A stretch of 64,000 nt of DNA from an uncultured archaeon (lineage in GTDB: Archaea; Altiarchaeota; Altiarchaeia; JAFGQM01), in assembly GCA_964592405.1 (NCBI GenBank), contig CAZQBY010000005.1, forward strand, positions 13,306 through 77,305, written 5' to 3'. The notes beneath the pieces are model-generated. The model saw only the letters and a program-made list of their open reading frames with translations. It made no database searches and was not told the origin of the DNA. Positions 1 to 64,000 of the stretch are shown one piece after another. Position 1 is the first letter of the stretch. Every line of letters starts with the position of its first letter. A program made the position numbers and the translations under genes.

Positions 1-2858
1 GTCTTGTCATCGGTGACCAGAGTGAAATATTTTAGATTCTTGGCATCAAAGAGATAGAGTTGGGTGAACATCGCGTTCATCCATCTCTCAGGCACGTGGA
101 TGAATATCTGTGGGGCAATGACATCTTCGCTCAGGCGCTGGCCATACCGCATGTTTATCAAGGCATCCTTTCCTGATGCCATAACCTCATTGTAATCCTT
201 TAGTTCACAGTTACTGGATATGAATTTGAGATCCTGCGAGCCATCAGAATACATACGTACTATAAATGCGGGGTAGTCGCCGCCATCAGCATATCTGAGT
301 CCGCTGAATCCTGTATATAAATAGGTTCGTATAGCCGTCTTGCGCTGACCATTCTCCGGGAAGATCACCGGCTTTAGCGAAGTTGAGTAGGCAGGCTTGC
401 ATGCATAGCCTTTGGTATTGAGCTGATACTGACCGTAGACAGCCTGCCCCGGCCTTCGCAATATCTTGGCAGATCCGCCCTTGTTTACTATGACATGCCA
501 GTCAAGGGAGCTGTTGCAGCATTTGGTTGGGTTTTCCTCACAACACATCTTTTTCTCAACCTGAGTCAGTAGGTCTCTGGTGCAGACCACACCCTGACTG
601 CAGACATACTTACCCTTCTTTTTCTCTGCTACAAGACCGTTCTCAACATTCTGGCATATCTCACCAACCTCGCAAGTGCCATTGACAGCAGTATAACCAT
701 TTGGGTATTGGTAGTAGTTCGTTCCCAAAAAGGAAAGTGCTCCCGACTTCCCTATGAGTGAGTAATCGAGTATTACATACTTTACCTTGTGCCCGCCGTC
801 AGGATCTTTTGGATTCCACGGCTGTTCCATAAGCCATTGCATGGCCTCATCCTCAGATGTTGTGTTGTAGAAAAAGCGGGCTATGCGCATTATATACTCC
901 TCCCCGGCCTGTAGCGGATCAGCTATTACTGTTGCTCTTGAAAGGGCGGTTATGAAGTGTCCATAGTCCCACCAGGTAAGGACATAATCGCCGTTTATGT
1001 ATTTATCGCCAATATATGCTCCGGGCCTGATGTGCTCATCCAGCCACTTGACGCCCAAAAACCATGCAGGGTCAACGGGTGCGGGTATCTTTGTCCGTTT
1101 CCACGCATCAGAATTATTATATGGATAAAAGATTGTGAAGGGTATCACTACCATGACTACAAGGAGGGTTATGACCTTCCAGCTGCCCATCTCCTTCCAG
1201 TTGTTTGGAAGCATAAGTCCTATCATGGAGCCTAGAAGGAGGAAGCCCAGACTCTGTGAGAAGGTCAGTCTTGCCTCAACCCAGACAAACTGCATGGCTA
1301 CTAGGAAGAAGATCAGGCATATCAGATATGCGCGCAACAGTTCGAACATACGATCCCGATCTTTAAAGAAGTAGTATAACAGGAATACGGGTACTAGAAC
1401 TGCCATTATAACTGTAAGAGGCTCTGCTATGTGGTATTTGGTGTATCCTGTGGTCAGCTTCTTTATAAGGTCCCCCCTTGCTAGAGCTGCCTGCTCGGAG
1501 ATTGTCTTGTCCACAAGAAAGTTGTGGGCCGATGTGCCGGCAAATTCTTCAAATGCCTTTTGGGGAACACTCAAGATGCGGTCTATGCCAATGGCAAAAA
1601 GGGCGATAAGGGTCGCGATTATAACTATGGCTGCAAATTGAGTAAAATATCTTTTCTCAAGCCCATGCTTGGTATCCTCCTTTTTCCAGATGCGGATACG
1701 GATAAGCTCGGCAAGCACCCCCATAAAGAGCATAAAGCCGTATGGCCCAATCTGGGTAACATCTATATGGAAATTTGTTAGGAAAACCAGATTGCCTGCT
1801 ATTGGTATCGCACCCGCAATGATGGCTGCACGAATAGTCCGCCAGATGTCATACTTTAGGAGTATGCTGAAGATTGAGTAAATTCCTAGGGCTGTAAATG
1901 GTATTGCAAATAGGAAGACTACTCCCTTCCAGCTTACAATAGTAATAAAAAAGGCCACTCCAGAGAGGACGGCATATTTTGTGTTTTCCCTTCCATCGGA
2001 TTTCATCGCCTTGGCCAGTAGGTAAAGTGAGAATATGCCCAGAACCATCCCCATGAGATCCTCTTCTATCGCCCCTGCAACAGATTTTGTCAGCAGAGCC
2101 GGCATGGTGGCGAAGAAGAGGCCTCCAAACATGCCGCTCTTCCAGTCACCTGTCAGCTCCTTGATGAAGAAGAACATCATGACGGCGCCGAAAGCAGATA
2201 TAAGGAGGGGGTAGAGGATTGTTATATCGCGTATTGGATTTCCTGTCATGAGGGCAAGGTAGGTATTGTAGTAATATGGAAATTTGTGGGGCGCTGCCCT
2301 ACCATGTGGCGGGTATATGGTGAAATCTATACGGGGTATGGTCCCCATCTCATAGAGTTTCTCTGTCTGTTTGTAATGATAGTAGGGATCATCCATGGAT
2401 ATTAAGTGGCCGGGCATCGGGCCCGAGCCCGGCAGGGCTGGATAAACCCGGAAGAGTATGGCAGTTACGGCCAGTACCATCACTACTGCTGTCTGCGGTT
2501 TTATTATCCTGCCTGCCACCAGTGCTGAAAGCGCCATATATGCTGTAAGCAATAGTATGAGGAGGGTGTCGCCGGGGATTTTGAAAATCACGGCGATTAG
2601 GGCAACTCCCATGAGGGCCGGCAGGACATTCCACTTGTCTTTCTTGAATCCACTAAAACTTGAGATGGAGAGGTAAGCTAGAAAGCCTGTTGAGCCAATG
2701 ACTATCAGGTTGAAAAGTAGTTTGGTTACATCATGTCTTATTAGGAGGCTTACCAGTAGGAAGATTGTGAGGGAGATGATGATGAGGAGGTGTGGTGAGT
2801 CTTCAAGTTTTTTTGATATCTCCTGCATTATGTCTTCCGCTTTCCTATTCTCTGCCAT
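1..2858 (-). CDS. aglB: Archaeal oligosaccharyltransferase AglB/STT3. The 3' end runs off the window. The start is at 2856-2858, or at the alternative Met at 2826-2828.
   Basis: My own minus-strand translation gives one long multi-TM ORF from the ATG at 2856-2858 to the window edge. The WWDYG catalytic motif is encoded at 961-975 (forward ccatagtcccacca). It is missing from the ORF track because there is no in-window stop. Confidence 0.8.
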   Translation of the reverse strand, partial: MAENRKAEDIMQEISKKLEDSPHLLIIISLTIFLLVSLLIRHDVTKLLFNLIVIGSTGFLAYLSISSFSGFKKDKWNVLPALMGVALIAVIFKIPGDTLLILLLTAYMALSALVAGRIIKPQTAVVMVLAVTAILFRVYPALPGSGPMPGHLISMDDPYYHYKQTEKLYEMGTIPRIDFTIYPPHGRAAPHKFPYYYNTYLALMTGNPIRDITILYPLLISAFGAVMMFFFIKELTGDWKSGMFGGLFFATMPALLTKSVAGAIEEDLMGMVLGIFSLYLLAKAMKSDGRENTKYAVLSGVAFFITIVSWKGVVFLFAIPFTALGIYSIFSILLKYDIWRTIRAAIIAGAIPIAGNLVFLTNFHIDVTQIGPYGFMLFMGVLAELIRIRIWKKEDTKHGLEKRYFTQFAAIVIIATLIALFAIGIDRILSVPQKAFEEFAGTSAHNFLVDKTISEQAALARGDLIKKLTTGYTKYHIAEPLTVIMAVLVPVFLLYYFFKDRDRMFELLRAYLICLIFFLVAMQFVWVEARLTFSQSLGFLLLGSMIGLMLPNNWKEMGSWKVITLLVVMVVIPFTIFYPYNNSDAWKRTKIPAPVDPAWFLGVKWLDEHIRPGAYIGDKYINGDYVLTWWDYGHFITALSRATVIADPLQAGEEYIMRIARFFYNTTSEDEAMQWLMEQPWNPKDPDGGHKVKYVILDYSLIGKSGALSFLGTNYYQYPNGYTAVNGTCEVGEICQNVENGLVAEKKKGKYVCSQGVVCTRDLLTQVEKKMCCEENPTKCCNSSLDWHVIVNKGGSAKILRRPGQAVYGQYQLNTKGYACKPAYSTSLKPVIFPENGQRKTAIRTYLYTGFSGLRYADGGDYPAFIVRMYSDGSQDLKFISSNCELKDYNEVMASGKDALINMRYGQRLSEDVIAPQIFIHVPERWMNAMFTQLYLFDAKNLKYFTLVTDDK

Positions 2859-3489
2859 TCTCCAGTAGTTCAGAGATGTCTTGTATAACCCTCTCGGGTT
2901 TCTCAACCTTCAAGACATCACTGTTATATTTGTTGAGCATGAATACTGTGTGGCAACCTGCAGCCCTGCCGGCCATGATATCATATATAGTGTCCCCGAC
3001 AAAGACCGCCTCGCTAGGTTCAGTCCTCAGGACATGCAAGGCATTGGTCACCGGCTCATGGTGAGGCTTCTTGTTTTTTGCATCTTCCTCACCTATTAGA
3101 ACATCAAAATAGTGATATATTCCGGTCTGTTGTAGTGTCTCATAAACAACATCGCGCGGTGAGGTACTGACCACCCCAAGCTTGCAACCCTTTCTCTTTA
3201 AGCGTTTTAAAGTTAGAGGAACATTCTTAAAAACCTTGACCTCCCGGAGGTTGCGCAGCCAGTATCTCTCGAAGTCCTTGAGAAGTTTCTTGTGTTCCTC
3301 TCCAGTAGCTACACCAAGTAAGCGGGATATTGTAGAATCAACAGGCTTGCCAAAAAGTTTCTTGTCAAATTCCTGTTTTGTCAGCATTCTTTTCCTGTTC
3401 TGCTTGAGGGCCGCATTGAATGATTTATAGATTAGATCAAAAGTATCTACTAATGTACCATCCATATCAAAGAGAAAGGCTTTATACAT
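2845..3489 (-). CDS. HAD-superfamily phosphatase (phosphoglycolate phosphatase / beta-phosphoglucomutase-like)
   Basis: N-terminal FLFDMDGTLVDT (DxDGT) motif, C-terminal GD motif, 214 aa. Confidence 0.75.
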   Translation of the reverse strand: MYKAFLFDMDGTLVDTFDLIYKSFNAALKQNRKRMLTKQEFDKKLFGKPVDSTISRLLGVATGEEHKKLLKDFERYWLRNLREVKVFKNVPLTLKRLKRKGCKLGVVSTSPRDVVYETLQQTGIYHYFDVLIGEEDAKNKKPHHEPVTNALHVLRTEPSEAVFVGDTIYDIMAGRAAGCHTVFMLNKYNSDVLKVEKPERVIQDISELLENGRE

Positions 3490-3569
3490 CCTGCCTCAAA
3501 TTTACGGGATTTTAGCAGGACAAGATATAAATAGATGTAAACAGGTTGGAATGCAGGATATAGGATAAA

Positions 3570-5324
3570 ATGCGGATAGCGATTATAGACCGGGGTAAAT
3601 GCAGACCCAAGATCTGCGGGCTGCTCTGTCAGAGAGTATGCCCAAGAGTGCGAAGCGGGGATGAAACCATCACCGTTGACGAAGCCAGCGGCAAGCCTAT
3701 CATACAGGAGGATTTATGTGCTGGTTGTGGTATATGTGTCAACAAATGCCCATTTGGGGCAATAATTATCACAAACACTCCTGAAGGGGCGGGTGTCCTG
3801 ACGCACCAATATGGCAAAAACGGCTTCCGCTTATATGGGCTACCAATCCCCAGAGCAGGCAGTGTTGTTGGCATAATTGGGGCCAATGGTATGGGTAAGA
3901 GCACTGCCATTAAGATACTCAGTGGTCAGCTGAAACCAAATCTTGGTCGGTTGGATAAGGAGTTAGGATGGGAGGAAATTATAGAGCAATATCGTGGAAA
4001 TGAGGTTCAGGAACATTTGAGAAGGCTTTTGGCTGGAGAGGTCAAGGCCGTTTACAAGCCCCAGTATGTGGATTCTCTGGCCAAGATAAATGGTAAGGTC
4101 AAGGAGGTCCTTTCAGGGATTTCTGAAGGGTGGGAGGATTTGGTAAGAGAATTCGGGTTGGATAAAATATTGGAGAGGGATATGGCATCTTTGAGTGGGG
4201 GGGAACTGCAACGACTTGCCATAGCCATTGCCCTCCTAAAGGATGTTGACTTATACTTCTTTGACGAGCCAAGTTCTTATCTGGATGTGTCAGAGCGGTT
4301 CAAGGCTGCTAAGAGAATAAGGAGGCTGGCCGAGAAGGGTAAGTCCGTTATAGTTGTGGAACATGATCTGGTTGTATTGGATTATCTCTCGGATTATGTA
4401 CATATAGCCTTTGGCGAGAAAGCAGCATTTGGTGTGCTCTCCCATCTGAAGAACACACGGGTTGGAATAAACGAGTATCTGGCCGGATGGATGCGGAGTG
4501 AGAATGTTCGCCTGCGAATGGGTGAGATTAGGTTTGAGGAGCAGGCACCTGACAGATTCAAAAGCCGTGATATATTGTTTGAATACCCAAAGATTAGGAA
4601 GAGATATGATGGGTTTAGGTTGAGTGTGGATGGTGGGGCGATCCACAGAGGAATTGTTGTCGGCATAGTAGGCCCAAATGCAACAGGAAAGACTACCATG
4701 ATGAAGATTCTTGTGGGTGAGGTAGATAATGATGGGGATAAGATAGACTTGGGTATAAAACTATCCTACAAGGCACAATACCTCAGACCGATAGACAAGA
4801 CTGTTAGGGAGATTCTGATGGGGGTTACAAAGGATCTGTATAAATCGCATTATAAGACCGGTGTTCTTGAACCATTGGAACTGGAGGGGTTGCTGGATCA
4901 TAATACTGAAGAGCTCAGTGGTGGGGAGTTGCAGAGGGTTGCCATTGCTGAATGCCTTTCCCGTGAGACAGATGTCTATTTCCTAGATGAGCCGTCAGCT
5001 TACCTTGATGTTGAACAAAGGCTGGTAGTTGCCAAGATGATACGCCGCAAGATGGAAAATGAGAAAAAAAGCGCTATGATAATAGACCATGATATTACAT
5101 TTATAGATTATGTTTCCGATAAACTGATGGTTTTTTCTGGAGAACCGGGAATATGCGGGCAGGCAGGTGCTCCTCTAGACCTGAGAGAGGGTATGAACAC
5201 TTTTTTGGAGGAGATGGATATTACCTTCAGACGGGATGAGGAAAGTAAACGGCCGAGGGCCAACAAACCAGGTTCCCAGAAGGATAGGGAACAGCGAGAA
5301 AGGGGCGAATATTACTACAGCTAG
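3570..5324 (+). CDS. abce1: ABCE1/RLI ribosome-recycling ATPase
   Basis: N-terminal double 4Fe-4S ferredoxin Cys clusters (CRPKICGLLCQRVCP, CAGCGICVNKCP) followed by two ABC ATPase domains with Walker A GANGMGKST / GPNATGKTT and the signature LSGGELQR twice. Confidence 0.93.
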   Translation: MRIAIIDRGKCRPKICGLLCQRVCPRVRSGDETITVDEASGKPIIQEDLCAGCGICVNKCPFGAIIITNTPEGAGVLTHQYGKNGFRLYGLPIPRAGSVVGIIGANGMGKSTAIKILSGQLKPNLGRLDKELGWEEIIEQYRGNEVQEHLRRLLAGEVKAVYKPQYVDSLAKINGKVKEVLSGISEGWEDLVREFGLDKILERDMASLSGGELQRLAIAIALLKDVDLYFFDEPSSYLDVSERFKAAKRIRRLAEKGKSVIVVEHDLVVLDYLSDYVHIAFGEKAAFGVLSHLKNTRVGINEYLAGWMRSENVRLRMGEIRFEEQAPDRFKSRDILFEYPKIRKRYDGFRLSVDGGAIHRGIVVGIVGPNATGKTTMMKILVGEVDNDGDKIDLGIKLSYKAQYLRPIDKTVREILMGVTKDLYKSHYKTGVLEPLELEGLLDHNTEELSGGELQRVAIAECLSRETDVYFLDEPSAYLDVEQRLVVAKMIRRKMENEKKSAMIIDHDITFIDYVSDKLMVFSGEPGICGQAGAPLDLREGMNTFLEEMDITFRRDEESKRPRANKPGSQKDREQRERGEYYYS

Positions 5325-5345
5325 TATGTGCCTTTGGTCCTGTGC

Positions 5346-5558
5346 TTAACCCTGTGGTTGGGCCGATTCTGTCTCTTTGATCTTCTCCATGTATCCACAT
5401 TTACCACAGCTGTACCGATCCTTATGCTTAGCTAGGAAAACACCGGGCCCACATTTTGGGCAGGTCTTGTTCTTCCTGCTGATATTGTCTCCTTCTGTGA
5501 TATACAGCCTGTATTTTTTCTGGAGTCTCTTCTCTCCTTCCTGTTTCTTTTTGGTCAT
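5346..5558 (-). CDS. rps27ae: Ribosomal protein eS31 (S27ae), zinc ribbon
   Basis: 70 aa, KKYRLY...[25 protein letters not shown]4 ribbon typical of archaeal S27ae. Confidence 0.85.
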
Positions 5559-5560
5559 CT

Positions 5561-6052
5561 TTATTCAGGATTAGCCTTGGTGGTTGTTTTGGGCTGGTCT
5601 GTTGGCTGGTCTGTGGGGTGGTTTGCGGGGTTAGTTTGTGGGGTTGTGGCTGTATTTTCCTTATCCTGTTCAGATACTTTGGCTACTTCCTCTGTAGTCT
5701 GGGATGAGGCCGGGGCTTCTTCAGAGGTGGATGGTTTAGAAGTGGTGGAATCACCAGAGGCAGATTTGCCTTCATCGCCTACCACACGATCTCTTCTGGT
5801 GAGATACTCCGGTTCGATCTTCCTCATAATCTCCTCCTTATCATAAACCTTGGCCTTTCCGGTAATGAGATTATATCCGGTCTTCTGGTCTATGATATCT
5901 ATTACTATGAGATTCTCACCAGTTTTTAGCTTCTTTGACAGTTCTGTTTTTATTTTGACCCGTGTGGGGGTTGGTTTGTCTTCTAGTTGAAACTCCACTT
6001 CCCTGCGGCCCAATAGGGGATTGTATTCCTCCTTTATTATCTCCACATTCAT
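5561..6052 (-). CDS. rps24e: Ribosomal protein eS24 with a C-terminal S/T/P/Q-rich low-complexity extension of about 60 aa
   Basis: [18 protein letters not shown]...TPTR...[11 protein letters not shown] matches the archaeal S24e fold; conserved operon position. Confidence 0.85.
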
Positions 6053-6573
6053 TTTGTAAAACGTGAAAGGATGTCCTCAAAGATGGCCCTTATTTTTCGG
6101 TCAATGAGTATTAAAATGGCTCCGTTCTTTTGTGGGAGTCCGTAGATCACGCGTGAACCTATTGGGGCATTTAGGATTACTGGAATTGCCAGCAGGTCCT
6201 CCTCACCCTCAACAAGTATGGATGCCTGCTCTTGATTTAGGCATCTTACAACTGCGTTCCAGGCCTCTTTTGTTATGGTGGCGGGCGGATTCCTTACTAC
6301 CAGAGGGGGAGCGTAAGCATTTAGAAGTTTGGAGGATTCTCTGTCTGACGGCCGGCGCCTGATCCTTTTATCCCAGATTATTAATGATGGGGAGAGACCA
6401 CCCCGTATAAGGTGTGTGGATACTGTATCGCCAATAGATATTAAGGGTTTCTCACTAGGTTGCTCTTTGAGTATTTGGATGATGCGCGAACACTGCATTA
6501 CTTCCCCGAAAGGCTTCCTCAGTTCACTCCGGAGGGATTGTGGGAGGTGGAGGTCGTTTTCAATAACAATCAT
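6049..6573 (-). CDS. DUF359 / GTP-dependent dephospho-CoA kinase (archaeal DPCK, COG1909)
   Basis: 174 aa. Sits in the conserved gene neighbourhood between spt4 and rps24e. ATGA start/stop overlaps on both sides. Confidence 0.6.
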   Translation of the reverse strand: MIVIENDLHLPQSLRSELRKPFGEVMQCSRIIQILKEQPSEKPLISIGDTVSTHLIRGGLSPSLIIWDKRIRRRPSDRESSKLLNAYAPPLVVRNPPATITKEAWNAVVRCLNQEQASILVEGEEDLLAIPVILNAPIGSRVIYGLPQKNGAILILIDRKIRAIFEDILSRFTK

Positions 6574-6749
6574 ATCTTGAGTGCGTAAATCCCTTTGATC
6601 CGGACATCCATCTCCTTGGCCATTTCACTTTTCTCAGGGTGTATTACTGCAACCTTGCCGCTCCAATCTCGTGTCAAATCCACTCCACACGCCGGACATT
6701 TGGTAGCCTCATGATATACCTTCCCACATCTTGGACATGCTAGATCCAT
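6570..6749 (-). CDS. spt4: Transcription elongation factor Spt4 / RNA polymerase subunit E''
   Basis: Not in the ORF track because it is only 59 aa. My translation is MDLACPRCGKVYHEATKCPACGVDLTRDWSGKVAVIHPEKSEMAKEMDVRIKGIYALKI. That is the CxxC...CxxC zinc ribbon plus the W-G-V-I-P motif of Spt4. It overlaps rpoE and DUF359 by 4 nt each. Confidence 0.85.
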   Translation of the reverse strand: MDLACPRCGKVYHEATKCPACGVDLTRDWSGKVAVIHPEKSEMAKEMDVRIKGIYALKI

Positions 6750-7363
6750 TATTTCTTGACAGCCTCCTTATTCTCTCCCTTCTTTTTGTCTTTTGTTGTT
6801 GATTTTGTTTTTTTCTCGGCCTTTTTGGCCTCTGCCTCCAGCCAGTCGAGTGCACCCAATCCGGGTTGCCTCATTGTCAGGCCGATTTTTGTGTCCAGTA
6901 AAGTTGATTTTCGGCTTATGGTAACCACCCGTGCACGCACCCTGTCGCCAAGTTTGAGAGTCCTTTTAGTCTGTTTGCCATTAAACTGCTGCTCCTTCTC
7001 GTTGTAGTTGACAAAATCCTCCATTATCTGTGATACATGCACCAGCCCGTCTATCGGACCTATCGATATGAAGGCTCCAAATTCGGCTATCTCATTAAAT
7101 TCCCCTTCTACAATCTCCTGCAACTTGGGTTTGTAGGTCAGCATTGTGAATGTGGTATCATAATACGCTCCCCCATCCCCGGGGATTATATAGCTATCAC
7201 CTATATCCTTCACATTTATGGCCGCAACTATTATTCCCATATCAGGATCAATGCGCCCGACATATTCCTTGTCGAGTATCTCCTTCATACTTTTTACAGG
7301 GTCCAGCCCGAACATATTGGGTGGAACCCTCACCGAATCACGCAATTCTATTTTGTAGTACAT
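6749..7363 (-). CDS. rpoE: DNA-directed RNA polymerase subunit E' (Rpb7 homolog, S1 domain) with a K-rich C-terminal tail
   Basis: 204 aa; S1 domain GDRVRARVVTIS; conserved rpoE-spt4 order. Confidence 0.85.
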   Translation of the reverse strand: MYYKIELRDSVRVPPNMFGLDPVKSMKEILDKEYVGRIDPDMGIIVAAINVKDIGDSYIIPGDGGAYYDTTFTMLTYKPKLQEIVEGEFNEIAEFGAFISIGPIDGLVHVSQIMEDFVNYNEKEQQFNGKQTKRTLKLGDRVRARVVTISRKSTLLDTKIGLTMRQPGLGALDWLEAEAKKAEKKTKSTTKDKKKGENKEAVKK

Positions 7364-7454
7364 TTTATGGATTATTCTAAGAGAGAATAAGCGGTTTTAA
7401 TTAGAAGTGGGACGTTTAAAAATAATGAAATAGGTTGGTTTGTAAATCAGGCCT

Positions 7455-9554
7455 TCAGACTCCATGGACTAGAATAAATATGCCTGCAAAAACTATCGAC
7501 ACCATGGACATCAGCTTGATGAGTATGTTCAGGCTCGGCCCCGAGGTGTCCTTGAACGGGTCACCGACCGTGTCGCCAACGACCGCAGCCTTGTGGTTAG
7601 CGCTGCCCTTGCCCCCCAAGGCGCCCGCTTCGATGTATTTCTTGGCATTGTCCCATGCACCACCTGCATTGGCCATGAAGATTGCCATTACAAAACCCGT
7701 TACAAGAGCTCCTGTAAGAAGGGCCACAACTGCGGCTGGGCCCAAGATTATGCCAACTGCAATTGGGGAGACAATCGCTAGCAGGGAGGGTAATATCATC
7801 TCACGCTGTGCTGATTTTGTGGCAATGCCAACACATGCCCTATAGTCCGGCTTTGCCTTGCCCTCCATCAGACCTTTAATCTCCCTGAACTGCCGTCTGA
7901 CTTCTTCCACTATACTGCCGGCTGCGCGTCCGACCGCACTCATCGTCATAGATGAGAATAGGAAGGGCAGCATACCTCCTATGAATAGTCCAATTATCAC
8001 AAACGGGTTTGTTAGTGAGAGATTCAGTATGAGGCTCTTACCCATCTGGCTGGCAACCCGGCTTACCTCGTTCTGGAAAGCCACCAGCAATGCAAGTGCT
8101 GTCAGGGCGGCCGAACCTATTGCAAACCCCTTGCCGGTGGCGGCTGTGGTATTACCCAGAGCATCCAAAGCGTCTGTTTTTTTCCTTATGTCTTCACCCA
8201 ATCCCGCCATCTCAGCTATCCCGCCGGCATTATCAGCCACCGGTCCGTAGGCATCTGATGCTAGGGTAATACCCAAGGTTGAGAGCATGCCAACTGCGGC
8301 TATACCTATACCATAAAGGCCAAGTGCCGGGTTGCTGACGCCCCCAGCTGTGAGGAAGGCTGCAGCAATTCCCGCACATATTGCTATGATTGGGACCCAT
8401 GTAGACCTCATACCTGTAGCCAGGCCACCGATTATTATGGTTGCCGGTCCGGTCTTGGACTCGCCTGCGAGGGCCCTTGTTGGCGTGTATTGCGCAGAGG
8501 TATAATATTCTGTTGAGAAGCCTATCACTATCCCGGCCACCAACCCTGATATTATTGAGAAGAACAGACCCAATCCGGCATCGCCCATGGTTTGTTGTAC
8601 GACAAAAAAGGAGATTACTGCGGTTAGTATTGCTGCACCCCAGATGCCCCTTCTCAGGGCCCAAAGAAGATTTTTCTGAGTAGCCTTTTCTCCTGTTTTA
8701 ATAAAAAACATTCCGATTATGGAGCATATTATGCCAACTGATGCAATCACAAGTGGAAGGGTCACGGCATTGAACAGCAGGTCTGAATGCATGAAAGCCA
8801 CAGCCCCAAGGGACATCGCCGCTATAAGGGAACCAAGATAGGATTCGTATAAATCTGCTCCCATACCAGCCACGTCGCCTACATTGTCCCCGACATTATC
8901 TGCTATAACCCCGGGGTTTCGTGGATCATCCTCCGGTATGCCTGCCTCAATCTTCCCGACCAGATCTGCACCGACATCAGCTGCCTTGGTGTAAATACCA
9001 CCGCCAACCCGGGCAAAGAGGGCCATGGATGATGCTCCCATCCCAAAGGAGAGCATGACTGATGCTATTTCCTGCAGGGCCATTCCCTGTGAAGAGAGTA
9101 TGAAATACCAGAGCAGAATCTGGATCAGCGCCAACCCCACCACAGACAGGCCCATCACCCCACCTGCCGAAAAGGCTACTTTCAGTCCTGCATTCAGAGA
9201 CCTTTGGACCGCGTTGGCGGTTCTTGAATTTGATTTTGTTGCTATTGTCATACCTACATACCCTGCAAGTGCAGACAGCAGTCCGCCTGTAAGAAAAGCA
9301 AACGGCACATAGATGTTCATAATTTTGTTGTTTAGGAGGGCCAGACACAGCAATATCAGAAATACTGCAATAAAGAACACAGCCAATGATTTGTATTGTT
9401 GGGAAAGGTAGGCCTTTGCACCAGCATGTATGGCCGCCGATATCTCGCGCATCTTCTCCGTTCCCTCATCTTCCCGAAACACACGTATTGTCAGATAGGC
9501 TGCTGAGCCCAAAGCAAGAACTGCCGCCACCGGCACTAACCAAAAGAAGTCCAT
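7455..9554 (-). CDS. hppA: Membrane-bound H+-translocating pyrophosphatase
   Basis: 699 aa polytopic; hallmark [23 protein letters not shown] and DNVGDNVGD motifs. Confidence 0.95.
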
Positions 9555-9688
9555 TTTTGGTCTGATTATGGTTCCCAGATTGCCCCCTAGTTTGTGTTGG
9601 TTCTGAAGTGGAGTTTAAAGAAATGTATATAAAAATAAAAAAGGTTAAAAGCGGGTTTTTGGGGCTGCCTATTTTGTAGGTAGTCTAT

Positions 9689-10066
9689 CTAGCCTATCTC
9701 AAGCTTGCTGCGGTTGCGTACAAAGATTGTAGGGACTTTGAGGCTTTTGAGGCGCTTGCGCAGGGTGGAGTCATTGGTAGCGACCATAACATCTTTATGG
9801 TTCTTGGCATAGCTTACTATGACATCGTCTGCCTTACCTTCAGCTTCCACAACCTCTATGTTGCGCGCCAGGTGTATACCCAGTCTGGCTGCACTGCGCT
9901 CCCCACCCTTTCCATTGCGCGCCAGCCGCTCTAACTCTTCCTTCACTGGTTTGATTGTTATCATCTGGTAGGGCTCTTCTATTATCCGGTCGAACTCTGA
10001 CATTATATTGACCCCCAGCTGGAAAGGAACCAAGAAGAAGTTTGTATCTAGGAGAATGTGTTTCAT
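9689..10066 (-). CDS. PIN-domain protein (Fcf1/COG1412-like). Real start is probably the internal MKHILLD.
   Basis: LLDTNFF acidic N-terminal PIN motif, about 125 aa. Directly downstream of trmI with a 4-nt overlap. The ORF-track N-terminus overlaps trmI and is probably over-extended. Confidence 0.6.
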   Translation of the reverse strand: MKHILLDTNFFLVPFQLGVNIMSEFDRIIEEPYQMITIKPVKEELERLARNGKGGERSAARLGIHLARNIEVVEAEGKADDVIVSYAKNHKDVMVATNDSTLRKRLKSLKVPTIFVRNRSKLEIG

Positions 10067-10803
10067 TCTTGCAGTTTCCTTGCAATTGTTATGAAACCCG
10101 TATGCCCTATCATGCGCGTCTTTGGCCTGCATCGTTGCCTGCCAACCTCCCAGTCGCGCACCAGAACCTCAATGGTTCTGACATCCTGAAACTGTCGGGG
10201 CAATTGGGTGACAAGCCGCTTGACCTGTTCGATGGAGGGTGAGTAAGAAGCCAGATATCCTCCAAATTTCAGCGCACGCAGGGCATGGGCCGATGCCCTC
10301 CATGGCTCTGGGAGATCCAAAATTACCGCATCTACTCCTTTCTCGTCTATACCCTCATAGACATCCCTATTTTTGAGCTCCACGACACCATCAAGCCCGG
10401 CTTCCTCCAGATGCCGGCGTGCTTCTTGCTGGTGTTCCTGTCGGATTTCATATGAATAAACCCTGCCCTCTGGTTGAACAGCATTGGCAAGCATTAGTGT
10501 CAGGCCGGCCACACCCGTCCCGGCCTCTACAACGCGGGCACCGCTGGAAAGGCCTGTGAAAGCTATTATTATAGCCGCATCTTTTGGGTAGATTATCTGG
10601 GCCCTTTTTGGCATTTTTTCTATAAAGTCGGTTATTGATGGTTCGGTTATAAAGAAGGTTCTGCCCTTATGTGTCCTGATCATCCCACTATAGTTAATCT
10701 TCTCAAGGTCTGCCAGTTTGATGACCCCCCCATGGGTATGCAACTCCTTACCCTTTTCAACCAGCTGGCGTTTTCCCTTTTTGTCTATCAGAAGCCTTCT
10801 CAT
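10063..10803 (-). CDS. trmI: tRNA (adenine-N1) methyltransferase TrmI (GCD14 family)
   Basis: 246 aa; SAM-MTase GxGxG (VEAGTGVAGLTL), GCD14-like layout. Confidence 0.75.
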   Translation of the reverse strand: MRRLLIDKKGKRQLVEKGKELHTHGGVIKLADLEKINYSGMIRTHKGRTFFITEPSITDFIEKMPKRAQIIYPKDAAIIIAFTGLSSGARVVEAGTGVAGLTLMLANAVQPEGRVYSYEIRQEHQQEARRHLEEAGLDGVVELKNRDVYEGIDEKGVDAVILDLPEPWRASAHALRALKFGGYLASYSPSIEQVKRLVTQLPRQFQDVRTIEVLVRDWEVGRQRCRPKTRMIGHTGFITIARKLQE

Positions 10804-10815
10804 TCTGCATGTCTG

Positions 10816-11235
10816 CTACCACCTCTTCTCAACTCCAAGTTCTTTGTCGATCTCGGCGGCTATCCTGCGCATTCTCTCGAATATCCTCTGTGAGTCGCGC
10901 ATCATATCCTCAATGGTCTCTTCAAGACTTGGCTGCCGTAGGGCATACCTGCGCCCGGATATGCGCGCAATAAGGCCGGAACTGTGGAATTTTTTTAGGT
11001 GGAATAGAACCGTGCCGCGTGTAAGATTGAGCTTCCTTGCAATCTCTGTAGATGTTTTTGGCTCGCCGCTTATGGATGCCTCCACCAGTGTTTTGAAAAC
11101 TTTATATGTGGACTTGTCTTCATCTTTCTTGGTAAATAGGTTGAGAGAACGGCATAACCATTCGATATCATCCTCTTCACGTGCCTTGGGTGGTGGTTGT
11201 AGATCTTGAAGATATATTCTTCTTTTACTCTCCAT
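10816..11235 (-). CDS. Winged-helix transcriptional regulator. Candidate heat-shock regulator (Phr/HSR1-like) by context.
   Basis: 139 aa, central HTH (STEIARKLNLTRGTVLFHLKKFHSSGLIARI), divergent from hsp20-cdc48. Confidence 0.55.
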   Translation of the reverse strand: MESKRRIYLQDLQPPPKAREEDDIEWLCRSLNLFTKKDEDKSTYKVFKTLVEASISGEPKTSTEIARKLNLTRGTVLFHLKKFHSSGLIARISGRRYALRQPSLEETIEDMMRDSQRIFERMRRIAAEIDKELGVEKRW

Positions 11236-11299
11236 TCTTTGGCCGAAATGTTTTTATAGATAGTACTTCAAAAGTTAATAGTTTATTGTTTTTGTATTA

Positions 11300-11337
11300 A
11301 TTAGTATTGTTTAATTATAGGGTTTAATTATAAAAAT
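11300..11337. promoter_or_regulatory. hsp20 promoter with a tandem TTTAATTATA direct repeat (TATA box plus a putative regulator site)
   Basis: gtTTAATTATAgggTTTAATTATAaaaatg lies immediately upstream of the hsp20 start, divergent from the wHTH regulator gene. Confidence 0.45.
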
Positions 11338-11904
11338 GTGATTAGAATGGTTTTCAGAAGAAAGAAAGATGATAAGGAAGATCCGTTTGATGATGTATTT
11401 AGGCGACCCTTTGATGCGGATCCGTTTGAGGACTTCTTTGGTAATTTTCGCAGGATGAATGAGATGGTCAATGAGCTCATGCGCAATATGTTCCGCGGAG
11501 CTGATATAAGGTCCGGCAAGCCGTTTGTCTATGGATTTTCAATAAAGACCGGGCCGGATGGCAAGCCGGTTATACGGGAATTTGGTAATGTAAAACCCGG
11601 TCAGATGCCAATGGTGAGTGATGCACGCGAACCGTTGGTGGATGTGATAGAGGGGGAGAAGGATATAACAGTTATAGTCGAGCTTCCGGGGGTAGAGAAG
11701 AAGGACATCAATCTTGAGGTTGTTGGTGGTGCTTTGGAGATTAAGGTGGACACCCCCCAGAAGAAGTATTATAAGTCCGTCCAGCTCCCGGACGAGGTGA
11801 TTGAGGATACCGCAAATGCTACTTACAACAATGGGGTGTTGGAAGTCAAACTAAGGCGCAAGACAGTGAAAAAGGAAAGAGGAAAAAGAATTAAGATAAA
11901 GTGA
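11338..11904 (+). CDS. hsp20: Small heat shock protein Hsp20 / alpha-crystallin. Start is a GTG at 11338, or more likely the ATG at 11347.
   Basis: ACD signature ...ITVIVELPGVEKKDINLEV...ATYNNGVLEVKL. Confidence 0.85.
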   Translation: MIRMVFRRKKDDKEDPFDDVFRRPFDADPFEDFFGNFRRMNEMVNELMRNMFRGADIRSGKPFVYGFSIKTGPDGKPVIREFGNVKPGQMPMVSDAREPLVDVIEGEKDITVIVELPGVEKKDINLEVVGGALEIKVDTPQKKYYKSVQLPDEVIEDTANATYNNGVLEVKLRRKTVKKERGKRIKIK

Positions 11905-11914
11905 GGCGTGTGTG

Positions 11915-14089
11915 ATGAAACTCAAGTTAAGTGTTAGGGAAGCACCCAAGAGTGATGTGGGTAGAGGGATAGTTAGAATCAGCTCTAAAGCCATGCAGAA
12001 ACTTGGGGCAACAAGTGGTAGTATAGTCAGTATCAAAGGTAAAAAGGAGGCCGTTGGTGTAGTATGGCGGGATATTGAGGAGGAAGGGGCTGAGGATATA
12101 ATCCGTATGGATGGTATATTGAGGAGTAACGCGGGGGTTGGCTTGGACGAGGATGTTGAGGTTCAGGTGATAGGGGCCAAATATGCCAAAAAATTGGTGC
12201 TTTCACCAACACAGGCCATCCAGTATGGTTCTGGATTTGTGGAATATGTTCATGAGCGGCTCCTGAATAAGCCTTTTGTTAAGGGAAACAAAGTTCTGGT
12301 GGATGTTATGGGGACTCCGCTCATGTTTGTTGTGACATCCACTGCGCCGGGAGGGGCTGTTGTCATTTCTGAGGATACCGACGTTACAATAGCCAAGAAG
12401 GTTGCTAGTGTGAAGGAAGGTGTCCCATCCGTCAGTTATGAAGATATTGGGGGTCTAAAGGAAGAAATTGAGATTATAAGGGAGATGATAGAGGTTCCGA
12501 TGAAATACCCGCAGGTGTTTAAGAAGCTGGGGATTTCTCCGCCAAAGGGAGTCCTGTTGCACGGTCCTCCGGGAACCGGTAAGACGCTTCTGGCAAAGGC
12601 TGTGGCAAATGAAACAGATGCACATTTCATATATCTGGCAGGTCCGGAGATAATGAGCAAGTGGTATGGACAATCTGAGGAAAATCTAAGAAATGTGTTC
12701 AAGGAGGCTCAGGAGAATGCACCCAGTATAATATTCATTGATGAAATAGACGCTATAGCGCCTGCCAGAGAGGAGGTAAGTGGAGAGGTGGAAAAGCGGG
12801 TGGTATCCCAATTGCTGACATTGATGGATGGTCTGGAGGCTCGGGGTGAGGTAGTGGTCATTGCTGCAACCAACCGGCCTGATGCTGTTGATCCTGCCCT
12901 GCGCAGACCCGGACGTTTTGATAGAGAGCTGCAAATAGGTATACCAAACCGTGAAGCCAGAAAAGAAATACTCCAGATACATACCCGGGGTATGCCGCTG
13001 ACCGAGAATGTAGATTTGGAACATCTGGCAGACATCACGCATGGATATTCTGGTGCAGATCTTGAGGCTTTGGCCAAGGAGGCTGCAATGCATGCACTGA
13101 GAAAGGTGATGCCTGAGATAAAGAAGCTCAAGGAAAGTGAACTGACCAAGGACCTCCTAGATAGGCTACAGGTGACTGAAAAGGATTTTGAAGAAGCCAT
13201 GAAAAGGGTCGAACCTTCTGCCATGAGAGAGGTGTTGGTGGATATACCCAAGGTTACTTGGAAGGATGTCGGTGGTTTAAAGGAAGTCAAGGAAGAGCTC
13301 ATTGAGAGTGTTGAGTGGCCCCTGAAGTATAGCAGGGAGTTCGCAGAGGTGGGTATAAGCCCGCCAAAAGGGATTCTTTTATATGGCCCTCCGGGAACCG
13401 GTAAGACGCTTCTGGCAAAGGCTGTGGCAAATGAAAGTTCTGCTAATTTTATAGTAGTCAAGGGCCCGGAATTGTTGAATAAGTATGTTGGGGAGAGTGA
13501 GCGCAGTGTCCGGAAGGTGTTCAAGCGCGCACGGCAGGTGGCGCCGTCAATCATATTTTTTGATGAGATAGAGTCTTTGACCGGGACAAGGGGGGTACTA
13601 AGTGACAGTAGTGGAGTAAAGGAAAGTGTTGTTGCCCAATTGCTGAGTGAGATTGATGGTGTCTCTGAATTGAAGGATGTTGTTCTTATAGGGGCAACCA
13701 ACCGGCCTGATTTGATAGATCCTGCCCTACTCAGGCCGGGCCGGTTTGAGAAAGTGATATATGTTCCCATGCCGGACAGAGAGGCGCGCATGGAGATATT
13801 CAGAGTGCACACAAAGAATGTCAGGTTGCACAAGGATGTCAAACTAGATCGTTTGGTTGGCAAGACTGAAGGTTATTCGGGGGCAGATATTGAGGCAGTT
13901 GTCAGGAAGGCTGGCATGCTGGCCATACGGGATGCTATTGGTAGGAAGGGTAAAGGAAAGGGGACTAAAGTTTCCATGAAACATTTTGAGGAGGCTTTGG
14001 AGAAAGTCAAACCCAGTGTTAGTAAGGAGGAAAGTAGCAGGTATTGGAAAGGGCGAGGAGGTGCGCCTGCTGACATAAATGTGGCTTAG
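11915..14089 (+). CDS. cdc48: CDC48/VCP-like AAA+ ATPase (two AAA domains)
   Basis: Two Walker A GPPGTGKTLLAKAVANE, Walker B IIFIDEID / IIFFDEIE, SRH regions; N-terminal double-psi barrel. The ORF track begins at a GTG three nt earlier. Confidence 0.93.
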   Translation: MKLKLSVREAPKSDVGRGIVRISSKAMQKLGATSGSIVSIKGKKEAVGVVWRDIEEEGAEDIIRMDGILRSNAGVGLDEDVEVQVIGAKYAKKLVLSPTQAIQYGSGFVEYVHERLLNKPFVKGNKVLVDVMGTPLMFVVTSTAPGGAVVISEDTDVTIAKKVASVKEGVPSVSYEDIGGLKEEIEIIREMIEVPMKYPQVFKKLGISPPKGVLLHGPPGTGKTLLAKAVANETDAHFIYLAGPEIMSKWYGQSEENLRNVFKEAQENAPSIIFIDEIDAIAPAREEVSGEVEKRVVSQLLTLMDGLEARGEVVVIAATNRPDAVDPALRRPGRFDRELQIGIPNREARKEILQIHTRGMPLTENVDLEHLADITHGYSGADLEALAKEAAMHALRKVMPEIKKLKESELTKDLLDRLQVTEKDFEEAMKRVEPSAMREVLVDIPKVTWKDVGGLKEVKEELIESVEWPLKYSREFAEVGISPPKGILLYGPPGTGKTLLAKAVANESSANFIVVKGPELLNKYVGESERSVRKVFKRARQVAPSIIFFDEIESLTGTRGVLSDSSGVKESVVAQLLSEIDGVSELKDVVLIGATNRPDLIDPALLRPGRFEKVIYVPMPDREARMEIFRVHTKNVRLHKDVKLDRLVGKTEGYSGADIEAVVRKAGMLAIRDAIGRKGKGKGTKVSMKHFEEALEKVKPSVSKEESSRYWKGRGGAPADINVA

Positions 14090-15672
14090 TTCAATTTCGC
14101 CTCCACGGTTGTAAAAATCGGGCCTTTGAGCATTAATTCCTTCTTTTTTGATTGCAGATAGCGCATTACATGGTCGTCTATTTTTATATTCAGGTCCGGC
14201 GCCGTCTTAGCTATTTTGAACTGGTGGGAATATGATCTACCGGCTTTTGCAGCCTCTTCAATACCCGCTGCGAAATAATCGGAAATGGCGCGCAGGTAGG
14301 ATATTCCGGTGTTTATCCCGTTTTTCCGTATCTCCTTCACCTTTTCGTTTTCATTGAACCCTTCTTTTGGTATGCCATAAATCCCCCCTTTGTAGACATA
14401 TATCTCATTCATGGCGGCTGGTCCCAAAAGCCGGGTGTTGGCTTCATTTTCTAAGATCGCGACGGTCATATTCCGGCCAGCTATCTTCCCGGAAAAAACC
14501 TCAAAGCTGCAGGGAGACGGTGCATCTGCATTCTCGGCTGCAGTTTTCTGGATGGCTTCCGAGAGTTCTCTGCCTTTTGTTGTTGTGGGGGCGCGGTCCA
14601 CATGTATTGCACGCAGTATATCCTCGTCGGACAGCTCCATGGCTTGGTAAAACTGTGGAAACATTACCTCACGAACATCTGTGATGTTTTCTTTTATCAT
14701 AATTATTCTCTCTATGCCAAAGCCTGCATTGAAGGTTGGGTATTTGATATCATAGTTTGCCAAGGCTATGGGTGAGTACATGCCGATATCGGCTACCTCT
14801 ATTCTCCCAGAGTTGCTTCTGGCAAAAACCTCCAATTCGCTTCCATTGGTGTAATAGGTGGAGGTTGTTTGTTTTTGTTCGTATTCAAGATCCTTGAAAC
14901 CGAGAGGCCCAAGTATGCTGGCCGTTATTGCCTTCCCGGCTTCCAGCTCCATCTCTGGATCACATACGACACAGCTGGCTCCATAGTGCGCGCGCAGATG
15001 GGTAGCATCAACCCTCTGCTCCCTCCGGAATCTCAGACCTATGGAAAAGAGTTTTATGGGGAACTCCAGTCTGTCCTGTAATGCTCTGAGTGTTGGGAAC
15101 CATGCTGCAGTCATGTGACTGCGGAGAGTTGTGGTTGTCGGCTCTGCCCGCAGGTTTTTCAGTTCATCAAATAATGAGAGTATCTTGGTGGCCTGTTCTG
15201 TTTCTATGTCAAGCCTCTGTCTTATTGTTTCAACTAAATCGTCCCCCTCTATGCGACCTAGTTTATAGTCGCGGAGAACCTCCTTTAGTTTTCTGGCATG
15301 TGTGTTGTTGAAGTTGGGGGCTACTTTTCTTATTTCCAGGATTTTTGCTTCACTTAACCCAATATCCGGGCGCGGTATGCCTGCCAGATAATAGCAACGG
15401 TCCAGTATTGCAGGTGCCTCCGGACCATACTGTCTGTAAACTTCTTGCTCATCAATAAAGAGCGTGTTCTCAACCTCTCTAAACCCAAGCCGCAGGAAGA
15501 TGGAACGGATCTTATGGACGGTATTCTGGATCGGGTGTGGTTCTGGTTTGGTTGGTTTGAGTAGTTTGGTTATGAAGGCCTTGTTTGGTTTGGGTATCCA
15601 CTTCCCGGCCTTCTTCCAAGTGCCGAAGAAATCTTTTTTGGCTTCTTCCTGAATCTTTTTGGTATTATATAT
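14086..15672 (-). CDS. sepS: O-phosphoseryl-tRNA(Cys) synthetase SepRS. Start probably at MIYNTKK; the ORF track extends to 15786.
   Basis: Class II aaRS. Several segments match SepRS as I recall it from Methanocaldococcus jannaschii: GPEAPAILDRCYYLAGIPRPDIGL, LRSHMTAAWF, FSIGLRFRREQ, GFGIERIIMI, LGPAAMNEIYVYKGGIYGIP. Confidence 0.75.
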   Translation of the reverse strand: MYNTKKIQEEAKKDFFGTWKKAGKWIPKPNKAFITKLLKPTKPEPHPIQNTVHKIRSIFLRLGFREVENTLFIDEQEVYRQYGPEAPAILDRCYYLAGIPRPDIGLSEAKILEIRKVAPNFNNTHARKLKEVLRDYKLGRIEGDDLVETIRQRLDIETEQATKILSLFDELKNLRAEPTTTTLRSHMTAAWFPTLRALQDRLEFPIKLFSIGLRFRREQRVDATHLRAHYGASCVVCDPEMELEAGKAITASILGPLGFKDLEYEQKQTTSTYYTNGSELEVFARSNSGRIEVADIGMYSPIALANYDIKYPTFNAGFGIERIIMIKENITDVREVMFPQFYQAMELSDEDILRAIHVDRAPTTTKGRELSEAIQKTAAENADAPSPCSFEVFSGKIAGRNMTVAILENEANTRLLGPAAMNEIYVYKGGIYGIPKEGFNENEKVKEIRKNGINTGISYLRAISDYFAAGIEEAAKAGRSYSHQFKIAKTAPDLNIKIDDHVMRYLQSKKKELMLKGPIFTTVEAKLN

Positions 15673-15695
15673 CATCGTGAGGGGGGTCACTTCCG

Positions 15696-16724
15696 CTATT
15701 TGGGTTGAGGCTCCTGTGGGGCGCCGGGATATGGGGGTGGGGGTAGGGGCACCAGCGGTCGTTCTCTTCTGGAATTCATATACCAAAAGAGTAGAATGGC
15801 AGATATTATGGTTATGATTATCATGAGCAGGTTTCTTTCATTCAGCGCATACAGGAATGCCGCGGCTATCACAATAACAACCACCCCTTCAAAAAGCCCC
15901 CATTTGGAGCGCACCTTCTCATTTTTGGCTACTGCCCCCCTGTCCCTGCTGAATACTTCTTTGCCCTTCTTTGCAATAACATCTTTCCATTTTTTGGGGG
16001 TTTTTAGGAGTTCAATATCATCTAGTAAACGATCCATCCATGTCTTGGCCCTGAGAGGTATATCATCATAGTTGATTGGGTAACCACCACACCCATCTAT
16101 CCGGACGTTGTGGGTGCGCTTTTTGATGGTAAGCCAGAAGCGGTAGACTGGGGACCATATGAGTTCAAATCCGGCAACCGAGACATTGTCTTTGTCTGCC
16201 CGCAACGCTCCAGATATCTTCTGTTTGACAAAATGTTCCAATCTTGTTTCACTGATTTTTGGTTCCACTACCTTTGCATCGCCCCCTACCTGACCCATCT
16301 CGTCGCTTAGATCTACAAGCTCAATTGGCTCATGATCCCGAAGGTCTTGCAGGTAATCTGCCAGCGCACCGGTTACAGCATCAATAGCAACCCGCCCTCC
16401 AATTTCCTCAGAATCTATGACATTCCCATTCTCATCTCGCATAACCAGTTCACAGGTATATGTAAAGAACCAGTAGGGTTGGAACAACAGTTCCCAGCCA
16501 ATAACCTCATATTTCCTCTGATTCTTCTCCTTCATGAAATCCTTTAGAATGGAATTGGCAGTATCCTGATCTACCAAGGTGGGGAGCGTCAGGCGCCTCT
16601 TGACCTTCTTTTCTTTCTTCCCCTCTCCCTGCTCTTCAGTTCCCTTCCCATCCAGTCCGAATATGCTGTCTTCCAGATCTCTCACAAGATCATCAAAGTC
16701 AGCATTTTCATCTCCCTCCGGCAT
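15696..16724 (-). CDS. Hypothetical membrane-anchored protein with an internal duplicated domain and a proline-rich C-terminal tail
   Basis: 342 aa. Two similar segments (YEVIGWELLFQPYWFFTY / FELIWSPVYRFWLTI), a C-terminal TM helix, and the tail PLVPLPPPPYPGAPQEPQPK. Confidence 0.5.
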   Translation of the reverse strand: MPEGDENADFDDLVRDLEDSIFGLDGKGTEEQGEGKKEKKVKRRLTLPTLVDQDTANSILKDFMKEKNQRKYEVIGWELLFQPYWFFTYTCELVMRDENGNVIDSEEIGGRVAIDAVTGALADYLQDLRDHEPIELVDLSDEMGQVGGDAKVVEPKISETRLEHFVKQKISGALRADKDNVSVAGFELIWSPVYRFWLTIKKRTHNVRIDGCGGYPINYDDIPLRAKTWMDRLLDDIELLKTPKKWKDVIAKKGKEVFSRDRGAVAKNEKVRSKWGLFEGVVVIVIAAAFLYALNERNLLMIIITIISAILLFWYMNSRRERPLVPLPPPPYPGAPQEPQPK

Positions 16725-16827
16725 AATCTAATTTAGGGGGGAGAAGTTAAAAAGCCGTTTGGGGTGTTTGGATTCGCGCTACACTACCCCCAAGCACCAC
16801 AGTAGATGTGCGCGCGCCGTTCCGGGC

Positions 16828-17205
16828 CTATTCAAACTTTCTTTTTAGTATCCTAAACCCGCCGGGAACTATAAGTATCTTTGTCTCAGAAATCCGGCCC
16901 ATGTCGCCGTTTAGTTCGCTTTCGAGGTTTTTCAGGTTCCCAACGAGCTTTTTTAATGCCAGCCTGTTGGTCTGGGAAAGCGTTTCCGTGTCAAGAATTA
17001 TTACGTTTCCTTTTCTCAGCTCCCGTTCAATGTCTGCCATGACCTCTGGGGAGTTTGCGCTCAGGCTCTTGACATAGGTGTATTTGTCCTCATCAAGGAG
17101 CTCGCCCTCATGGAGGCCAATACCCTCCAGGTACTCATCTAAATCCACAACTTCATCGCTATCAGAACCCCCTTCCTCAAAACCAAGCCAGCTTTTTATT
17201 CCCAT
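16828..17205 (-). CDS. sepF: Cell division protein SepF (FtsZ membrane anchor, DUF552)
   Basis: ELRKGNVIILDTETL...DMGRISETKILIVPGGFRI matches the archaeal SepF core. Start is the second Met; the ORF track has 17256. Confidence 0.7.
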   Translation of the reverse strand: MGIKSWLGFEEGGSDSDEVVDLDEYLEGIGLHEGELLDEDKYTYVKSLSANSPEVMADIERELRKGNVIILDTETLSQTNRLALKKLVGNLKNLESELNGDMGRISETKILIVPGGFRILKRKFE

Positions 17206-17343
17206 TTTCGTCCCAGATTTAGTATTGTTGATTAGTCGGGGTTTGGAGAAAATCAACTTTCTCTTTTTTATCTTAGTCCACCCAAACTATACGATTTGTA
17301 TCATTTATCACTAAAACTATAAAAACGTTTTCTGGGTTCCACC

Positions 17344-18579
17344 ATGGCAAGAGAAAATCTGTTCTCCAAATACCCCACAAAATATAGGATATTCAGTAAC
17401 AAGGAGGCGCTATCACCACACTTCACCCCACCAAAACTGCCCTATAGGGAAAATGAAATAAAAAGTGTCGTGAATCTGATGGCCCCAGCCCTCAGAATGG
17501 AAAAGCCTGCCAACATTTTCATCTATGGTAAGACTGGTGTCGGGAAGACCATCGTTACACGTTTCGTCTCCTCGGAGCTTCTGGAGATGTGTAAAAAACA
17601 GGGCGTCCCACTCTACATTAGTTATATAAACAACAAGATACACGACAGCAAATACAGGGTTTTGGTCAAATTGCTGAAGGACCTGTGGGGGGCGAACAAA
17701 GAATACTTTGAGGAACATGGGATTCGGGTACACGATTCAGGGGCCCCGCCAACAACCATTTATGAGACTATCATAGGGTTTATTGATAATCTGGGAGCGG
17801 GGCTTATTGTGGTGCTTGATGAGGTGGATGCGGTCCGCGATCTGGACAGTCTGCTGTACACACTGACACGTGCAAACGATGATGTTAAACAAGGGTTTAT
17901 AACAATAATTGGGATATCCAACAACCTCTTCTTCAAAAAGAATATTGACCCGCGGAGCAAGTCCACACTGTGCGAGGAGGAACTGGTCTTCCCACCCTAC
18001 AACGCCAAACAACTGACAACAATTCTGAGAGACAGGGTAAAAATGGGGTTTAAAGAAGGTAAGGTTGATCCTTCGGCCATGCGCCTGATAGCCGCAATAG
18101 CATCCAAAGAGGGTGGGGACGCGCGCTATGCCCTTCGCCTCCTGCGTAAGGCAGGAGAGATCGCTGAGGCCACCAATGCCCGTCTTGTGAAGGTCAGTGA
18201 TGTTGAAGAGGCCCAAAAAGGAGTGGAGGAGGATATTGTTCTGGAAAGCCTAAGCACGCTCCCCGACCACCAACAGATTGTCCTCATGGCTCTGGCCAAT
18301 CTGGTAGAAAACGCCCAGAAAGACCTCCGTGGTGAGAAAAGAAAACAGTTTATATCAGGAGAAGTATATGATGAGTATAAAAAGACCTGCAAACAGGTGG
18401 GTGAGAAGCCAAGAAGTATGAGGTGGGTGAGAGAGTATCTGAACGATCTGGAAATGTTGGGCTTTATCTCTATGCAGTTTACCGGGAAGGGAAGTAGGGG
18501 GCAGACAAGACTTATTGAACTGGGCGAGGACCCCACAAAGATCAAACAATATATCATCAAATCCCTGAAGCTGGGCTAA
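17344..18579 (+). CDS. orc1: Orc1/Cdc6 replication initiator
   Basis: 411 aa AAA+ with Walker A YGKTGVGKT, Walker B VVLDEVD, C-terminal winged helix. Confidence 0.92.
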   Translation: MARENLFSKYPTKYRIFSNKEALSPHFTPPKLPYRENEIKSVVNLMAPALRMEKPANIFIYGKTGVGKTIVTRFVSSELLEMCKKQGVPLYISYINNKIHDSKYRVLVKLLKDLWGANKEYFEEHGIRVHDSGAPPTTIYETIIGFIDNLGAGLIVVLDEVDAVRDLDSLLYTLTRANDDVKQGFITIIGISNNLFFKKNIDPRSKSTLCEEELVFPPYNAKQLTTILRDRVKMGFKEGKVDPSAMRLIAAIASKEGGDARYALRLLRKAGEIAEATNARLVKVSDVEEAQKGVEEDIVLESLSTLPDHQQIVLMALANLVENAQKDLRGEKRKQFISGEVYDEYKKTCKQVGEKPRSMRWVREYLNDLEMLGFISMQFTGKGSRGQTRLIELGEDPTKIKQYIIKSLKLG

Positions 18580-19418
18580 CATATTCTAACATCCACCCCA
18601 TACGCGCGCAATATGTTGGCCATACCGGCAACATGTCCAATACCAACAACCACAACCAACCTGCTTTTCTTTTTGAGGAGAGATAGTATATTACTACACA
18701 TGTGAACATTCCGCTCTTCAACCAAGACTTTATAAGTAGCTGGAAAGCGCCGTTTGAGTGCCTGCATTAACTGGCTGACCGCCGTTCCTTCTTCCAGTTC
18801 TTTAACCTGCGCCCCACAACCAAATAAGGGGCCCGGCCCGGCCCCAAACCTGACTAGAACCGGCCGCAACAGCAGAAATACGAGAGCAGCAACAACATTA
18901 ACCCCCAACCACATTCTCTCCCACAGGGACATGTTTTTTAACAGGCGGTTGAGGCTGATTCGAATCGGCCGGTCTATAAGCGCAACAGACACCCCCGCCT
19001 GCTGTGCAGCCTGAATGGCTGAGAGCATTTCAATACCGGGAACAACTCCAAACATCCTACCAATTTCCCACTGTAGCCACCCCATTAAACCAACCAAACT
19101 TACCAACCCTCCTGCGCGTGGTGAATAGCGGAAGTGACCCCCCTCTTCCATTTCCTGCAGGGCAAGGAACCTTTGCCGGTCCAGCTCAACACAAACAACA
19201 TCTGGTGATACCATGTCAATAATATCCATCACCCTTCTTGCACTCTTCTGCGAGATGTGGACCGTGCCTACAAGGTATACATATTTGGCCTCATACCTTT
19301 CTCTCTTGCCCTTGTGAACCCTCCTTTTATTTGTTCCTTTAACCATTCCTGTTCCCTGCATCCCAAACCCATTACTATCACAAACAAGAAAAACTAAACC
19401 CTCGGACACCCGAGCCAT
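18576..19418 (-). CDS. TraB/GumN family protein. The N-terminus is probably shorter than the ORF call.
   Basis: YLVGTVHISQKSARRV...DVVCVELD and C-terminal GIGHVAGMANIL motifs typical of the TraB family. Confidence 0.6.
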   Translation of the reverse strand: MARVSEGLVFLVCDSNGFGMQGTGMVKGTNKRRVHKGKRERYEAKYVYLVGTVHISQKSARRVMDIIDMVSPDVVCVELDRQRFLALQEMEEGGHFRYSPRAGGLVSLVGLMGWLQWEIGRMFGVVPGIEMLSAIQAAQQAGVSVALIDRPIRISLNRLLKNMSLWERMWLGVNVVAALVFLLLRPVLVRFGAGPGPLFGCGAQVKELEEGTAVSQLMQALKRRFPATYKVLVEERNVHMCSNILSLLKKKSRLVVVVGIGHVAGMANILRAYGVDVRIC

Positions 19419-19520
19419 GTCTCAAAAAACATGCGTCAGACAACACTAAAGAGGCCGAATTGACAAAGCTTTTTATACCTTTCTTCATAAACATTAAGGA
19501 ACTTAAACCTTGGGTGAAAA

Positions 19521-19808
19521 ATGAGCATCAAAATATCGGAGCTGTATGGGACCGAAATATACACAAGCAAAGCCAAACACATCGGCAAGGTCGAAGACAT
19601 AATCCTCAACCTGCAGAAGGGCGAGATAATGAGAATCACGCTCGCTCCACTAAAAAGTGGCTTCCTTTCCAAAAGCAAGGTAGAAGAGATACTCAAGGAA
19701 AACAGCATTAGCTATCAGGATGTTGAGGAGGTTGGAGACATTGTCTTGGTGAAGCCCACCGTGCGCGCCGCAACTGCAGCAGCCAAGGGCGGGGCACACA
19801 GACACTAA
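19521..19808 (+). CDS. PRC-barrel domain protein
   Basis: 95 aa; MSIKISELYGTEIYTSKAKHIGKVEDIILNLQKGEI pattern. Confidence 0.6.
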   Translation: MSIKISELYGTEIYTSKAKHIGKVEDIILNLQKGEIMRITLAPLKSGFLSKSKVEEILKENSISYQDVEEVGDIVLVKPTVRAATAAAKGGAHRH

Positions 19809-19854
19809 CTTCCCACCCCAATTTTATAACACTCTACTGCTAAGTCTAGCCTAA

Positions 19855-21204
19855 ATGGTTCTTGACAAGCTCTCCTCAGGCCTGCAGAGGGTCCTAGAGC
19901 GTATTAGGGGGTCTGGTGTAGTCGACAGGACCACAGTCAGGGAGATAGTCAAGGAAATACAGAAGACGCTCATCTCAGCAGACGTCAAGATAGAGCAAGT
20001 CTTTGAAATATCAAGAATCATTGAGGAAAAAGCTCTAAAAGAGCGCCTGCCCGCCGGCATCCCACGAAAGGAACACCTTATAAAAGTGGTTTATGAGGAG
20101 ATATCCAGACTAATGGGGGGCGAGGAAGCAAGATTCGAGCTGGACCCCAAAAAGCAAAACAGGATAATACTTGTGGGGGTTCAGGGTTCCGGAAAGACAA
20201 CACAGGCTGCCAAACTAGCAAAATATCTAATGAAAAAGGGATTTAAACCAGCCCTGATATGCGCAGACAAATTCCGTCCCGGTGCATTGGAGCAACTACA
20301 GCAGCTCGGCAGGGAGATTAATGTTCCAGTTTACGGGGAGCAGGATGAGAAGAAGCCTTGGAACATTGCCAAGAGAGGGCTGGAGTACTTCAAAGATAAA
20401 AACGTTGTTATAATAGATTCAGAGGGGCGACATTCGCTGGATAGAGATCTTATGGATGAGATAGAACACCTGCATAAGGAGGTCAAACCTGATTACACAT
20501 TACTGGTCCTGGATTCCACAATAGGCCAGCAGGCAGAGGTCCAAGCGCGCGCATTTAAGGAGCGCGCAGGCGTAAATGGCATCATACTCACAAAATTGGA
20601 TGGTTCGGCCAAGGGTGGTGGCGGCATATCGGCATGTGCTGCAACAGGAGCTCCTGTTTTTTTCATAGGAGTTGGTGAGCGCATAGATGATTTGGAGCGG
20701 TTTGACCCAAAGGCATTTGTTGGCCGTCTGATGGGGTTTGGCGACATTAAGGGGTTGCTGCAGAAGTTTGAAGAGCACGTAGAAGAAGAGGAGCTCGAAG
20801 ATATAGCAAAGCGGATGATGGCCGGCAAGTTCACCCTCCTAGATGTTTATCACCAACTGGAGCACGTCAAGAAACTTGGGCCTCTGAACAAGGTGGCCGA
20901 GATGCTCCCCGGGTTTGGTAAAATAAGTGGCACCAAACTCCTCCCAAAGGAGGTACTCAATGTGCAGGAGGAAAAACTCAAAAGATTCAGACCAATCCTA
21001 CAGTCAATGACCTACCATGAACTCGAAAACCCAAAACTAAACCGTTCACGCGTTGAGAGAATAGCTGCCGGCTCTGGGACAGAACCCGAAGATGTGCGCG
21101 CACTTATACAACAATACAACCAAATGCGTGCGGGCTTCAAAAGACTCCGCAAGGACAGACGGTTTGCCAAAATGTTTAAATCAATGGCAGGCGAGGCGGC
21201 GTGA
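19855..21204 (+). CDS. ffh: Signal recognition particle protein SRP54
   Basis: GTPase motifs GVQGSGKTT, DSEGR, TKLDGSAKGG; C-terminal M domain. Confidence 0.95.
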   Translation: MVLDKLSSGLQRVLERIRGSGVVDRTTVREIVKEIQKTLISADVKIEQVFEISRIIEEKALKERLPAGIPRKEHLIKVVYEEISRLMGGEEARFELDPKKQNRIILVGVQGSGKTTQAAKLAKYLMKKGFKPALICADKFRPGALEQLQQLGREINVPVYGEQDEKKPWNIAKRGLEYFKDKNVVIIDSEGRHSLDRDLMDEIEHLHKEVKPDYTLLVLDSTIGQQAEVQARAFKERAGVNGIILTKLDGSAKGGGGISACAATGAPVFFIGVGERIDDLERFDPKAFVGRLMGFGDIKGLLQKFEEHVEEEELEDIAKRMMAGKFTLLDVYHQLEHVKKLGPLNKVAEMLPGFGKISGTKLLPKEVLNVQEEKLKRFRPILQSMTYHELENPKLNRSRVERIAAGSGTEPEDVRALIQQYNQMRAGFKRLRKDRRFAKMFKSMAGEAA

Positions 21205-21245
21205 ACTCCCCAAACAACCCCACTTTTTTCTTTTTAAGCCTTTTT
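21205..21245 (+). terminator. T-rich tract (cacttttttctttttaagcctttttcttct) after ffh; candidate archaeal oligo-T terminator
   Basis: Runs of 5-6 T immediately after the stop codon. Confidence 0.3.
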
Positions 21246-21336
21246 CTTCTAATTATCCAGGTGGTAAAACCAACTAGCAGACCTGAATTTTGGTCTTGAA
21301 AAGCGGCGCTTTTCCATGTTCAAAATTTAGGCTTGA

Positions 21337-23256
<1,920 letters not shown>

Positions 23257-23263
23257 GGAAGAC

Positions 23264-26131
23264 ATGATGGATGATGCTGATGGGAAAGACCAACAACAGA
23301 AAGACCAGCAACAGGAGGCCGGCACTCCAAACGACCCAACAGTCGGCAGTATCGGAAGGCAGATAATCCCTCAAAATATTGAGGATGAGATGAAGGAGTC
23401 ATATATAGATTACTCCATGTCAGTCATAATAGGGCGCGCCCTGCCGGATGTCCGCGACGGACTAAAACCAGTTCACCGTAGGATACTCTATGCCATGAAT
23501 GAACTTGGTCTACAGCACAATAAACCATATACCAAATCCGCCACTGTTGTTGGTGAGGTTCTTGGAAAATACCATCCCCACGGAGATACTGCAGTCTATG
23601 ATACTCTAGTCCGCATGGCGCAGGACTTCTCACTGCGCTACCCACTCGTTGATGGTCAGGGTAACTTTGGTTCAATAGACGGGGATCCCGCAGCTGCTTA
23701 CAGATATACTGAAGTGAGGATGTCCAAGATAGCCGGCGAGATGCTTGCCGACATTGAGAAGAACACCGTCGATATGGTATCAAACTACAACGAGACACGG
23801 CAGGAGCCCACAGTACTCCCCTCCAGATTTCCAAACCTCCTAGTCAACGGATCATCCGGCATAGCCGTCGGCATGGCTACGAACATGCCCCCCCACAACC
23901 TATCCGAAGTCATTGACGGAATAACCGCTACCATAGATAATCCCCAAATAACGATTCAGGAGCTCATGCAGTATATCAAGGGCCCGGATTTCCCAACAGG
24001 AGCCACCATTTGTGGTCAGGGCGGCATAGTCCAGGCCTATACAACTGGCAGGGGTAGTATCAGGATAAGGGCAAAGGCAGAAATAATAAAAAACAAAAAC
24101 AGGGAGTCGATAATCGTCACGGAAATACCCTACCAGATAAACAAGGCCAACCTGATAGGCTCCATAGCCGAGCTGGTTAAGGATAAGAAGATAGATGGCA
24201 TCTCGGATATAAGGGACGAATCTGATAGAGAAGGTATGCGCATAGTCATTGAGATAAAACAAGGGGCGCAGGCCGATATTGTCCTGAATCAGCTCTACAA
24301 ACATACGGCCATGGAGGCCACTTTTGGTGTCATAAATCTTGCTCTTGTAGACAACAAACCCGTAGTTCTCACTCTCAAGGGGCTCATAACCAATTTCATA
24401 AAACATCGCAAAAACGTCATAACACGAAGATGCCAGTTCGAACTCAAAAAATCTGAGGACCGCATCCATATTCTTGAGGGCTTCAGAATAGCTCTCAACA
24501 ACATAGATGGTGTGGTCAAGCTCATCAGGGGTTCAGAGAACATAGAATCGGCCCGCACAAGTCTTGTCAGCAGTTTTGGGCTTTCGGATAAACAGGCCAA
24601 AGCCATACTGGAAATGCGCCTCCAGAAGCTGACCGGTCTGGAGCGTGAGAAAATAGAGCAGGAATATGGGGAACTTCTCAAATACATAAAGTGGTTAAAG
24701 GAGGTCTTGGCTGATGAGGGGCGGATTCTCCAGATAATCAAAGATGAACTTGCTGAAATAAAGAATACCTATGGAGATGAGAGAAGAACTGAAATAGGTG
24801 AGGCAGTTGATGATATTGATATTGAAGATCTGATACCTGAGGAGCGCATGGTTGTTTCCATAACCAACCAAGGATATATCAAGAGACTGCCCCTGACCAC
24901 ATACCGTGCACAGAGAAGAGGGGGCAGGGGAGTCATAGGGATGGATACAAAGGAAGGAGATTTTGTCGAACAGCTTTTTATAGCCTCAACCCATGACTAC
25001 ATGCTTTTTTTCACCAACAGGGGACGGGTTTACTGGCTCAAGGTCTATCAGCTTCCAATTGCAGGGCGGTATTCCCGCGGCTCAGCGATAGTAAACCTCC
25101 TCCAACTGGAAAAGGATGAAAAGGTGGAGGCCGCTATCAGAATAAATGAGTTCAAAAAAGGTTATTATCTGGTAATGATAACCAAGGAAGGCCTGATAAA
25201 AAAGACAGAGCTGGAGGCTTACAGCCGTCCGAGGAAGGGGGGAATAATAGGGATAAGACTCAGGGAGAATGATGAGCTGGTAAGTGTTCTCCTGACTAAA
25301 GGAGATGACGAGATACTGGTCTCAACCAGAAACGGAAAGGTAATAAGGTTTAGTGAAACTGATGTGCGCGCAGTGGGGAGAAACTCTATGGGAGTCAGAG
25401 CCATAAAACTGAAGAACGAAGACAAGGTGGTCAGTGCGGTGGTCATAGATGTGGAATCGTCCCTTCTCACAATCACAGAGAACGGATATGGCAAGCGGAC
25501 GCCGTTCAACAAATACTCCCTTCAAAAACGCGCCGGCCAAGGAGTTATAGATATCAAAACAACTGAGAGAAACGGGGGCGTGGTTGGATCCATAACAGTC
25601 CGAGAGGATGATGAAATAATGTCCATAACGTCAAAAGGGATTATAATAAGAACCCCAGTCTCTGACATATCCCAAATCGGCAGGAATACCCAGGGGGTCC
25701 GGATAATGAAGCTTGAAGAAGGCAACAAGGTAGTATCCATTGCGCGCATAGTAGGTGAAAAAGAGGAGGAAGAGATAGAGGGCGAAGTGGAAACCATGGC
25801 AAAAGGTGCAGAAGCAGAAGAAGAGCCTCTAGCCGAAATCGAGAGGATCTCAGAAGAAAGACCTGCGCCCAAAGCCGAAGAGACAGACGAAGAAACAAAT
25901 AAAACAACTATAGAGAGGGCCCTAGAGGAGATCGAGCCGGAGAGAAAGGAGCATACAGAAAAACCTGAAGAGCCTGTGCCAAAGGCGGATAAAACCATCT
26001 TCCCGAGAGAAGAGATTGATGAACCAAAATCAGGCAGGGAGGTCCCGGATTATCTACTACGCTATATCAAAGCAAATCCAAAATCACCAAAAGCAATCAA
26101 GGTTGCGCGCGAATATGGTATAGAACTGTAA
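23264..26131 (+). CDS. gyrA: DNA gyrase subunit A with an unusually long acidic C-terminal extension
   Basis: Catalytic Tyr region [12 protein letters not shown], beta-pinwheel repeats, then about 130 aa of E/K-rich tail; 955 aa. Confidence 0.93.
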
Positions 26132-26206
26132 TGGGCCTGGCCAGATTTGAACTGGCGACCTCTCGATTATCAGTCGAGCGCTATAACCAGGCTAAGCCAC
26201 AGGCCC
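26132..26206 (-). tRNA. tRNA-Ile (anticodon GAT)
   Basis: Revcomp is GGGCCTGTGGCTTAGCCTGGTtATAGCGCTCGACTGATAATCGAGAGGtCGCCAGTTCAAATCTGGCCAGGCCCA. It has a 7-bp acceptor stem, the GTTCAAATC T-loop and a CTGATAA anticodon loop. It abuts the gyrA stop codon. Confidence 0.85.
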
Positions 26207-26313
26207 GTGCCTCTATTTTGAAGATAAGTACTCAAAAAGTTTTCGGCCCCCGGGCTACATCAGCCACCCCAATACATAAATGAGCTGATAATATCAATAA
26301 TTAACACATAAAT

Positions 26314-27060
26314 TCAGAGCGAAAGCAGATTTCGGAGCCTCAAGAACCTCGGCGGCCTATAGTCCGCCCCAACCAGGTTGGCTGCCAGCTGCTTGTAGCT
26401 AACGGCCGCTTTGGAGTAGGGGGAGTGAAATACTAGGGGTGTCCGTTCGAATATCGACCTCTTTATTCCTTTGTCCTCTGGTATCCGGGCAAGCACAGGC
26501 GCCTCACAGAGAGCCTCAATTTCGTGCACAAGAATCTCTGCCGCATCATTCTCTACCCTGTTTACTATAACCCCAAGATTGTCCTTTCCCATGTTCCTGG
26601 AGATCTCAAGTATCTTGATGGCATCCGTTACCGAGGGGACATCCGGATTTGTTATAACCAAGATGTCATCGCACGCCTCCATAATATGGTATATATCCTT
26701 ACTAAATCCAGGGGGCGCATCTACTATCACCAATCCCTCCAGACCATCCCTGATAACATCCTTGAAACCAGACATATCCACTATACTCTGCTCTAGAGAA
26801 AGGGATGCAGGGATTATCTTCATGCCGCGCAGCACCACCTTAACTGCTTTGTATATATGTGTCCTCTTTTTTAGGACATCCTGAAGAGATGAGCTTGCAT
26901 CCGGGAGACCGAGATGTACTGTCAGATTGGCGGAACTAATATCTGCATCTACCAGTATGGACTCATGACCAAATTCATGGAGGGCTGCAGATAGGTTAAT
27001 GGCCGTGACAGTCTTTCCGACCCCCCCTTTGCCGGAGAGAACACCAATTACTCGTTGCAT
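26314..27060 (-). CDS. minD: MinD/ParA-family P-loop ATPase (archaeal MinD-like)
   Basis: Deviant Walker A LSGKGGVGKT, 248 aa. Confidence 0.8.
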   Translation of the reverse strand: MQRVIGVLSGKGGVGKTVTAINLSAALHEFGHESILVDADISSANLTVHLGLPDASSSLQDVLKKRTHIYKAVKVVLRGMKIIPASLSLEQSIVDMSGFKDVIRDGLEGLVIVDAPPGFSKDIYHIMEACDDILVITNPDVPSVTDAIKILEISRNMGKDNLGVIVNRVENDAAEILVHEIEALCEAPVLARIPEDKGIKRSIFERTPLVFHSPYSKAAVSYKQLAANLVGADYRPPRFLRLRNLLSL

Positions 27061-27183
27061 TATAGTGATTTACACCAAAGAACTCCACTATACTATCAGG
27101 AAGCCCAATAAAAATCAGGAGCATCCATTTTAATATCTGCAACAACAATATATCGCTACAGGTTATTTAATAGGGGTGCAGAT

Positions 27184-27606
27184 ATGGACAAAATTGTTGC
27201 GGTTGCCTCTATACTCGCTATAGTCGCCATACTCTCAGTGACCTTGATTCTAAATCCTTTTGCCCCCCCTTCACCCCTTCAGGAGGGGGCTGTCGAGGAG
27301 AGTGATGGCACTGGCGGAGTTGTGGGGACGGCTCCTGAACCAGAATCGGAAGGTGATGAAGCGACCCACCCAGAGATAAATATCAATCAGGCAACAATAG
27401 AGTCCATAATAACCCCCAAAGTAAGTGGAAACTGCACCCTCTACAAACACGTAGTGAAGAACAAATGGGAGTGTTTTGGAACTGCTGGCAACTTCAGCAA
27501 AATAGCCACAAACGAATACCGGCCAGCAGAATCAGACACCTACTTTTGCAGGCCTACCGAGTATGGGTGCAAGCTTTACCAGAGGGTGGACTTCCAACTG
27601 GGATAA
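27184..27606 (+). CDS. Hypothetical small secreted or membrane-anchored Cys-containing protein
   Basis: N-terminal hydrophobic anchor IVAVASILAIVAILSVTLIL followed by a low-complexity acidic region and 4 Cys. Confidence 0.4.
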   Translation: MDKIVAVASILAIVAILSVTLILNPFAPPSPLQEGAVEESDGTGGVVGTAPEPESEGDEATHPEININQATIESIITPKVSGNCTLYKHVVKNKWECFGTAGNFSKIATNEYRPAESDTYFCRPTEYGCKLYQRVDFQLG

Positions 27607-27726
27607 TGTGCGCGCACACAATAATCCAGGCAACTCGGATGTGAGGGCTCTGGGAGATATTGTTTTGCTGACGTGCTGTATGATTATCCTTTGGTGAGGC
27701 CGGCCGCCAGAGGCGATCCTCATAAA

Positions 27727-27800
27727 AAGCCCCCGGAGGGATTTGAACCCTCGACTTGCTGATTACAAGTCAGCCGCTCTGCCAGACTGAGCTACGGAGG
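27727..27800 (-). tRNA. tRNA-Thr (anticodon TGT)
   Basis: Revcomp is GCCTCCGTAGCTCAGTCTGGCAGAGCGGCTGACTTGTAATCAGCAAGtCGAGGGTTCAAATCCCTCCGGGGGCt with a canonical cloverleaf. Confidence 0.85.
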
Positions 27801-27857
27801 CAAGCACCCCCACATATGATTTCTCCCACAAGCGCTGCATCTGCCCAAGGATAGGAA

Positions 27858-27933
27858 TAGCGGGGGTGGGATTTGAACCACACGACCTTCGGGTTATGAG
27901 CCCGACGAGCACTCCTGGCTGCTCAACCCCGCT
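27858..27933 (-). tRNA. Initiator tRNA-Met (CAT)
   Basis: Revcomp is AGCGGGGTTGAGCAGCCAGGAGtGCTCGTCGGGCTCATAACCCGAAGGTCGTGTGGTTCAAATCCCACCCCCGCTA. The A1:U72 pair and three G:C pairs in the anticodon stem are the archaeal initiator hallmarks. Confidence 0.8.
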
Positions 27934-28028
27934 ATTAGAATAGTTAGGGGGGTATATTCGAAGTATGGACCATAAAAAATCAAGATGGTTGCGATTCCAA
28001 ACCTTTTTTTCTAAAAACCTCAATATTA

Positions 28029-28300
28029 TCAGCGGGCTAGGCCGGGGAGCTAGGGGTTCCCTCTTTCCCAAAATCCCCTTCAGGGAGCCGAATCCGAGGG
28101 GCGATTCGGTCTGGGTGGAGATGGATGGTTTTCCTCTGTGTCGATCCCTCGTCCCTTGGGGGCACATGTGATCCGAATCTGGTCAGGCCCTGACGGGAGC
28201 AGCCATAAGGATTATGTGTGTCGTCTAAGGAATCGCGAGGGGGAGCATGTAAACCACTCCTATCCATTTGGACCGTCTCCACCCGAGGGCCCGCTACCCA
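28029..28300 (+). ncRNA. ffs: SRP RNA (7S RNA). Ends are approximate.
   Basis: Helix-8-like SRP54-binding motif at 28181-28210 (GGTCAGGCCCTGACGGGAGCAGCCATAAGG; compare E. coli 4.5S ...GGUCAGGUCCGGAAGGAAGCAGCCAAGG). The flanking strands AAUCU/AGGAUU pair. A terminal helix forms between AGCGGGC (28031-28037) and GCCCGCT (28289-28295). The overlapping ORFs 27965-28423 have implausible composition. Confidence 0.65.
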
Positions 28301-28377
28301 ATCTTTCAATATGGCTTTTCTTACCCCTTCTTCTAATTTGACACTTGGATCTAAGTGTGTTCTAGGGTCGATCTGAG

Positions 28378-28607
28378 CCGAGGTCGGCGCAAACCCTCGC
28401 GGTTTGCTCACCTCAGCGCTCATAAGCAGAAAGGAAACCTACGCCGAGGTTGGGCGAACCTTCGGTTCGCAACCCTCGGCTAATATTCAGGGAGGACGTT
28501 CACGCCGAGGTCGGGCTCGCTTCGCTCGCGACCCTCGGCACATTTGTAGAAGAGCTACCTTTGCCGAGGTGGGTGTAAACCTCTGCGGTTTGCTCACCTC
28601 AGCGCTC
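28378..28607 (+). repeat. Array of four tRNA-Ser-derived minihelix elements (E1 28378-28421, E2 28444-28481, E3 28505-28541, E4 28565-28607)
   Basis: Each starts GCCGAGGT, which equals tRNA-Ser positions 1-8. Each ends CCTCGGC or CCTCAGC, the acceptor 3' strand. Each encloses a short hairpin. E2 and E3 have perfect 7-bp acceptor helices. Confidence 0.7.
28401..28451 (+). repeat. 51-nt perfect direct repeat, copy 1 (cggtttgctcacctcagcgctcataagcagaaaggaaacctacgccgaggt)
   Basis: Identical to 28587-28637. Ends in the first 8 nt of the tRNA-Ser sequence. Confidence 0.9.
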
Positions 28608-28637
28608 ATAAGCAGAAAGGAAACCTACGCCGAGGTG
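28587..28637 (+). repeat. 51-nt perfect direct repeat, copy 2. Runs into the genuine tRNA-Ser 5' end.
   Basis: Identical to 28401-28451. Confidence 0.9.
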
Positions 28638-28757
28638 GCGGAATCTGGCTAACGCGCCAGATTGGAGATCTGTGGACCTCCTGTCTACCAAGAACGGGGG
28701 CCATTTCCAGACATCTGGTGCCCTTCGGGGCGTCTGGGTTCAAATCCCAGCCTCGGC
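28628..28757 (+). tRNA. tRNA-Ser (anticodon GGA), class II, with an intron of about 45 nt at the canonical 37/38 site (intron about 28667-28711)
   Basis: Acceptor GCCGAGG/CCTCGGC. Discriminator G73. Anticodon stem CCAGA...TCTGG is completed only after removing the insert. Anticodon loop TTGGAGA. Long variable arm GCCC-TTCG-GGGC. T arm CTGGGTTCAAATCCCAG. The intron 3' part TCCAG can pair with loop TTGGA, forming a bulge-helix-bulge. Confidence 0.8.
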
Positions 28758-28772
28758 GCTTCATTGTCTAAG

Positions 28773-28911
28773 CGACGCCTCGCGCCGAGGCGTCTGTTCA
28801 CCTGCGCAACTTAGCGGCGAACAGGTGAACATCCCAGCCTCGGCGCTTCCTTCTCTAGGCAAATTAGCTGAGGGTCCCTGCAGCTTCGCTGCAGGTCTGA
28901 CCTCGGCGCTT
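28773..28911 (+). repeat. Downstream hairpins plus partial copies of the tRNA-Ser 3' end
   Basis: Perfect inverted repeats GACGCCTCG/CGAGGCGTC (28773-28793) and GTTCACCTG/CAGGTGAAC (28795-28829). 28830-28848 (ATCCCAGCCTCGGCGCTTC) duplicates tRNA 3' end 28742-28760. Hairpin CCTGCAGC-TTCG-CTGCAGG (28876-28894) is followed by CTGACCTCGGCGCTTC (28895-28911). Confidence 0.75.
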
Positions 28912-28931
28912 CTACTCTACTTAGCTTAAGC

Positions 28932-29225
28932 TTGGCGCTAAATCTATTTATCCCACAACGCGCTAACCTAACCATGGAAACTGTATGGCTTGGCTATTTT
29001 GCCGGCATCCTTACAATGGCAGCATTCGTCCCACAAGTTCTGAAGAGTGTTACAACCCGGAGTACAAAAGACCTATCGCTCCCCATGCTTGTGATAATGG
29101 CAGCCGGTCTGTGGATGTGGCTCACATACGGACTGGCAACTGGCGATCCGGCATTGATATTCACAAATATCATTCAGGGGAGCCTTGCGACAAGTCTTGT
29201 GATACTCAAGCTTAGGTATGGATAG
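28932..29225 (+). CDS. PQ-loop / SemiSWEET-like small membrane protein (3 TM). Probable start is METVWLG at 28974.
   Basis: About 83 aa core with the PQ motif (FVPQVLKS) in TM1 and three hydrophobic helices. Confidence 0.5.
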   Translation: MALNLFIPQRANLTMETVWLGYFAGILTMAAFVPQVLKSVTTRSTKDLSLPMLVIMAAGLWMWLTYGLATGDPALIFTNIIQGSLATSLVILKLRYG

Positions 29226-29273
29226 TCTGTTTTTCTTACCTTTTCCATATAATCCCCGTTCAACAAGTCCAAC

Positions 29274-31205
29274 ATGCTTGAATCCACTTGGACCAACCAC
29301 ACTGGGAAAAGCCGTATTGGAGTCCGACTACCCGGAAAGAGGGGGTTTTATGTCTCAGCCCCTCTCCTCGGAGCTACACTATTCCTTGTAGCAGCGGTCT
29401 TGGCCGCCACAGTTGCAATAGAGAACGAGGCCCGTATACAGGTGGCAAGGAGCGCAGATATTCTGGGCAAGCTGCAATTCATGTCGCAGGCCATACTGGC
29501 TGACAGTTATAATGTCCTGTTGCAGACCAAACTTGAGGTCATGACAAAAGATTTCCTAGAGAGGGGATATTTTGATATAGACACACAGGAGAATGACTGG
29601 AAGCAGTCAGTCAAGAGCAATCTGCAGAGCTATTACATAGACAACTTGGGCGAAACACTTGGACTGGATATAGCCGCCTATGCTAAGGCATATAGCAATG
29701 TCCCAGGAATAGACAAGTGCTGGGTAGGGCATGCAGGAGACTACCAGTCAACACCCACTACTTATGACTCCAGCACGAATGATGGCAGTATTATGGTTAT
29801 GGCAGCATCCTATGGTGAACGTATAGAGTGTGATGTCAGAGAACCCGAAGGACATCTTTCAGTGGACATACTGGGGAGGGCCTACAGAGTCAACATACGT
29901 GTTGCAAAGCTCTATGATACTGCCAGATGGGTGATACTCACAACAAAAGGAGCACTGAACAGTGGCATAACCGGCGTGCCGGAGCCAGTAGCCTCTTGGA
30001 GCAGTTCCAGATGGATCAGAATCAAAAAGACGGATAATATCCCCGTGAATCCACAGGACTCACAGAATCTTCAGGCCATAATAGAGGACTGGAGCAGGAT
30101 AATGAAATGGCTGGGCGATAGGATAATAAGCATATCCAACAACTATCTGAGTAGCAGCGGGCTGGTGGGTATCAGCCTTAGGGAGTTAGACATTGAAAAG
30201 GAAGAAAACGGGAAAGAACGGGGGCTGATGGACTTTGATATTTCATGCGCGGGGGAGAAGCAATACAGAAACTGTATGCCGTTTAGACTCAAGATAACAC
30301 TGGGAGATGCCGACTGCAGTAAGGGCGGGGAGCCCGTCATGTATGGATCAGAAAGTTTCTATCATCTGGCAGAGGAAAACCGATGGTGGATCAAATGCGG
30401 GGCGTCTGCCTGCCCACAGGAATTTAATGAGATCATGTACCAGATACTCAAGCCGATAGAAAGCGTCTGCGTGGACTACTTTGCCTATGTGGACTCAGTT
30501 TATCCGGTCTGCAGGAAGTGGATAGCAAAGGAAAAATCACTTACGATAAAAGGGGTTGTGGAGGACGACCACGAGGACTACTTGGCCACAGGATCCGAAC
30601 ATACACAGTTTAGGTTTAAGGACCAGCAGCCGAATGTTGATGTGACTACTACAAAGAAAAACCGCCTCAGATGTGATAAAGAGGGAATTGGTGAGCTGAA
30701 GGAGAATGACATCAATGTATACAAAAACAATGTGATCATCCTGCTGGAAAACATCATCATGAAATTTGGGGTGGCACGGGTTCCGGGCAGTTCTCTAAAA
30801 AGATGGGTAGACAAGGGAAGTGTTATAAGAGACCTAGATGATCCAACCCTGAAGCAGATATACAAGAACATCTATGGTCAGGGAGTCTTCCCCAAAATCT
30901 GTTTTATGGGAGGTATTGCATCCAGCGACGAGTGTAAGAAACCCGAAATGTCGGAAAAACCCCAGATTGAGATATGGGTGGATTGGGACGAGACCAGAGA
31001 AAACTGCATAAATATGGTGGATAAGCTCTGCCAGACCTTCTACAATGACCCATCCCTAACAGCAGTTCCTGAATATACTGAGACATTCTGCAGGAACCTC
31101 TTCCCAAGGAAGGAGGATGCAGTAGGAGGATATGGAAGATTGAGATGCGCCGGCAAGGGGGACGGGATATACATAGAGATAGGTCCTGGAGACACTACCC
31201 CCTAA
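29274..31205 (+). CDS. Large Cys-rich extracellular protein with a putative class III (type IV pilin-like) signal peptide
   Basis: N-terminus is ...LPGKRG-FYVSAPLLGATLFLVAAVLAATVAI. That is a basic stretch, then G followed by F and a hydrophobic helix, which is a PibD/FlaK-type cleavage context. The remaining about 600 aa show no recognisable catalytic motif. There are 20 or more Cys, mostly in the C-terminal half. Confidence 0.5.
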   Translation: MLESTWTNHTGKSRIGVRLPGKRGFYVSAPLLGATLFLVAAVLAATVAIENEARIQVARSADILGKLQFMSQAILADSYNVLLQTKLEVMTKDFLERGYFDIDTQENDWKQSVKSNLQSYYIDNLGETLGLDIAAYAKAYSNVPGIDKCWVGHAGDYQSTPTTYDSSTNDGSIMVMAASYGERIECDVREPEGHLSVDILGRAYRVNIRVAKLYDTARWVILTTKGALNSGITGVPEPVASWSSSRWIRIKKTDNIPVNPQDSQNLQAIIEDWSRIMKWLGDRIISISNNYLSSSGLVGISLRELDIEKEENGKERGLMDFDISCAGEKQYRNCMPFRLKITLGDADCSKGGEPVMYGSESFYHLAEENRWWIKCGASACPQEFNEIMYQILKPIESVCVDYFAYVDSVYPVCRKWIAKEKSLTIKGVVEDDHEDYLATGSEHTQFRFKDQQPNVDVTTTKKNRLRCDKEGIGELKENDINVYKNNVIILLENIIMKFGVARVPGSSLKRWVDKGSVIRDLDDPTLKQIYKNIYGQGVFPKICFMGGIASSDECKKPEMSEKPQIEIWVDWDETRENCINMVDKLCQTFYNDPSLTAVPEYTETFCRNLFPRKEDAVGGYGRLRCAGKGDGIYIEIGPGDTTP

Positions 31206-31271
31206 ATCCGCTGGATATATCCGCCACATATCCTAATTGTGACTTTTCTAACTTGATGTTCAAAACCTATT

Positions 31272-31922
31272 ATGCTTTTTGACCACCACATCCATTCCAA
31301 ATATTCTGCTCTCGACTCCGCTTCGGAGATAGGGGACATAATAACATCAGCCAGAGAGCGGGGACTTGGAGGGATAGCAGTGAGCGATCATGATGAGATA
31401 ACCGGGTCGCTTATTGCTGCAAAACGGTCTTCAGACGACCTGATTATAATTCCTTCGGTAGAAATAAGTTCAGCAGATGGGCATATTATCGGATTTGGCA
31501 TCAAAAAAAAGATTGAGGCTGCCCTTTCGGCAGAGGAAACCATAAGGAGGATACACCACCTCGGAGGCATAGCTATAGCGGCCCACCCCTACGATGTCTT
31601 CAGGCACGGTGTAAAGGATCTGTGCTGGAAGCTGGACTTTGATGCCATAGAGGTGAACGGCCACTGTCTTTATGGAAACAGGGAGGCTGAGAGGGCTGCA
31701 AGGGAGCATAAAAAACCACTGGTTGGAGGGAGCGATGCTCACGCATTGGGTGGCATAGGTGTAATAGCAACCGAAGTCAATGGCAACGGAGCAGATGAGA
31801 TTATGCAAAACATCATGGAAGGTAAGTGCAGACCAGTTTACTGCAGGAACAGAATTTCACTCAAAACCTCAATAATTACAGACAAAATCTTTAGAAAATA
31901 CCACCTAGCAAGGAGGCTATAG
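31272..31922 (+). CDS. PHP-domain metal-dependent phosphoesterase
   Basis: MLFDHHIHSKYS... HxH start and conserved His/Asp ladder (SDHD, AHP, GGSDAH). Confidence 0.75.
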   Translation: MLFDHHIHSKYSALDSASEIGDIITSARERGLGGIAVSDHDEITGSLIAAKRSSDDLIIIPSVEISSADGHIIGFGIKKKIEAALSAEETIRRIHHLGGIAIAAHPYDVFRHGVKDLCWKLDFDAIEVNGHCLYGNREAERAAREHKKPLVGGSDAHALGGIGVIATEVNGNGADEIMQNIMEGKCRPVYCRNRISLKTSIITDKIFRKYHLARRL

Positions 31923-32225
31923 CTTTGACATTATATTACGGAGAATGGTCTTTCCCCTCTCAAACTCCTCAATTCCTGCCTCTGTAATGTGATAATACTT
32001 GCGATTGCGGCCATCCACATGTTTGTCTATTTTCCGGACAAGACCCCTATGCCTCAGGGAATACAGAACACGATAAGCCGTCACGTTGCCTGGCTTGAAA
32101 CCAAAACGCTTGGCTATGGCCCCTCGCAGTTCATAACCATACATGTCCCCCTCTCTGAGCAGAGAGAGTATGTAAAGCCAGAGATTCTCCTTCGTAAGCT
32201 TATGCATAAGACGTTTGGAAGACAT
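31917..32225 (-). CDS. PadR-family transcriptional regulator
   Basis: 102 aa; LWLYILSLLREGDMYGYEL...AYRVLYSLRHRGLV winged-helix PadR signature. Confidence 0.8.
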   Translation of the reverse strand: MSSKRLMHKLTKENLWLYILSLLREGDMYGYELRGAIAKRFGFKPGNVTAYRVLYSLRHRGLVRKIDKHVDGRNRKYYHITEAGIEEFERGKTILRNIMSKL

Positions 32226-32267
32226 GGTTTATTATGATTTATAGACATAAAACTATGTGAAATCCTG

Positions 32268-32960
32268 ATGGCGAAACTAGGGCAGCATGTCATGGTTGAT
32301 AAGCGGGTTTTGGAGAGGATTGCGGACAGCGCACAAATCAGAAAGGGCGACAGGGTGCTGGAGATTGGAGCAGGAGATGGCATTTTGACAGAAGAACTTG
32401 TAAACAGGGGCGCCCATGTAATTGCAATAGAGATAGACGGGAGACTGTTTGAAAGTCTTAGGGCGAGGTTCCCCAGTCAGCAACTTATCAATGCTGATGC
32501 CCTGCGGGTCAGGTGGCCGCCATTTGACAAGTGTGTTTCCAACCCGCCTTATTCTATTTCCAAGAAGCTTATACTCAAGCTACTCCAACACAATTTTAAA
32601 CTTGGAGTTCTTACTCTCCAGAAAGAGTTTGCAGAGAAGCTGGCAGCAAAGCCGGGAGAGAAAAAATATGGAGTTGTATCTGTCTGCACACAGCTCTGCT
32701 GTGATATTGAATTACTTGGCAGGATTCCAAGAAATGCGTTCAGACCACAGCCGAAAGTGGATTCAAGACTCGTTCGCCTCACAACAAGGCTGAGGCTGGA
32801 TACCGGCTTCCTCTCATTTGTAAGAGAAATGTTTCAAAAGCGCAACAAAAAAGTTGGTGCTAGAAGGGTCAGAGAGCTCAGGCCAGAGGATTTTTTAACC
32901 CTTTACCAACATAATAAAACCCGGAGCAGACCGGCTCATTGCCAGTTCCCCAGCCTGTGA
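32268..32960 (+). CDS. ksgA: 16S rRNA (adenine1518/1519-N6)-dimethyltransferase KsgA/Dim1
   Basis: SAM motif VLEIGAGDGILTEEL and catalytic SNPPYSIS. Confidence 0.85.
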   Translation: MAKLGQHVMVDKRVLERIADSAQIRKGDRVLEIGAGDGILTEELVNRGAHVIAIEIDGRLFESLRARFPSQQLINADALRVRWPPFDKCVSNPPYSISKKLILKLLQHNFKLGVLTLQKEFAEKLAAKPGEKKYGVVSVCTQLCCDIELLGRIPRNAFRPQPKVDSRLVRLTTRLRLDTGFLSFVREMFQKRNKKVGARRVRELRPEDFLTLYQHNKTRSRPAHCQFPSL

Positions 32961-33209
32961 TTCAAAAGAAACAGTAAAAAATCCTCTAGATACCCCTCCA
33001 CTCCGTATGCTCATCAATATCCTTTGTGTATGTGGGTCCCCCATCTGTGATTGGAGGCAGTCTGACCAAAACAAATTTTTGAAAGTGATTAAAAATTACC
33101 AACAGCGAAGGGCAGAAGCTGAGCATTGGTTAAATATCTATAACATCAAGATATAGTTGGTATAGTTTGTGATGCCTATCAAATTTTTCATCTCTATAAT
33201 CTCTATATA

Positions 33210-33773
33210 ATGGTTGAGATAATCCAGATCGAAGAGACCCGCCCTTCTTCCATTGCGGAGCGCATAAGGGGGGGTGAGGTGTTCATATACCCGACGGATA
33301 CAGTCTATGGCATAGGCTGCGATGCATTCAACAAAGATTCAGTGAGACGCATATTCAGGATAAAGCAAAGACCCAGGAACAAACCGCTATCGGTGGCCTT
33401 TTGCGACATTGACCAGCTCCTCCGTTGCGTCTCCCTAAGTAGTGGGCAGGAAGCGCTTCTCAGGAAACGGTTGCCCGGACCATATACATTTATAGTCATG
33501 AACAGGACAATACCAAAGATTGTAACCGGTGGGCTGGATACAATCGGTGTCAGAATTCCTGACTACGGGCTGGTGAGAAGGATAATCCGGGAGGCAGACA
33601 CGCCAATAGTAACAACCTCGGCTAACATCTCTGGGGAGAGGGCACCCGACTCCCTCCATGAGATATCATGCGATCTTCTCAACAGAGTTGATTTTGTAAT
33701 TGACGCCGGGAAATGTGAACTTGGCAGACCCTCGGAAGTCATAGACCTGACAACCGGCAGGAGGCTGCGCTGA
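33210..33773 (+). CDS. tsaC: Threonylcarbamoyl-AMP synthase (YrdC/TsaC type)
   Basis: 187 aa, single YrdC domain, YPTDTVYGIGCDA...TTSANISGE. Confidence 0.85.
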   Translation: MVEIIQIEETRPSSIAERIRGGEVFIYPTDTVYGIGCDAFNKDSVRRIFRIKQRPRNKPLSVAFCDIDQLLRCVSLSSGQEALLRKRLPGPYTFIVMNRTIPKIVTGGLDTIGVRIPDYGLVRRIIREADTPIVTTSANISGERAPDSLHEISCDLLNRVDFVIDAGKCELGRPSEVIDLTTGRRLR

Positions 33774-33830
33774 AGATTCCTATAGTATCCGCGATCCGGA
33801 CTTTTTACTCCTGCCGGATAAACTAATGAA

Positions 33831-35246
33831 ATGGCTCTGAGCTCGGTATTGAGGAAGGTTGATGAAAAAAAGGGCAGTATAATAAAACTGAAGGAAAAGG
33901 CATCCATCTCACATTTCAGGAGAGAGAGATCCAAGACCGGATTTGAGGTCGAATTTTTGCTAGTCGACGGCAAAGGGCGCGTGTCCAACAGGGCAGACTC
34001 TGTCATCAGGCATATAAAAGACAACAGCATAGCCAATGAAGTCATAAGGGAATGTTGTCATTCCTATATTGAGATGGGGGTATATCCGAGGATATACGTG
34101 CGTAATGTGGCAACAAAGTTCCTTGGAGATATGCTTAGTGTCCTGGATGTTGTCGAGGGACTGGGCCTGCAGATATTCCCTTTGGCCATGTATCCTTACA
34201 ATTACAGGCCAAAGATGAGATGTGATGGGTGGTATGGGCTCAAGAAAAAAATCTTCGGCAAAAAGTGGGAATATGCCGGCAGATGTGCTGGCTTCCATCT
34301 TCATTATTCATTACCCAAGGGGATATTCAGTTATGAGGACCGCCATCTGGTCAAAGATGCACTGCAATCTGAGAAGGAGAAGACTCTGAATTCCTATAAT
34401 TTTGCAATTGCAATCGACCCGGCCCTGACAGCATTCACACAATCCTCACCACTTTTCAACGGAAGATTTCTGGGCAAGGATTCAAGATTGCTCCTATACA
34501 GAGGAGGTAAGACTCTGGGATACGATGGCCTCTATACTGACTATCCGCTGTTTGGTGCACTGTCGGGTTACATATACAGCTACGAGGATCTCATAGATCT
34601 GGTTTCAATGCGCCATCGGGAGTGGCTCAGGATTGTCAAAAGCGCTGGAGGGGATGTAACCATCCTGGAAAACAAAAACAAACTGGATTTTGCTTGGAAC
34701 CCTGTGAAGATAAACAAGGTTGGATCAATAGAATTGCGCAATATGGACATGAACATGCCCTCAATTTTGATGGCAGTGGCAGTCTTGGTGAAATACGCTT
34801 TGAGGGATATCCAGAGGGAGGGACTGAGGGTTGTGCCGGACATCCTAGCTATAGACGAACCATTCAGATTTGAGGATGATACCATATATATCCCCCCATT
34901 CAGACATGTGAGTGATAGGTTACAGAAGGGAGTAGCACTGGAGGGATTTGAGAACGATCTGGTTTATGCCTACTGTAAGAGGTTTTTTGCATTATGTCTG
35001 CATTTCGTTAACAGGAAGTATTATCCGGTCCTAAAACCTATTAAGGAGATGCTTAAGGGGAGAAAAACAGTCTCTGATGAGATTATAAACATGATAAAAA
35101 AGAGGGGCCATGATTGCAGAGGGGAGGTGCCTGAGCAAATCCTGAGGGAAATTGTTCTTTATTACTCAGGGAGACTTAGGCGCGATATAAACAAAACAAG
35201 AAGGCTTATGGAATCCCTGACTGAGGAGGAGCGCGTCTGGCTCTAG
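33831..35246 (+). CDS. Carboxylate-amine ligase of the glutamate-cysteine ligase family 2 (GCS2/YbdK-like)
   Basis: N-terminal GFEVEFLLVD, ECCHSYIE and GFHLHYS motifs resemble the YbdK G-x-E-x-E-LVD / E-x-x-x-x-x-x-E / G-x-H-x-H pattern; 471 aa. Confidence 0.5.
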   Translation: MALSSVLRKVDEKKGSIIKLKEKASISHFRRERSKTGFEVEFLLVDGKGRVSNRADSVIRHIKDNSIANEVIRECCHSYIEMGVYPRIYVRNVATKFLGDMLSVLDVVEGLGLQIFPLAMYPYNYRPKMRCDGWYGLKKKIFGKKWEYAGRCAGFHLHYSLPKGIFSYEDRHLVKDALQSEKEKTLNSYNFAIAIDPALTAFTQSSPLFNGRFLGKDSRLLLYRGGKTLGYDGLYTDYPLFGALSGYIYSYEDLIDLVSMRHREWLRIVKSAGGDVTILENKNKLDFAWNPVKINKVGSIELRNMDMNMPSILMAVAVLVKYALRDIQREGLRVVPDILAIDEPFRFEDDTIYIPPFRHVSDRLQKGVALEGFENDLVYAYCKRFFALCLHFVNRKYYPVLKPIKEMLKGRKTVSDEIINMIKKRGHDCRGEVPEQILREIVLYYSGRLRRDINKTRRLMESLTEEERVWL

Positions 35247-36355
35247 GATAGAAAGCTGCGAGTGAAACCAATTATTGCTTCTGTCGCCTTTACCATCCCG
35301 GGTATTAATGCATATTCTCCTGGTTTGTGAGCCTGATTATTCTCACCGGGGCCAAATATTATAGCGGGGGTACCTCGTCTGTAGAAATACTCTGAGTCTG
35401 CCCTTCCCAGTGCTATCATCACCTCAACATTCTCTCCAAAACTTTTTTGGATGCTCTCCTGAAAGGCTTTGACAAATCTTGAGTCCTCATCAAGGAAATA
35501 GCCAGGAGAGAAATAGGGTATCTCCACATCTGCCCTCACACCAGACTGTTTAATGGCCCTCGTAATCTTGCTTTTGACATCCTCCCTCCCGGGAAGTGTC
35601 CTGTAGTCCACAGTGACCTTGCAGAGCGAGGGTATGATGTTGGTGGCGGGTGAGTTACTATTTATCCCGACTATGGAAAGCGTTTCTGGCAGTTCCCTGC
35701 CAAAGTAGTGGCCCCTGAGCAGGTCGTGCTCTTTCAGATGCTGCACAAGCTTCACTGCCTCTTCTATTGCATTCTTTCCAGTATGGGGCCTAGATGAGTG
35801 TGTGCTCTTGCCTCTGACATCTATCTGCAGTATCATCCTCCCCCTGCATCCAGCTGATATCTTGGGAACCCCTTTATACATGGTTGGTTCGAGCACTATA
35901 CAACCATCTGCCGTATAACGCTCTGCCGCGTACATACTTCCCTTCGGCAGGCGCCTGTTCTTCAGGACCGATTCCTCAGCTACAGTAAAGGCTAGAATGA
36001 GCTTACCTTTCAGTTCTCTCTCGTCAATGCTCTTTGCAATCTCCATCATAGAGGCCACTCCGGCTTTGCAATCGGAGGCTCCCAGACCGATTATCCTGTT
36101 CCCTCTTATCTCACCAGAATATGGATCACTGTTATATCCCTGTGGTGGGACCGTGTCCAGATGCGCATTGAGCATAAGCGACTTTCTACCAGAGCCCAGC
36201 TCGGTGTAAACACTGCCAACTTCGTCAGTTATAGTCCGGATACCGAAACCCTCCAGGTCGTTCTGCACGAACCTTGCTATAGTCCCTTCACTGCCTGTGA
36301 TGCTGGGAATGCGGATAAGCTCCTGCAGGGTCTTCACTAACCGCTTTCTGTCCAT
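35243..36355 (-). CDS. M20-family metallopeptidase (ArgE/DapE/LysK-like deacylase)
   Basis: MLNAHLDTVPP...GLGASDCKAG metal-binding signature, 370 aa. Confidence 0.75.
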   Translation of the reverse strand: MDRKRLVKTLQELIRIPSITGSEGTIARFVQNDLEGFGIRTITDEVGSVYTELGSGRKSLMLNAHLDTVPPQGYNSDPYSGEIRGNRIIGLGASDCKAGVASMMEIAKSIDERELKGKLILAFTVAEESVLKNRRLPKGSMYAAERYTADGCIVLEPTMYKGVPKISAGCRGRMILQIDVRGKSTHSSRPHTGKNAIEEAVKLVQHLKEHDLLRGHYFGRELPETLSIVGINSNSPATNIIPSLCKVTVDYRTLPGREDVKSKITRAIKQSGVRADVEIPYFSPGYFLDEDSRFVKAFQESIQKSFGENVEVMIALGRADSEYFYRRGTPAIIFGPGENNQAHKPGEYALIPGMVKATEAIIGFTRSFLS

Positions 36356-36392
36356 CGGACTGGTATTTTATGCTTAGTGGATGAAAAATAAG

Positions 36393-36462
36393 CGGTGATG
36401 AAGCGAACAACCACTGAGGCTTTCGCAAGAAAGCCGGTGATGAGCCTTATGAGCACTGAAAG
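36393..36462 (+). ncRNA. C/D box sRNA (2'-O-methylation guide)
   Basis: C box GUGAUGA 36396-36402; 12-nt guide; D' CUGA 36415-36418; C' GUGAUGA 36438-36444; 12-nt guide; D box CUGA 36457-36460. Both guides are exactly 12 nt. A hairpin (GGCTTTCGCAAGAAAGCC) lies between D' and C'. Confidence 0.75.
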
Positions 36463-36486
36463 TCATGCCTGTCGCAAGGTCCGCTT

Positions 36487-37239
36487 TCACATACCCTCTT
36501 CATAAAACCTTCTAAATGTAATTCCAAGCTCCCTGGAATCCTTTCCTTCTTTCCACTGCTTTTTGCGCTTCAGTTCTTCTATCCTCTCTCTTAGGGTCTG
36601 TCCAACCTGTATTAGGAATTTTTGTCTTACCCTGTATGGATAGTGCGGTTCCCTCTCCATCATCAATTCCATGAGGGCTGCTGGATAGGGATCTGCGAGA
36701 TATTTTCGGCCACCCCATTCGAACATAACCAGAGAGTGCGGGGTATTGACATCCGATATGGTGCGCACATGCCTGACTCCTTTGGCTCCCTTGGCCTTTA
36801 GGGCGGCTATCAGGGCATCACACCCACTCTTACATCCCCATGCCGGATAAGGTTCTGTTCCCCTAGACCTTATGAATGGTGCAGGTATCCTCCCTGTTGT
36901 AAAGATATCATGTGCAGTTTGGTTATCATATACATGTTTTAGGACAGCCCTGTTTTTCTCCGGCGTGTAAAACCCACGAATCGATTCGATCATACGATGG
37001 ATTCCATCAATACTGTCTGGGAAGCTTCTTGCAAATTCCCTAACAGCACCGGTTACTCTTGTGGGATTCGTCATGCTCCTCAATAAACGTCTCCGCCCCT
37101 TTCCAGTTTTCTTAATAGCCCTCTCAGCTATATATTTTCGGCGGTATTGTGAGAAATAAGTGGAATACATCCTCTGGCGCTCATCTTTGCTCAGCGACAG
37201 TCTTCTCCTCCGCTTCTCCGGTTTCTTCTGAGGTGTCAT
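36487..37239 (-). CDS. Transglutaminase-like superfamily protein (putative Cys-His-Asp protease fold) with a highly basic N-terminal region
   Basis: GCKSGCDALIAALKAKGAKGVRHV resembles the TGase core G-x-C-x-x-[FG]-A...A-R-x-V. A downstream H (HSLVMFEW) and D (YLADP) complete the triad pattern. Confidence 0.45.
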   Translation of the reverse strand: MTPQKKPEKRRRRLSLSKDERQRMYSTYFSQYRRKYIAERAIKKTGKGRRRLLRSMTNPTRVTGAVREFARSFPDSIDGIHRMIESIRGFYTPEKNRAVLKHVYDNQTAHDIFTTGRIPAPFIRSRGTEPYPAWGCKSGCDALIAALKAKGAKGVRHVRTISDVNTPHSLVMFEWGGRKYLADPYPAALMELMMEREPHYPYRVRQKFLIQVGQTLRERIEELKRKKQWKEGKDSRELGITFRRFYEEGM

Positions 37240-37254
37240 TTCCTCTCACTATTT

Positions 37255-39570
37255 TCACCAGTCTGACAAGGACATCTGTCTGCCCATCCCCTTCAGCTCC
37301 TCCTCCTGATAGCCAAGTGCCTCCAATATGCGCATGACTGCTGGCAGGACCTGATTGTTGATGTAGTACTCGGCGTCGTAGTCGTTCTCGTCAACGAAGG
37401 CCAGCATCTCTGCCTTGTCGCTTATGGAAGAACCTTTTTTGGTTATGATGTACTGGATAACATCGCCCACCTGGACTTTTTTACCCCTTTTCTGGGCCTT
37501 TTTCGCTGCCATGACATGGGGGCCTATATTCTCATAGTCACCCAAAGAGCGTGTCAGTTGGGTGTGGATTATAAGATCCTTCAGGGGGACCCGGCCCTCC
37601 CGCAATTCCTGAACAACGCCCTTCACAATCTCCGCTGCCTTTTGCGGATTATTTTCCCACAGGATTGTGTTGAGGACGCGCTCCTGTGTCCTCTTGGCTA
37701 TGGGGGCCCAGTCACGGCGCCTGGTTTCCAGCCCCCTCACCATCAGGCGCTTGTTGGAATCTATCAGTGCATACCTCTTTTTTGTTACAAAAACCCCCCT
37801 TGGATAATAACCCTCAAACTCCAGCTCCATGGCGGGCGGTAGTTTGCTGTTTATTTTTCTCAGGAAATCGTTTTTCATCTGTTCTAGTTTCTTTCTCACC
37901 GGAAGGCCTGGTATGGAAATCATCAGACTGTCGGTATCTCCATACACAACATTATAGCCTTCCTTTTCCGCTGTCTTTATTGTATCCTTTATGTATTCTC
38001 TGCCCCATGCAGCAACCGAGCTGGCACACTCATTGTTATACCATCTTGCACGGGAGAAACCCATATATCCGTAAGCACTGTTGGCCAGAATCTTCAATGC
38101 CTGCTGCCGGGCGTCCAGACTCTTTATCCTTGTCTCGTCGCCCTTTGCTTCAATAAGCTTCTTCAGTTCAAGTTTGACCTTGGCCCGGCTTTTTAGTATC
38201 CCCTCCAAGAGCTCTGGTATGAGGCCCTTTCGTTTCTTGCAGAACCTTGCACCGTTTGGAGACACATGGGCATCGTCCTTGCAGCACTCGCAGTTTATTG
38301 TTGAGGGATCAACATTATGTGCGATTATTATAGAGGGGTATAGCGACCGGAAATCAAAGACAAGGATGTTATCATGAATTCCCTTCTTTGGCTCAACAAC
38401 ATAGGCTCCCTCATAGGTGTCCTTCTTCCGGCGGGCGTATTCCCTCTCATCCGGCTTTGACGGAACCAAAATCCCCTTGTCGTGCGCAATCTTCATCAGG
38501 AGCCACTCAATGGCATTGCCAGTCCCCATACGGGATACCTCAAATATCGGTTGACGTATAAGCTGGGCCAGCTCATATTGTGTCGGCAGGACCTCCACAG
38601 CTATCCTCAGGCACGAATCCGCATCGGAAATAGCGTAATCAAAAACCATGTCAGTGTTCTCTCCCTTATCCCACCATTCACTTATCCTCTCAACATCTAT
38701 GTCCGGCTTTTCTTCGTCAAAGAGTGCCCGGTGGACATCCTCAAGTGTGTAGCGTGGCAAATGGAACATCCTGCGACAGATTGGGTAGAGGTCTACATGC
38801 GGTCTTCCAGTAACGCGCGCTCCCATCTCCATGCCCCTGCGCTCCAGCTTGACTACGTAATCTGCAGCCCCCATGTTCAGGGGAATACCAAGGGCCTCTG
38901 AACACTCCTTCAATACAGGAAAATCAAAGTTGTCACCATTATAGGTAACTAGCAGGTCTATACCCTGCTTCCTTACAGTGTCTATGAGAGCCTGTATTAT
39001 GGCCTTCTCATCAGAAAGGTTTTCAACAATACTATTCTTTGAATCATACTTGTAGTTCCAGACTTTCCGAAGACCTGTACTGTCCGAGTAACTTATGACT
39101 ATTGGCCGGGTTTTTCCTCCACTCTGGACGGTTTCAATATCAAAGGCAGCTATCCTGAGAAGATCATTACGCGCCCCCTTCATCGGAACCAGATCTGAAT
39201 CTATGATATACCTCTGGACAAAACGTATGTCGTCCTCCCGCGTCTCAAGACAGTTTTTGAGTTCTGATATGCTGCCACGTATCTGTGGAACATTCCGCGG
39301 ATGCCCAACGACTATTCTAATCACATCCACCTCATTTGTGATATCTGTCTTCCTGACTATCTCTGCCTTTTTGATCTGCGGAAAACCGGCAGATTCTATT
39401 TCCCTGAGAAGGTCCTGCACGCTGGTCTTGGGCAGAGCAAAAAAATAGGGCTCAAAGCCCTGCACCTCTTTTATCTCCTTATCTCCACCTCTTTTTGAAG
39501 AGGGGTAAAAGAGCTCAATGACTGCCTTATCATCTTCAGTCTTGTATGCCGCATCGAGAAGGATGTCCAT
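37255..39570 (-). CDS. polB: Family B DNA polymerase
   Basis: Exo I FDIET, pol motifs YGDTDS and K-x3-NS-x-YG (KILANSAYGYMG); 771 aa; no intein. Confidence 0.95.
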   Translation of the reverse strand: MDILLDAAYKTEDDKAVIELFYPSSKRGGDKEIKEVQGFEPYFFALPKTSVQDLLREIESAGFPQIKKAEIVRKTDITNEVDVIRIVVGHPRNVPQIRGSISELKNCLETREDDIRFVQRYIIDSDLVPMKGARNDLLRIAAFDIETVQSGGKTRPIVISYSDSTGLRKVWNYKYDSKNSIVENLSDEKAIIQALIDTVRKQGIDLLVTYNGDNFDFPVLKECSEALGIPLNMGAADYVVKLERRGMEMGARVTGRPHVDLYPICRRMFHLPRYTLEDVHRALFDEEKPDIDVERISEWWDKGENTDMVFDYAISDADSCLRIAVEVLPTQYELAQLIRQPIFEVSRMGTGNAIEWLLMKIAHDKGILVPSKPDEREYARRKKDTYEGAYVVEPKKGIHDNILVFDFRSLYPSIIIAHNVDPSTINCECCKDDAHVSPNGARFCKKRKGLIPELLEGILKSRAKVKLELKKLIEAKGDETRIKSLDARQQALKILANSAYGYMGFSRARWYNNECASSVAAWGREYIKDTIKTAEKEGYNVVYGDTDSLMISIPGLPVRKKLEQMKNDFLRKINSKLPPAMELEFEGYYPRGVFVTKKRYALIDSNKRLMVRGLETRRRDWAPIAKRTQERVLNTILWENNPQKAAEIVKGVVQELREGRVPLKDLIIHTQLTRSLGDYENIGPHVMAAKKAQKRGKKVQVGDVIQYIITKKGSSISDKAEMLAFVDENDYDAEYYINNQVLPAVMRILEALGYQEEELKGMGRQMSLSDW

Positions 39571-39674
39571 TTAAGGCCTTAGGATAAAGATTTTTAATAA
39601 CTTTACAACAGGATTAATATATACCACAACCACCGCTCTTGCCTTTTTATTTCACATAATATAAAAGAAGTGGA

Positions 39675-39992
39675 ATGAGCAGACGGGAGCATGGTGAGAA
39701 AAGAGAAGAGCGCAGACCTAAGGGGAAAAAGGGTGAACTGCAACGGCAGCTGGAGCTTGTTAGCAGTCTTGTCGAGCAGGTCAGGGCCATGGACTCGGAA
39801 ATCGACCTTATAAAACAAAAAATCAACCTCATAATCAGAGAGATAAAAATCCTCAAACGGGCCGTCCTCGTGGAAAAAAAGGAGATCAAGGAGCTGAAAG
39901 TTGAAGAAGAGAAGGACAAGAGCCGGTTTGAGAGTATTCTTGGCATACTCAGGGGTTCAAAAGAGGGGGAAGAAGGGTCGGAAACCCCGTAA
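39675..39992 (+). CDS. Hypothetical coiled-coil protein, K/E-rich
   Basis: 105 aa; heptad-like LIKQKINLIIREIKILKRAVLVEKKEIKELK. Confidence 0.35.
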   Translation: MSRREHGEKREERRPKGKKGELQRQLELVSSLVEQVRAMDSEIDLIKQKINLIIREIKILKRAVLVEKKEIKELKVEEEKDKSRFESILGILRGSKEGEEGSETP

Positions 39993-39999
39993 CGGGCAA

Positions 40000-41163
40000 T
40001 CAAACTATCCTAATCTCTGCCGTTTCACCTATGAATTTTCTCTGTTTCCCATCGATCTCATAGGATATGGTAGCGCCCCTGACTTTTAATCTCCATCCAG
40101 CGTCAAGTGGTGGAATTTTCAGCGAGTAGGTTATAAACACTCGTCCACCGACATCAAGATCAAACTCCCACGTCAGGTTGTTGTCGGAGATGCTGACTGG
40201 TTTTGGGGAAAACTCTGATGGAGATAACGCCTTTGGAGGAGAATCAAATACCATGACAGAAATTGGCGACTTTTCTATATTTGATACTATGATTGTGCGC
40301 TCAAGCTCATTTGTCTTTCCATGAACGGCAGTATCGCTGGATAAAAAGGATTTTATGGCAGACCTGCCGAACTGTGACCGAAAATATATCAGCAGGCCTA
40401 TTATCAGTACCAGGGGCCCAAGTATAAGGGCTAATTTTACCGGCTCGAGGAGGCTGCTCTTCAAATCTTTTGCCCGCGCGATTAACCGGAATGCTTCATC
40501 CGCAGTTTTATGGGCCTCTGCCAATGCGGGGCTGTTCTCATCAGGTTTTAAAGAGGGTATTTCTTCAGAGGCATCAACATAGAGGCTCCTTGCGATTTTG
40601 AATTTCTCCCTTGCATTATCTAGCATAGACAACATACTCGGCGTTACCTGCGATGTCCGCTCTATTAGATCCTTCAGGTTTTCCACACCCGTAACACAAA
40701 CTGAGGAGATGGATGCCGGAAGGAGAAGCACCTTATCATATACCTCTTCCAGCAGGGAATCTGCACTTTCGTAGTCCTGCCTTTCATAGGCTGCCTCTGA
40801 ATCCGAGATTTTCTGGAGCAACGGCTCAATTTCAGCTTCTGCCTGCTCCACAGCGCGCGATTCCAGATTGGTTCTCATCTGCCCGATCAGATATTCCGAC
40901 TCATCAAGAGATAAGCGAAGATCTGAGTATTTCCTTAGAAATCGCATCTGTGGAGTTGAGAGCTGATCCCTAAGGGCATCGAGCTCCTTGGTTATCGAGA
41001 TTATTGTCTCAATATCCTTATTGGCACGTGCCAAATCGAGCTCCGCCTCCTTCTGGGTCATCTGTGATACCAACAGGGAGTAGGAGGATGTATCTATCGA
41101 GGAGGCAGAAGCCTGGAGTAGCATCACGAGCAGTAGGGCCGACAGGAATATTTTCCCAACCAT
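40000..41163 (-). CDS. Hypothetical secreted/membrane protein: signal peptide, long coiled coil, one TM, C-terminal beta-rich domain
   Basis: MVGKIFLSALLLVMLLQASASS signal; central TM LALILGPLVLIIGLLIYF. Confidence 0.45.
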   Translation of the reverse strand: MVGKIFLSALLLVMLLQASASSIDTSSYSLLVSQMTQKEAELDLARANKDIETIISITKELDALRDQLSTPQMRFLRKYSDLRLSLDESEYLIGQMRTNLESRAVEQAEAEIEPLLQKISDSEAAYERQDYESADSLLEEVYDKVLLLPASISSVCVTGVENLKDLIERTSQVTPSMLSMLDNAREKFKIARSLYVDASEEIPSLKPDENSPALAEAHKTADEAFRLIARAKDLKSSLLEPVKLALILGPLVLIIGLLIYFRSQFGRSAIKSFLSSDTAVHGKTNELERTIIVSNIEKSPISVMVFDSPPKALSPSEFSPKPVSISDNNLTWEFDLDVGGRVFITYSLKIPPLDAGWRLKVRGATISYEIDGKQRKFIGETAEIRIV

Positions 41164-41218
41164 TTTATTTTTATAGGGTCGCCATTAATTTAAACAGCCC
41201 TAAATTAAAACAAGTGAG

Positions 41219-41725
41219 ATGACCGGCCATGAGAGCGTCAGACATCTGGAGTGGTTTGACCATATGCTTGAGAGCACATTCACCATTGTTGCAGTAATAC
41301 TCTTTATAATATCCATTAGCCTTCTGATTCTTGGTCTGATAGAGCTGGTAAGGGGTTGGAACATTATGTTCGGCAGTCCTGCACTGGATCTCCTTGAGGA
41401 GACTCCATCAAGTGTATTGATAACCGGACTTGGTATGATTGTCATAGGGATAGCAGTACTTGACCTCACAAAATCCATACTGGACGAGAAGAGGGCTCAA
41501 ACAAGGCAGAAGAATGCACAGGAAAGAGCCCGGGATTTCCTTACCCGTTTTCTGCCAGTAATAATCTTCGCTATTTCAGCAGAAATCTTTGTAAGGATTG
41601 CTCAGGTAAGTTCAACAGTCCAGTCGGGCCTCTTCTTGGAGATGGCAATTGTGGGAATTGCCGTCGGGGTTATGCTGGGGGGGCTTGCGATATATCTTAG
41701 GATGACTGCAGCAGAGGGAAAGTAG
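41219..41725 (+). CDS. Hypothetical membrane protein (4 predicted TM)
   Basis: Hydrophobic helices; no recognisable motif. Confidence 0.4.
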   Translation: MTGHESVRHLEWFDHMLESTFTIVAVILFIISISLLILGLIELVRGWNIMFGSPALDLLEETPSSVLITGLGMIVIGIAVLDLTKSILDEKRAQTRQKNAQERARDFLTRFLPVIIFAISAEIFVRIAQVSSTVQSGLFLEMAIVGIAVGVMLGGLAIYLRMTAAEGK

Positions 41726-41782
41726 GCAGCAGGAGAGAAGCGGCTAGACTTCCCTTTCCAGCCGTATACCTCAGTTCTTAGA

Positions 41783-42949
41783 TTATGCGGCTCTGGCAGC
41801 CCCCCATCTCACAAGCAGGCTTGAGAACAGGGCCGGAATTATGAATTTGAAGACTATACTCGATGCCACAATTACCGAGTATAGTCCCACACCCACCAAA
41901 CCATTGTCAAAGAGTATCCTGATAATTATTATACTGGTGCTGAACCGCACGGATATCCCAATCCCCAGCAGAATGGAGTGCTTTGTTCCCAGTTCCTTTC
42001 TCCCAATAATCCAGCTTCCTAGGATCTTGGTTCCATTGGATACAAGGACAATCAGAAGTATGAGAAGCGGATAAGAAGCAAGATATCTTATATCCATGGT
42101 CGCTCCGATCCAGAGGAAGAATATGGGGGCAAAAAAGCCATAGCACATGGTTTTGACTTCGCTTTCTATCATATTCAGCCTCTTGGGGGGTATGAAGGTT
42201 TTGAGGGCGATACCAGAGATGAGGGCAGCAACGGGGGTTGCATATGCGTATTCACCAACCGCCAGAAACAGAAACAGAATGAAGAGCACAAACAGAAATG
42301 TGCTTTCAATATCCGAGAAGGCAAATCTTCTGCCTTCCTTTTTTAGTTTGGTCAGGCCAAAGGCCAAAGCGAAGAGTGTGAGAAGGGAAGCCAGTACTGC
42401 CACTATGCTTAAATGTGGTACCGAGGCACTGGACCCTATAACAACCATCAGACACACCAGCAGTATTATTTCAATCACATCATCCAGAATTCCAATTCCA
42501 ATTATGCTTTGTCCAAGTTTTGTGTTGATTATCCTGAATTCATCCAGAATAGGAATCAGGACTGCTTCACCAACCGTAGCAAAGGAGGTGGCCACGATAA
42601 TGGAAATAATCCAATCATAGCCAAAGACAAACCGGATCAGGAGACTTCCGAAAAAAGCCTCAAAAAGGATTACAAAAAAGGTTGCCCTGACTATAAACCA
42701 TTCCCGCTTCTTTAACTCCTTCAGATCCAGTTCAAATCCTATGACGAACAGCAGGAAATACATTCCAAGCTGGGCTAGGAAGAGAAAAGTGGGGGAGGAG
42801 GTAACTTCTATAAACGGGTTATGGACAGCAAGCAGGGCACCAAAGATGAGCGCTGCGAATACCCACGGCATGCGTATACGCTCCATCAGCCTCCCAACTA
42901 TGAAAGTAAACAGGAAGGCAATACTCAGGAACAGGAACAGATTAATCAT
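41783..42949 (-). CDS. Cation:proton antiporter (CPA1/CPA2, NapA/KefB-like)
   Basis: 388 aa, 11-12 TM, typical N-terminal ...GRLMERIRMPWVFAALIFGALL and acidic TM residues. Confidence 0.65.
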   Translation of the reverse strand: MINLFLFLSIAFLFTFIVGRLMERIRMPWVFAALIFGALLAVHNPFIEVTSSPTFLFLAQLGMYFLLFVIGFELDLKELKKREWFIVRATFFVILFEAFFGSLLIRFVFGYDWIISIIVATSFATVGEAVLIPILDEFRIINTKLGQSIIGIGILDDVIEIILLVCLMVVIGSSASVPHLSIVAVLASLLTLFALAFGLTKLKKEGRRFAFSDIESTFLFVLFILFLFLAVGEYAYATPVAALISGIALKTFIPPKRLNMIESEVKTMCYGFFAPIFFLWIGATMDIRYLASYPLLILLIVLVSNGTKILGSWIIGRKELGTKHSILLGIGISVRFSTSIIIIRILFDNGLVGVGLYSVIVASSIVFKFIIPALFSSLLVRWGAARAA

Positions 42950-43023
42950 GGTATTTATATGCAGAATCTAACCTAAGTATCTATATCTACATCCGAGGTT
43001 ATATAAAGTTTTACGGGTAGCTC

Positions 43024-43992
43024 CTATGTGGACTCCAAAAGCGCAACCCTGCTTTCCTCCTTTGTGTCCTTCAGCCTAAACCCCGTCAGTTCCCCGAGCC
43101 TCACGGCCGTCTCTGTTATCTCCTTCTGCGAGAGCATATTGTCCAAAGTTAGCCGTCTCCGGGAATAGCCAACACACATATAGGACTTCACTTCCACATA
43201 ATCCGGATCCGCCTTTTTTATTAGTTCTGCGAACTTTGGGAGGAATTTCGGATTGTCATTCCAGCCGCGGACCATGGTTACGCGTATCACGCGTCTGCAC
43301 CTGAAAAGCGGGAATATGTCTATGCTCTCATTGAGGCGCTCCCAGCCATCGGGGATAAGGGGGCGGTTGAGCTGTTTGTAAAGGCTCTTGGTTGGGGCCT
43401 CAAGACTCAGGTATAGTTGTGTCGGCTCCTTGCTGAGCTCCTTTAGCCTGTCTGGAAATGTCCCATTTGTGACAAGGAAAGTGGAAGTAAAATCATGTTT
43501 GTGAAAACTCTCGATAAGCTCTCCAATCTGCGGATATATGGTGGGCTCACCAGCTAGGCTGATGGCTGCGTGGTTTGGATATTGTGCCTCTTTCCACTTC
43601 TTCTGATCCACACGGTCCTTCAGCCCGCCATAACCGCTCAGGAGAAGGCGCTGCGCCCTGACAGATTCCTCCACTATGAAATCCGGGTCATCCCACTCCC
43701 TGAGCTCTGTTCCGATTGTCCACTCTACCGGGCGCCAGCAGAAGACGCACTTTTGCGTGCAGTATGCAACAGCCGGTGTCATCTGAAGACAGCGGTGGGA
43801 CCTGATGCCATAGAACTTCTCCTTGTAGCAGTAGTCTCTATTCATAAGGCTCCTTCTGAGCCACTCACAGGTCTTCACAGCCGAATGCCTGCCCACGAGG
43901 TGATAGTGTTGCTTCACCAGAAGCTTCCGCAATTCCTCCGGGAGTATCGGTTCTTTGGTTCCGGACTTCCCGCCCTCTTCCTCAGAAGCCAT
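43024..43992 (-). CDS. taw1: tRNA 4-demethylwyosine synthase Taw1/TYW1 (radical SAM)
   Basis: KQHYHLVGRHSAVKTC...YGIRSHRCLQMTPAVAYCTQKCVFCWRP matches the Taw1 N-terminal auxiliary and radical-SAM Cys clusters. Confidence 0.8.
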   Translation of the reverse strand: MASEEEGGKSGTKEPILPEELRKLLVKQHYHLVGRHSAVKTCEWLRRSLMNRDYCYKEKFYGIRSHRCLQMTPAVAYCTQKCVFCWRPVEWTIGTELREWDDPDFIVEESVRAQRLLLSGYGGLKDRVDQKKWKEAQYPNHAAISLAGEPTIYPQIGELIESFHKHDFTSTFLVTNGTFPDRLKELSKEPTQLYLSLEAPTKSLYKQLNRPLIPDGWERLNESIDIFPLFRCRRVIRVTMVRGWNDNPKFLPKFAELIKKADPDYVEVKSYMCVGYSRRRLTLDNMLSQKEITETAVRLGELTGFRLKDTKEESRVALLEST

Positions 43993-44118
43993 AGGCTGTA
44001 ATCTGAAACTGCTGACAGAAAAATGGCTTTTTTAGGGACATAAAATCTGTCCGAAAACCATCATGTTTTTATACTTTAAGGCGTTAACAATTCCGGTTTA
44101 TTCTTTTAACTGACTAAA

Positions 44119-44430
44119 ATGGCAAGATTTGTTGTTGCGAGGCAGTTGGGCGGTAAACGGGCCATTACGACCACCGGGAAGGAGATAGGCAGAATTGACG
44201 ACATAATAGTTGATGAGGCCACCGGCGAGATGGAGAGTATTATTATAGAACCGGACTCAGAAACAGCAGAAGATGTCAGGTTCCCAAAGGACAGCAGGGG
44301 CGACTTTGTAATACCTTTCAAGGCCGTGAGGGCAATTAGCGATGTGGTTGTTGTTGAGGAGGCCCCAGCGCCTGTCGGGCCCGCGGCTGCTCCGGCAGCA
44401 CCCAGACACCACCACCACAGCTCTGCTTAA
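44119..44430 (+). CDS. PRC-barrel domain protein with a Pro/Ala-rich, His4-containing C-terminal tail
   Basis: GKEIGRIDDIIVDEATGEMESIIIEP core; tail APAPVGPAAAPAAPRHHHHSSA. Confidence 0.55.
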   Translation: MARFVVARQLGGKRAITTTGKEIGRIDDIIVDEATGEMESIIIEPDSETAEDVRFPKDSRGDFVIPFKAVRAISDVVVVEEAPAPVGPAAAPAAPRHHHHSSA

Positions 44431-44487
44431 GCTCCACTTTCTCCAGACCCGTTAAACTTGTCAGATTCCAAGTCCCTGTAGGATGGG

Positions 44488-45267
44488 TTAGGACCTATCT
44501 AATCTTTTCTTACCTTCTTCTTTCACTGCCCTGACCAATCTGTGCACCTTTCCTTTGACATCCTTCGCATTTTCTATGGCAGTCCCCACTTGGACAGCGT
44601 CTGCGCCCGCCCTGATGTCGGTGCGCACCTGCTCCTCGGTCCGAATACCACCAGCAACAATATAGAAGGTCTTTGGGCTTATGACCGTGCTGACAGCCTT
44701 TACCATCTCTGCGGGAATAGGCCTTGGTGGGTTGGAGCCAGCATCCGTTAAGACAAACCTGAAGCCCATCATCTCAGCTGCCAGTGCAGTGGCGGCTGCA
44801 ATCTTCGGCTTGCTCAGGGGTATGGGTTTTGCGTCACCCACCCATGAAACTGTCCCCCCATCACCAACAACCAGATATGCGACCGGCAGCGGTTCGATGC
44901 CTATCTTCCTGATGACAGGTGCTGCAAGAGTCTGTGCCTCTGTTATCCAGTAGGGGTTACGGGAGTTGAGCATGGACATAAAATATATAGAGTCGGCTTT
45001 GGCGGTCAGTGTTGCTATATTGCCGGGGAAGAGATTTACCGGAATATCAACAACCTCTTTGATCTTGGAAACGGTTTCGTCGAGTGCCCGGCCCTGAACA
45101 CCTGTCGATCCCCCCACAACTATAAGATCGGCACCTGCTTCATAGGCGCTTGCAGCCACACCTGCAGCATCCTTCAGAGACTTGTAATCAAGAGGATCGA
45201 TGACCGCAAAGAACAGGGCACCATCCTCTCTCTTCTTGTCATTCAGATAATCCTCTACCTTCCCCAT
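44488..45267 (-). CDS. Geranylgeranylglyceryl phosphate synthase (GGGPS/PcrB family)
   Basis: 259 aa TIM-barrel; FFAVIDPLD start, VVGGSTG and C-terminal YIVAGGIRTEEQV phosphate-binding motif. Confidence 0.75.
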   Translation of the reverse strand: MGKVEDYLNDKKREDGALFFAVIDPLDYKSLKDAAGVAASAYEAGADLIVVGGSTGVQGRALDETVSKIKEVVDIPVNLFPGNIATLTAKADSIYFMSMLNSRNPYWITEAQTLAAPVIRKIGIEPLPVAYLVVGDGGTVSWVGDAKPIPLSKPKIAAATALAAEMMGFRFVLTDAGSNPPRPIPAEMVKAVSTVISPKTFYIVAGGIRTEEQVRTDIRAGADAVQVGTAIENAKDVKGKVHRLVRAVKEEGKKRLDRS

Positions 45268-45306
45268 CGCTCCTATATTTTAATACAAACCCATAAAAAC
45301 CTACTG

Positions 45307-46581
45307 ATGGCAGATTTGTTGGTGAGGGGTGGGAAGATCGTCGGACCAACAACAATACTCGAGGCCAATTTGGTTATAGACGATGGCAGGATATCAAACA
45401 TCACCAAGCAGGACGTCCCAGCAGATGAGACAGTGGATGCGCGCGGACTTTATGTCATCCCCGGTCTGATAGATGCACACGTACACTTTCGTGACTTTGG
45501 GCAATCCTACAAGGCCGACTGGAAGAGTGAGTCACGTGCAGCCGCCGCTGGCGGCGTCACGACGGTCCTTGACATGCCCAACAACAAGCCCAGTATAAAT
45601 AATAACAGGCGCCTGGAAGAGAAGCGGGAGATTGCCAGTAAGAAAAGCATTGTCGACTTCGGTCTGTATTTTGGAGCAGAGAACAACAATTTAGAGGAGA
45701 TAAAAAATCTGGAGAATATTGCCGGAGTCAAGTTTTTCTTGGGAAAGAGCACAGGTGATCTGCTCTTCAATGAGGAAAATCTGCCTCAATTCTTCAGGGT
45801 GCTTAAGGAGAGGGGCATGCTCGCTGCCTGCCACTGTGAAAAGCTCGCTCTCCTTGAGAAATACAGGAGAGATAATTTCAGATATTTCTCTGATGTGCGC
45901 CCGACAATATGTGAGAGCATGTCCATAAGGGATGTTATCCACAGCATGCATAACAACAGGGTACATATCTGCCATGTTACAAGTGATATGGGAGTAAGGG
46001 AGATTATCAAGGCAAAAAAACTAAACAGAAAGTTCAGTTGCGAGGTTACCCCACAACACCTCCTTCTCAGCAAGCTCGATGAGGCTGATGCCGGCAGTTA
46101 TCTGAAAATGTATCCCCCTCTGCGCCCAAAGCCTGACCAGACAGCTCTCCGGCGCGCATTAAAAGCCGGTATAATCGATATGGTTGTCACAGATCATGCA
46201 CCCCATACTATTGAGGAGAAAGGAGAGGACTTCGACAAAGCCCCCGGCGGCGTTCCGGGAATAGAGACACGCCTGCCGCTAGTACTTGGCATTCTCGAAC
46301 TTAGGGGGCTGGTCGAAACGTGTGCGCGCAGACCAGCCGAAATATTCCATATAGAGAGAAAGGGTATCCTGAGTGAGGGATATGATGCAGATTTTGTACT
46401 GCTGGATTTGAATAAAGAATACAGGATAAGGAATGATGCCCTTTTCACAAAATGCGGCTGGAGTCCCTTCAACGGCTGGACCGTCAGGGGAAAAGTTGAA
46501 GCAACATATGTAAGGGGGTCTCAGGTATTCGATGGGGAGCAACCCATAGAAAACAAGGGCTCTGAAGTCCGGTTCACCTAA
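45307..46581 (+). CDS. pyrC: Dihydroorotase
   Basis: PGLIDAHVHFRD metal-binding HxH, amidohydrolase fold, 424 aa. Confidence 0.85.
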   Translation: MADLLVRGGKIVGPTTILEANLVIDDGRISNITKQDVPADETVDARGLYVIPGLIDAHVHFRDFGQSYKADWKSESRAAAAGGVTTVLDMPNNKPSINNNRRLEEKREIASKKSIVDFGLYFGAENNNLEEIKNLENIAGVKFFLGKSTGDLLFNEENLPQFFRVLKERGMLAACHCEKLALLEKYRRDNFRYFSDVRPTICESMSIRDVIHSMHNNRVHICHVTSDMGVREIIKAKKLNRKFSCEVTPQHLLLSKLDEADAGSYLKMYPPLRPKPDQTALRRALKAGIIDMVVTDHAPHTIEEKGEDFDKAPGGVPGIETRLPLVLGILELRGLVETCARRPAEIFHIERKGILSEGYDADFVLLDLNKEYRIRNDALFTKCGWSPFNGWTVRGKVEATYVRGSQVFDGEQPIENKGSEVRFT

Positions 46582-46641
46582 ACCTTTTATATGCCAAATC
46601 TCTAAAATAAATAAATTCTCACCTTGTAGCGGAGACGCTGC

Positions 46642-47757
46642 ATGTTGAGTGGGGGTTTGATGGTAAGGGGCGCGCTTATACTACAGGATGGCACAGTTGT
46701 TGAGGGGGAAGGTTTTGGAGCCATCAAGGATGCCGAGGGAGAGGTAGTTTTTAATACCTCAATGGCTGGCTATCAGGAATGTCTGACAGACCCTTCGTAT
46801 AAATATCAGATACTCATGCCCACATACCCACTCATAGGCAACTATGGCATAACCCCGGAACGCTTTGAGTCAGACAGGATTCAGGTTGAGGGGTTCATTG
46901 TCAGGCAACTCTGTGAGAAGCCCAGTCATGGCCGCATGCTCAAGAAGCTGGATGAGTGGCTGGAGGAGGAGGACATACCGGGCCTGCAGGGAGTTGATAC
47001 CCGTTTTCTGACGCGGAAAATAAGGAATATGGGAGTAATGAATGGTATTCTGAAACTTCCTTATGAGCCCAGGGAGCTCGATGGTCTGAAAGAGCGCGCA
47101 CAGAAGTTGAAATCGATCTCGGAGCTGGATCTGGTGGACCTAGTCACAGTAAAAAAGCCTATGCTACATGAGCCAAAGAGCGGTGAGATTAGGAAGACTG
47201 TGGTCCTCATAGACTGTGGAACCAAGATGTCCATAGTCCGGAATCTGGTGGACAGAGGGTGCAGGGTTATACGTGTGCCGGCAGGGACAGCTGCAAAAAA
47301 TCTTTTGGACTACAATCCGGATGGCGTGATGATATCAAACGGCCCAGGCGACCCGGAGCGCGCGGATTACGTAACCAAAAATATCAAAAAACTTATTGAT
47401 GAACAGTTGCCCATATTTGGTATATGCTTTGGCAACCAGCTTGTTGGGCGTGCACTGGGAGGAAAGACATACAAACTGAAGTTCGGCCACCGTGGTGCCA
47501 ACCAACCGGTGAAGGATCTGCAAACCAACAAGGTCTATGTCACATCCCAGAACCATGGCTTTGCATTGGATGCGGATAGCCTTCCCAAGGACGAGGTAAA
47601 GGTTACTCACATCAACCTGAATGACAACAGCGTAGAGGGCATAGCCCACAAATCACTGCCTGTATACACTATCCAGTATCATCCAGAGGCACATGCCGGT
47701 CCATGGGACAGCGAATATCTTTTTGACGATTTTATAGCCATGATGCAGTCTCACTGA
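46642..47757 (+). CDS. carA: Carbamoyl-phosphate synthase small subunit (glutaminase)
   Basis: GATase catalytic GICFGNQL, His-Glu near C-terminus. Confidence 0.92.
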   Translation: MLSGGLMVRGALILQDGTVVEGEGFGAIKDAEGEVVFNTSMAGYQECLTDPSYKYQILMPTYPLIGNYGITPERFESDRIQVEGFIVRQLCEKPSHGRMLKKLDEWLEEEDIPGLQGVDTRFLTRKIRNMGVMNGILKLPYEPRELDGLKERAQKLKSISELDLVDLVTVKKPMLHEPKSGEIRKTVVLIDCGTKMSIVRNLVDRGCRVIRVPAGTAAKNLLDYNPDGVMISNGPGDPERADYVTKNIKKLIDEQLPIFGICFGNQLVGRALGGKTYKLKFGHRGANQPVKDLQTNKVYVTSQNHGFALDADSLPKDEVKVTHINLNDNSVEGIAHKSLPVYTIQYHPEAHAGPWDSEYLFDDFIAMMQSH

Positions 47758-47808
47758 TGGGAATTGCTAGAACCGCTGATAAGGACAGAAATATGGAAAA
47801 AGTGGGAA

Positions 47809-50800
47809 ATGAAGCGTGAAGACATAGGAAAGGTCCTGATAATAGGAAGCGGCCCGATACAGATAGGTCAGGCTGCCGAGTTCGATTACAGTGGCAGCCA
47901 GGCATGTCTTAGTCTGAGAGAGGAGGGTATCCGGACAGTCTTGGTAAACAACAATCCTGCCACCATACAGACTGATACTGATATTGCCGATGTGGTCTAT
48001 CTGGAGCCGTTGATGCCAGAGAGTCTGGAAAAAATAATAAAAACAGAGCAACCTGACGGCATACTGCCAACTATGGGTGGACAGACCGGGCTGAACTTGG
48101 CAGTTGAGCTAGACCGCCTTGGTATCCTGGACAGATATGGTGTTGAGGTTCTTGGAACCCCAATTGACACAATCAAGAAGGCCGAAGGACGAAAAGAATT
48201 TGCAGAGCTGATGAACAAAATTGGTGAGCCCATATGCAAGAGCAAATCCGTTTTTAGTCTGCACGAGGCACAGGAGGCAATATTTGACATAGGTTATCCT
48301 GCAATAATAAGACCAGGATACACCCTTGGGGGAACTGGTGGGGGGGTGGTGTTTGATGAAAAGGACCTCCCTAGAATAGTCCAGCGCGCACTCAGCAGAA
48401 GCAAGAACGGCGAAGCACTGGTAGAGGAATATGTCGGAGGGTGGAAGGAGATAGAATATGAAGTCATGCGCGATTCAAATGACAACTGCATAACTGTCTG
48501 CAACATGGAGAATGTTGACCCAATGGGAATACACACGGGTGAGAGCATAGTCGTTGCTCCGACCCAGACGCTTAACGATATGGAATATCAGCTGCTCCGA
48601 ACAGCATCGCTCAATATTATACGCGCGCTTGGTGTGGAGGGTGGATGTAATGTCCAACTGGCCCTGCACCCGAAGACCATGGACTATCGGGTAATTGAGG
48701 TCAATCCAAGGGTTTCAAGGTCATCTGCCCTGGCCTCCAAGGCCACGGGCTATCCAATCGCACGTGTGGCGGCAAAGATAGCCGTTGGCATGACATTGGA
48801 TGAAATACCCAACGAAGTTACAAAAACTACCCCGGCTTCTTTTGAGCCAGCCTTGGACTATATAGTATGCAAGATACCACGCTGGCCATTTGACAAATTC
48901 AGGGGAATGTCACGCAGAATAGGGACTGAGATGAAGAGTACAGGAGAGGTAATGAGTATCGGCAGGACATTTGAAGAAGCCCTTCAGAAAGCCATACGCT
49001 CTCTGGACCAGAGAAGAATGGGCATATGTGCAGATGGGCGCCGGGAGGAAAAAAACGACGACATTATAAAAGAGCAACTGGAAAACCCAACCGATACACG
49101 CATATTCTATCTCTATGATGCGCTTAAGAAGGGCTGGAGTATAAATGAGCTTTATAAATACACCAAGATAGACCGATTCTTCTTGGAGAAACTCGGGAAT
49201 ATAGTCAGGATGGAGGAGCAGCTTAAGAGGGCAGGAAACAGGCTGACTCCAAAGCTGTTGCGGAAGGCCAAGAGGCTTGGCTTCTCCGATTTCCAGATAG
49301 CAAATTTGTCCGGAAGGTCTGAGAGGGATATCAGGGAGCTAAGGAAGGGACACAAAATCGAAACGACGTTCAAAATGGTTGACACCTGCGCGGCTGAGTT
49401 TGAGGCAAAAACACCATATTATTACTCAAGTTATGAGACTGAGAATGAGACCAAGACATCACACCGAAAGAAGGTTATTATCCTTGGAGGGGGTCCGATA
49501 CGTATAGGGCAGGGCGTTGAATTCGATTACTGCACTGTTCATGCAGTTCTGGCCCTGAGGGAGATGGGATATGAAGCCATCATAATCAACAATAATCCGG
49601 AGACTGTATCAACGGATTTTGACACCTCAGATAAGCTGTATTTTGAGCCCCTAACCGTGGAGGATGTCCTGAATGTAGTTGACCGGGAGAAGGAAAACCT
49701 AGTCGGCATTATGGTGCAGTTTGGTGGTCAGACTGCAATAAATATCTCCGAAGGGCTGGCGGATTCCGGAGTGAGGATACTTGGGACACCGGCCGAGGCA
49801 ATAAATCTGGCAGAGGACCGGAAGAGCTTTGGGAGAATGCTAAAAAAACTGGGAATTCCCTCTCCGGAGTGGGGTACTGCAATGTCATTTGACGAGGCTC
49901 TGGAAACTGCACACAAAATCGGATATCCTGTCTTGGTAAGGCCCTCCTATGTTCTTGGTGGCAGGGCAATGGAGATAGTGTTCAATGATGAGGATCTGGA
50001 GTCTTATATGAGGGAGGCAACCAGAGTCTCACCAAAACATCCCATACTAATAGATAAATTCTTGGATGGAGCAACGGAGATAGATGTGGACGCTGTCTGT
50101 GATGGAAAGGATGTTTATGTAGGTGGTATAATGGAGCATATAGAAGAAGCAGGCATACACTCCGGAGACTCCTGCTGTGTTGTCCCGCCGCAAATACTTG
50201 ATGAGGAGACAATCAGCACGATAACTGAATACACCAAGAAACTGGCTTTGGGCCTTAAGACCCTCGGGCTGATAAACATACAGTATGCAGTAAAGGATAA
50301 GAGGGTCTATGTTCTGGAGGCAAACCCGCGTTCATCAAGGACCATACCCTTCATTTCCAAAGCCACGGGTGTCCCACTTGCCAAGATTGCAGTCAGGGTG
50401 ATAATGGGCGAGAGACTGAGGGACATCCTGGACAGCTTTGATTATACAAGGAAGATTAACCACGTGGCTGTCAAGGAGGTTGTACTTCCATTTGACAAGT
50501 TGAGAATAGACCCGATATTAACTCCCGAAATGCGCAGTACTGGGGAATCCATGGGAATAGACCACAACTTTGGTAATGCATACTACAAAGCGCAATACGG
50601 GGCAGGGATACGCCTGCCGGATAGGGGCAACGTCTTCTTCTCAATAGGCGATGACAGGGAAAAAAAGGAGGCTGCCAAACTGGCAAAGCAGCTGGCTGAC
50701 ATGGGTTTTGACATCTATGCTACAGAGGGGACCTACAATGTTATGCTAAGAGAGGGGGTCGGTGCGCACATGCTAAAGAAGGTGAGCGAAGGCAGCCCAA

Positions 50801-51039
50801 ATGCTGTTGACATGATAGAAGGGAAAAGACTGGACTTTGTGATAAATGTCCCAAAAAGAGGGGTAAAGGCACGTGATGACGAGCGCCGTATAAGGTTTGC
50901 CGTGCTGGACTATGACATCCCATATGTGACGACCATGGCTGGGGCGAGGGCAGCAGTGGAGGCAATAAAAAGCGCGCGGGCAGGCGACATAGAAACAAGG
51001 AGTCTAAACAATTATTTTGAAAAAACCAAAGAAAACTGA
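47809..51039 (+). CDS. carB: Carbamoyl-phosphate synthase large subunit. Start likely MKREDIGKVLIIGSGPI; the ORF track begins at 47764.
   Basis: Duplicated ATP-grasp halves (GSGPIQIGQAAEFDYSG / GGGPIRIGQGVEFDY), MGS-like C-terminal domain. Confidence 0.95.
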   Translation: MKREDIGKVLIIGSGPIQIGQAAEFDYSGSQACLSLREEGIRTVLVNNNPATIQTDTDIADVVYLEPLMPESLEKIIKTEQPDGILPTMGGQTGLNLAVELDRLGILDRYGVEVLGTPIDTIKKAEGRKEFAELMNKIGEPICKSKSVFSLHEAQEAIFDIGYPAIIRPGYTLGGTGGGVVFDEKDLPRIVQRALSRSKNGEALVEEYVGGWKEIEYEVMRDSNDNCITVCNMENVDPMGIHTGESIVVAPTQTLNDMEYQLLRTASLNIIRALGVEGGCNVQLALHPKTMDYRVIEVNPRVSRSSALASKATGYPIARVAAKIAVGMTLDEIPNEVTKTTPASFEPALDYIVCKIPRWPFDKFRGMSRRIGTEMKSTGEVMSIGRTFEEALQKAIRSLDQRRMGICADGRREEKNDDIIKEQLENPTDTRIFYLYDALKKGWSINELYKYTKIDRFFLEKLGNIVRMEEQLKRAGNRLTPKLLRKAKRLGFSDFQIANLSGRSERDIRELRKGHKIETTFKMVDTCAAEFEAKTPYYYSSYETENETKTSHRKKVIILGGGPIRIGQGVEFDYCTVHAVLALREMGYEAIIINNNPETVSTDFDTSDKLYFEPLTVEDVLNVVDREKENLVGIMVQFGGQTAINISEGLADSGVRILGTPAEAINLAEDRKSFGRMLKKLGIPSPEWGTAMSFDEALETAHKIGYPVLVRPSYVLGGRAMEIVFNDEDLESYMREATRVSPKHPILIDKFLDGATEIDVDAVCDGKDVYVGGIMEHIEEAGIHSGDSCCVVPPQILDEETISTITEYTKKLALGLKTLGLINIQYAVKDKRVYVLEANPRSSRTIPFISKATGVPLAKIAVRVIMGERLRDILDSFDYTRKINHVAVKEVVLPFDKLRIDPILTPEMRSTGESMGIDHNFGNAYYKAQYGAGIRLPDRGNVFFSIGDDREKKEAAKLAKQLADMGFDIYATEGTYNVMLREGVGAHMLKKVSEGSPNAVDMIEGKRLDFVINVPKRGVKARDDERRIRFAVLDYDIPYVTTMAGARAAVEAIKSARAGDIETRSLNNYFEKTKEN

Positions 51040-51071
51040 GAATTTTAATAATCAAAGACCTAAACTAAACG

Positions 51072-51971
51072 ATGGATATTATCTCTACAAGATCGATGGA
51101 TAAGGATCTTATAGAAGAGATTATCGGGAGTGCCAAAAGATATGATTCAGACAAGGACTTTACTAATGTCTTGAGGGGAAAGATACTTGCAACCCTCTTC
51201 TTCGAACCCTCCACAAGGACCCGCTTCTCTTTTCAGACAGCCATGCAGAGATTGGGTGGAAAGTGTGTGGGGTTTTCATCGGTGGAGGGAACGTCTGTCA
51301 AGAAGGGTGAGACCCTTGTGGACACAATAAGGATTATCTCCGGCTATGCAGACTGCATTGTTGTGCGCCACTCCAAGGAAGGGGCGGCCAAACTGGCTTC
51401 TGAAGTATCTCAGGTTCCGGTTATAAACGGTGGTGACGGGAGCCACGACCACCCGACACAGACACTTCTGGATTTATACACCATCAGAAAGAATCTTGGC
51501 GGCTTTGACGGATTGAACATAGGCATTTGTGGTGATTTGAGATATGGCAGAACTGGCAGACCCCTGTCAATAGCCCTTAGTAATTGGAATGTCAATCTGT
51601 ATTATATCTCCCCCCCACAGCTCAGTATGGACAAGGGGACCATACGCTATCTAAAAAGCTCGGGCATAACTGTCAATGAGGTCATGAAGATTGAGCAGGT
51701 CATAAAGGAGCTGGATGTACTCTACATGACGCGCATACAAAGAGAGAGGTTTCCAACAGAAGAGGAGTATCTGAAGTTTAAGGGAGTCTATGTGGTTGAT
51801 AAGGAGCTCATGTCTAAGGCCAAGGAGGATTTTATACTTATGCATCCACTGCCCCGCGTGGATGAGATAAGTACTGAGGTGGATAGTGACCCACGTGCCA
51901 AATACTTTGAGCAGGCACGCAATGGCATACCAACAAGAATGGCAGTTCTCCACAAGGCAATTACAGGATGA
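51072..51971 (+). CDS. pyrB: Aspartate carbamoyltransferase catalytic subunit
   Basis: STRTRFSFQTAM, HPTQ, HPLPRVDEI motifs. Confidence 0.92.
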   Translation: MDIISTRSMDKDLIEEIIGSAKRYDSDKDFTNVLRGKILATLFFEPSTRTRFSFQTAMQRLGGKCVGFSSVEGTSVKKGETLVDTIRIISGYADCIVVRHSKEGAAKLASEVSQVPVINGGDGSHDHPTQTLLDLYTIRKNLGGFDGLNIGICGDLRYGRTGRPLSIALSNWNVNLYYISPPQLSMDKGTIRYLKSSGITVNEVMKIEQVIKELDVLYMTRIQRERFPTEEEYLKFKGVYVVDKELMSKAKEDFILMHPLPRVDEISTEVDSDPRAKYFEQARNGIPTRMAVLHKAITG

Positions 51972-52417
51972 CTAAAAAAACCCTAAAGGTGCAGAAAATT
52001 GAAGAGGGGACGGTAATAGATCATATAACTGCAGGTAAGGGTTGGGAGGTCGTCAGACTGCTTGGCTTTGAGGAATTTCCGGAGACAGTTATGGTTCTAT
52101 CTAATGTCCATTCAAGAAGTATGGGTAAGAAAGATGTTATAAAGGTTGAACACAAACAGCTGGACAAAAATGAGGTTAATAAGATAGCTCTTGTTTCCCC
52201 AAAGGCGTCTGTCAATCTGATCAGGGAATTTGAGGTTAAAAAGAAGTACAGGGTAGAACTCGAGAAGGAGATTATCGGGATACTTAGATGCACAAACCCG
52301 GCCTGTGTTACCCACGTGGAGCCGGTAAAGACAAGATTCACGGTCGAGAAACAGGATCCTCTGACTCTCAGGTGTACCTACTGTGAGAGGATACAAAGGG
52401 GATTGGACTTCGTCTGA
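51968..52417 (+). CDS. pyrI: Aspartate carbamoyltransferase regulatory subunit
   Basis: 149 aa; C-terminal zinc domain CTNPAC...CTYCERI; 4-nt overlap with pyrB. Confidence 0.9.
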   Translation: MTKKTLKVQKIEEGTVIDHITAGKGWEVVRLLGFEEFPETVMVLSNVHSRSMGKKDVIKVEHKQLDKNEVNKIALVSPKASVNLIREFEVKKKYRVELEKEIIGILRCTNPACVTHVEPVKTRFTVEKQDPLTLRCTYCERIQRGLDFV

Positions 52418-52422
52418 ATATT

Positions 52423-52707
52423 ATGGCAGGTAGAGGCAGGAGACGCGCAAGAAGAGTTGCAGATGTGAGGCCCCCCCTTATCCCACTCATGGCCAGAGGG
52501 GAACTCCAAAGGCTGAAAGAAAAACACAGTGGGCCCCAAAGTGATTCAATGTTTGCGGCAGAGTTTGTCAAATTAGCGAAGCGACATGGCATAAGCCCTA
52601 TGGATTTAATCCGGTTTGGTCTTACCAAAAACCCACCCGACCAGCGCAGGATTATAGCTATTCTGAATGAACTTGATCCGGAAGCAAATGCCCGACCACT
52701 GGATTAA
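52423..52707 (+). CDS. Hypothetical small basic protein, possibly spurious. Fills the convergent pyrI/argF gap exactly.
   Basis: 94 aa ORF only; Arg-rich N-terminus; no motif. Confidence 0.25.
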   Translation: MAGRGRRRARRVADVRPPLIPLMARGELQRLKEKHSGPQSDSMFAAEFVKLAKRHGISPMDLIRFGLTKNPPDQRRIIAILNELDPEANARPLD

Positions 52708-53603
52708 GCGATTTTGAGCAGCCTCAGCATGATAGCATTCTGCATCCACATCCGGTTTTCTGCCTGATCCAGAATCACACTCTGCGGCCCATCTATGACC
52801 TCGGTTGCCACTTCCTCGCCACGGTGGGCAGGCAGACAGTGCATGAAGATGGCTTTTGGCTTTGCAAGCTTCATCAGGCCCTTGGTAACGCGGTACCCAT
52901 CCAAATCAGCAAGCCTTTTTGTGCGCTCATCCTCGGCGATGTGCATGCTCATCCATGTATCGGTGTAGACGACGTCTGCCCCTTTGACAGCATCTTTTAC
53001 ATCATGCATCAGCTTGCACCCCTTCTCCACAACGGGCCCATAGCCCTCCGGGAAGCCACAGCGGAGCTCGATGCCCAGTTTGGGCGCGGCGGCTGCCCAC
53101 GAATTGCACGTGTTGTTTGAGCAGTCGCCAACAAAAGCCACTTTCAGGCCCTCTAGTTTTCCAAATTTCTCGGAAACCGTGAGCAGATCACTAAGTATCT
53201 GGCAGGGATGATTGGTGTTTGTCAGCCCGTTTATCACCGGCACGGTCGCGCTTTTGGCGAGCTCTTCGATTGTAGAATATTCAAAAACACGCGCCATTAT
53301 GAGGTCCACATACCGGCTTGTCACACGTGCCGTATCCCCTATGGTTTCTCCGCGGCCCAGCTGTATATCACCTTTGGAGAGAAAAATCGCCGAACCACCC
53401 ATTTTTGACATGCCGGCCTCAAAAGAAACCCGCGTTCGGAGTGAAGGCTTCTCAAATATCATGCCAAGAACCCGGCCCTCCATTGCCTTTGCATATTTTT
53501 CCGGATTGAATTTTATGTCTTTAGCCAAAGCCAGCAAATCGAGGATTTCTTCCTTAGTGAGATCTCCAAGATTTATAAGGTTCTCCATAACACGGTTCTC
53601 CAT
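52704..53603 (-). CDS. argF: Ornithine carbamoyltransferase
   Basis: STRTRVSFE, DxxxSMG-like region, HCLPAHRGEE. Confidence 0.9.
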   Translation of the reverse strand: MENRVMENLINLGDLTKEEILDLLALAKDIKFNPEKYAKAMEGRVLGMIFEKPSLRTRVSFEAGMSKMGGSAIFLSKGDIQLGRGETIGDTARVTSRYVDLIMARVFEYSTIEELAKSATVPVINGLTNTNHPCQILSDLLTVSEKFGKLEGLKVAFVGDCSNNTCNSWAAAAPKLGIELRCGFPEGYGPVVEKGCKLMHDVKDAVKGADVVYTDTWMSMHIAEDERTKRLADLDGYRVTKGLMKLAKPKAIFMHCLPAHRGEEVATEVIDGPQSVILDQAENRMWMQNAIMLRLLKIA

Positions 53604-53642
53604 AACATTAATGTTTGGACTCTTTCCCAGTTTTGAAATTTT

Positions 53643-53716
53643 TGCATATATCCTTGCATATATCCTTTAATCCTTTATCCTTTGGATATCTTTTGGATAT
53701 ATTGTTATCGGATATT
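53643..53716. promoter_or_regulatory. Operator-like array in the divergent argF/argG promoter region: ATATCC x2 then GGATAT x3
   Basis: tgcatatatcct tgcatatatcct ... tggatatc ttttggatatat tgttatcggatat; half-site spacing of about 11 and 15 bp. Confidence 0.5.
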
Positions 53717-53824
53717 TTACGAGGAGACTTATAAAATAAGGATAAAATAAGGCCATAAGATAGGCATCAATTAAGGGTTTAAATAATCTGTGTTTAAAAC
53801 TTCGGGGGGTATTCGAAATCGAAA

Positions 53825-55060
53825 ATGGGTGTGCACGAAATCCTAAAAAAGATTGAGACAGTTCCGGTTCCAAAAGTGGAGAAGGTCTGTCTGGCCTATT
53901 CCGGAGGTCTGGATTCATCACTTGGTGCGGAGCTTCTAAGGCGCAAATATAAGGCAAAAGAGATTGTGCCAATAACCGTGGATGTTGGACAAGGGGAAGA
54001 AGAGATAGCAGAGAGCAGACGAAAGGCCAAGATACTCGGTATCAGGCCAATACTCATAGATGCAAAAAAGGAGTTCACGGAGAAATGGCTGACAAAAGCC
54101 ATAAGGGCGAATTCTGATTATGAGGGATATCCTGTTTCCACCTCCATGACCCGGCAGCTTGTAGGGAAGATAGTCGCAAAAAAGGCACGTGAGCTTGGAT
54201 GCGATGCAATAATGGAGGGATCAAGTGGCAAGGGCAATGATCAATATCGCCTCCACAACACCATCAAGATATTCGCCCCTGAGATAAAGATACTTGTCCC
54301 TGTCAGGGATTTCGATCTTACCCGGACTGAGGAGGAGCAGCTCTGCAGGGAGTGGGGAGTCCCGGTCACAGAGATGATAAGTGGCGGAGATGACAAGACC
54401 ATGTGGTGTAGATCAATAGCAAGCGGCGCCATAGATCTAAATCAGGAACTTCCAGATAATATCTGGATGTGGCTGGTGCCACCAGAGAAAGCCGGTGATG
54501 GGGGGGAAGAGATTGAGATTGAGTTTGAGAGGGGAATACCTGTGGCAATGGACGGCAGGAGAATGCCGCTCGACCAGCTAATAGAAAAGCTGAACATCGT
54601 GGCCGGCCGCAATGGTATAGGCAAGATTGATATGTTTGAGGACGGCATCATGGGTCTGAAAAGCAGGGAGATATATGAAGCTCCTGCGGCCCATGTTATC
54701 CTCAAGCTCCATAGGGATCTGGAGGGCATGTGTCTGACGAAGGAAGAGCGCATGTTCAAGGCGGCTGTAGACCAGAAATGGGCTTACCTAACATACCATG
54801 GTATGTTCTTCCACCCGCTACGCGCAGAGCTGGATGCGTTCATTGAGAAATCGCAGGAGTTCGTGAATGGTATCTACAGGGTGAAGCTCTACAAGGGTAA
54901 CATAGACATAATATCGCGCGCATCTGATACCTCGTTGTTCTCCGAGGAGATACGTTCAATAAAGAGCAGGGGCTTCAATCAGCGAGCCTGTGCAGATGCT
55001 GCAAAGATACGTGGTCTGCCCTTTGAGATACTTGCAAAGAGGAAGATTCCGGAGGAATAG
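53825..55060 (+). CDS. Argininosuccinate synthase paralog (divergent ArgG-like PP-loop ATPase)
   Basis: LAYSGGLDSS PP-loop and ...GKGNDQYR... present. Substrate-loop regions differ from the canonical copy at 58641-59828 (MEGSSGKGNDQYRLH vs AHGATGKGNDQVRFE). Confidence 0.7.
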   Translation: MGVHEILKKIETVPVPKVEKVCLAYSGGLDSSLGAELLRRKYKAKEIVPITVDVGQGEEEIAESRRKAKILGIRPILIDAKKEFTEKWLTKAIRANSDYEGYPVSTSMTRQLVGKIVAKKARELGCDAIMEGSSGKGNDQYRLHNTIKIFAPEIKILVPVRDFDLTRTEEEQLCREWGVPVTEMISGGDDKTMWCRSIASGAIDLNQELPDNIWMWLVPPEKAGDGGEEIEIEFERGIPVAMDGRRMPLDQLIEKLNIVAGRNGIGKIDMFEDGIMGLKSREIYEAPAAHVILKLHRDLEGMCLTKEERMFKAAVDQKWAYLTYHGMFFHPLRAELDAFIEKSQEFVNGIYRVKLYKGNIDIISRASDTSLFSEEIRSIKSRGFNQRACADAAKIRGLPFEILAKRKIPEE

Positions 55061-55112
55061 CTCAGAACCAAGCAACTTCCGGCTTTTTCTTTTATTATGA
55101 GCAAACTTAGCG

Positions 55113-56462
55113 ATGGCCAAGCTTTGGGACAAGGGCTATACCCTCAACAAAGAGGTGGAGAAGTTTACAGTAGGCGAGGACTACATTCTGGACAAGGAAC
55201 TGGTGGAGGCTGACATAGCCGGCAGCATAGCCCACGCCAAGATGCTGGCCAAGATAGGTGTTTTGAAAGAGGCCGAGTTCAGCAAGCTCAGGGCTGAACT
55301 ACTCAGGATCCTAGACTTGCACTACAAGGGCAAGTTTGAGATTAAGCCAGAGGATGAGGATGTCCACACGGCGATTGAGAACCACCTGACCAGCAAGCTT
55401 GGCGACCTAGGCAAGAAGATACATGCCGGACGGTCGCGGAATGATCAGGTGCTGGTGGACTTGCGGCTCTATTCGAAGTTGAAGATTCTGGAGATAGAAG
55501 ATAGCCTGCTGAAGCTCTGCCAGGCCCTGCTGGACTTCGCGGAGAAGAACAAAAACATTCCAATCCCCGGGCGGACACATACCCAGCTGGCGATGCCCAG
55601 CTCACTGGGACTGTGGGCCGGCGCTTATGCCGAGTCGCTGCTGGACGATTTGGAGCTATTGAAGACTGCTTACGATCTCAATGACCAGTGCCCGCTCGGG
55701 AGCGCGGCCAGCTATGGGGTTTCTCTGCCCATAGACCGGCAGATGGTGGCCGATTTGCTGGGCTTCAAGAAGGTCCAGAATAACGTGCTGTACGCCAACA
55801 ACAGCCGGGGGAAGGTGGAATCAATCATACTTGGAGCGCTCTCGCAGGTGATGGTGGACTTAAGCAAGTTCGCCAATGACGCCATTCTCTTCACCATTCC
55901 GGAGCTCGACTATTTTGACCTGCCGGATGAGTTCTGCACCGGCAGCAGCATAATGCCCAACAAGAAGAATCCGGGAGTTCTAGAGCTGGTGCGGGCCAAG
56001 AGCAACAAGGTGCTGGCTGCTTATTATCAAGTAGTCGGAACAATAAAGGACCTGTATTCAGGCTACAACAGGGACTTTCAGGAAACAAAAAAGCCGCTGA
56101 TGGAGGGACTGGCCATAACAAAGGCGTCGCTCGACATATGCGCGCTGGTTGTCTCGGGTCTCAAGGTCAACAGGGTCAAATGTATCCGGGCATGCAGGCC
56201 GGAGATATTCGCCACCGACAAGGCAGTGGAGCTGGTCGGCAAGGGCATGCCATTCCGGGACGCTTACAAGAAGGTGGCTGCGGAGCTGGACAGGCTGGAG
56301 GGGGAGGATGCAGTAGCGAATATAAAGGCAAAAAAGCATCTGGGCGCCACAGGCAATCTGGGACTGGGCAAAGCCGCCGCCAAGATTAAGGCTGAGAAGG
56401 AGAAGTTTACCAAGGAGAAGAAATCGCTCGAGCTCATGTTCTCCAAGCTGAAGAAAATCTAA
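55113..56462 (+). CDS. argH: Argininosuccinate lyase
   Basis: Fumarate lyase signature GSSIMPNKKNP. Confidence 0.93.
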   Translation: MAKLWDKGYTLNKEVEKFTVGEDYILDKELVEADIAGSIAHAKMLAKIGVLKEAEFSKLRAELLRILDLHYKGKFEIKPEDEDVHTAIENHLTSKLGDLGKKIHAGRSRNDQVLVDLRLYSKLKILEIEDSLLKLCQALLDFAEKNKNIPIPGRTHTQLAMPSSLGLWAGAYAESLLDDLELLKTAYDLNDQCPLGSAASYGVSLPIDRQMVADLLGFKKVQNNVLYANNSRGKVESIILGALSQVMVDLSKFANDAILFTIPELDYFDLPDEFCTGSSIMPNKKNPGVLELVRAKSNKVLAAYYQVVGTIKDLYSGYNRDFQETKKPLMEGLAITKASLDICALVVSGLKVNRVKCIRACRPEIFATDKAVELVGKGMPFRDAYKKVAAELDRLEGEDAVANIKAKKHLGATGNLGLGKAAAKIKAEKEKFTKEKKSLELMFSKLKKI

Positions 56463-56521
56463 AACCAGTCTGATTTTTCTTGTAGCCCTTCTTAAACATA
56501 GTAATTTCGGGGGCAGGCAGG

Positions 56522-58585
56522 ATGAAACTGAATAGGATAACTTTGTTCAAGAACGGCATCGGGTTCTTCGAGGGCGAGGCCTGTGTGAAAGAAGGCCGCT
56601 TCTCAATGGAATTCAAGAAGGAGCAGATGCCCGATGTTTTGAAGACGTTCCAAATCGTATCAGAGAATGGCGATTGCATACCCTTTTCTGTATTTGACAC
56701 AGCCAAGACGCTTGAGAAGACCTTAGAGGATATCGGAATAAACATCCCACCTGACGGCTCGTTGAAGGAGCTCCTAAAGCAGAGCATAGGCTATGAGGTC
56801 AGCGTCAAGCTGAAGAGCGGGAAGACTCTGGATGGCATCGTGCTGGGACTGGACCAGAAGACTTCCGTGTCAAAAGGGGGGGATTCTATTAAAGAACCAA
56901 CTGTGGTCCTACACTTAGACGACGGCAGCGTCAAGAGCGTGCCATTTGAGGACATGCTTTCCATATCACTAAAGGATGAGGGGAGAAAGGCAGAACTCAA
57001 GCGCTTCCTTGAGGAGATGAGGAAGAGCAAGAAGAAGGAGGCCAAGGCTCTGGACTTTGTGTTCGCTGGGAGTAAGTCTCCAAAGAGGGCGCGGATCTCC
57101 TACCTGGCGGAGATTCCTGTTTGGAAAGTGTCCTACCGCCTGAACATGGACGGCAAGAAGGGCAGGTTATCCTGCTGGGCAATCGTCGAGAACGGGACCA
57201 GCCAGGACTGGGAGGATGTGCAGCTCTCTTTGGCTTCCGGAAAACCCATATCATTCAACTATGATATATACACTGGTAGGTACGCCCGCCGACCGACGCT
57301 CACTATGCCGGAGGAGAGTACCCTCCTGCCGGCAGACTTTCAGGAAGTCGTACCAGAGCGGGATTTGGCTGTGCAGGATGAGGAGGCCCTTGATAAAGAG
57401 AAGCGCCTTACTAAGTGTGAAAAGACTAAGATGGAGCCTTCCAGTATGAGAGGATACACGCCACCTGTACCTATGGCGGCCCCTCAGATGCCGGAGGAGA
57501 AGCCCGAATTCGCCGAGAGAGAGGTCAGCTTCTCTAGAGAAATCTCAGTGCACTCATCGGAGGTTGAGGACACGACAATCTACAGCATAGCCGGGAAGGT
57601 CAACGTTCCCAAGGGCAAGTCGCTGTCTATTCCATTGTTCTCAAAAGAGGTAAAAGTCAGCAAGGTTTCGGTGTACAATGCGGACAATCATTCCAAACAT
57701 CCGATGCGCGTCGTGGAGCTCACCAATGATACCAAGTCTGCCTGGCAGACCGGACCTCTAGTGATATTTGACTCTGGGATCTATACAGGCGAGTCCATAC
57801 TCAAGAACATCAAGGTGGGCGAGAAGAAGAAGCTTTCTTACGCCTTGGACACGGACATCTTCGTCAGCGACCTGGGCGGCTCCATAAAGAGCATAGTTTC
57901 CAGGGTCCTGTGCGAGAAGGGTGTCGTCTACTTTGAGTACTGCGATGAGGAACTCAACGAATATGCGATAAAAAACAAGGGGGACTCCAAGAAGAAGGTG
58001 ATAATAGAGCACCCGAAGAAGTACGGTGCAGTCTCAGTGTCTCCAAAGCCGGACGAAGAAACGACCGATTTCTACCGCTTTACAGTCAATGTCGGAGCGA
58101 AGGAGACGAAGAAGCTGAAATTCAAAATAGTGACAAGCAAGACCAATAGCGTCAAGCTGCTGAACAACCCGGACCTTGCCACTAACCTCTCTTGGTACCT
58201 CAAGAACAAGTGGCTGAGTGGCAGGGAGGCAGACCTCATAAAGGGCTTCATCAGCGAGCAGATGAAGATAAATGAGCTCAAAAAAGAGCTGGCCAACAAG
58301 GAGAAAGAGCGAGACCGGCTAATCCAGGACCTGAAGAGGGCAAGGGACAACTACAAGCTGTACGCACGTAATGGGAAGGGCGCCAGCACTGCCGAGAGCG
58401 CGGAGAAGGAAAAGCTGAGGGCAAAGTACAGGAAGAAGATCTCAGATATAGACTTGGAGATAGATGCGGTCAACGACGAGATAGAGAAGCTGCAGAAGGA
58501 TATAAGGGAATGTGAGAAGAGCCTTGCCGATAGGGTGTCAAACACTTGGTTCGTAAAGAAGTTCAAGAGGGGGATATTCGGATGA
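56522..58585 (+). CDS. DUF4140/DUF4139-like large protein with a C-terminal coiled coil
   Basis: N-terminal ITLFKNGIGFFEGEACVKEGRFSMEF and central YLAEIPVWKVSYRLN...WAIVENGTSQDWEDVQLSLASGKP match my recollection of DUF4140/DUF4139 patterns. The last about 120 aa are heptad-rich. Confidence 0.5.
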   Translation: MKLNRITLFKNGIGFFEGEACVKEGRFSMEFKKEQMPDVLKTFQIVSENGDCIPFSVFDTAKTLEKTLEDIGINIPPDGSLKELLKQSIGYEVSVKLKSGKTLDGIVLGLDQKTSVSKGGDSIKEPTVVLHLDDGSVKSVPFEDMLSISLKDEGRKAELKRFLEEMRKSKKKEAKALDFVFAGSKSPKRARISYLAEIPVWKVSYRLNMDGKKGRLSCWAIVENGTSQDWEDVQLSLASGKPISFNYDIYTGRYARRPTLTMPEESTLLPADFQEVVPERDLAVQDEEALDKEKRLTKCEKTKMEPSSMRGYTPPVPMAAPQMPEEKPEFAEREVSFSREISVHSSEVEDTTIYSIAGKVNVPKGKSLSIPLFSKEVKVSKVSVYNADNHSKHPMRVVELTNDTKSAWQTGPLVIFDSGIYTGESILKNIKVGEKKKLSYALDTDIFVSDLGGSIKSIVSRVLCEKGVVYFEYCDEELNEYAIKNKGDSKKKVIIEHPKKYGAVSVSPKPDEETTDFYRFTVNVGAKETKKLKFKIVTSKTNSVKLLNNPDLATNLSWYLKNKWLSGREADLIKGFISEQMKINELKKELANKEKERDRLIQDLKRARDNYKLYARNGKGASTAESAEKEKLRAKYRKKISDIDLEIDAVNDEIEKLQKDIRECEKSLADRVSNTWFVKKFKRGIFG

Positions 58586-58640
58586 ATTTGTCGTGAGCAG
58601 GTTCCAAGTTCTTGCTCGCGCATTTGGGCATACCGGCCCA

Positions 58641-59828
58641 TTATTCCCTCAGTTTCCCCGCCACCTCGCTGGGAAGCCCCCACAGCTTGATGAAGCCCTC
58701 GGCCGACTTGTGGTCGAAGACGTCTTTCTTGTCGTATGTGGCCAGGCCCAGACTGTAGAGGGAGTTGGGTGACTCCCGCCCCACGACCTGCACACTCCCT
58801 TTGTAGAGCTTGAGCCTGACCTTGCCGGTGACGTGCTTCTGCGAGGATTCCAGGTAGGCGCTCAAATCATCCATGAGCGGGTCGAACCAGAGCCCATAGT
58901 AGACCATCTCGGCGAACTTCTGGTCTATGCGCGCTTTGAAAGACTTCTGCTCGCGCGTGAGCACCATTCCCTCCAGATCCGCATGCGCGGCTATTATTAT
59001 GACTGCAGCCGGGGCTTCATAGACCTCCCTGCTCTTGATTCCGACCACCCGGTCCTCTATCATGTCTATCCGCCCGACGCCATGCTTGCCGCCGATTCTG
59101 TTGAGCGCGTCGATTAACTCTACTCCGCTCATATTCCTGCCGTTCAGGGAGACGGGCAACCCCTTCTCAAAGCCTATCTCGACGTATTCGGCCTTGTCCG
59201 GCGCCTTGTCCGGGTCGGCTGTCCAGCTGAAAGCGTCGCTCGGCGGCTCTGTCATAGGGTCTTCCAACACGCCGGCCTCTATGCTGCGGCCCCAAAGGTT
59301 CTCGTCCAGCGAATAGGGATTCTTTGATGTGACAGGGACTGGAATGCCGTTCTTCTTCGCGTATTCTATCTCCTCCTCACGCGTCATCCAGTTCTCCCGC
59401 ACTGGGGCTATTATCCTGAGCTTGGGATTCAGTGCGCGCACTCCAACCTCAAAGCGCACCTGATCGTTGCCCTTGCCTGTGGCACCGTGCGCCACTGCAT
59501 CTGCACATTCTTTCTCTGCTATATCAACCAAATATTTCGCTATCAGTGGCCGGCCAAGGGCTGTCCCGAGGGGATATCTTCCTTCATACATGGCATTAGC
59601 CTTGATAGCCTTGCAAATATAATCCCTGAAGAACTCCTCCCGCACGTCAAGGGAATAGGTGGCCACTGCACCAAGCTTCTTTGCCTTTTCCTCAATAGCC
59701 TTCAAATCTGTCTTCCCCTGCCCCAACTCAAGAGTAAGTGTAACGACATCAGTTTTGTACCTCTCCTGTAGCCACTTGACTGCCACAGATGTGTCAAGGC
59801 CTCCGGAATAGGCAAGAACAGTTTTCAT
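58641..59828 (-). CDS. argG: Argininosuccinate synthase (canonical)
   Basis: VLAYSGGLDTS, AHGATGKGNDQVRFE, 395 aa. Confidence 0.93.
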   Translation of the reverse strand: MKTVLAYSGGLDTSVAVKWLQERYKTDVVTLTLELGQGKTDLKAIEEKAKKLGAVATYSLDVREEFFRDYICKAIKANAMYEGRYPLGTALGRPLIAKYLVDIAEKECADAVAHGATGKGNDQVRFEVGVRALNPKLRIIAPVRENWMTREEEIEYAKKNGIPVPVTSKNPYSLDENLWGRSIEAGVLEDPMTEPPSDAFSWTADPDKAPDKAEYVEIGFEKGLPVSLNGRNMSGVELIDALNRIGGKHGVGRIDMIEDRVVGIKSREVYEAPAAVIIIAAHADLEGMVLTREQKSFKARIDQKFAEMVYYGLWFDPLMDDLSAYLESSQKHVTGKVRLKLYKGSVQVVGRESPNSLYSLGLATYDKKDVFDHKSAEGFIKLWGLPSEVAGKLRE

Positions 59829-59867
59829 GGTTTATATTTCATTTTCACCAAATAAAAGGGGTTTCTG

Positions 59868-60551
59868 GTGGCAAATATGAAGATTCCAAGGCATATAGCT
59901 CTCATTCCTGACGGCAATCGTAGGTGGGCGAGGGAGAAGGGACTAAAACCATGGGAGGGCCACAGGACTGGGATAGAACGGTTCAAGGATTTTCTCGACT
60001 GGTGTTACGATTTGGGGGTTGAGGAAATAACGGCATATTCGCTATCAAGAGAGAATCTAACGAAAAGGACACCTGATGAGATGAGGTTTTTGTTTAAGCT
60101 CTATGAGGATGGTTTCAGGGAGCTGCTCTCCTCACCAAAGGTCATTGATAGAGAGGTCAGGGTAACTTTTGCCGGAGATTTAGAACCCTTTCCAAAAAGC
60201 CTGAGGGAGCTCATCTCAGATATCGAAGCCAAGACTGGGGAGTTCCAGAAGAGGCGCCTGAACCTTTGTCTCAACTATTCAGGGAGGGGTGAGATATTGT
60301 ATGCAGTGGAGAAGCTCATAAAGAACAGAAGAGATATAACGGAAGCCAACCTAGAGGAGTTTCTGCAGGTGAAGACTGCACCAGACCTTCTCATACGCAC
60401 AGCTGAGCACAGGATAAGCAATTTTCTGCTCTGGCAGTGTGCATATAGTGAAATATATTTTACTGAGAAACTGTTTCCGGATTTCACCCGTGATGATCTC
60501 ATGCAGGCCCTGAAACAGTTCGCCAATACGGAGCGGAGGTATGGAAAGTGA
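59868..60551 (+). CDS. uppS: cis-Prenyltransferase (UPP synthase family)
   Basis: HIALIPDGNRRWA, RTAEHRISNFLLWQ. Confidence 0.9.
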   Translation: MANMKIPRHIALIPDGNRRWAREKGLKPWEGHRTGIERFKDFLDWCYDLGVEEITAYSLSRENLTKRTPDEMRFLFKLYEDGFRELLSSPKVIDREVRVTFAGDLEPFPKSLRELISDIEAKTGEFQKRRLNLCLNYSGRGEILYAVEKLIKNRRDITEANLEEFLQVKTAPDLLIRTAEHRISNFLLWQCAYSEIYFTEKLFPDFTRDDLMQALKQFANTERRYGK

Positions 60552-61036
60552 TATTGGGCAGGGGGGAAATATTCAAACTGGTCAGAGAGAAGAAGCTTAT
60601 TGAGGAATTTGATGACAGGTGTCTGGAGGGGGCAGGATATGACCTCCGCATAGGCAAATTCTATAGGGTCTTTGGAAAGACGTATCTCAGTCCTGACAAA
60701 AGAAAACTGCCTGAAATAGAAGAGATAACGGAGGAACAACTTATACTCAAACCCGGCGACTACATACTGATGGAAACCATAGAAAGGATAAACATGCCTG
60801 CAAATCTGGCTGCACGCGTCCTGAACCGCAGTTCACTCTTTAGGTGTGGAGCGACGACATTCAACGCCTTCGTGGATCCGGGATACTGCGGAAGGCTAAC
60901 ATTCGGACTCAAGAACATCTCCAGCCATGACCTCAGTATAGCCAAGGGAACCAGAATAGCGCAGATAGTGTTTGAGGAGGTTGTAGGGCAGACAGAGTTA
61001 TACCGGGGGAGATATCAGGGAGGGAAGGTAGTCTAG
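60548..61036 (+). CDS. dcd: dCTP deaminase (dUTPase fold)
   Basis: 162 aa; ...RSSLFRCGATTFNAFVDPGYCG... typical Dcd core; 4-nt overlap with uppS. Confidence 0.8.
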   Translation: MILGRGEIFKLVREKKLIEEFDDRCLEGAGYDLRIGKFYRVFGKTYLSPDKRKLPEIEEITEEQLILKPGDYILMETIERINMPANLAARVLNRSSLFRCGATTFNAFVDPGYCGRLTFGLKNISSHDLSIAKGTRIAQIVFEEVVGQTELYRGRYQGGKVV

Positions 61037-61566
61037 AGAAGCTTTCTCAACTCTTCCCGACAGTTCTCACAAAAGAACGGCCTTTTGGCATCAACCAGCA
61101 TGATATTGTCTGAAAATGACATGACACATTCTCTCCTCCTGCAGTGTTCCAGACCATAACAGTGTCCCAGCTCGTGGGCCGCCTCCTTCACTGCACGCTC
61201 TTTCACTCTCTCATAATTGGATTCCTTTCCATAGAAGCGCTCGTCCAAGCGGTAGAGAGATATCATACACAATCTGCCGCCCTTCTGGGCCACACCAAAT
61301 ATAAAATTCATATCACCCATAAATATGTCAAAGTTTGCAACAGCTATTATCTTATCAGCTTTGAGGTCTTTTGTCATTTCGTTTAGATAAGAAACCAGCT
61401 TATCGGCATCATACTGCTCCCGCTCGCGGTTGTATATATCCTCCTGCAGCGTTGGTATGGGGGGAAGTATCTCAACCCTTGAGAGAAAGGTGTTTCCCAA
61501 ATGCTCCTTGAGATCAGAGAGTATCCTATCACTTATCTTGAGTATGGGGAGAATCAAGATTGACAT
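61033..61566 (-). CDS. amzA: Archaemetzincin
   Basis: HELGHCYGLEHC zinc motif plus C-terminal Cys4 (CVMS...CENC). Confidence 0.9.
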   Translation of the reverse strand: MSILILPILKISDRILSDLKEHLGNTFLSRVEILPPIPTLQEDIYNREREQYDADKLVSYLNEMTKDLKADKIIAVANFDIFMGDMNFIFGVAQKGGRLCMISLYRLDERFYGKESNYERVKERAVKEAAHELGHCYGLEHCRRRECVMSFSDNIMLVDAKRPFFCENCREELRKLL

Positions 61567-61605
61567 ATCAAAGTTTTAAGAAAAAAAGAGAAAAACAGCC
61601 AAGGA

Positions 61606-62514
61606 TTAGCTCCTCAGCCGCGTGCCACAGGACTGGCAGAATGTGGTTCCTGAATCATTCAGAGTCCCACATGCTGGACATTTTATCTGTGAAACCTGTT
61701 GAGCTGTTGTAGTTGCTGTTGTTGTCTGGGCCTGTGCAGGCTGGGCAGTGCCTGTAGCAGATGTCCCCCCTCCCTGAATGATTACGGGAGCCGATGCTGG
61801 AGCAGGGGCTTGGATTATGTTTGTTGTAGTTGCAACAGGCTGGCTGGCAGGTATCGGGGATGCCAGGATAGCAGACATCAGGGCTCCGCCCATGCCACCG
61901 ATTATTCCAACGATTATGGGGGTTATCAATACTACCCCCAGAAGCCAACCTACCCCCAGAAGGTTAAGGAGATCAACACCAGACGCCTGGCCTGCTCCTC
62001 CTACTGCCAAGAAGACATAGAGCGCCACTATCACGAGGGCAATGTAATAGCCCACAATCACAGAGGAAAACCCGGATACGAAGCCTCTACTGGCGGCGCC
62101 CCGCGATATGACACCGGCAATGACTCCGGCAATTAGGGCTGCTATGATAGGCAGTAGTACTCCAACTATGTTAACCGCCAGAGCGGAGGTAAACAGGGGT
62201 CCTAAACCCAAAGCCGCAGAGCCGACTAATATGCCCAAAAGCATGAGGTCCATATTCATTCCAGCCATATTGGGGGGCCCTCCTATGCCCATGCCACCAA
62301 GAGAATTGAGGGCACTGGAGACCTCAATTATGGAGATGCATACAGGCTGCACCGGAACTCCCATTGCTGGCATTCCCATCGCGGTAGCTATACCACCAAT
62401 GTCCACACAAACTGGGATGAACAGACCGAATATGCCGTTTAGAACAAAGAACACTATGAAGCCAAGCAGTATGGCCAATCCCATGGAACCTTGTTTATAA
62501 GCCATTTTAATCAA
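61606..62514 (-). CDS. Hypothetical Gly/Met/Ala-rich polytopic membrane protein with a C-terminal zinc ribbon
   Basis: Multiple GxxxG-rich helices. A Thr/Gln/Ala low-complexity linker. Terminal CPACGTLNDSGTTFCQSCGTRL. Confidence 0.5.
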   Translation of the reverse strand: MIKMAYKQGSMGLAILLGFIVFFVLNGIFGLFIPVCVDIGGIATAMGMPAMGVPVQPVCISIIEVSSALNSLGGMGIGGPPNMAGMNMDLMLLGILVGSAALGLGPLFTSALAVNIVGVLLPIIAALIAGVIAGVISRGAASRGFVSGFSSVIVGYYIALVIVALYVFLAVGGAGQASGVDLLNLLGVGWLLGVVLITPIIVGIIGGMGGALMSAILASPIPASQPVATTTNIIQAPAPASAPVIIQGGGTSATGTAQPAQAQTTTATTTAQQVSQIKCPACGTLNDSGTTFCQSCGTRLRS

Positions 62515-62764
62515 TATTTACATAAACTCAATTGAAGGTTTATCTGCTTAAGTAACTAGTAGGGAAATAAAAATAATTTGAGATTTGCTACCCGGAGTTG
62601 CTATCCAGAGTTTGAAGTGTTGGAGCCCGGAGCATCAAATGAAAAAGGCAGGATATTAAACGAGTTTTAAAAATATAGAATTTTAAAAATATGCATTCAA
62701 ACTAATACAATATCAAACTAATACAGTAAATCAATAAATCATACGAGTCAATAATCCAGAAAAA

Positions 62765-63109
62765 ATGGTTTTGGGCATGGTAAAAAAGGCGGAGTATGAG
62801 AAGGTTGTAAAGGGCAACAATGAGCTTCGCGCAAAAATGGAGAAACTCCGCTTGGAAAACGCCCTCCTGAAGGACCAGATACGGGCCCTCAGCACACTTC
62901 CACCAGATGCAGGCCAACTGTACATCTTCATCCAACTCAAGATGAGTGTTACACTGGATGACATAATGAAGAGCCCGAAATTTTCTGGCATGGGTAAGAG
63001 AAAGATAAACACTGCACTAAAAAAACTCCTAAAGAGACGGCTGATTGAGGTTAATGTGCAGAATGGGGAGGAGAGATATTCTGTCAGAACCCCTGAAATA
63101 CCGGGTTAG
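62765..63109 (+). CDS. Hypothetical coiled-coil plus putative winged-helix protein
   Basis: 114 aa; N-terminal heptads (LRAKMEKLRLENALLKDQIRAL) then MSVTLDDIMKSPKFSGMGKRKINTALKKLLKRRLIEV. Confidence 0.35.
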   Translation: MVLGMVKKAEYEKVVKGNNELRAKMEKLRLENALLKDQIRALSTLPPDAGQLYIFIQLKMSVTLDDIMKSPKFSGMGKRKINTALKKLLKRRLIEVNVQNGEERYSVRTPEIPG

Positions 63110-63163
63110 GAACAACAGAGAGTATATGCCCCCTATGCCCTCCCAGAATTCTGCTACCGGTTT

Positions 63164-64000
63164 TTACAAATCCAAAGATTTACAAATCCTGAGAATATCC
63201 GAATATATGGCACTCTGAGTCTCTCTTCCTCCTGCCCCACGACCTATTATCGTTATGTCCTTTCCGATATCTGTTTTGAACAGGACAGCATTCAGATTGC
63301 TCTCGATATTGAGCGGGTGGTTCTCCGGAACGAGTTTGGGTCCCACAGACAGACGGCCGTCTCCTATCTCAGCTATCAGCTTGATGGCATAGCCATTCTT
63401 CTTTGCAAGCTGCACCGCCTCCTTTGTAATCCCCCTTATACCAGTTATCTCAACATCCGAGAATTTTTTCTCCATACCCATTATATCATTGGCCAGTATT
63501 ACTGCCTTGGCTGCTGCATCTATTCCATCGATGTCATAGGTTGGGTTTGCTTCTGCATAGCCCAGCTCCTGAGCCTCCCGCAGGGCTGTTTCAAAATCCA
63601 TCCCACCCTTTGACATTTTGTTTAATATATAATTGGTGGTTCCATTGAGTATCCCCTCCATGCTTATAATCCTGTCCGCTTGTATACATTCACGGGCAAG
63701 ATTCATCAGGGGCATGCCTCCTCCGGCAGCTGCTTCATAAAGAAGCCACAGATTCTTCTTACTTGCCAGCCCTCTGAGTTCCGAAAAGCGACTGGCAATA
63801 GCACACTTGTCCGAGCTGACTACATGGAGACCATTTTTTAGGGATGCTTCTATCAGTTCAGCACCGGGGTTTCCTGTCCTAATATCACTTGGAACTACTT
63901 CGACTGCTATATCTGCATGGACAGCTTCTATCATCTCTACCGAAGTCATCTTTTTCCACTGGACGAGGGTGTCGAGCCACTTTCCCTGTTTCCTCACCTC
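63164..64000 (-). CDS. hom: Homoserine dehydrogenase. The N-terminus lies beyond the window end.
   Basis: Catalytic domain with ...AAGGGMPLM...; C-terminal ACT-like region. The ORF runs to the window edge. Confidence 0.8.
   Translation of the reverse strand, partial: EVRKQGKWLDTLVQWKKMTSVEMIEAVHADIAVEVVPSDIRTGNPGAELIEASLKNGLHVVSSDKCAIASRFSELRGLASKKNLWLLYEAAAGGGMPLMNLARECIQADRIISMEGILNGTTNYILNKMSKGGMDFETALREAQELGYAEANPTYDIDGIDAAAKAVILANDIMGMEKKFSDVEITGIRGITKEAVQLAKKNGYAIKLIAEIGDGRLSVGPKLVPENHPLNIESNLNAVLFKTDIGKDITIIGRGAGGRETQSAIYSDILRICKSLDL

What the first reader, a model, noticed from the sequence alone, without database searches (positions are those of the whole stretch)
28376..28930. tRNA-Ser(GGA) sits inside an array of its own acceptor-stem/variable-arm minihelix copies and 3'-end remnants
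Seen directly in the sequence. Four elements upstream of the real tRNA each begin with GCCGAGGT, which equals tRNA positions 1-8. Each ends with the acceptor 3' strand CCTCGGC (E2, E3) or CCTCAGC (E1, E4). Each encloses only one short hairpin. E2 (28444-28481) is GCCGAGG-T-TGGGCGAACC-TTCG-GTTCGCAA-CCCTCGGC. That is a perfect 7-bp acceptor helix plus a C(UUCG)G hairpin built like the tRNA's own variable arm (GCCC-TTCG-GGGC). E1 and E4 are diverged copies of one another. Their stem difference looks compensatory: GCAAAC/GTTTGC versus GTAAAC/GTTTGC with a G.U wobble. Downstream of the tRNA there are two more partial copies of its 3' end. One is at 28830-28848 and is identical to 28742-28760. The other is at 28895-28911. 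Each follows a strong hairpin. There are two possible readings. First, these are att-site scars from repeated site-specific integration and excision at this tRNA, with no integrase left in the window. Second, they are a family of tRNA-derived minihelix RNAs that could be RNase P, tRNase Z or CCA-enzyme substrates and are co-transcribed with the tRNA. The perfect acceptor helices of E2 and E3 argue against simple neutral decay.
Basis: partly seen in the sequence, partly recalled or inferred. Interest (0 to 1): 0.78.

Follow-up and report, generated by a model that had tools for sequence, protein, structure and literature searches.

The report
Acceptor-stem hairpin repeats flanking archaeal tRNA-Ser
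An archaeal serine-tRNA gene sits in a tandem array of six shortened copies of itself that keep only its acceptor stem, and some of these copies are as conserved across related uncultured archaea as the tRNA, so they are not decaying debris, although their function is unknown.

Summary
The intron-containing tRNA-Ser(GGA) at 28629-28758 is one unit of a co-oriented seven-unit array. E1-E4 lie upstream. The two downstream "3' remnants" (F1, F2) are complete hairpins with their own 5' arm.

All six keep the tRNA's 7-bp acceptor helix, with one mismatch or wobble at most. The same unit types flank tRNA-Ser genes in three MAGs and five metagenome contigs of one uncultured archaeal lineage.

Type A (E1/E4) is 88-98% identical between genomes. 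The tRNA exons are 85-92% identical and SRP RNA 80-84%. This excludes neutral decay.

Copy number changes by unit-on-unit recombination; a near-identical strain lacks 186 nt. In one relative, a 6-kb element encoding a tyrosine integrase lies between tRNA-Ser and a hairpin-shaped attR. The downstream units therefore have att-site anatomy.

Best reading (confidence about 0.4): self-derived tRNA-end repeats, co-transcribed with the tRNA, fold as acceptor-stem hairpins and are probably cut out by RNase P and tRNase Z, like "t-elements".

Against this reading: two types (B, D) lack a T-arm-like helix, type A carries a conserved C3·A70 mismatch, and mismatches show no G·U bias. No expression data were available. 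I class this as a new variant of known kinds.

The parts
28331..28341 (+). TATA-like box TTCTAATTTGA, 35 nt upstream of E1. Candidate promoter for the whole array (inferred only).
   Evidence: Read from the sequence. Related arrays have an A/T-rich box at a similar distance before the first full unit.
28377..28417 (+). E1, a type-A unit: acceptor arms GCCGAGG/CCTCAGC (C3.A70) around a GCAAACC/GGTTTGC hairpin, followed by G73.
   Evidence: Fold -19.2 kcal/mol, z = -3.6. Covariance-model hit of 66.4 bits. Orthologs in L001, L043, L113, L132 and L138.
28418..28442 (+). Spacer 1 (GCTCATAAGCAGAAAGGAAACCTAC), identical to spacer 4.
   Evidence: Repeat families D1 and D2. Spacer table.
28443..28480 (+). 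E2: a perfect 7-bp acceptor helix plus a 7-bp GCGAACC/GGUUCGC hairpin. Discriminator position is T.
   Evidence: Fold -25.4 kcal/mol, z = -5.2. No close ortholog found elsewhere; its 3' half resembles types B and C.
28481..28503 (+). Spacer 2 (TAATATTCAGGGAGGACGTTCAC).
28504..28539 (+). E3, a type-B unit: a 10-bp stem with one bulge closing a roughly 15-nt loop, with no real inner hairpin. Discriminator position is A.
   Evidence: interior z = -0.3. 35/36 identical to L043 and 36/36 identical to L138.
28540..28562 (+). Spacer 3 (ACATTTGTAGAAGAGCTACCTTT), conserved after type-B units in L043 and L138.
28563..28603 (+). E4, the second type-A unit, 92% identical to E1 over the 74-nt repeat that includes the spacer.
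   Evidence: Repeat family D2. Covariance-model hit of 69 bits.
28604..28628 (+). Spacer 4, which is also the 5' leader of the tRNA.
28629..28758 (+). tRNA-Ser(GGA) including G73, with a 45-nt intron at about 28668-28712 (canonical 37/38 position; the boundary is ambiguous within an ATCTG repeat).
   Evidence: Rfam RF00005, 47.9 bits. ARAGORN finds it only in intron mode. Coordinates.
28759..28783 (+). tRNA trailer (CTTCATTGTCTAAGCGACGCCTCGC). Its last bases extend the F1 helix.
   Evidence: (families D4, D6).
28784..28844 (+). F1: 5' arm GCCGAGG, a 10-bp inner hairpin TGTTCACCTG/CAGGTGAACA, then ATCCCAGCCTCGGC, which equals the tRNA 3' end. The helix extends 2 bp beyond 1:72.
   Evidence: Fold -34.8 kcal/mol. 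Helix extension and interior z = -2.8. Orthologs in L138/L136, L043, L113 and L132 have different but complementary stems.
28845..28866 (+). F1 trailer (GCTTCCTTCTCTAGGCAAATTA), homologous to the tRNA trailer.
   Evidence: Repeat families D4-D6.
28867..28907 (+). F2: arms GCTGAGG/CCTCGGC (U3.G70) around an 8-bp CCUGCAGC/GCUGCAGG hairpin, followed by GCTTC as after the tRNA.
   Evidence: Fold -25.4 kcal/mol. Interior z = -3.8.

Best explanation
The tRNA-Ser(GGA) gene is the only full-length member of a co-oriented tandem array of seven units built from its own ends.

The four upstream units keep tRNA positions 1-8 (sometimes 1-10) plus a complementary 7-nt 3' arm. The two downstream units keep the tRNA's 3' end plus a complementary 5' arm: F1 keeps the T-stem 3' strand, acceptor 3' strand, G73 and start of the trailer, and F2 keeps the acceptor 3' strand, G73 and start of the trailer. 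Every unit is followed by a spacer of 22-26 nt.

Shown:
- The units belong to a family found beside tRNA-Ser genes across one uncultured archaeal lineage.
- Types A and B are under constraint as strong as that on the tRNA.
- Arrays gain and lose units by recombination between units.
- In a relative, a tyrosine-integrase element uses the tRNA-Ser 3' end as its attachment site and leaves a hairpin-shaped attR. The 3'-side units therefore have att-site anatomy.

Inferred:
- The upstream units have no promoter of their own and are transcribed with the tRNA from a TATA-like box before E1.
- Each folds locally into an acceptor-stem hairpin.
- RNase P cuts at the 5' G and tRNase Z cuts after position 73, as they do on tRNA-like 't-elements'. 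This releases 36-41-nt minihelix RNAs and the spacers, and frees the tRNA.

What the released hairpins then do is unknown. They could be decoys for an acceptor-stem-binding factor, regulators, or nothing more than processing punctuation.
For: - Array and folding statistics.
- All 26 catalogued units keep at least 6 of 7 acceptor pairs, and spacers are 22-26 nt.
- The upstream units all keep U8. Their helices do not pair both N73 and +1 with the leader, except in two type-C units (L043, L136), unlike the F1-type helices. Their -1 base is nearly always a pyrimidine, as in genuine tRNA leaders of 'clean' loci.
- The same unit types flank tRNA-Ser in L001, L043, L113, L132, L134, L136, L138 and L139.
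- Type A is 88-98% identical between genomes. tRNA-Ser exons are 85-92%, SRP RNA 80-86%, coding DNA 66-72%, and neutral intergenic DNA about 60%, which is the shuffled baseline.
- Variation in type A is concentrated in the 5-nt loop.
- F1 orthologs keep 8-10-bp stems through changes on both strands: window versus L043, and L043 versus L113.
- Type A occurs only next to tRNA-Ser in 304 kb of lineage DNA.
- Units next to other tRNAs carry the acceptor arms of those tRNAs: tRNAi-Met in L003/L004, and tRNA-Met and tRNA-Ile in L163.
- t-elements are documented RNase P and tRNase Z substrates in an archaeon (PMC4326828).
Against: - No transcript data of any kind were available.
- Types B and D have essentially no helix beyond the acceptor stem (interior z = -0.3 to +0.4). 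They would be poor RNase P or tRNase Z substrates.
- Type A carries a conserved C3.A70 mismatch and folds better on the opposite strand (-24.5 versus -19.2 kcal/mol).
- Acceptor mismatches show no G.U-over-A.C bias (2 versus 3 independent cases).
- Type A shows no covariation; 14 of 16 pairs never vary.
- F1-type helices pair N73 and +1 with the leader, which is not tRNA-like.
- The discriminator is A or T in types B, C, D and E2.
- Four related tRNA-Ser loci have no units at all (L131, L133, L135/L140, L137), and a near-identical strain has one upstream unit instead of four. Copy number is therefore not essential.
- The full-length transcript can also pair arms of different units.
Confidence: 0.4

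Rival explanations
1. The units work at the DNA level as recombination sites. They would be present or former attachment sites, or secondary or decoy att sites, of tRNA-targeting tyrosine integrases. These sites would be hairpin-shaped because the element-borne attP carries an inverted copy of the tRNA's last 8 nt, and might be used as folded single strands, as with CTX-phage attP or integron attC. Their similarity between genomes would then reflect shared mobile elements rather than selection in the host.
For: - L138 has a Phage_integrase gene (PF00589, 4e-18) about 110 nt after tRNA-Ser. Its roughly 6-kb element ends in GCCGAGG-ACAGAGGACC-TCAAATCCCAACCTCGGCG. That end is 19 nt identical to the tRNA 3' end and folds at -20.6 kcal/mol, z = -3.4.
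- The sequence after this attR equals the empty-site state in L136.
- F1 identity blocks run from the T-loop to the 3' end, as in classical tDNA att sites (PMC4383910).
- F-type units occur sporadically after several different tRNAs.
- Copy number is polymorphic, and assemblies break at arrays.
- There is no G.U bias, and F1-type helices extend beyond the tRNA end.
Against: - The upstream units copy the 5' end of the tRNA, which 3'-end integration cannot produce.
- Only 22-26 nt separate the units, so no element remains between them.
- The trailers after the tRNA, F1 and F2 are homologous to each other. At the true attL and attR of L138 they are not. This points to tandem duplication.
- Unit order C-A-B-tRNA is conserved between L043 and L138 although the flanking gene is only 59% identical.
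- No integrase homolog occurs in the window or the other loci.
- Six scans of viral contigs found nothing relevant.
Confidence: 0.25
2. The units act in cis as a structured leader and trailer and are not stable RNA products. Hairpins carrying spare copies of both acceptor strands would tune folding, 5'/3' maturation, termination or stability of the tRNA-Ser precursor. One way would be to sequester duplicated acceptor strands that could otherwise mispair with the tRNA.
For: - The arms of all units are interchangeable with those of the tRNA. The minimum-free-energy fold of the whole transcript does use cross-unit pairings.
- Spacer 3' ends often carry ACCT, which is complementary to AGGT at tRNA positions 5-8.
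- The downstream trailers are pyrimidine-rich and T-rich, like the region after the SRP RNA, which suggests termination signals.
- Unit spacing is regular at 22-26 nt.
Against: - Related tRNA-Ser genes function without any units.
- Unit number varies from 0 to 5.
- The strong sequence conservation of the type-B loop and of the whole type-A hairpin is more than a generic structural buffer would need.
Confidence: 0.15
3. The units are neutral debris from repeated local duplication and internal deletion of the tRNA gene, with no function at any level.
For: - Copy number varies between near-identical strains.
- Partial 5' stubs such as X0 occur in L043, L136 and L138.
- Degenerate units exist (L043 Y2, the odd unit in L132, L139 D').
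- Some relatives have clean loci.
Against: - Type A is 88-98% and type B 97% identical across genomes in which neutral intergenic DNA is at the random baseline.
- Substitutions in type A cluster in the loop.
- Inner stems of F1 orthologs are maintained through changes on both strands.
- Acceptor arms are intact in all 26 units.
Confidence: 0.05

Closest known systems
t-elements: tRNA-like processing elements upstream of 5S rRNA in Haloferax volcanii and in plant mitochondrial transcripts
   Same: Both are short structures that mimic the tRNA acceptor end, are embedded in a longer transcript, and carry no anticodon. In Haloferax they are cut by RNase P and tRNase Z and so define the ends of neighbouring RNAs (PMC4326828; PMC1920247).
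   Different: t-elements are single, flank a non-tRNA product, and resemble a generic tRNA. Here up to five units stand in tandem beside a real tRNA and copy that tRNA's own acceptor sequence exactly. Some units lack any T-arm-like helix. No processing has been shown.
Displaced tRNA-gene fragments (attL/attR repeats) left by tyrosine-integrase elements
   Same: F1, F2 and their relatives repeat the tRNA 3' end. In F1 and its relatives the repeat starts in the T-loop. In L138 such a repeat is the right end of an integrase-bearing island (PMC4383910 and PMC8371274).
   Different: Classical scars are bare 3' fragments separated from the tRNA by a whole island. Here the fragment is paired with a matching 5' arm, lies about 25 nt after the tRNA, shares the trailer, is conserved between genomes, and has a mirror-image counterpart made from the 5' end upstream of the gene.
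Synthetic acceptor-stem minihelices and microhelices used to study aminoacyl-tRNA synthetases (the 'operational RNA code')
   Same: The architecture is the same: an acceptor helix with a discriminator base closing a short hairpin (background in PMC4033280).
   Different: Those are laboratory constructs of acceptor stem plus T-arm, 12 bp with a 7-nt loop. The natural units have other cores and often a non-G discriminator. Aminoacylation is entirely untested.
Folded single-strand recombination sites: integron attC and CTX-phage attP (from my own knowledge, not tested here)
   Same: These are imperfect hairpins with conserved 7-bp inverted ends and a variable middle, are recognised by tyrosine recombinases, and occur in co-oriented arrays.
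   Different: attC sites are separated by gene cassettes and have their own consensus. No IntI-type or Xer-type enzyme, and no single-stranded intermediate, is linked to these units.

Membership tests
tRNA genes (Rfam RF00005) | Cloverleaf with D, anticodon and T arms scoring above the family threshold. | tested here: not met
   Only 28629-28758 scores (47.9 bits). E1-E4, F1 and F2 give no tRNA hit even at E <= 10. Their hairpin loops are 3-5 nt or unstructured, so there is no anticodon loop.
t-elements (tRNA-like processing elements) | An acceptor-stem-like helix that brings the 5' and 3' ends together, with an unpaired discriminator. | tested here: met
   All 26 units across loci keep 6-7 of 7 acceptor pairs. 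Only two upstream units (the type-C units of L043 and L136) pair both N73 and +1 with the leader. F1-type units are an exception: their helix extends 2 bp further.
t-elements (tRNA-like processing elements) | A T-arm-like helix stacked on the acceptor stem, giving about 12 bp in total. | tested here: inconclusive
   A, E2, F1 and F2 have 14-18 paired positions. B and D have only 7-10 bp and an unstructured core.
t-elements (tRNA-like processing elements) | Cleavage by RNase P and tRNase Z in vivo or in vitro. | not testable with these tools
   No expression or enzymology data are available.
Integrase att-site repeats at tRNA genes | A direct repeat identical to the 3' segment of the tRNA gene, running to or past its 3' end. 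| tested here: met
   This holds for F1 (19 nt, 28744-28762 = 28831-28849) and F2 (12 nt). It does not hold for E1-E4, which repeat the 5' end.
Integrase att-site repeats at tRNA genes | An integrase gene or mobile element between the repeats. | tested here: not met
   In the window only 72-87 nt lie between the repeats. tblastn with the L138 integrase finds nothing in the window or the other lineage loci. The feature is met in the relative L138.
Dispersed palindromic repeats (REP or MITE-like) | Many copies scattered through the genome, independent of one gene. | tested here: not met
   No arm pair occurs elsewhere in the 64-kb window. The type-A covariance model hits only sites next to tRNA-Ser in 304 kb. 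Units next to other tRNAs carry those tRNAs' arms.
CRISPR arrays | Identical repeats separated by unique spacers acquired from foreign DNA. | tested here: not met
   The junction 'repeats' differ between units. The 'spacers' (unit cores) are conserved between genomes and are self-complementary.
Split or permuted tRNA genes | Separate 5' and 3' tRNA halves with complementary flanks that reconstitute one full tRNA. | tested here: not met
   Units contain both acceptor strands but no D, anticodon or T-arm sequence. An intact tRNA is present.

The most novel reading that the evidence does not exclude
The upstream units, type A above all, are genes for free-standing acceptor-stem minihelix RNAs. 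They would be matured by RNase P, tRNase Z and the CCA-adding enzyme, and would be recognised, or even charged, through the tRNA-Ser acceptor stem. That would make them a natural, conserved counterpart of the laboratory 'minihelix', with a dedicated cellular role outside decoding.
Probability: 0.12. Interest if true: 0.9.

Novelty: new variant of a known kind. Interest (0 to 1): 0.64.

Why it matters
Minihelices that carry only a tRNA acceptor stem are central to ideas about how tRNA recognition evolved. So far they are known as laboratory constructs or as isolated processing signals.

Here a whole archaeal lineage keeps arrays of them, built from the ends of a working tRNA gene, and some are held as constant as the tRNA itself. 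If they are expressed, they are a ready-made natural system for three questions:
- What RNase P, tRNase Z, the CCA-adding enzyme and seryl-tRNA synthetase do with an acceptor stem alone.
- What cells use such RNAs for.
- How the ends of neighbouring RNAs are defined by such units.

If they act as DNA, they point to hairpin-shaped attachment sites for archaeal integrases.

There is also a practical consequence. The arrays break assemblies, and the intron hides the tRNA from a default tRNA search.

Tried and rejected
**Searches that gave little**
Nearly all hits were chance matches in GC-rich bacteria. Only L043 and L113 were relevant.
- Six viral-contig scans for the tRNA 3' end, the tRNA body, types A and B, and hairpin-shaped att sites gave nothing relevant. 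L149 is a terminator hairpin in a bacterial phage with RecA, PolIII-alpha and gp32 genes.
- Retrieval by synteny through the neighbouring 643-aa protein, the 851-aa protein upstream of the L043 array, and SRP54 gave loci without tRNA-Ser, or contigs that end at the array.
- An exact look-up of five proteins returned no organism names.
- Literature searches found no earlier description.

**Ideas rejected**
- Promoters in the spacers. The A/T-richest part lies at -24 to -16 from the next unit. The -31 to -24 position falls in the GC-rich 3' arm. The geometry does not fit an archaeal TATA box (sequence reading).
- Bulge-helix-bulge introns, and armless tRNAs. The loops are 3-5 nt and there is no anticodon loop.
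- A CRISPR-like array, and a dispersed REP or MITE repeat (see the membership tests).
- A target for the conserved type-B loop. Its complement does not occur elsewhere in the window.
- Using G.U versus A.C mismatches to decide the functional strand. The counts are too few and balanced.
Full report
**1. What is there**

The window is archaeal. An archaeal SRP RNA (RF01857) lies at 28030-28296, and gyrase genes lie upstream. A tRNA-Ser(GGA) with a 45-nt intron lies at 28629-28758. Rfam scores it at 47.9 bits. ARAGORN finds it only when introns are allowed.

GCCGAGGT, which is tRNA positions 1-8, occurs 8 times in 64 kb against 1.34 expected. Five of these lie within 253 nt. They start four upstream units and the tRNA:
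- E1 28377-28417
- E2 28443-28480
- E3 28504-28539
- E4 28563-28603

Each unit ends in CCTCGGC or CCTCAGC and is followed by a 23-25-nt spacer.

The two downstream '3' remnants' are also complete hairpins:
- F1 (28784-28844) starts with GCCGAGG and ends with ATCCCAGCCTCGGC.
- F2 (28867-28907) starts with GCTGAGG and ends with CCTCGGC.

Both are followed by the same GCTTC trailer as the tRNA.

The locus is therefore a co-oriented array of seven units, one of which is the tRNA. Every element folds better than shuffled controls (z = -2.7 to -5.2), and the 591-nt region gives z = -7.95.

E3 has essentially no inner hairpin. E1 and E4 carry a C3.A70 mismatch.

**2. Relatives**

A near-identical metagenome contig (L001) has E1, the tRNA, F1 and F2, but lacks 186 nt. 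That length is exactly the E1-to-E4 repeat distance. This is either recombination between the two type-A units or an assembly collapse.

In two relatives retrieved through the neighbouring gene (L003, L004), a protein gene follows the SRP RNA. The tRNA-Ser cassette has therefore moved in the window's lineage.

Pattern scans then found tRNA-Ser genes with the same acceptor stem in two further MAGs (L043, L113) and ten metagenome contigs, L131-L140.
- Eight loci besides the window carry units: L001, L043, L113, L132, L134, L136, L138 and L139.
- Four distinct loci are clean and have A/T-rich promoter-like sequence instead: L131, L133, L135/L140 and L137.

Recurrent unit types are:
- A (E1 and E4; also in L001, L043, L113, L132 and L138)
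- B (E3; also in L043 and L138)
- C, 50 nt (L043, L113, L136, and twice in L138)
- D (L134, L139)
- F1 (window, L001, L043, L113, L132, L136, L138)

By SRP54, the lineage is a cluster of unnamed MAG proteins. Its nearest named relatives are Altiarchaeota and Bathyarchaeia MAGs at about 53% identity, so its placement is weak.

**3. Conservation**

| Comparison (window genome versus relatives) | Identity |
|---|---|
| Proteins (versus L004/L043 genome) | 53-72% |
| Coding DNA | 66-72% |
| SRP RNA | 80-86% |
| Intergenic DNA next to SRP RNA | about 60% (random-alignment baseline) |
| Type B | 97% |
| Type A (between genomes) | 88-98% |
| tRNA-Ser exons | 85-92% |
| Spacer after type A | 42-88% |

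The genome of L113 is included in the type-A range although its neighbouring protein is only 43% identical. In type A the variable positions are the 5-nt loop and three positions in the 5' strand. The 3' strand is invariant.

The unit order C-A-B-tRNA is shared by L043 and L138, although the flanking gene product is only 59% identical. Neutral decay is excluded unless the cassette has recently spread horizontally.

**4. Structure evidence**

All 26 catalogued units keep at least 6 of 7 acceptor pairs, and spacers are 22-26 nt.

F1 orthologs keep perfect 8-10-bp inner stems with different sequences:
- TGTTCACCTG/CAGGTGAACA in the window and L138
- TGTCAAGGTC/GACCTTGACA in L043
- CGGCAAGGT/ACCTTGCCG in L113

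L043 and L113 share the adjacent CAAGGTCATA(G/C)GCC, so the changes at the base of the stem are compensatory.

Type A gives no covariation either way; 14 of 16 pairs never vary. Types B and D, and some copies of C, have no significant inner structure.

Mismatches in the acceptor helix do not favour G.U over A.C. There are two G.U cases against three C.A or A.C cases. Type A folds better on the opposite strand. Selection for a hairpin is clear, but the data do not decide between RNA and DNA.

**5. Anatomy that points to origin**

The upstream units share 8-10 nt with the tRNA 5' end, always including U8. They share only the 7-nt complement at their 3' end.

The downstream units share 12-19 nt with the tRNA 3' end and only the 7-nt complement at their 5' end. 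In F1-type units that complement is extended by 2 bp, which pair N73 and +1.

Recent exact duplications of junction segments are visible:
- 44 nt in L043
- a 73-nt unit in L138
- a two-unit 118-nt repeat in L134
- the 186-nt three-unit repeat in the window

The array therefore evolves by unit-on-unit recombination.

**6. Link to integration**

In L138, a gene with a Phage_integrase domain (PF00589, 4e-18) starts about 110 nt after tRNA-Ser(TGA). About 6 kb further on lies GCCGAGG-ACAGAGGACC-TCAAATCCCAACCTCGGCG. Its last 19 nt equal the tRNA 3' end. It is followed by exactly the trailer and F1 unit that follow tRNA-Ser directly in L136.

This is an integrated element caught in place, and its attR is itself hairpin-shaped.

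F-type units whose arms match other tRNAs occur in several places. They follow tRNAi-Met in L003 and L004, and tRNA-Met(CAT) and tRNA-Ile in L163. A bare 3' fragment follows tRNA-Pro in L139.

In a control set of 24 tRNAs, 23 from unrelated loci had no such copies. The one exception was the tRNA-Ser of L113, which belongs to this lineage. In lineage loci, 4 of 27 tRNAs had downstream copies and 8 of 27, all tRNA-Ser, had upstream copies.

Several points argue against a pure scar model:
- The window has no integrase.
- No element remains between units.
- The trailers are homologous to one another.
- The upstream units cannot arise from 3'-end integration.

**7. How it most likely works**

The spacers lack a TATA box at the right distance, and position -31 to -24 falls in the GC-rich 3' arm. 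A TATA-like box lies before the first full unit in the window and in L043, L136 and L138 (sequence reading). I therefore infer one transcript from before E1 through the tRNA.

Local folding would give acceptor-stem hairpins whose ends look like a tRNA's. RNase P and tRNase Z are known to cut such tRNA-like 't-elements' in Haloferax (PMC4326828). My best explanation is a self-derived, selected family of tRNA-end repeats that are processed like t-elements. The downstream members originated at, or double as, integrase att sites.

Overall confidence is about 0.4:
- The family and its constraint: about 0.9
- RNA processing: about 0.35

Rivals are DNA-level recombination sites (0.25), a purely cis-acting structured leader and trailer (0.15), and neutral debris (0.05).

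**8. Comparison and novelty**

The units are not tRNAs. They are not dispersed repeats, CRISPR arrays, or split tRNA genes.

They resemble t-elements in architecture and att-site fragments in their 3'-end identity. They differ from both in four ways:
- They are tandem.
- They are exact copies of the acceptor stem of the adjacent tRNA.
- They are present on both sides of the gene in mirror-image form.
- They are conserved across a lineage.

Searches of the held literature found no description of such arrays. I rate it a new variant of known kinds, with interest 0.64.

Noticed in passing
window 28668-28712: The tRNA-Ser(GGA) carries a 45-nt intron at the canonical 37/38 position. The boundary is ambiguous within an ATCTG repeat. 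ARAGORN in default mode misses the gene entirely. Related tRNA-Ser genes (L132, L133, L139, L135/L140) also carry introns.
   Followed up: partly
window 28030-28296 versus L003 1122-1391(-) and L004 679-946(-): In the window, SRP RNA lies directly upstream of the array. In two relatives a protein gene follows the SRP RNA, and the SRP RNA / tRNA-Met block is inverted relative to the PQ-loop gene. The tRNA-Ser cassette has changed genomic context. In L139 the SRP RNA is about 2 kb upstream of the tRNA-Ser.
   Followed up: partly
L003 1563-1745 (+); L004 about 1015-1215 (-): Two hairpin units follow tRNAi-Met. They end in that tRNA's own 3' end (TCCCACCCCCGC(T/C)A plus trailer CTCACTCT) and have matching 5' arms. 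The first also contains an inner GCCGAGGT...ACCTCG(T/C)C helix, which is the tRNA-Ser arm sequence.
   Followed up: partly
L004 about 1200-1450 (-): By eye, the tRNAi-Met gene seems to be interrupted by several insertions, including one in the T-loop. Rfam at gathering threshold does not call it. This was not verified.
   Followed up: no
L138 458-6458: A roughly 6-kb integrated element is bounded by tRNA-Ser(TGA) and a hairpin-shaped attR. It encodes a tyrosine integrase, a beta-helix/NosD-like protein and a DUF3800 protein. L136, from the same metagenome, looks like the unoccupied form of the downstream junction but carries tRNA-Ser(GGA). The two tRNAs differ only in the anticodon loop.
   Followed up: partly
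L140 about 640-726: A displaced copy of the 3' part of tRNA-Ser(GCT), from the variable arm to the 3' end, lies about 110 nt after the gene. It carries a 37-nt insertion inside the T-loop. It may be the original 3' end with a T-loop intron, replaced by an intron-less copy.
   Followed up: no
L163 (minus strand), after the tRNAs at 19796-19922 and 16828-16902: tRNA-Met(CAT, with intron) and tRNA-Ile are each followed about 23 nt later by a hairpin. It starts with a 7-nt 5' arm matching the tRNA's own 5' acceptor strand (exact for tRNA-Met, one transposition for tRNA-Ile), contains an inner stem, and ends with a copy of the tRNA's last 12-14 nt.
   Followed up: partly
window 28377-28628 versus L001 8971-9036: A near-identical strain, or assembly, has one upstream unit instead of four, a 186-nt difference, plus two SNPs in the spacer. 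Several contigs stop at the edge of or inside an array (L134, L136, L156, L157), so these repeats break short-read assemblies.
   Followed up: partly
L132 7209-7592 (-); L137 upstream of the tRNA; L156 2437-3004: A PIN-domain (VapC-like) gene ends just upstream of tRNA-Ser(TGA) in L132 and L137. A MazE-PIN pair precedes the gene that lies before the array in L156 and L157. No link to the units was tested.
   Followed up: no
window 28620-28636 and equivalent junctions in L043, L113, L134, L138 and L139: The last bases of most spacers contain ACCT or CACCTC. This is complementary to AGGT or GAGGTG at positions 4-9 of the following unit or tRNA, so a small leader hairpin could form. It may also be a relic of a further 3' arm.
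   Followed up: no
L163 3385-4995 (-): A relative in the same lineage encodes an O-phosphoseryl-tRNA synthetase-like protein (tRNA-synt_2d plus a weak SepRS_C hit) a few kb from cdc6 and SRP54.
   Followed up: no
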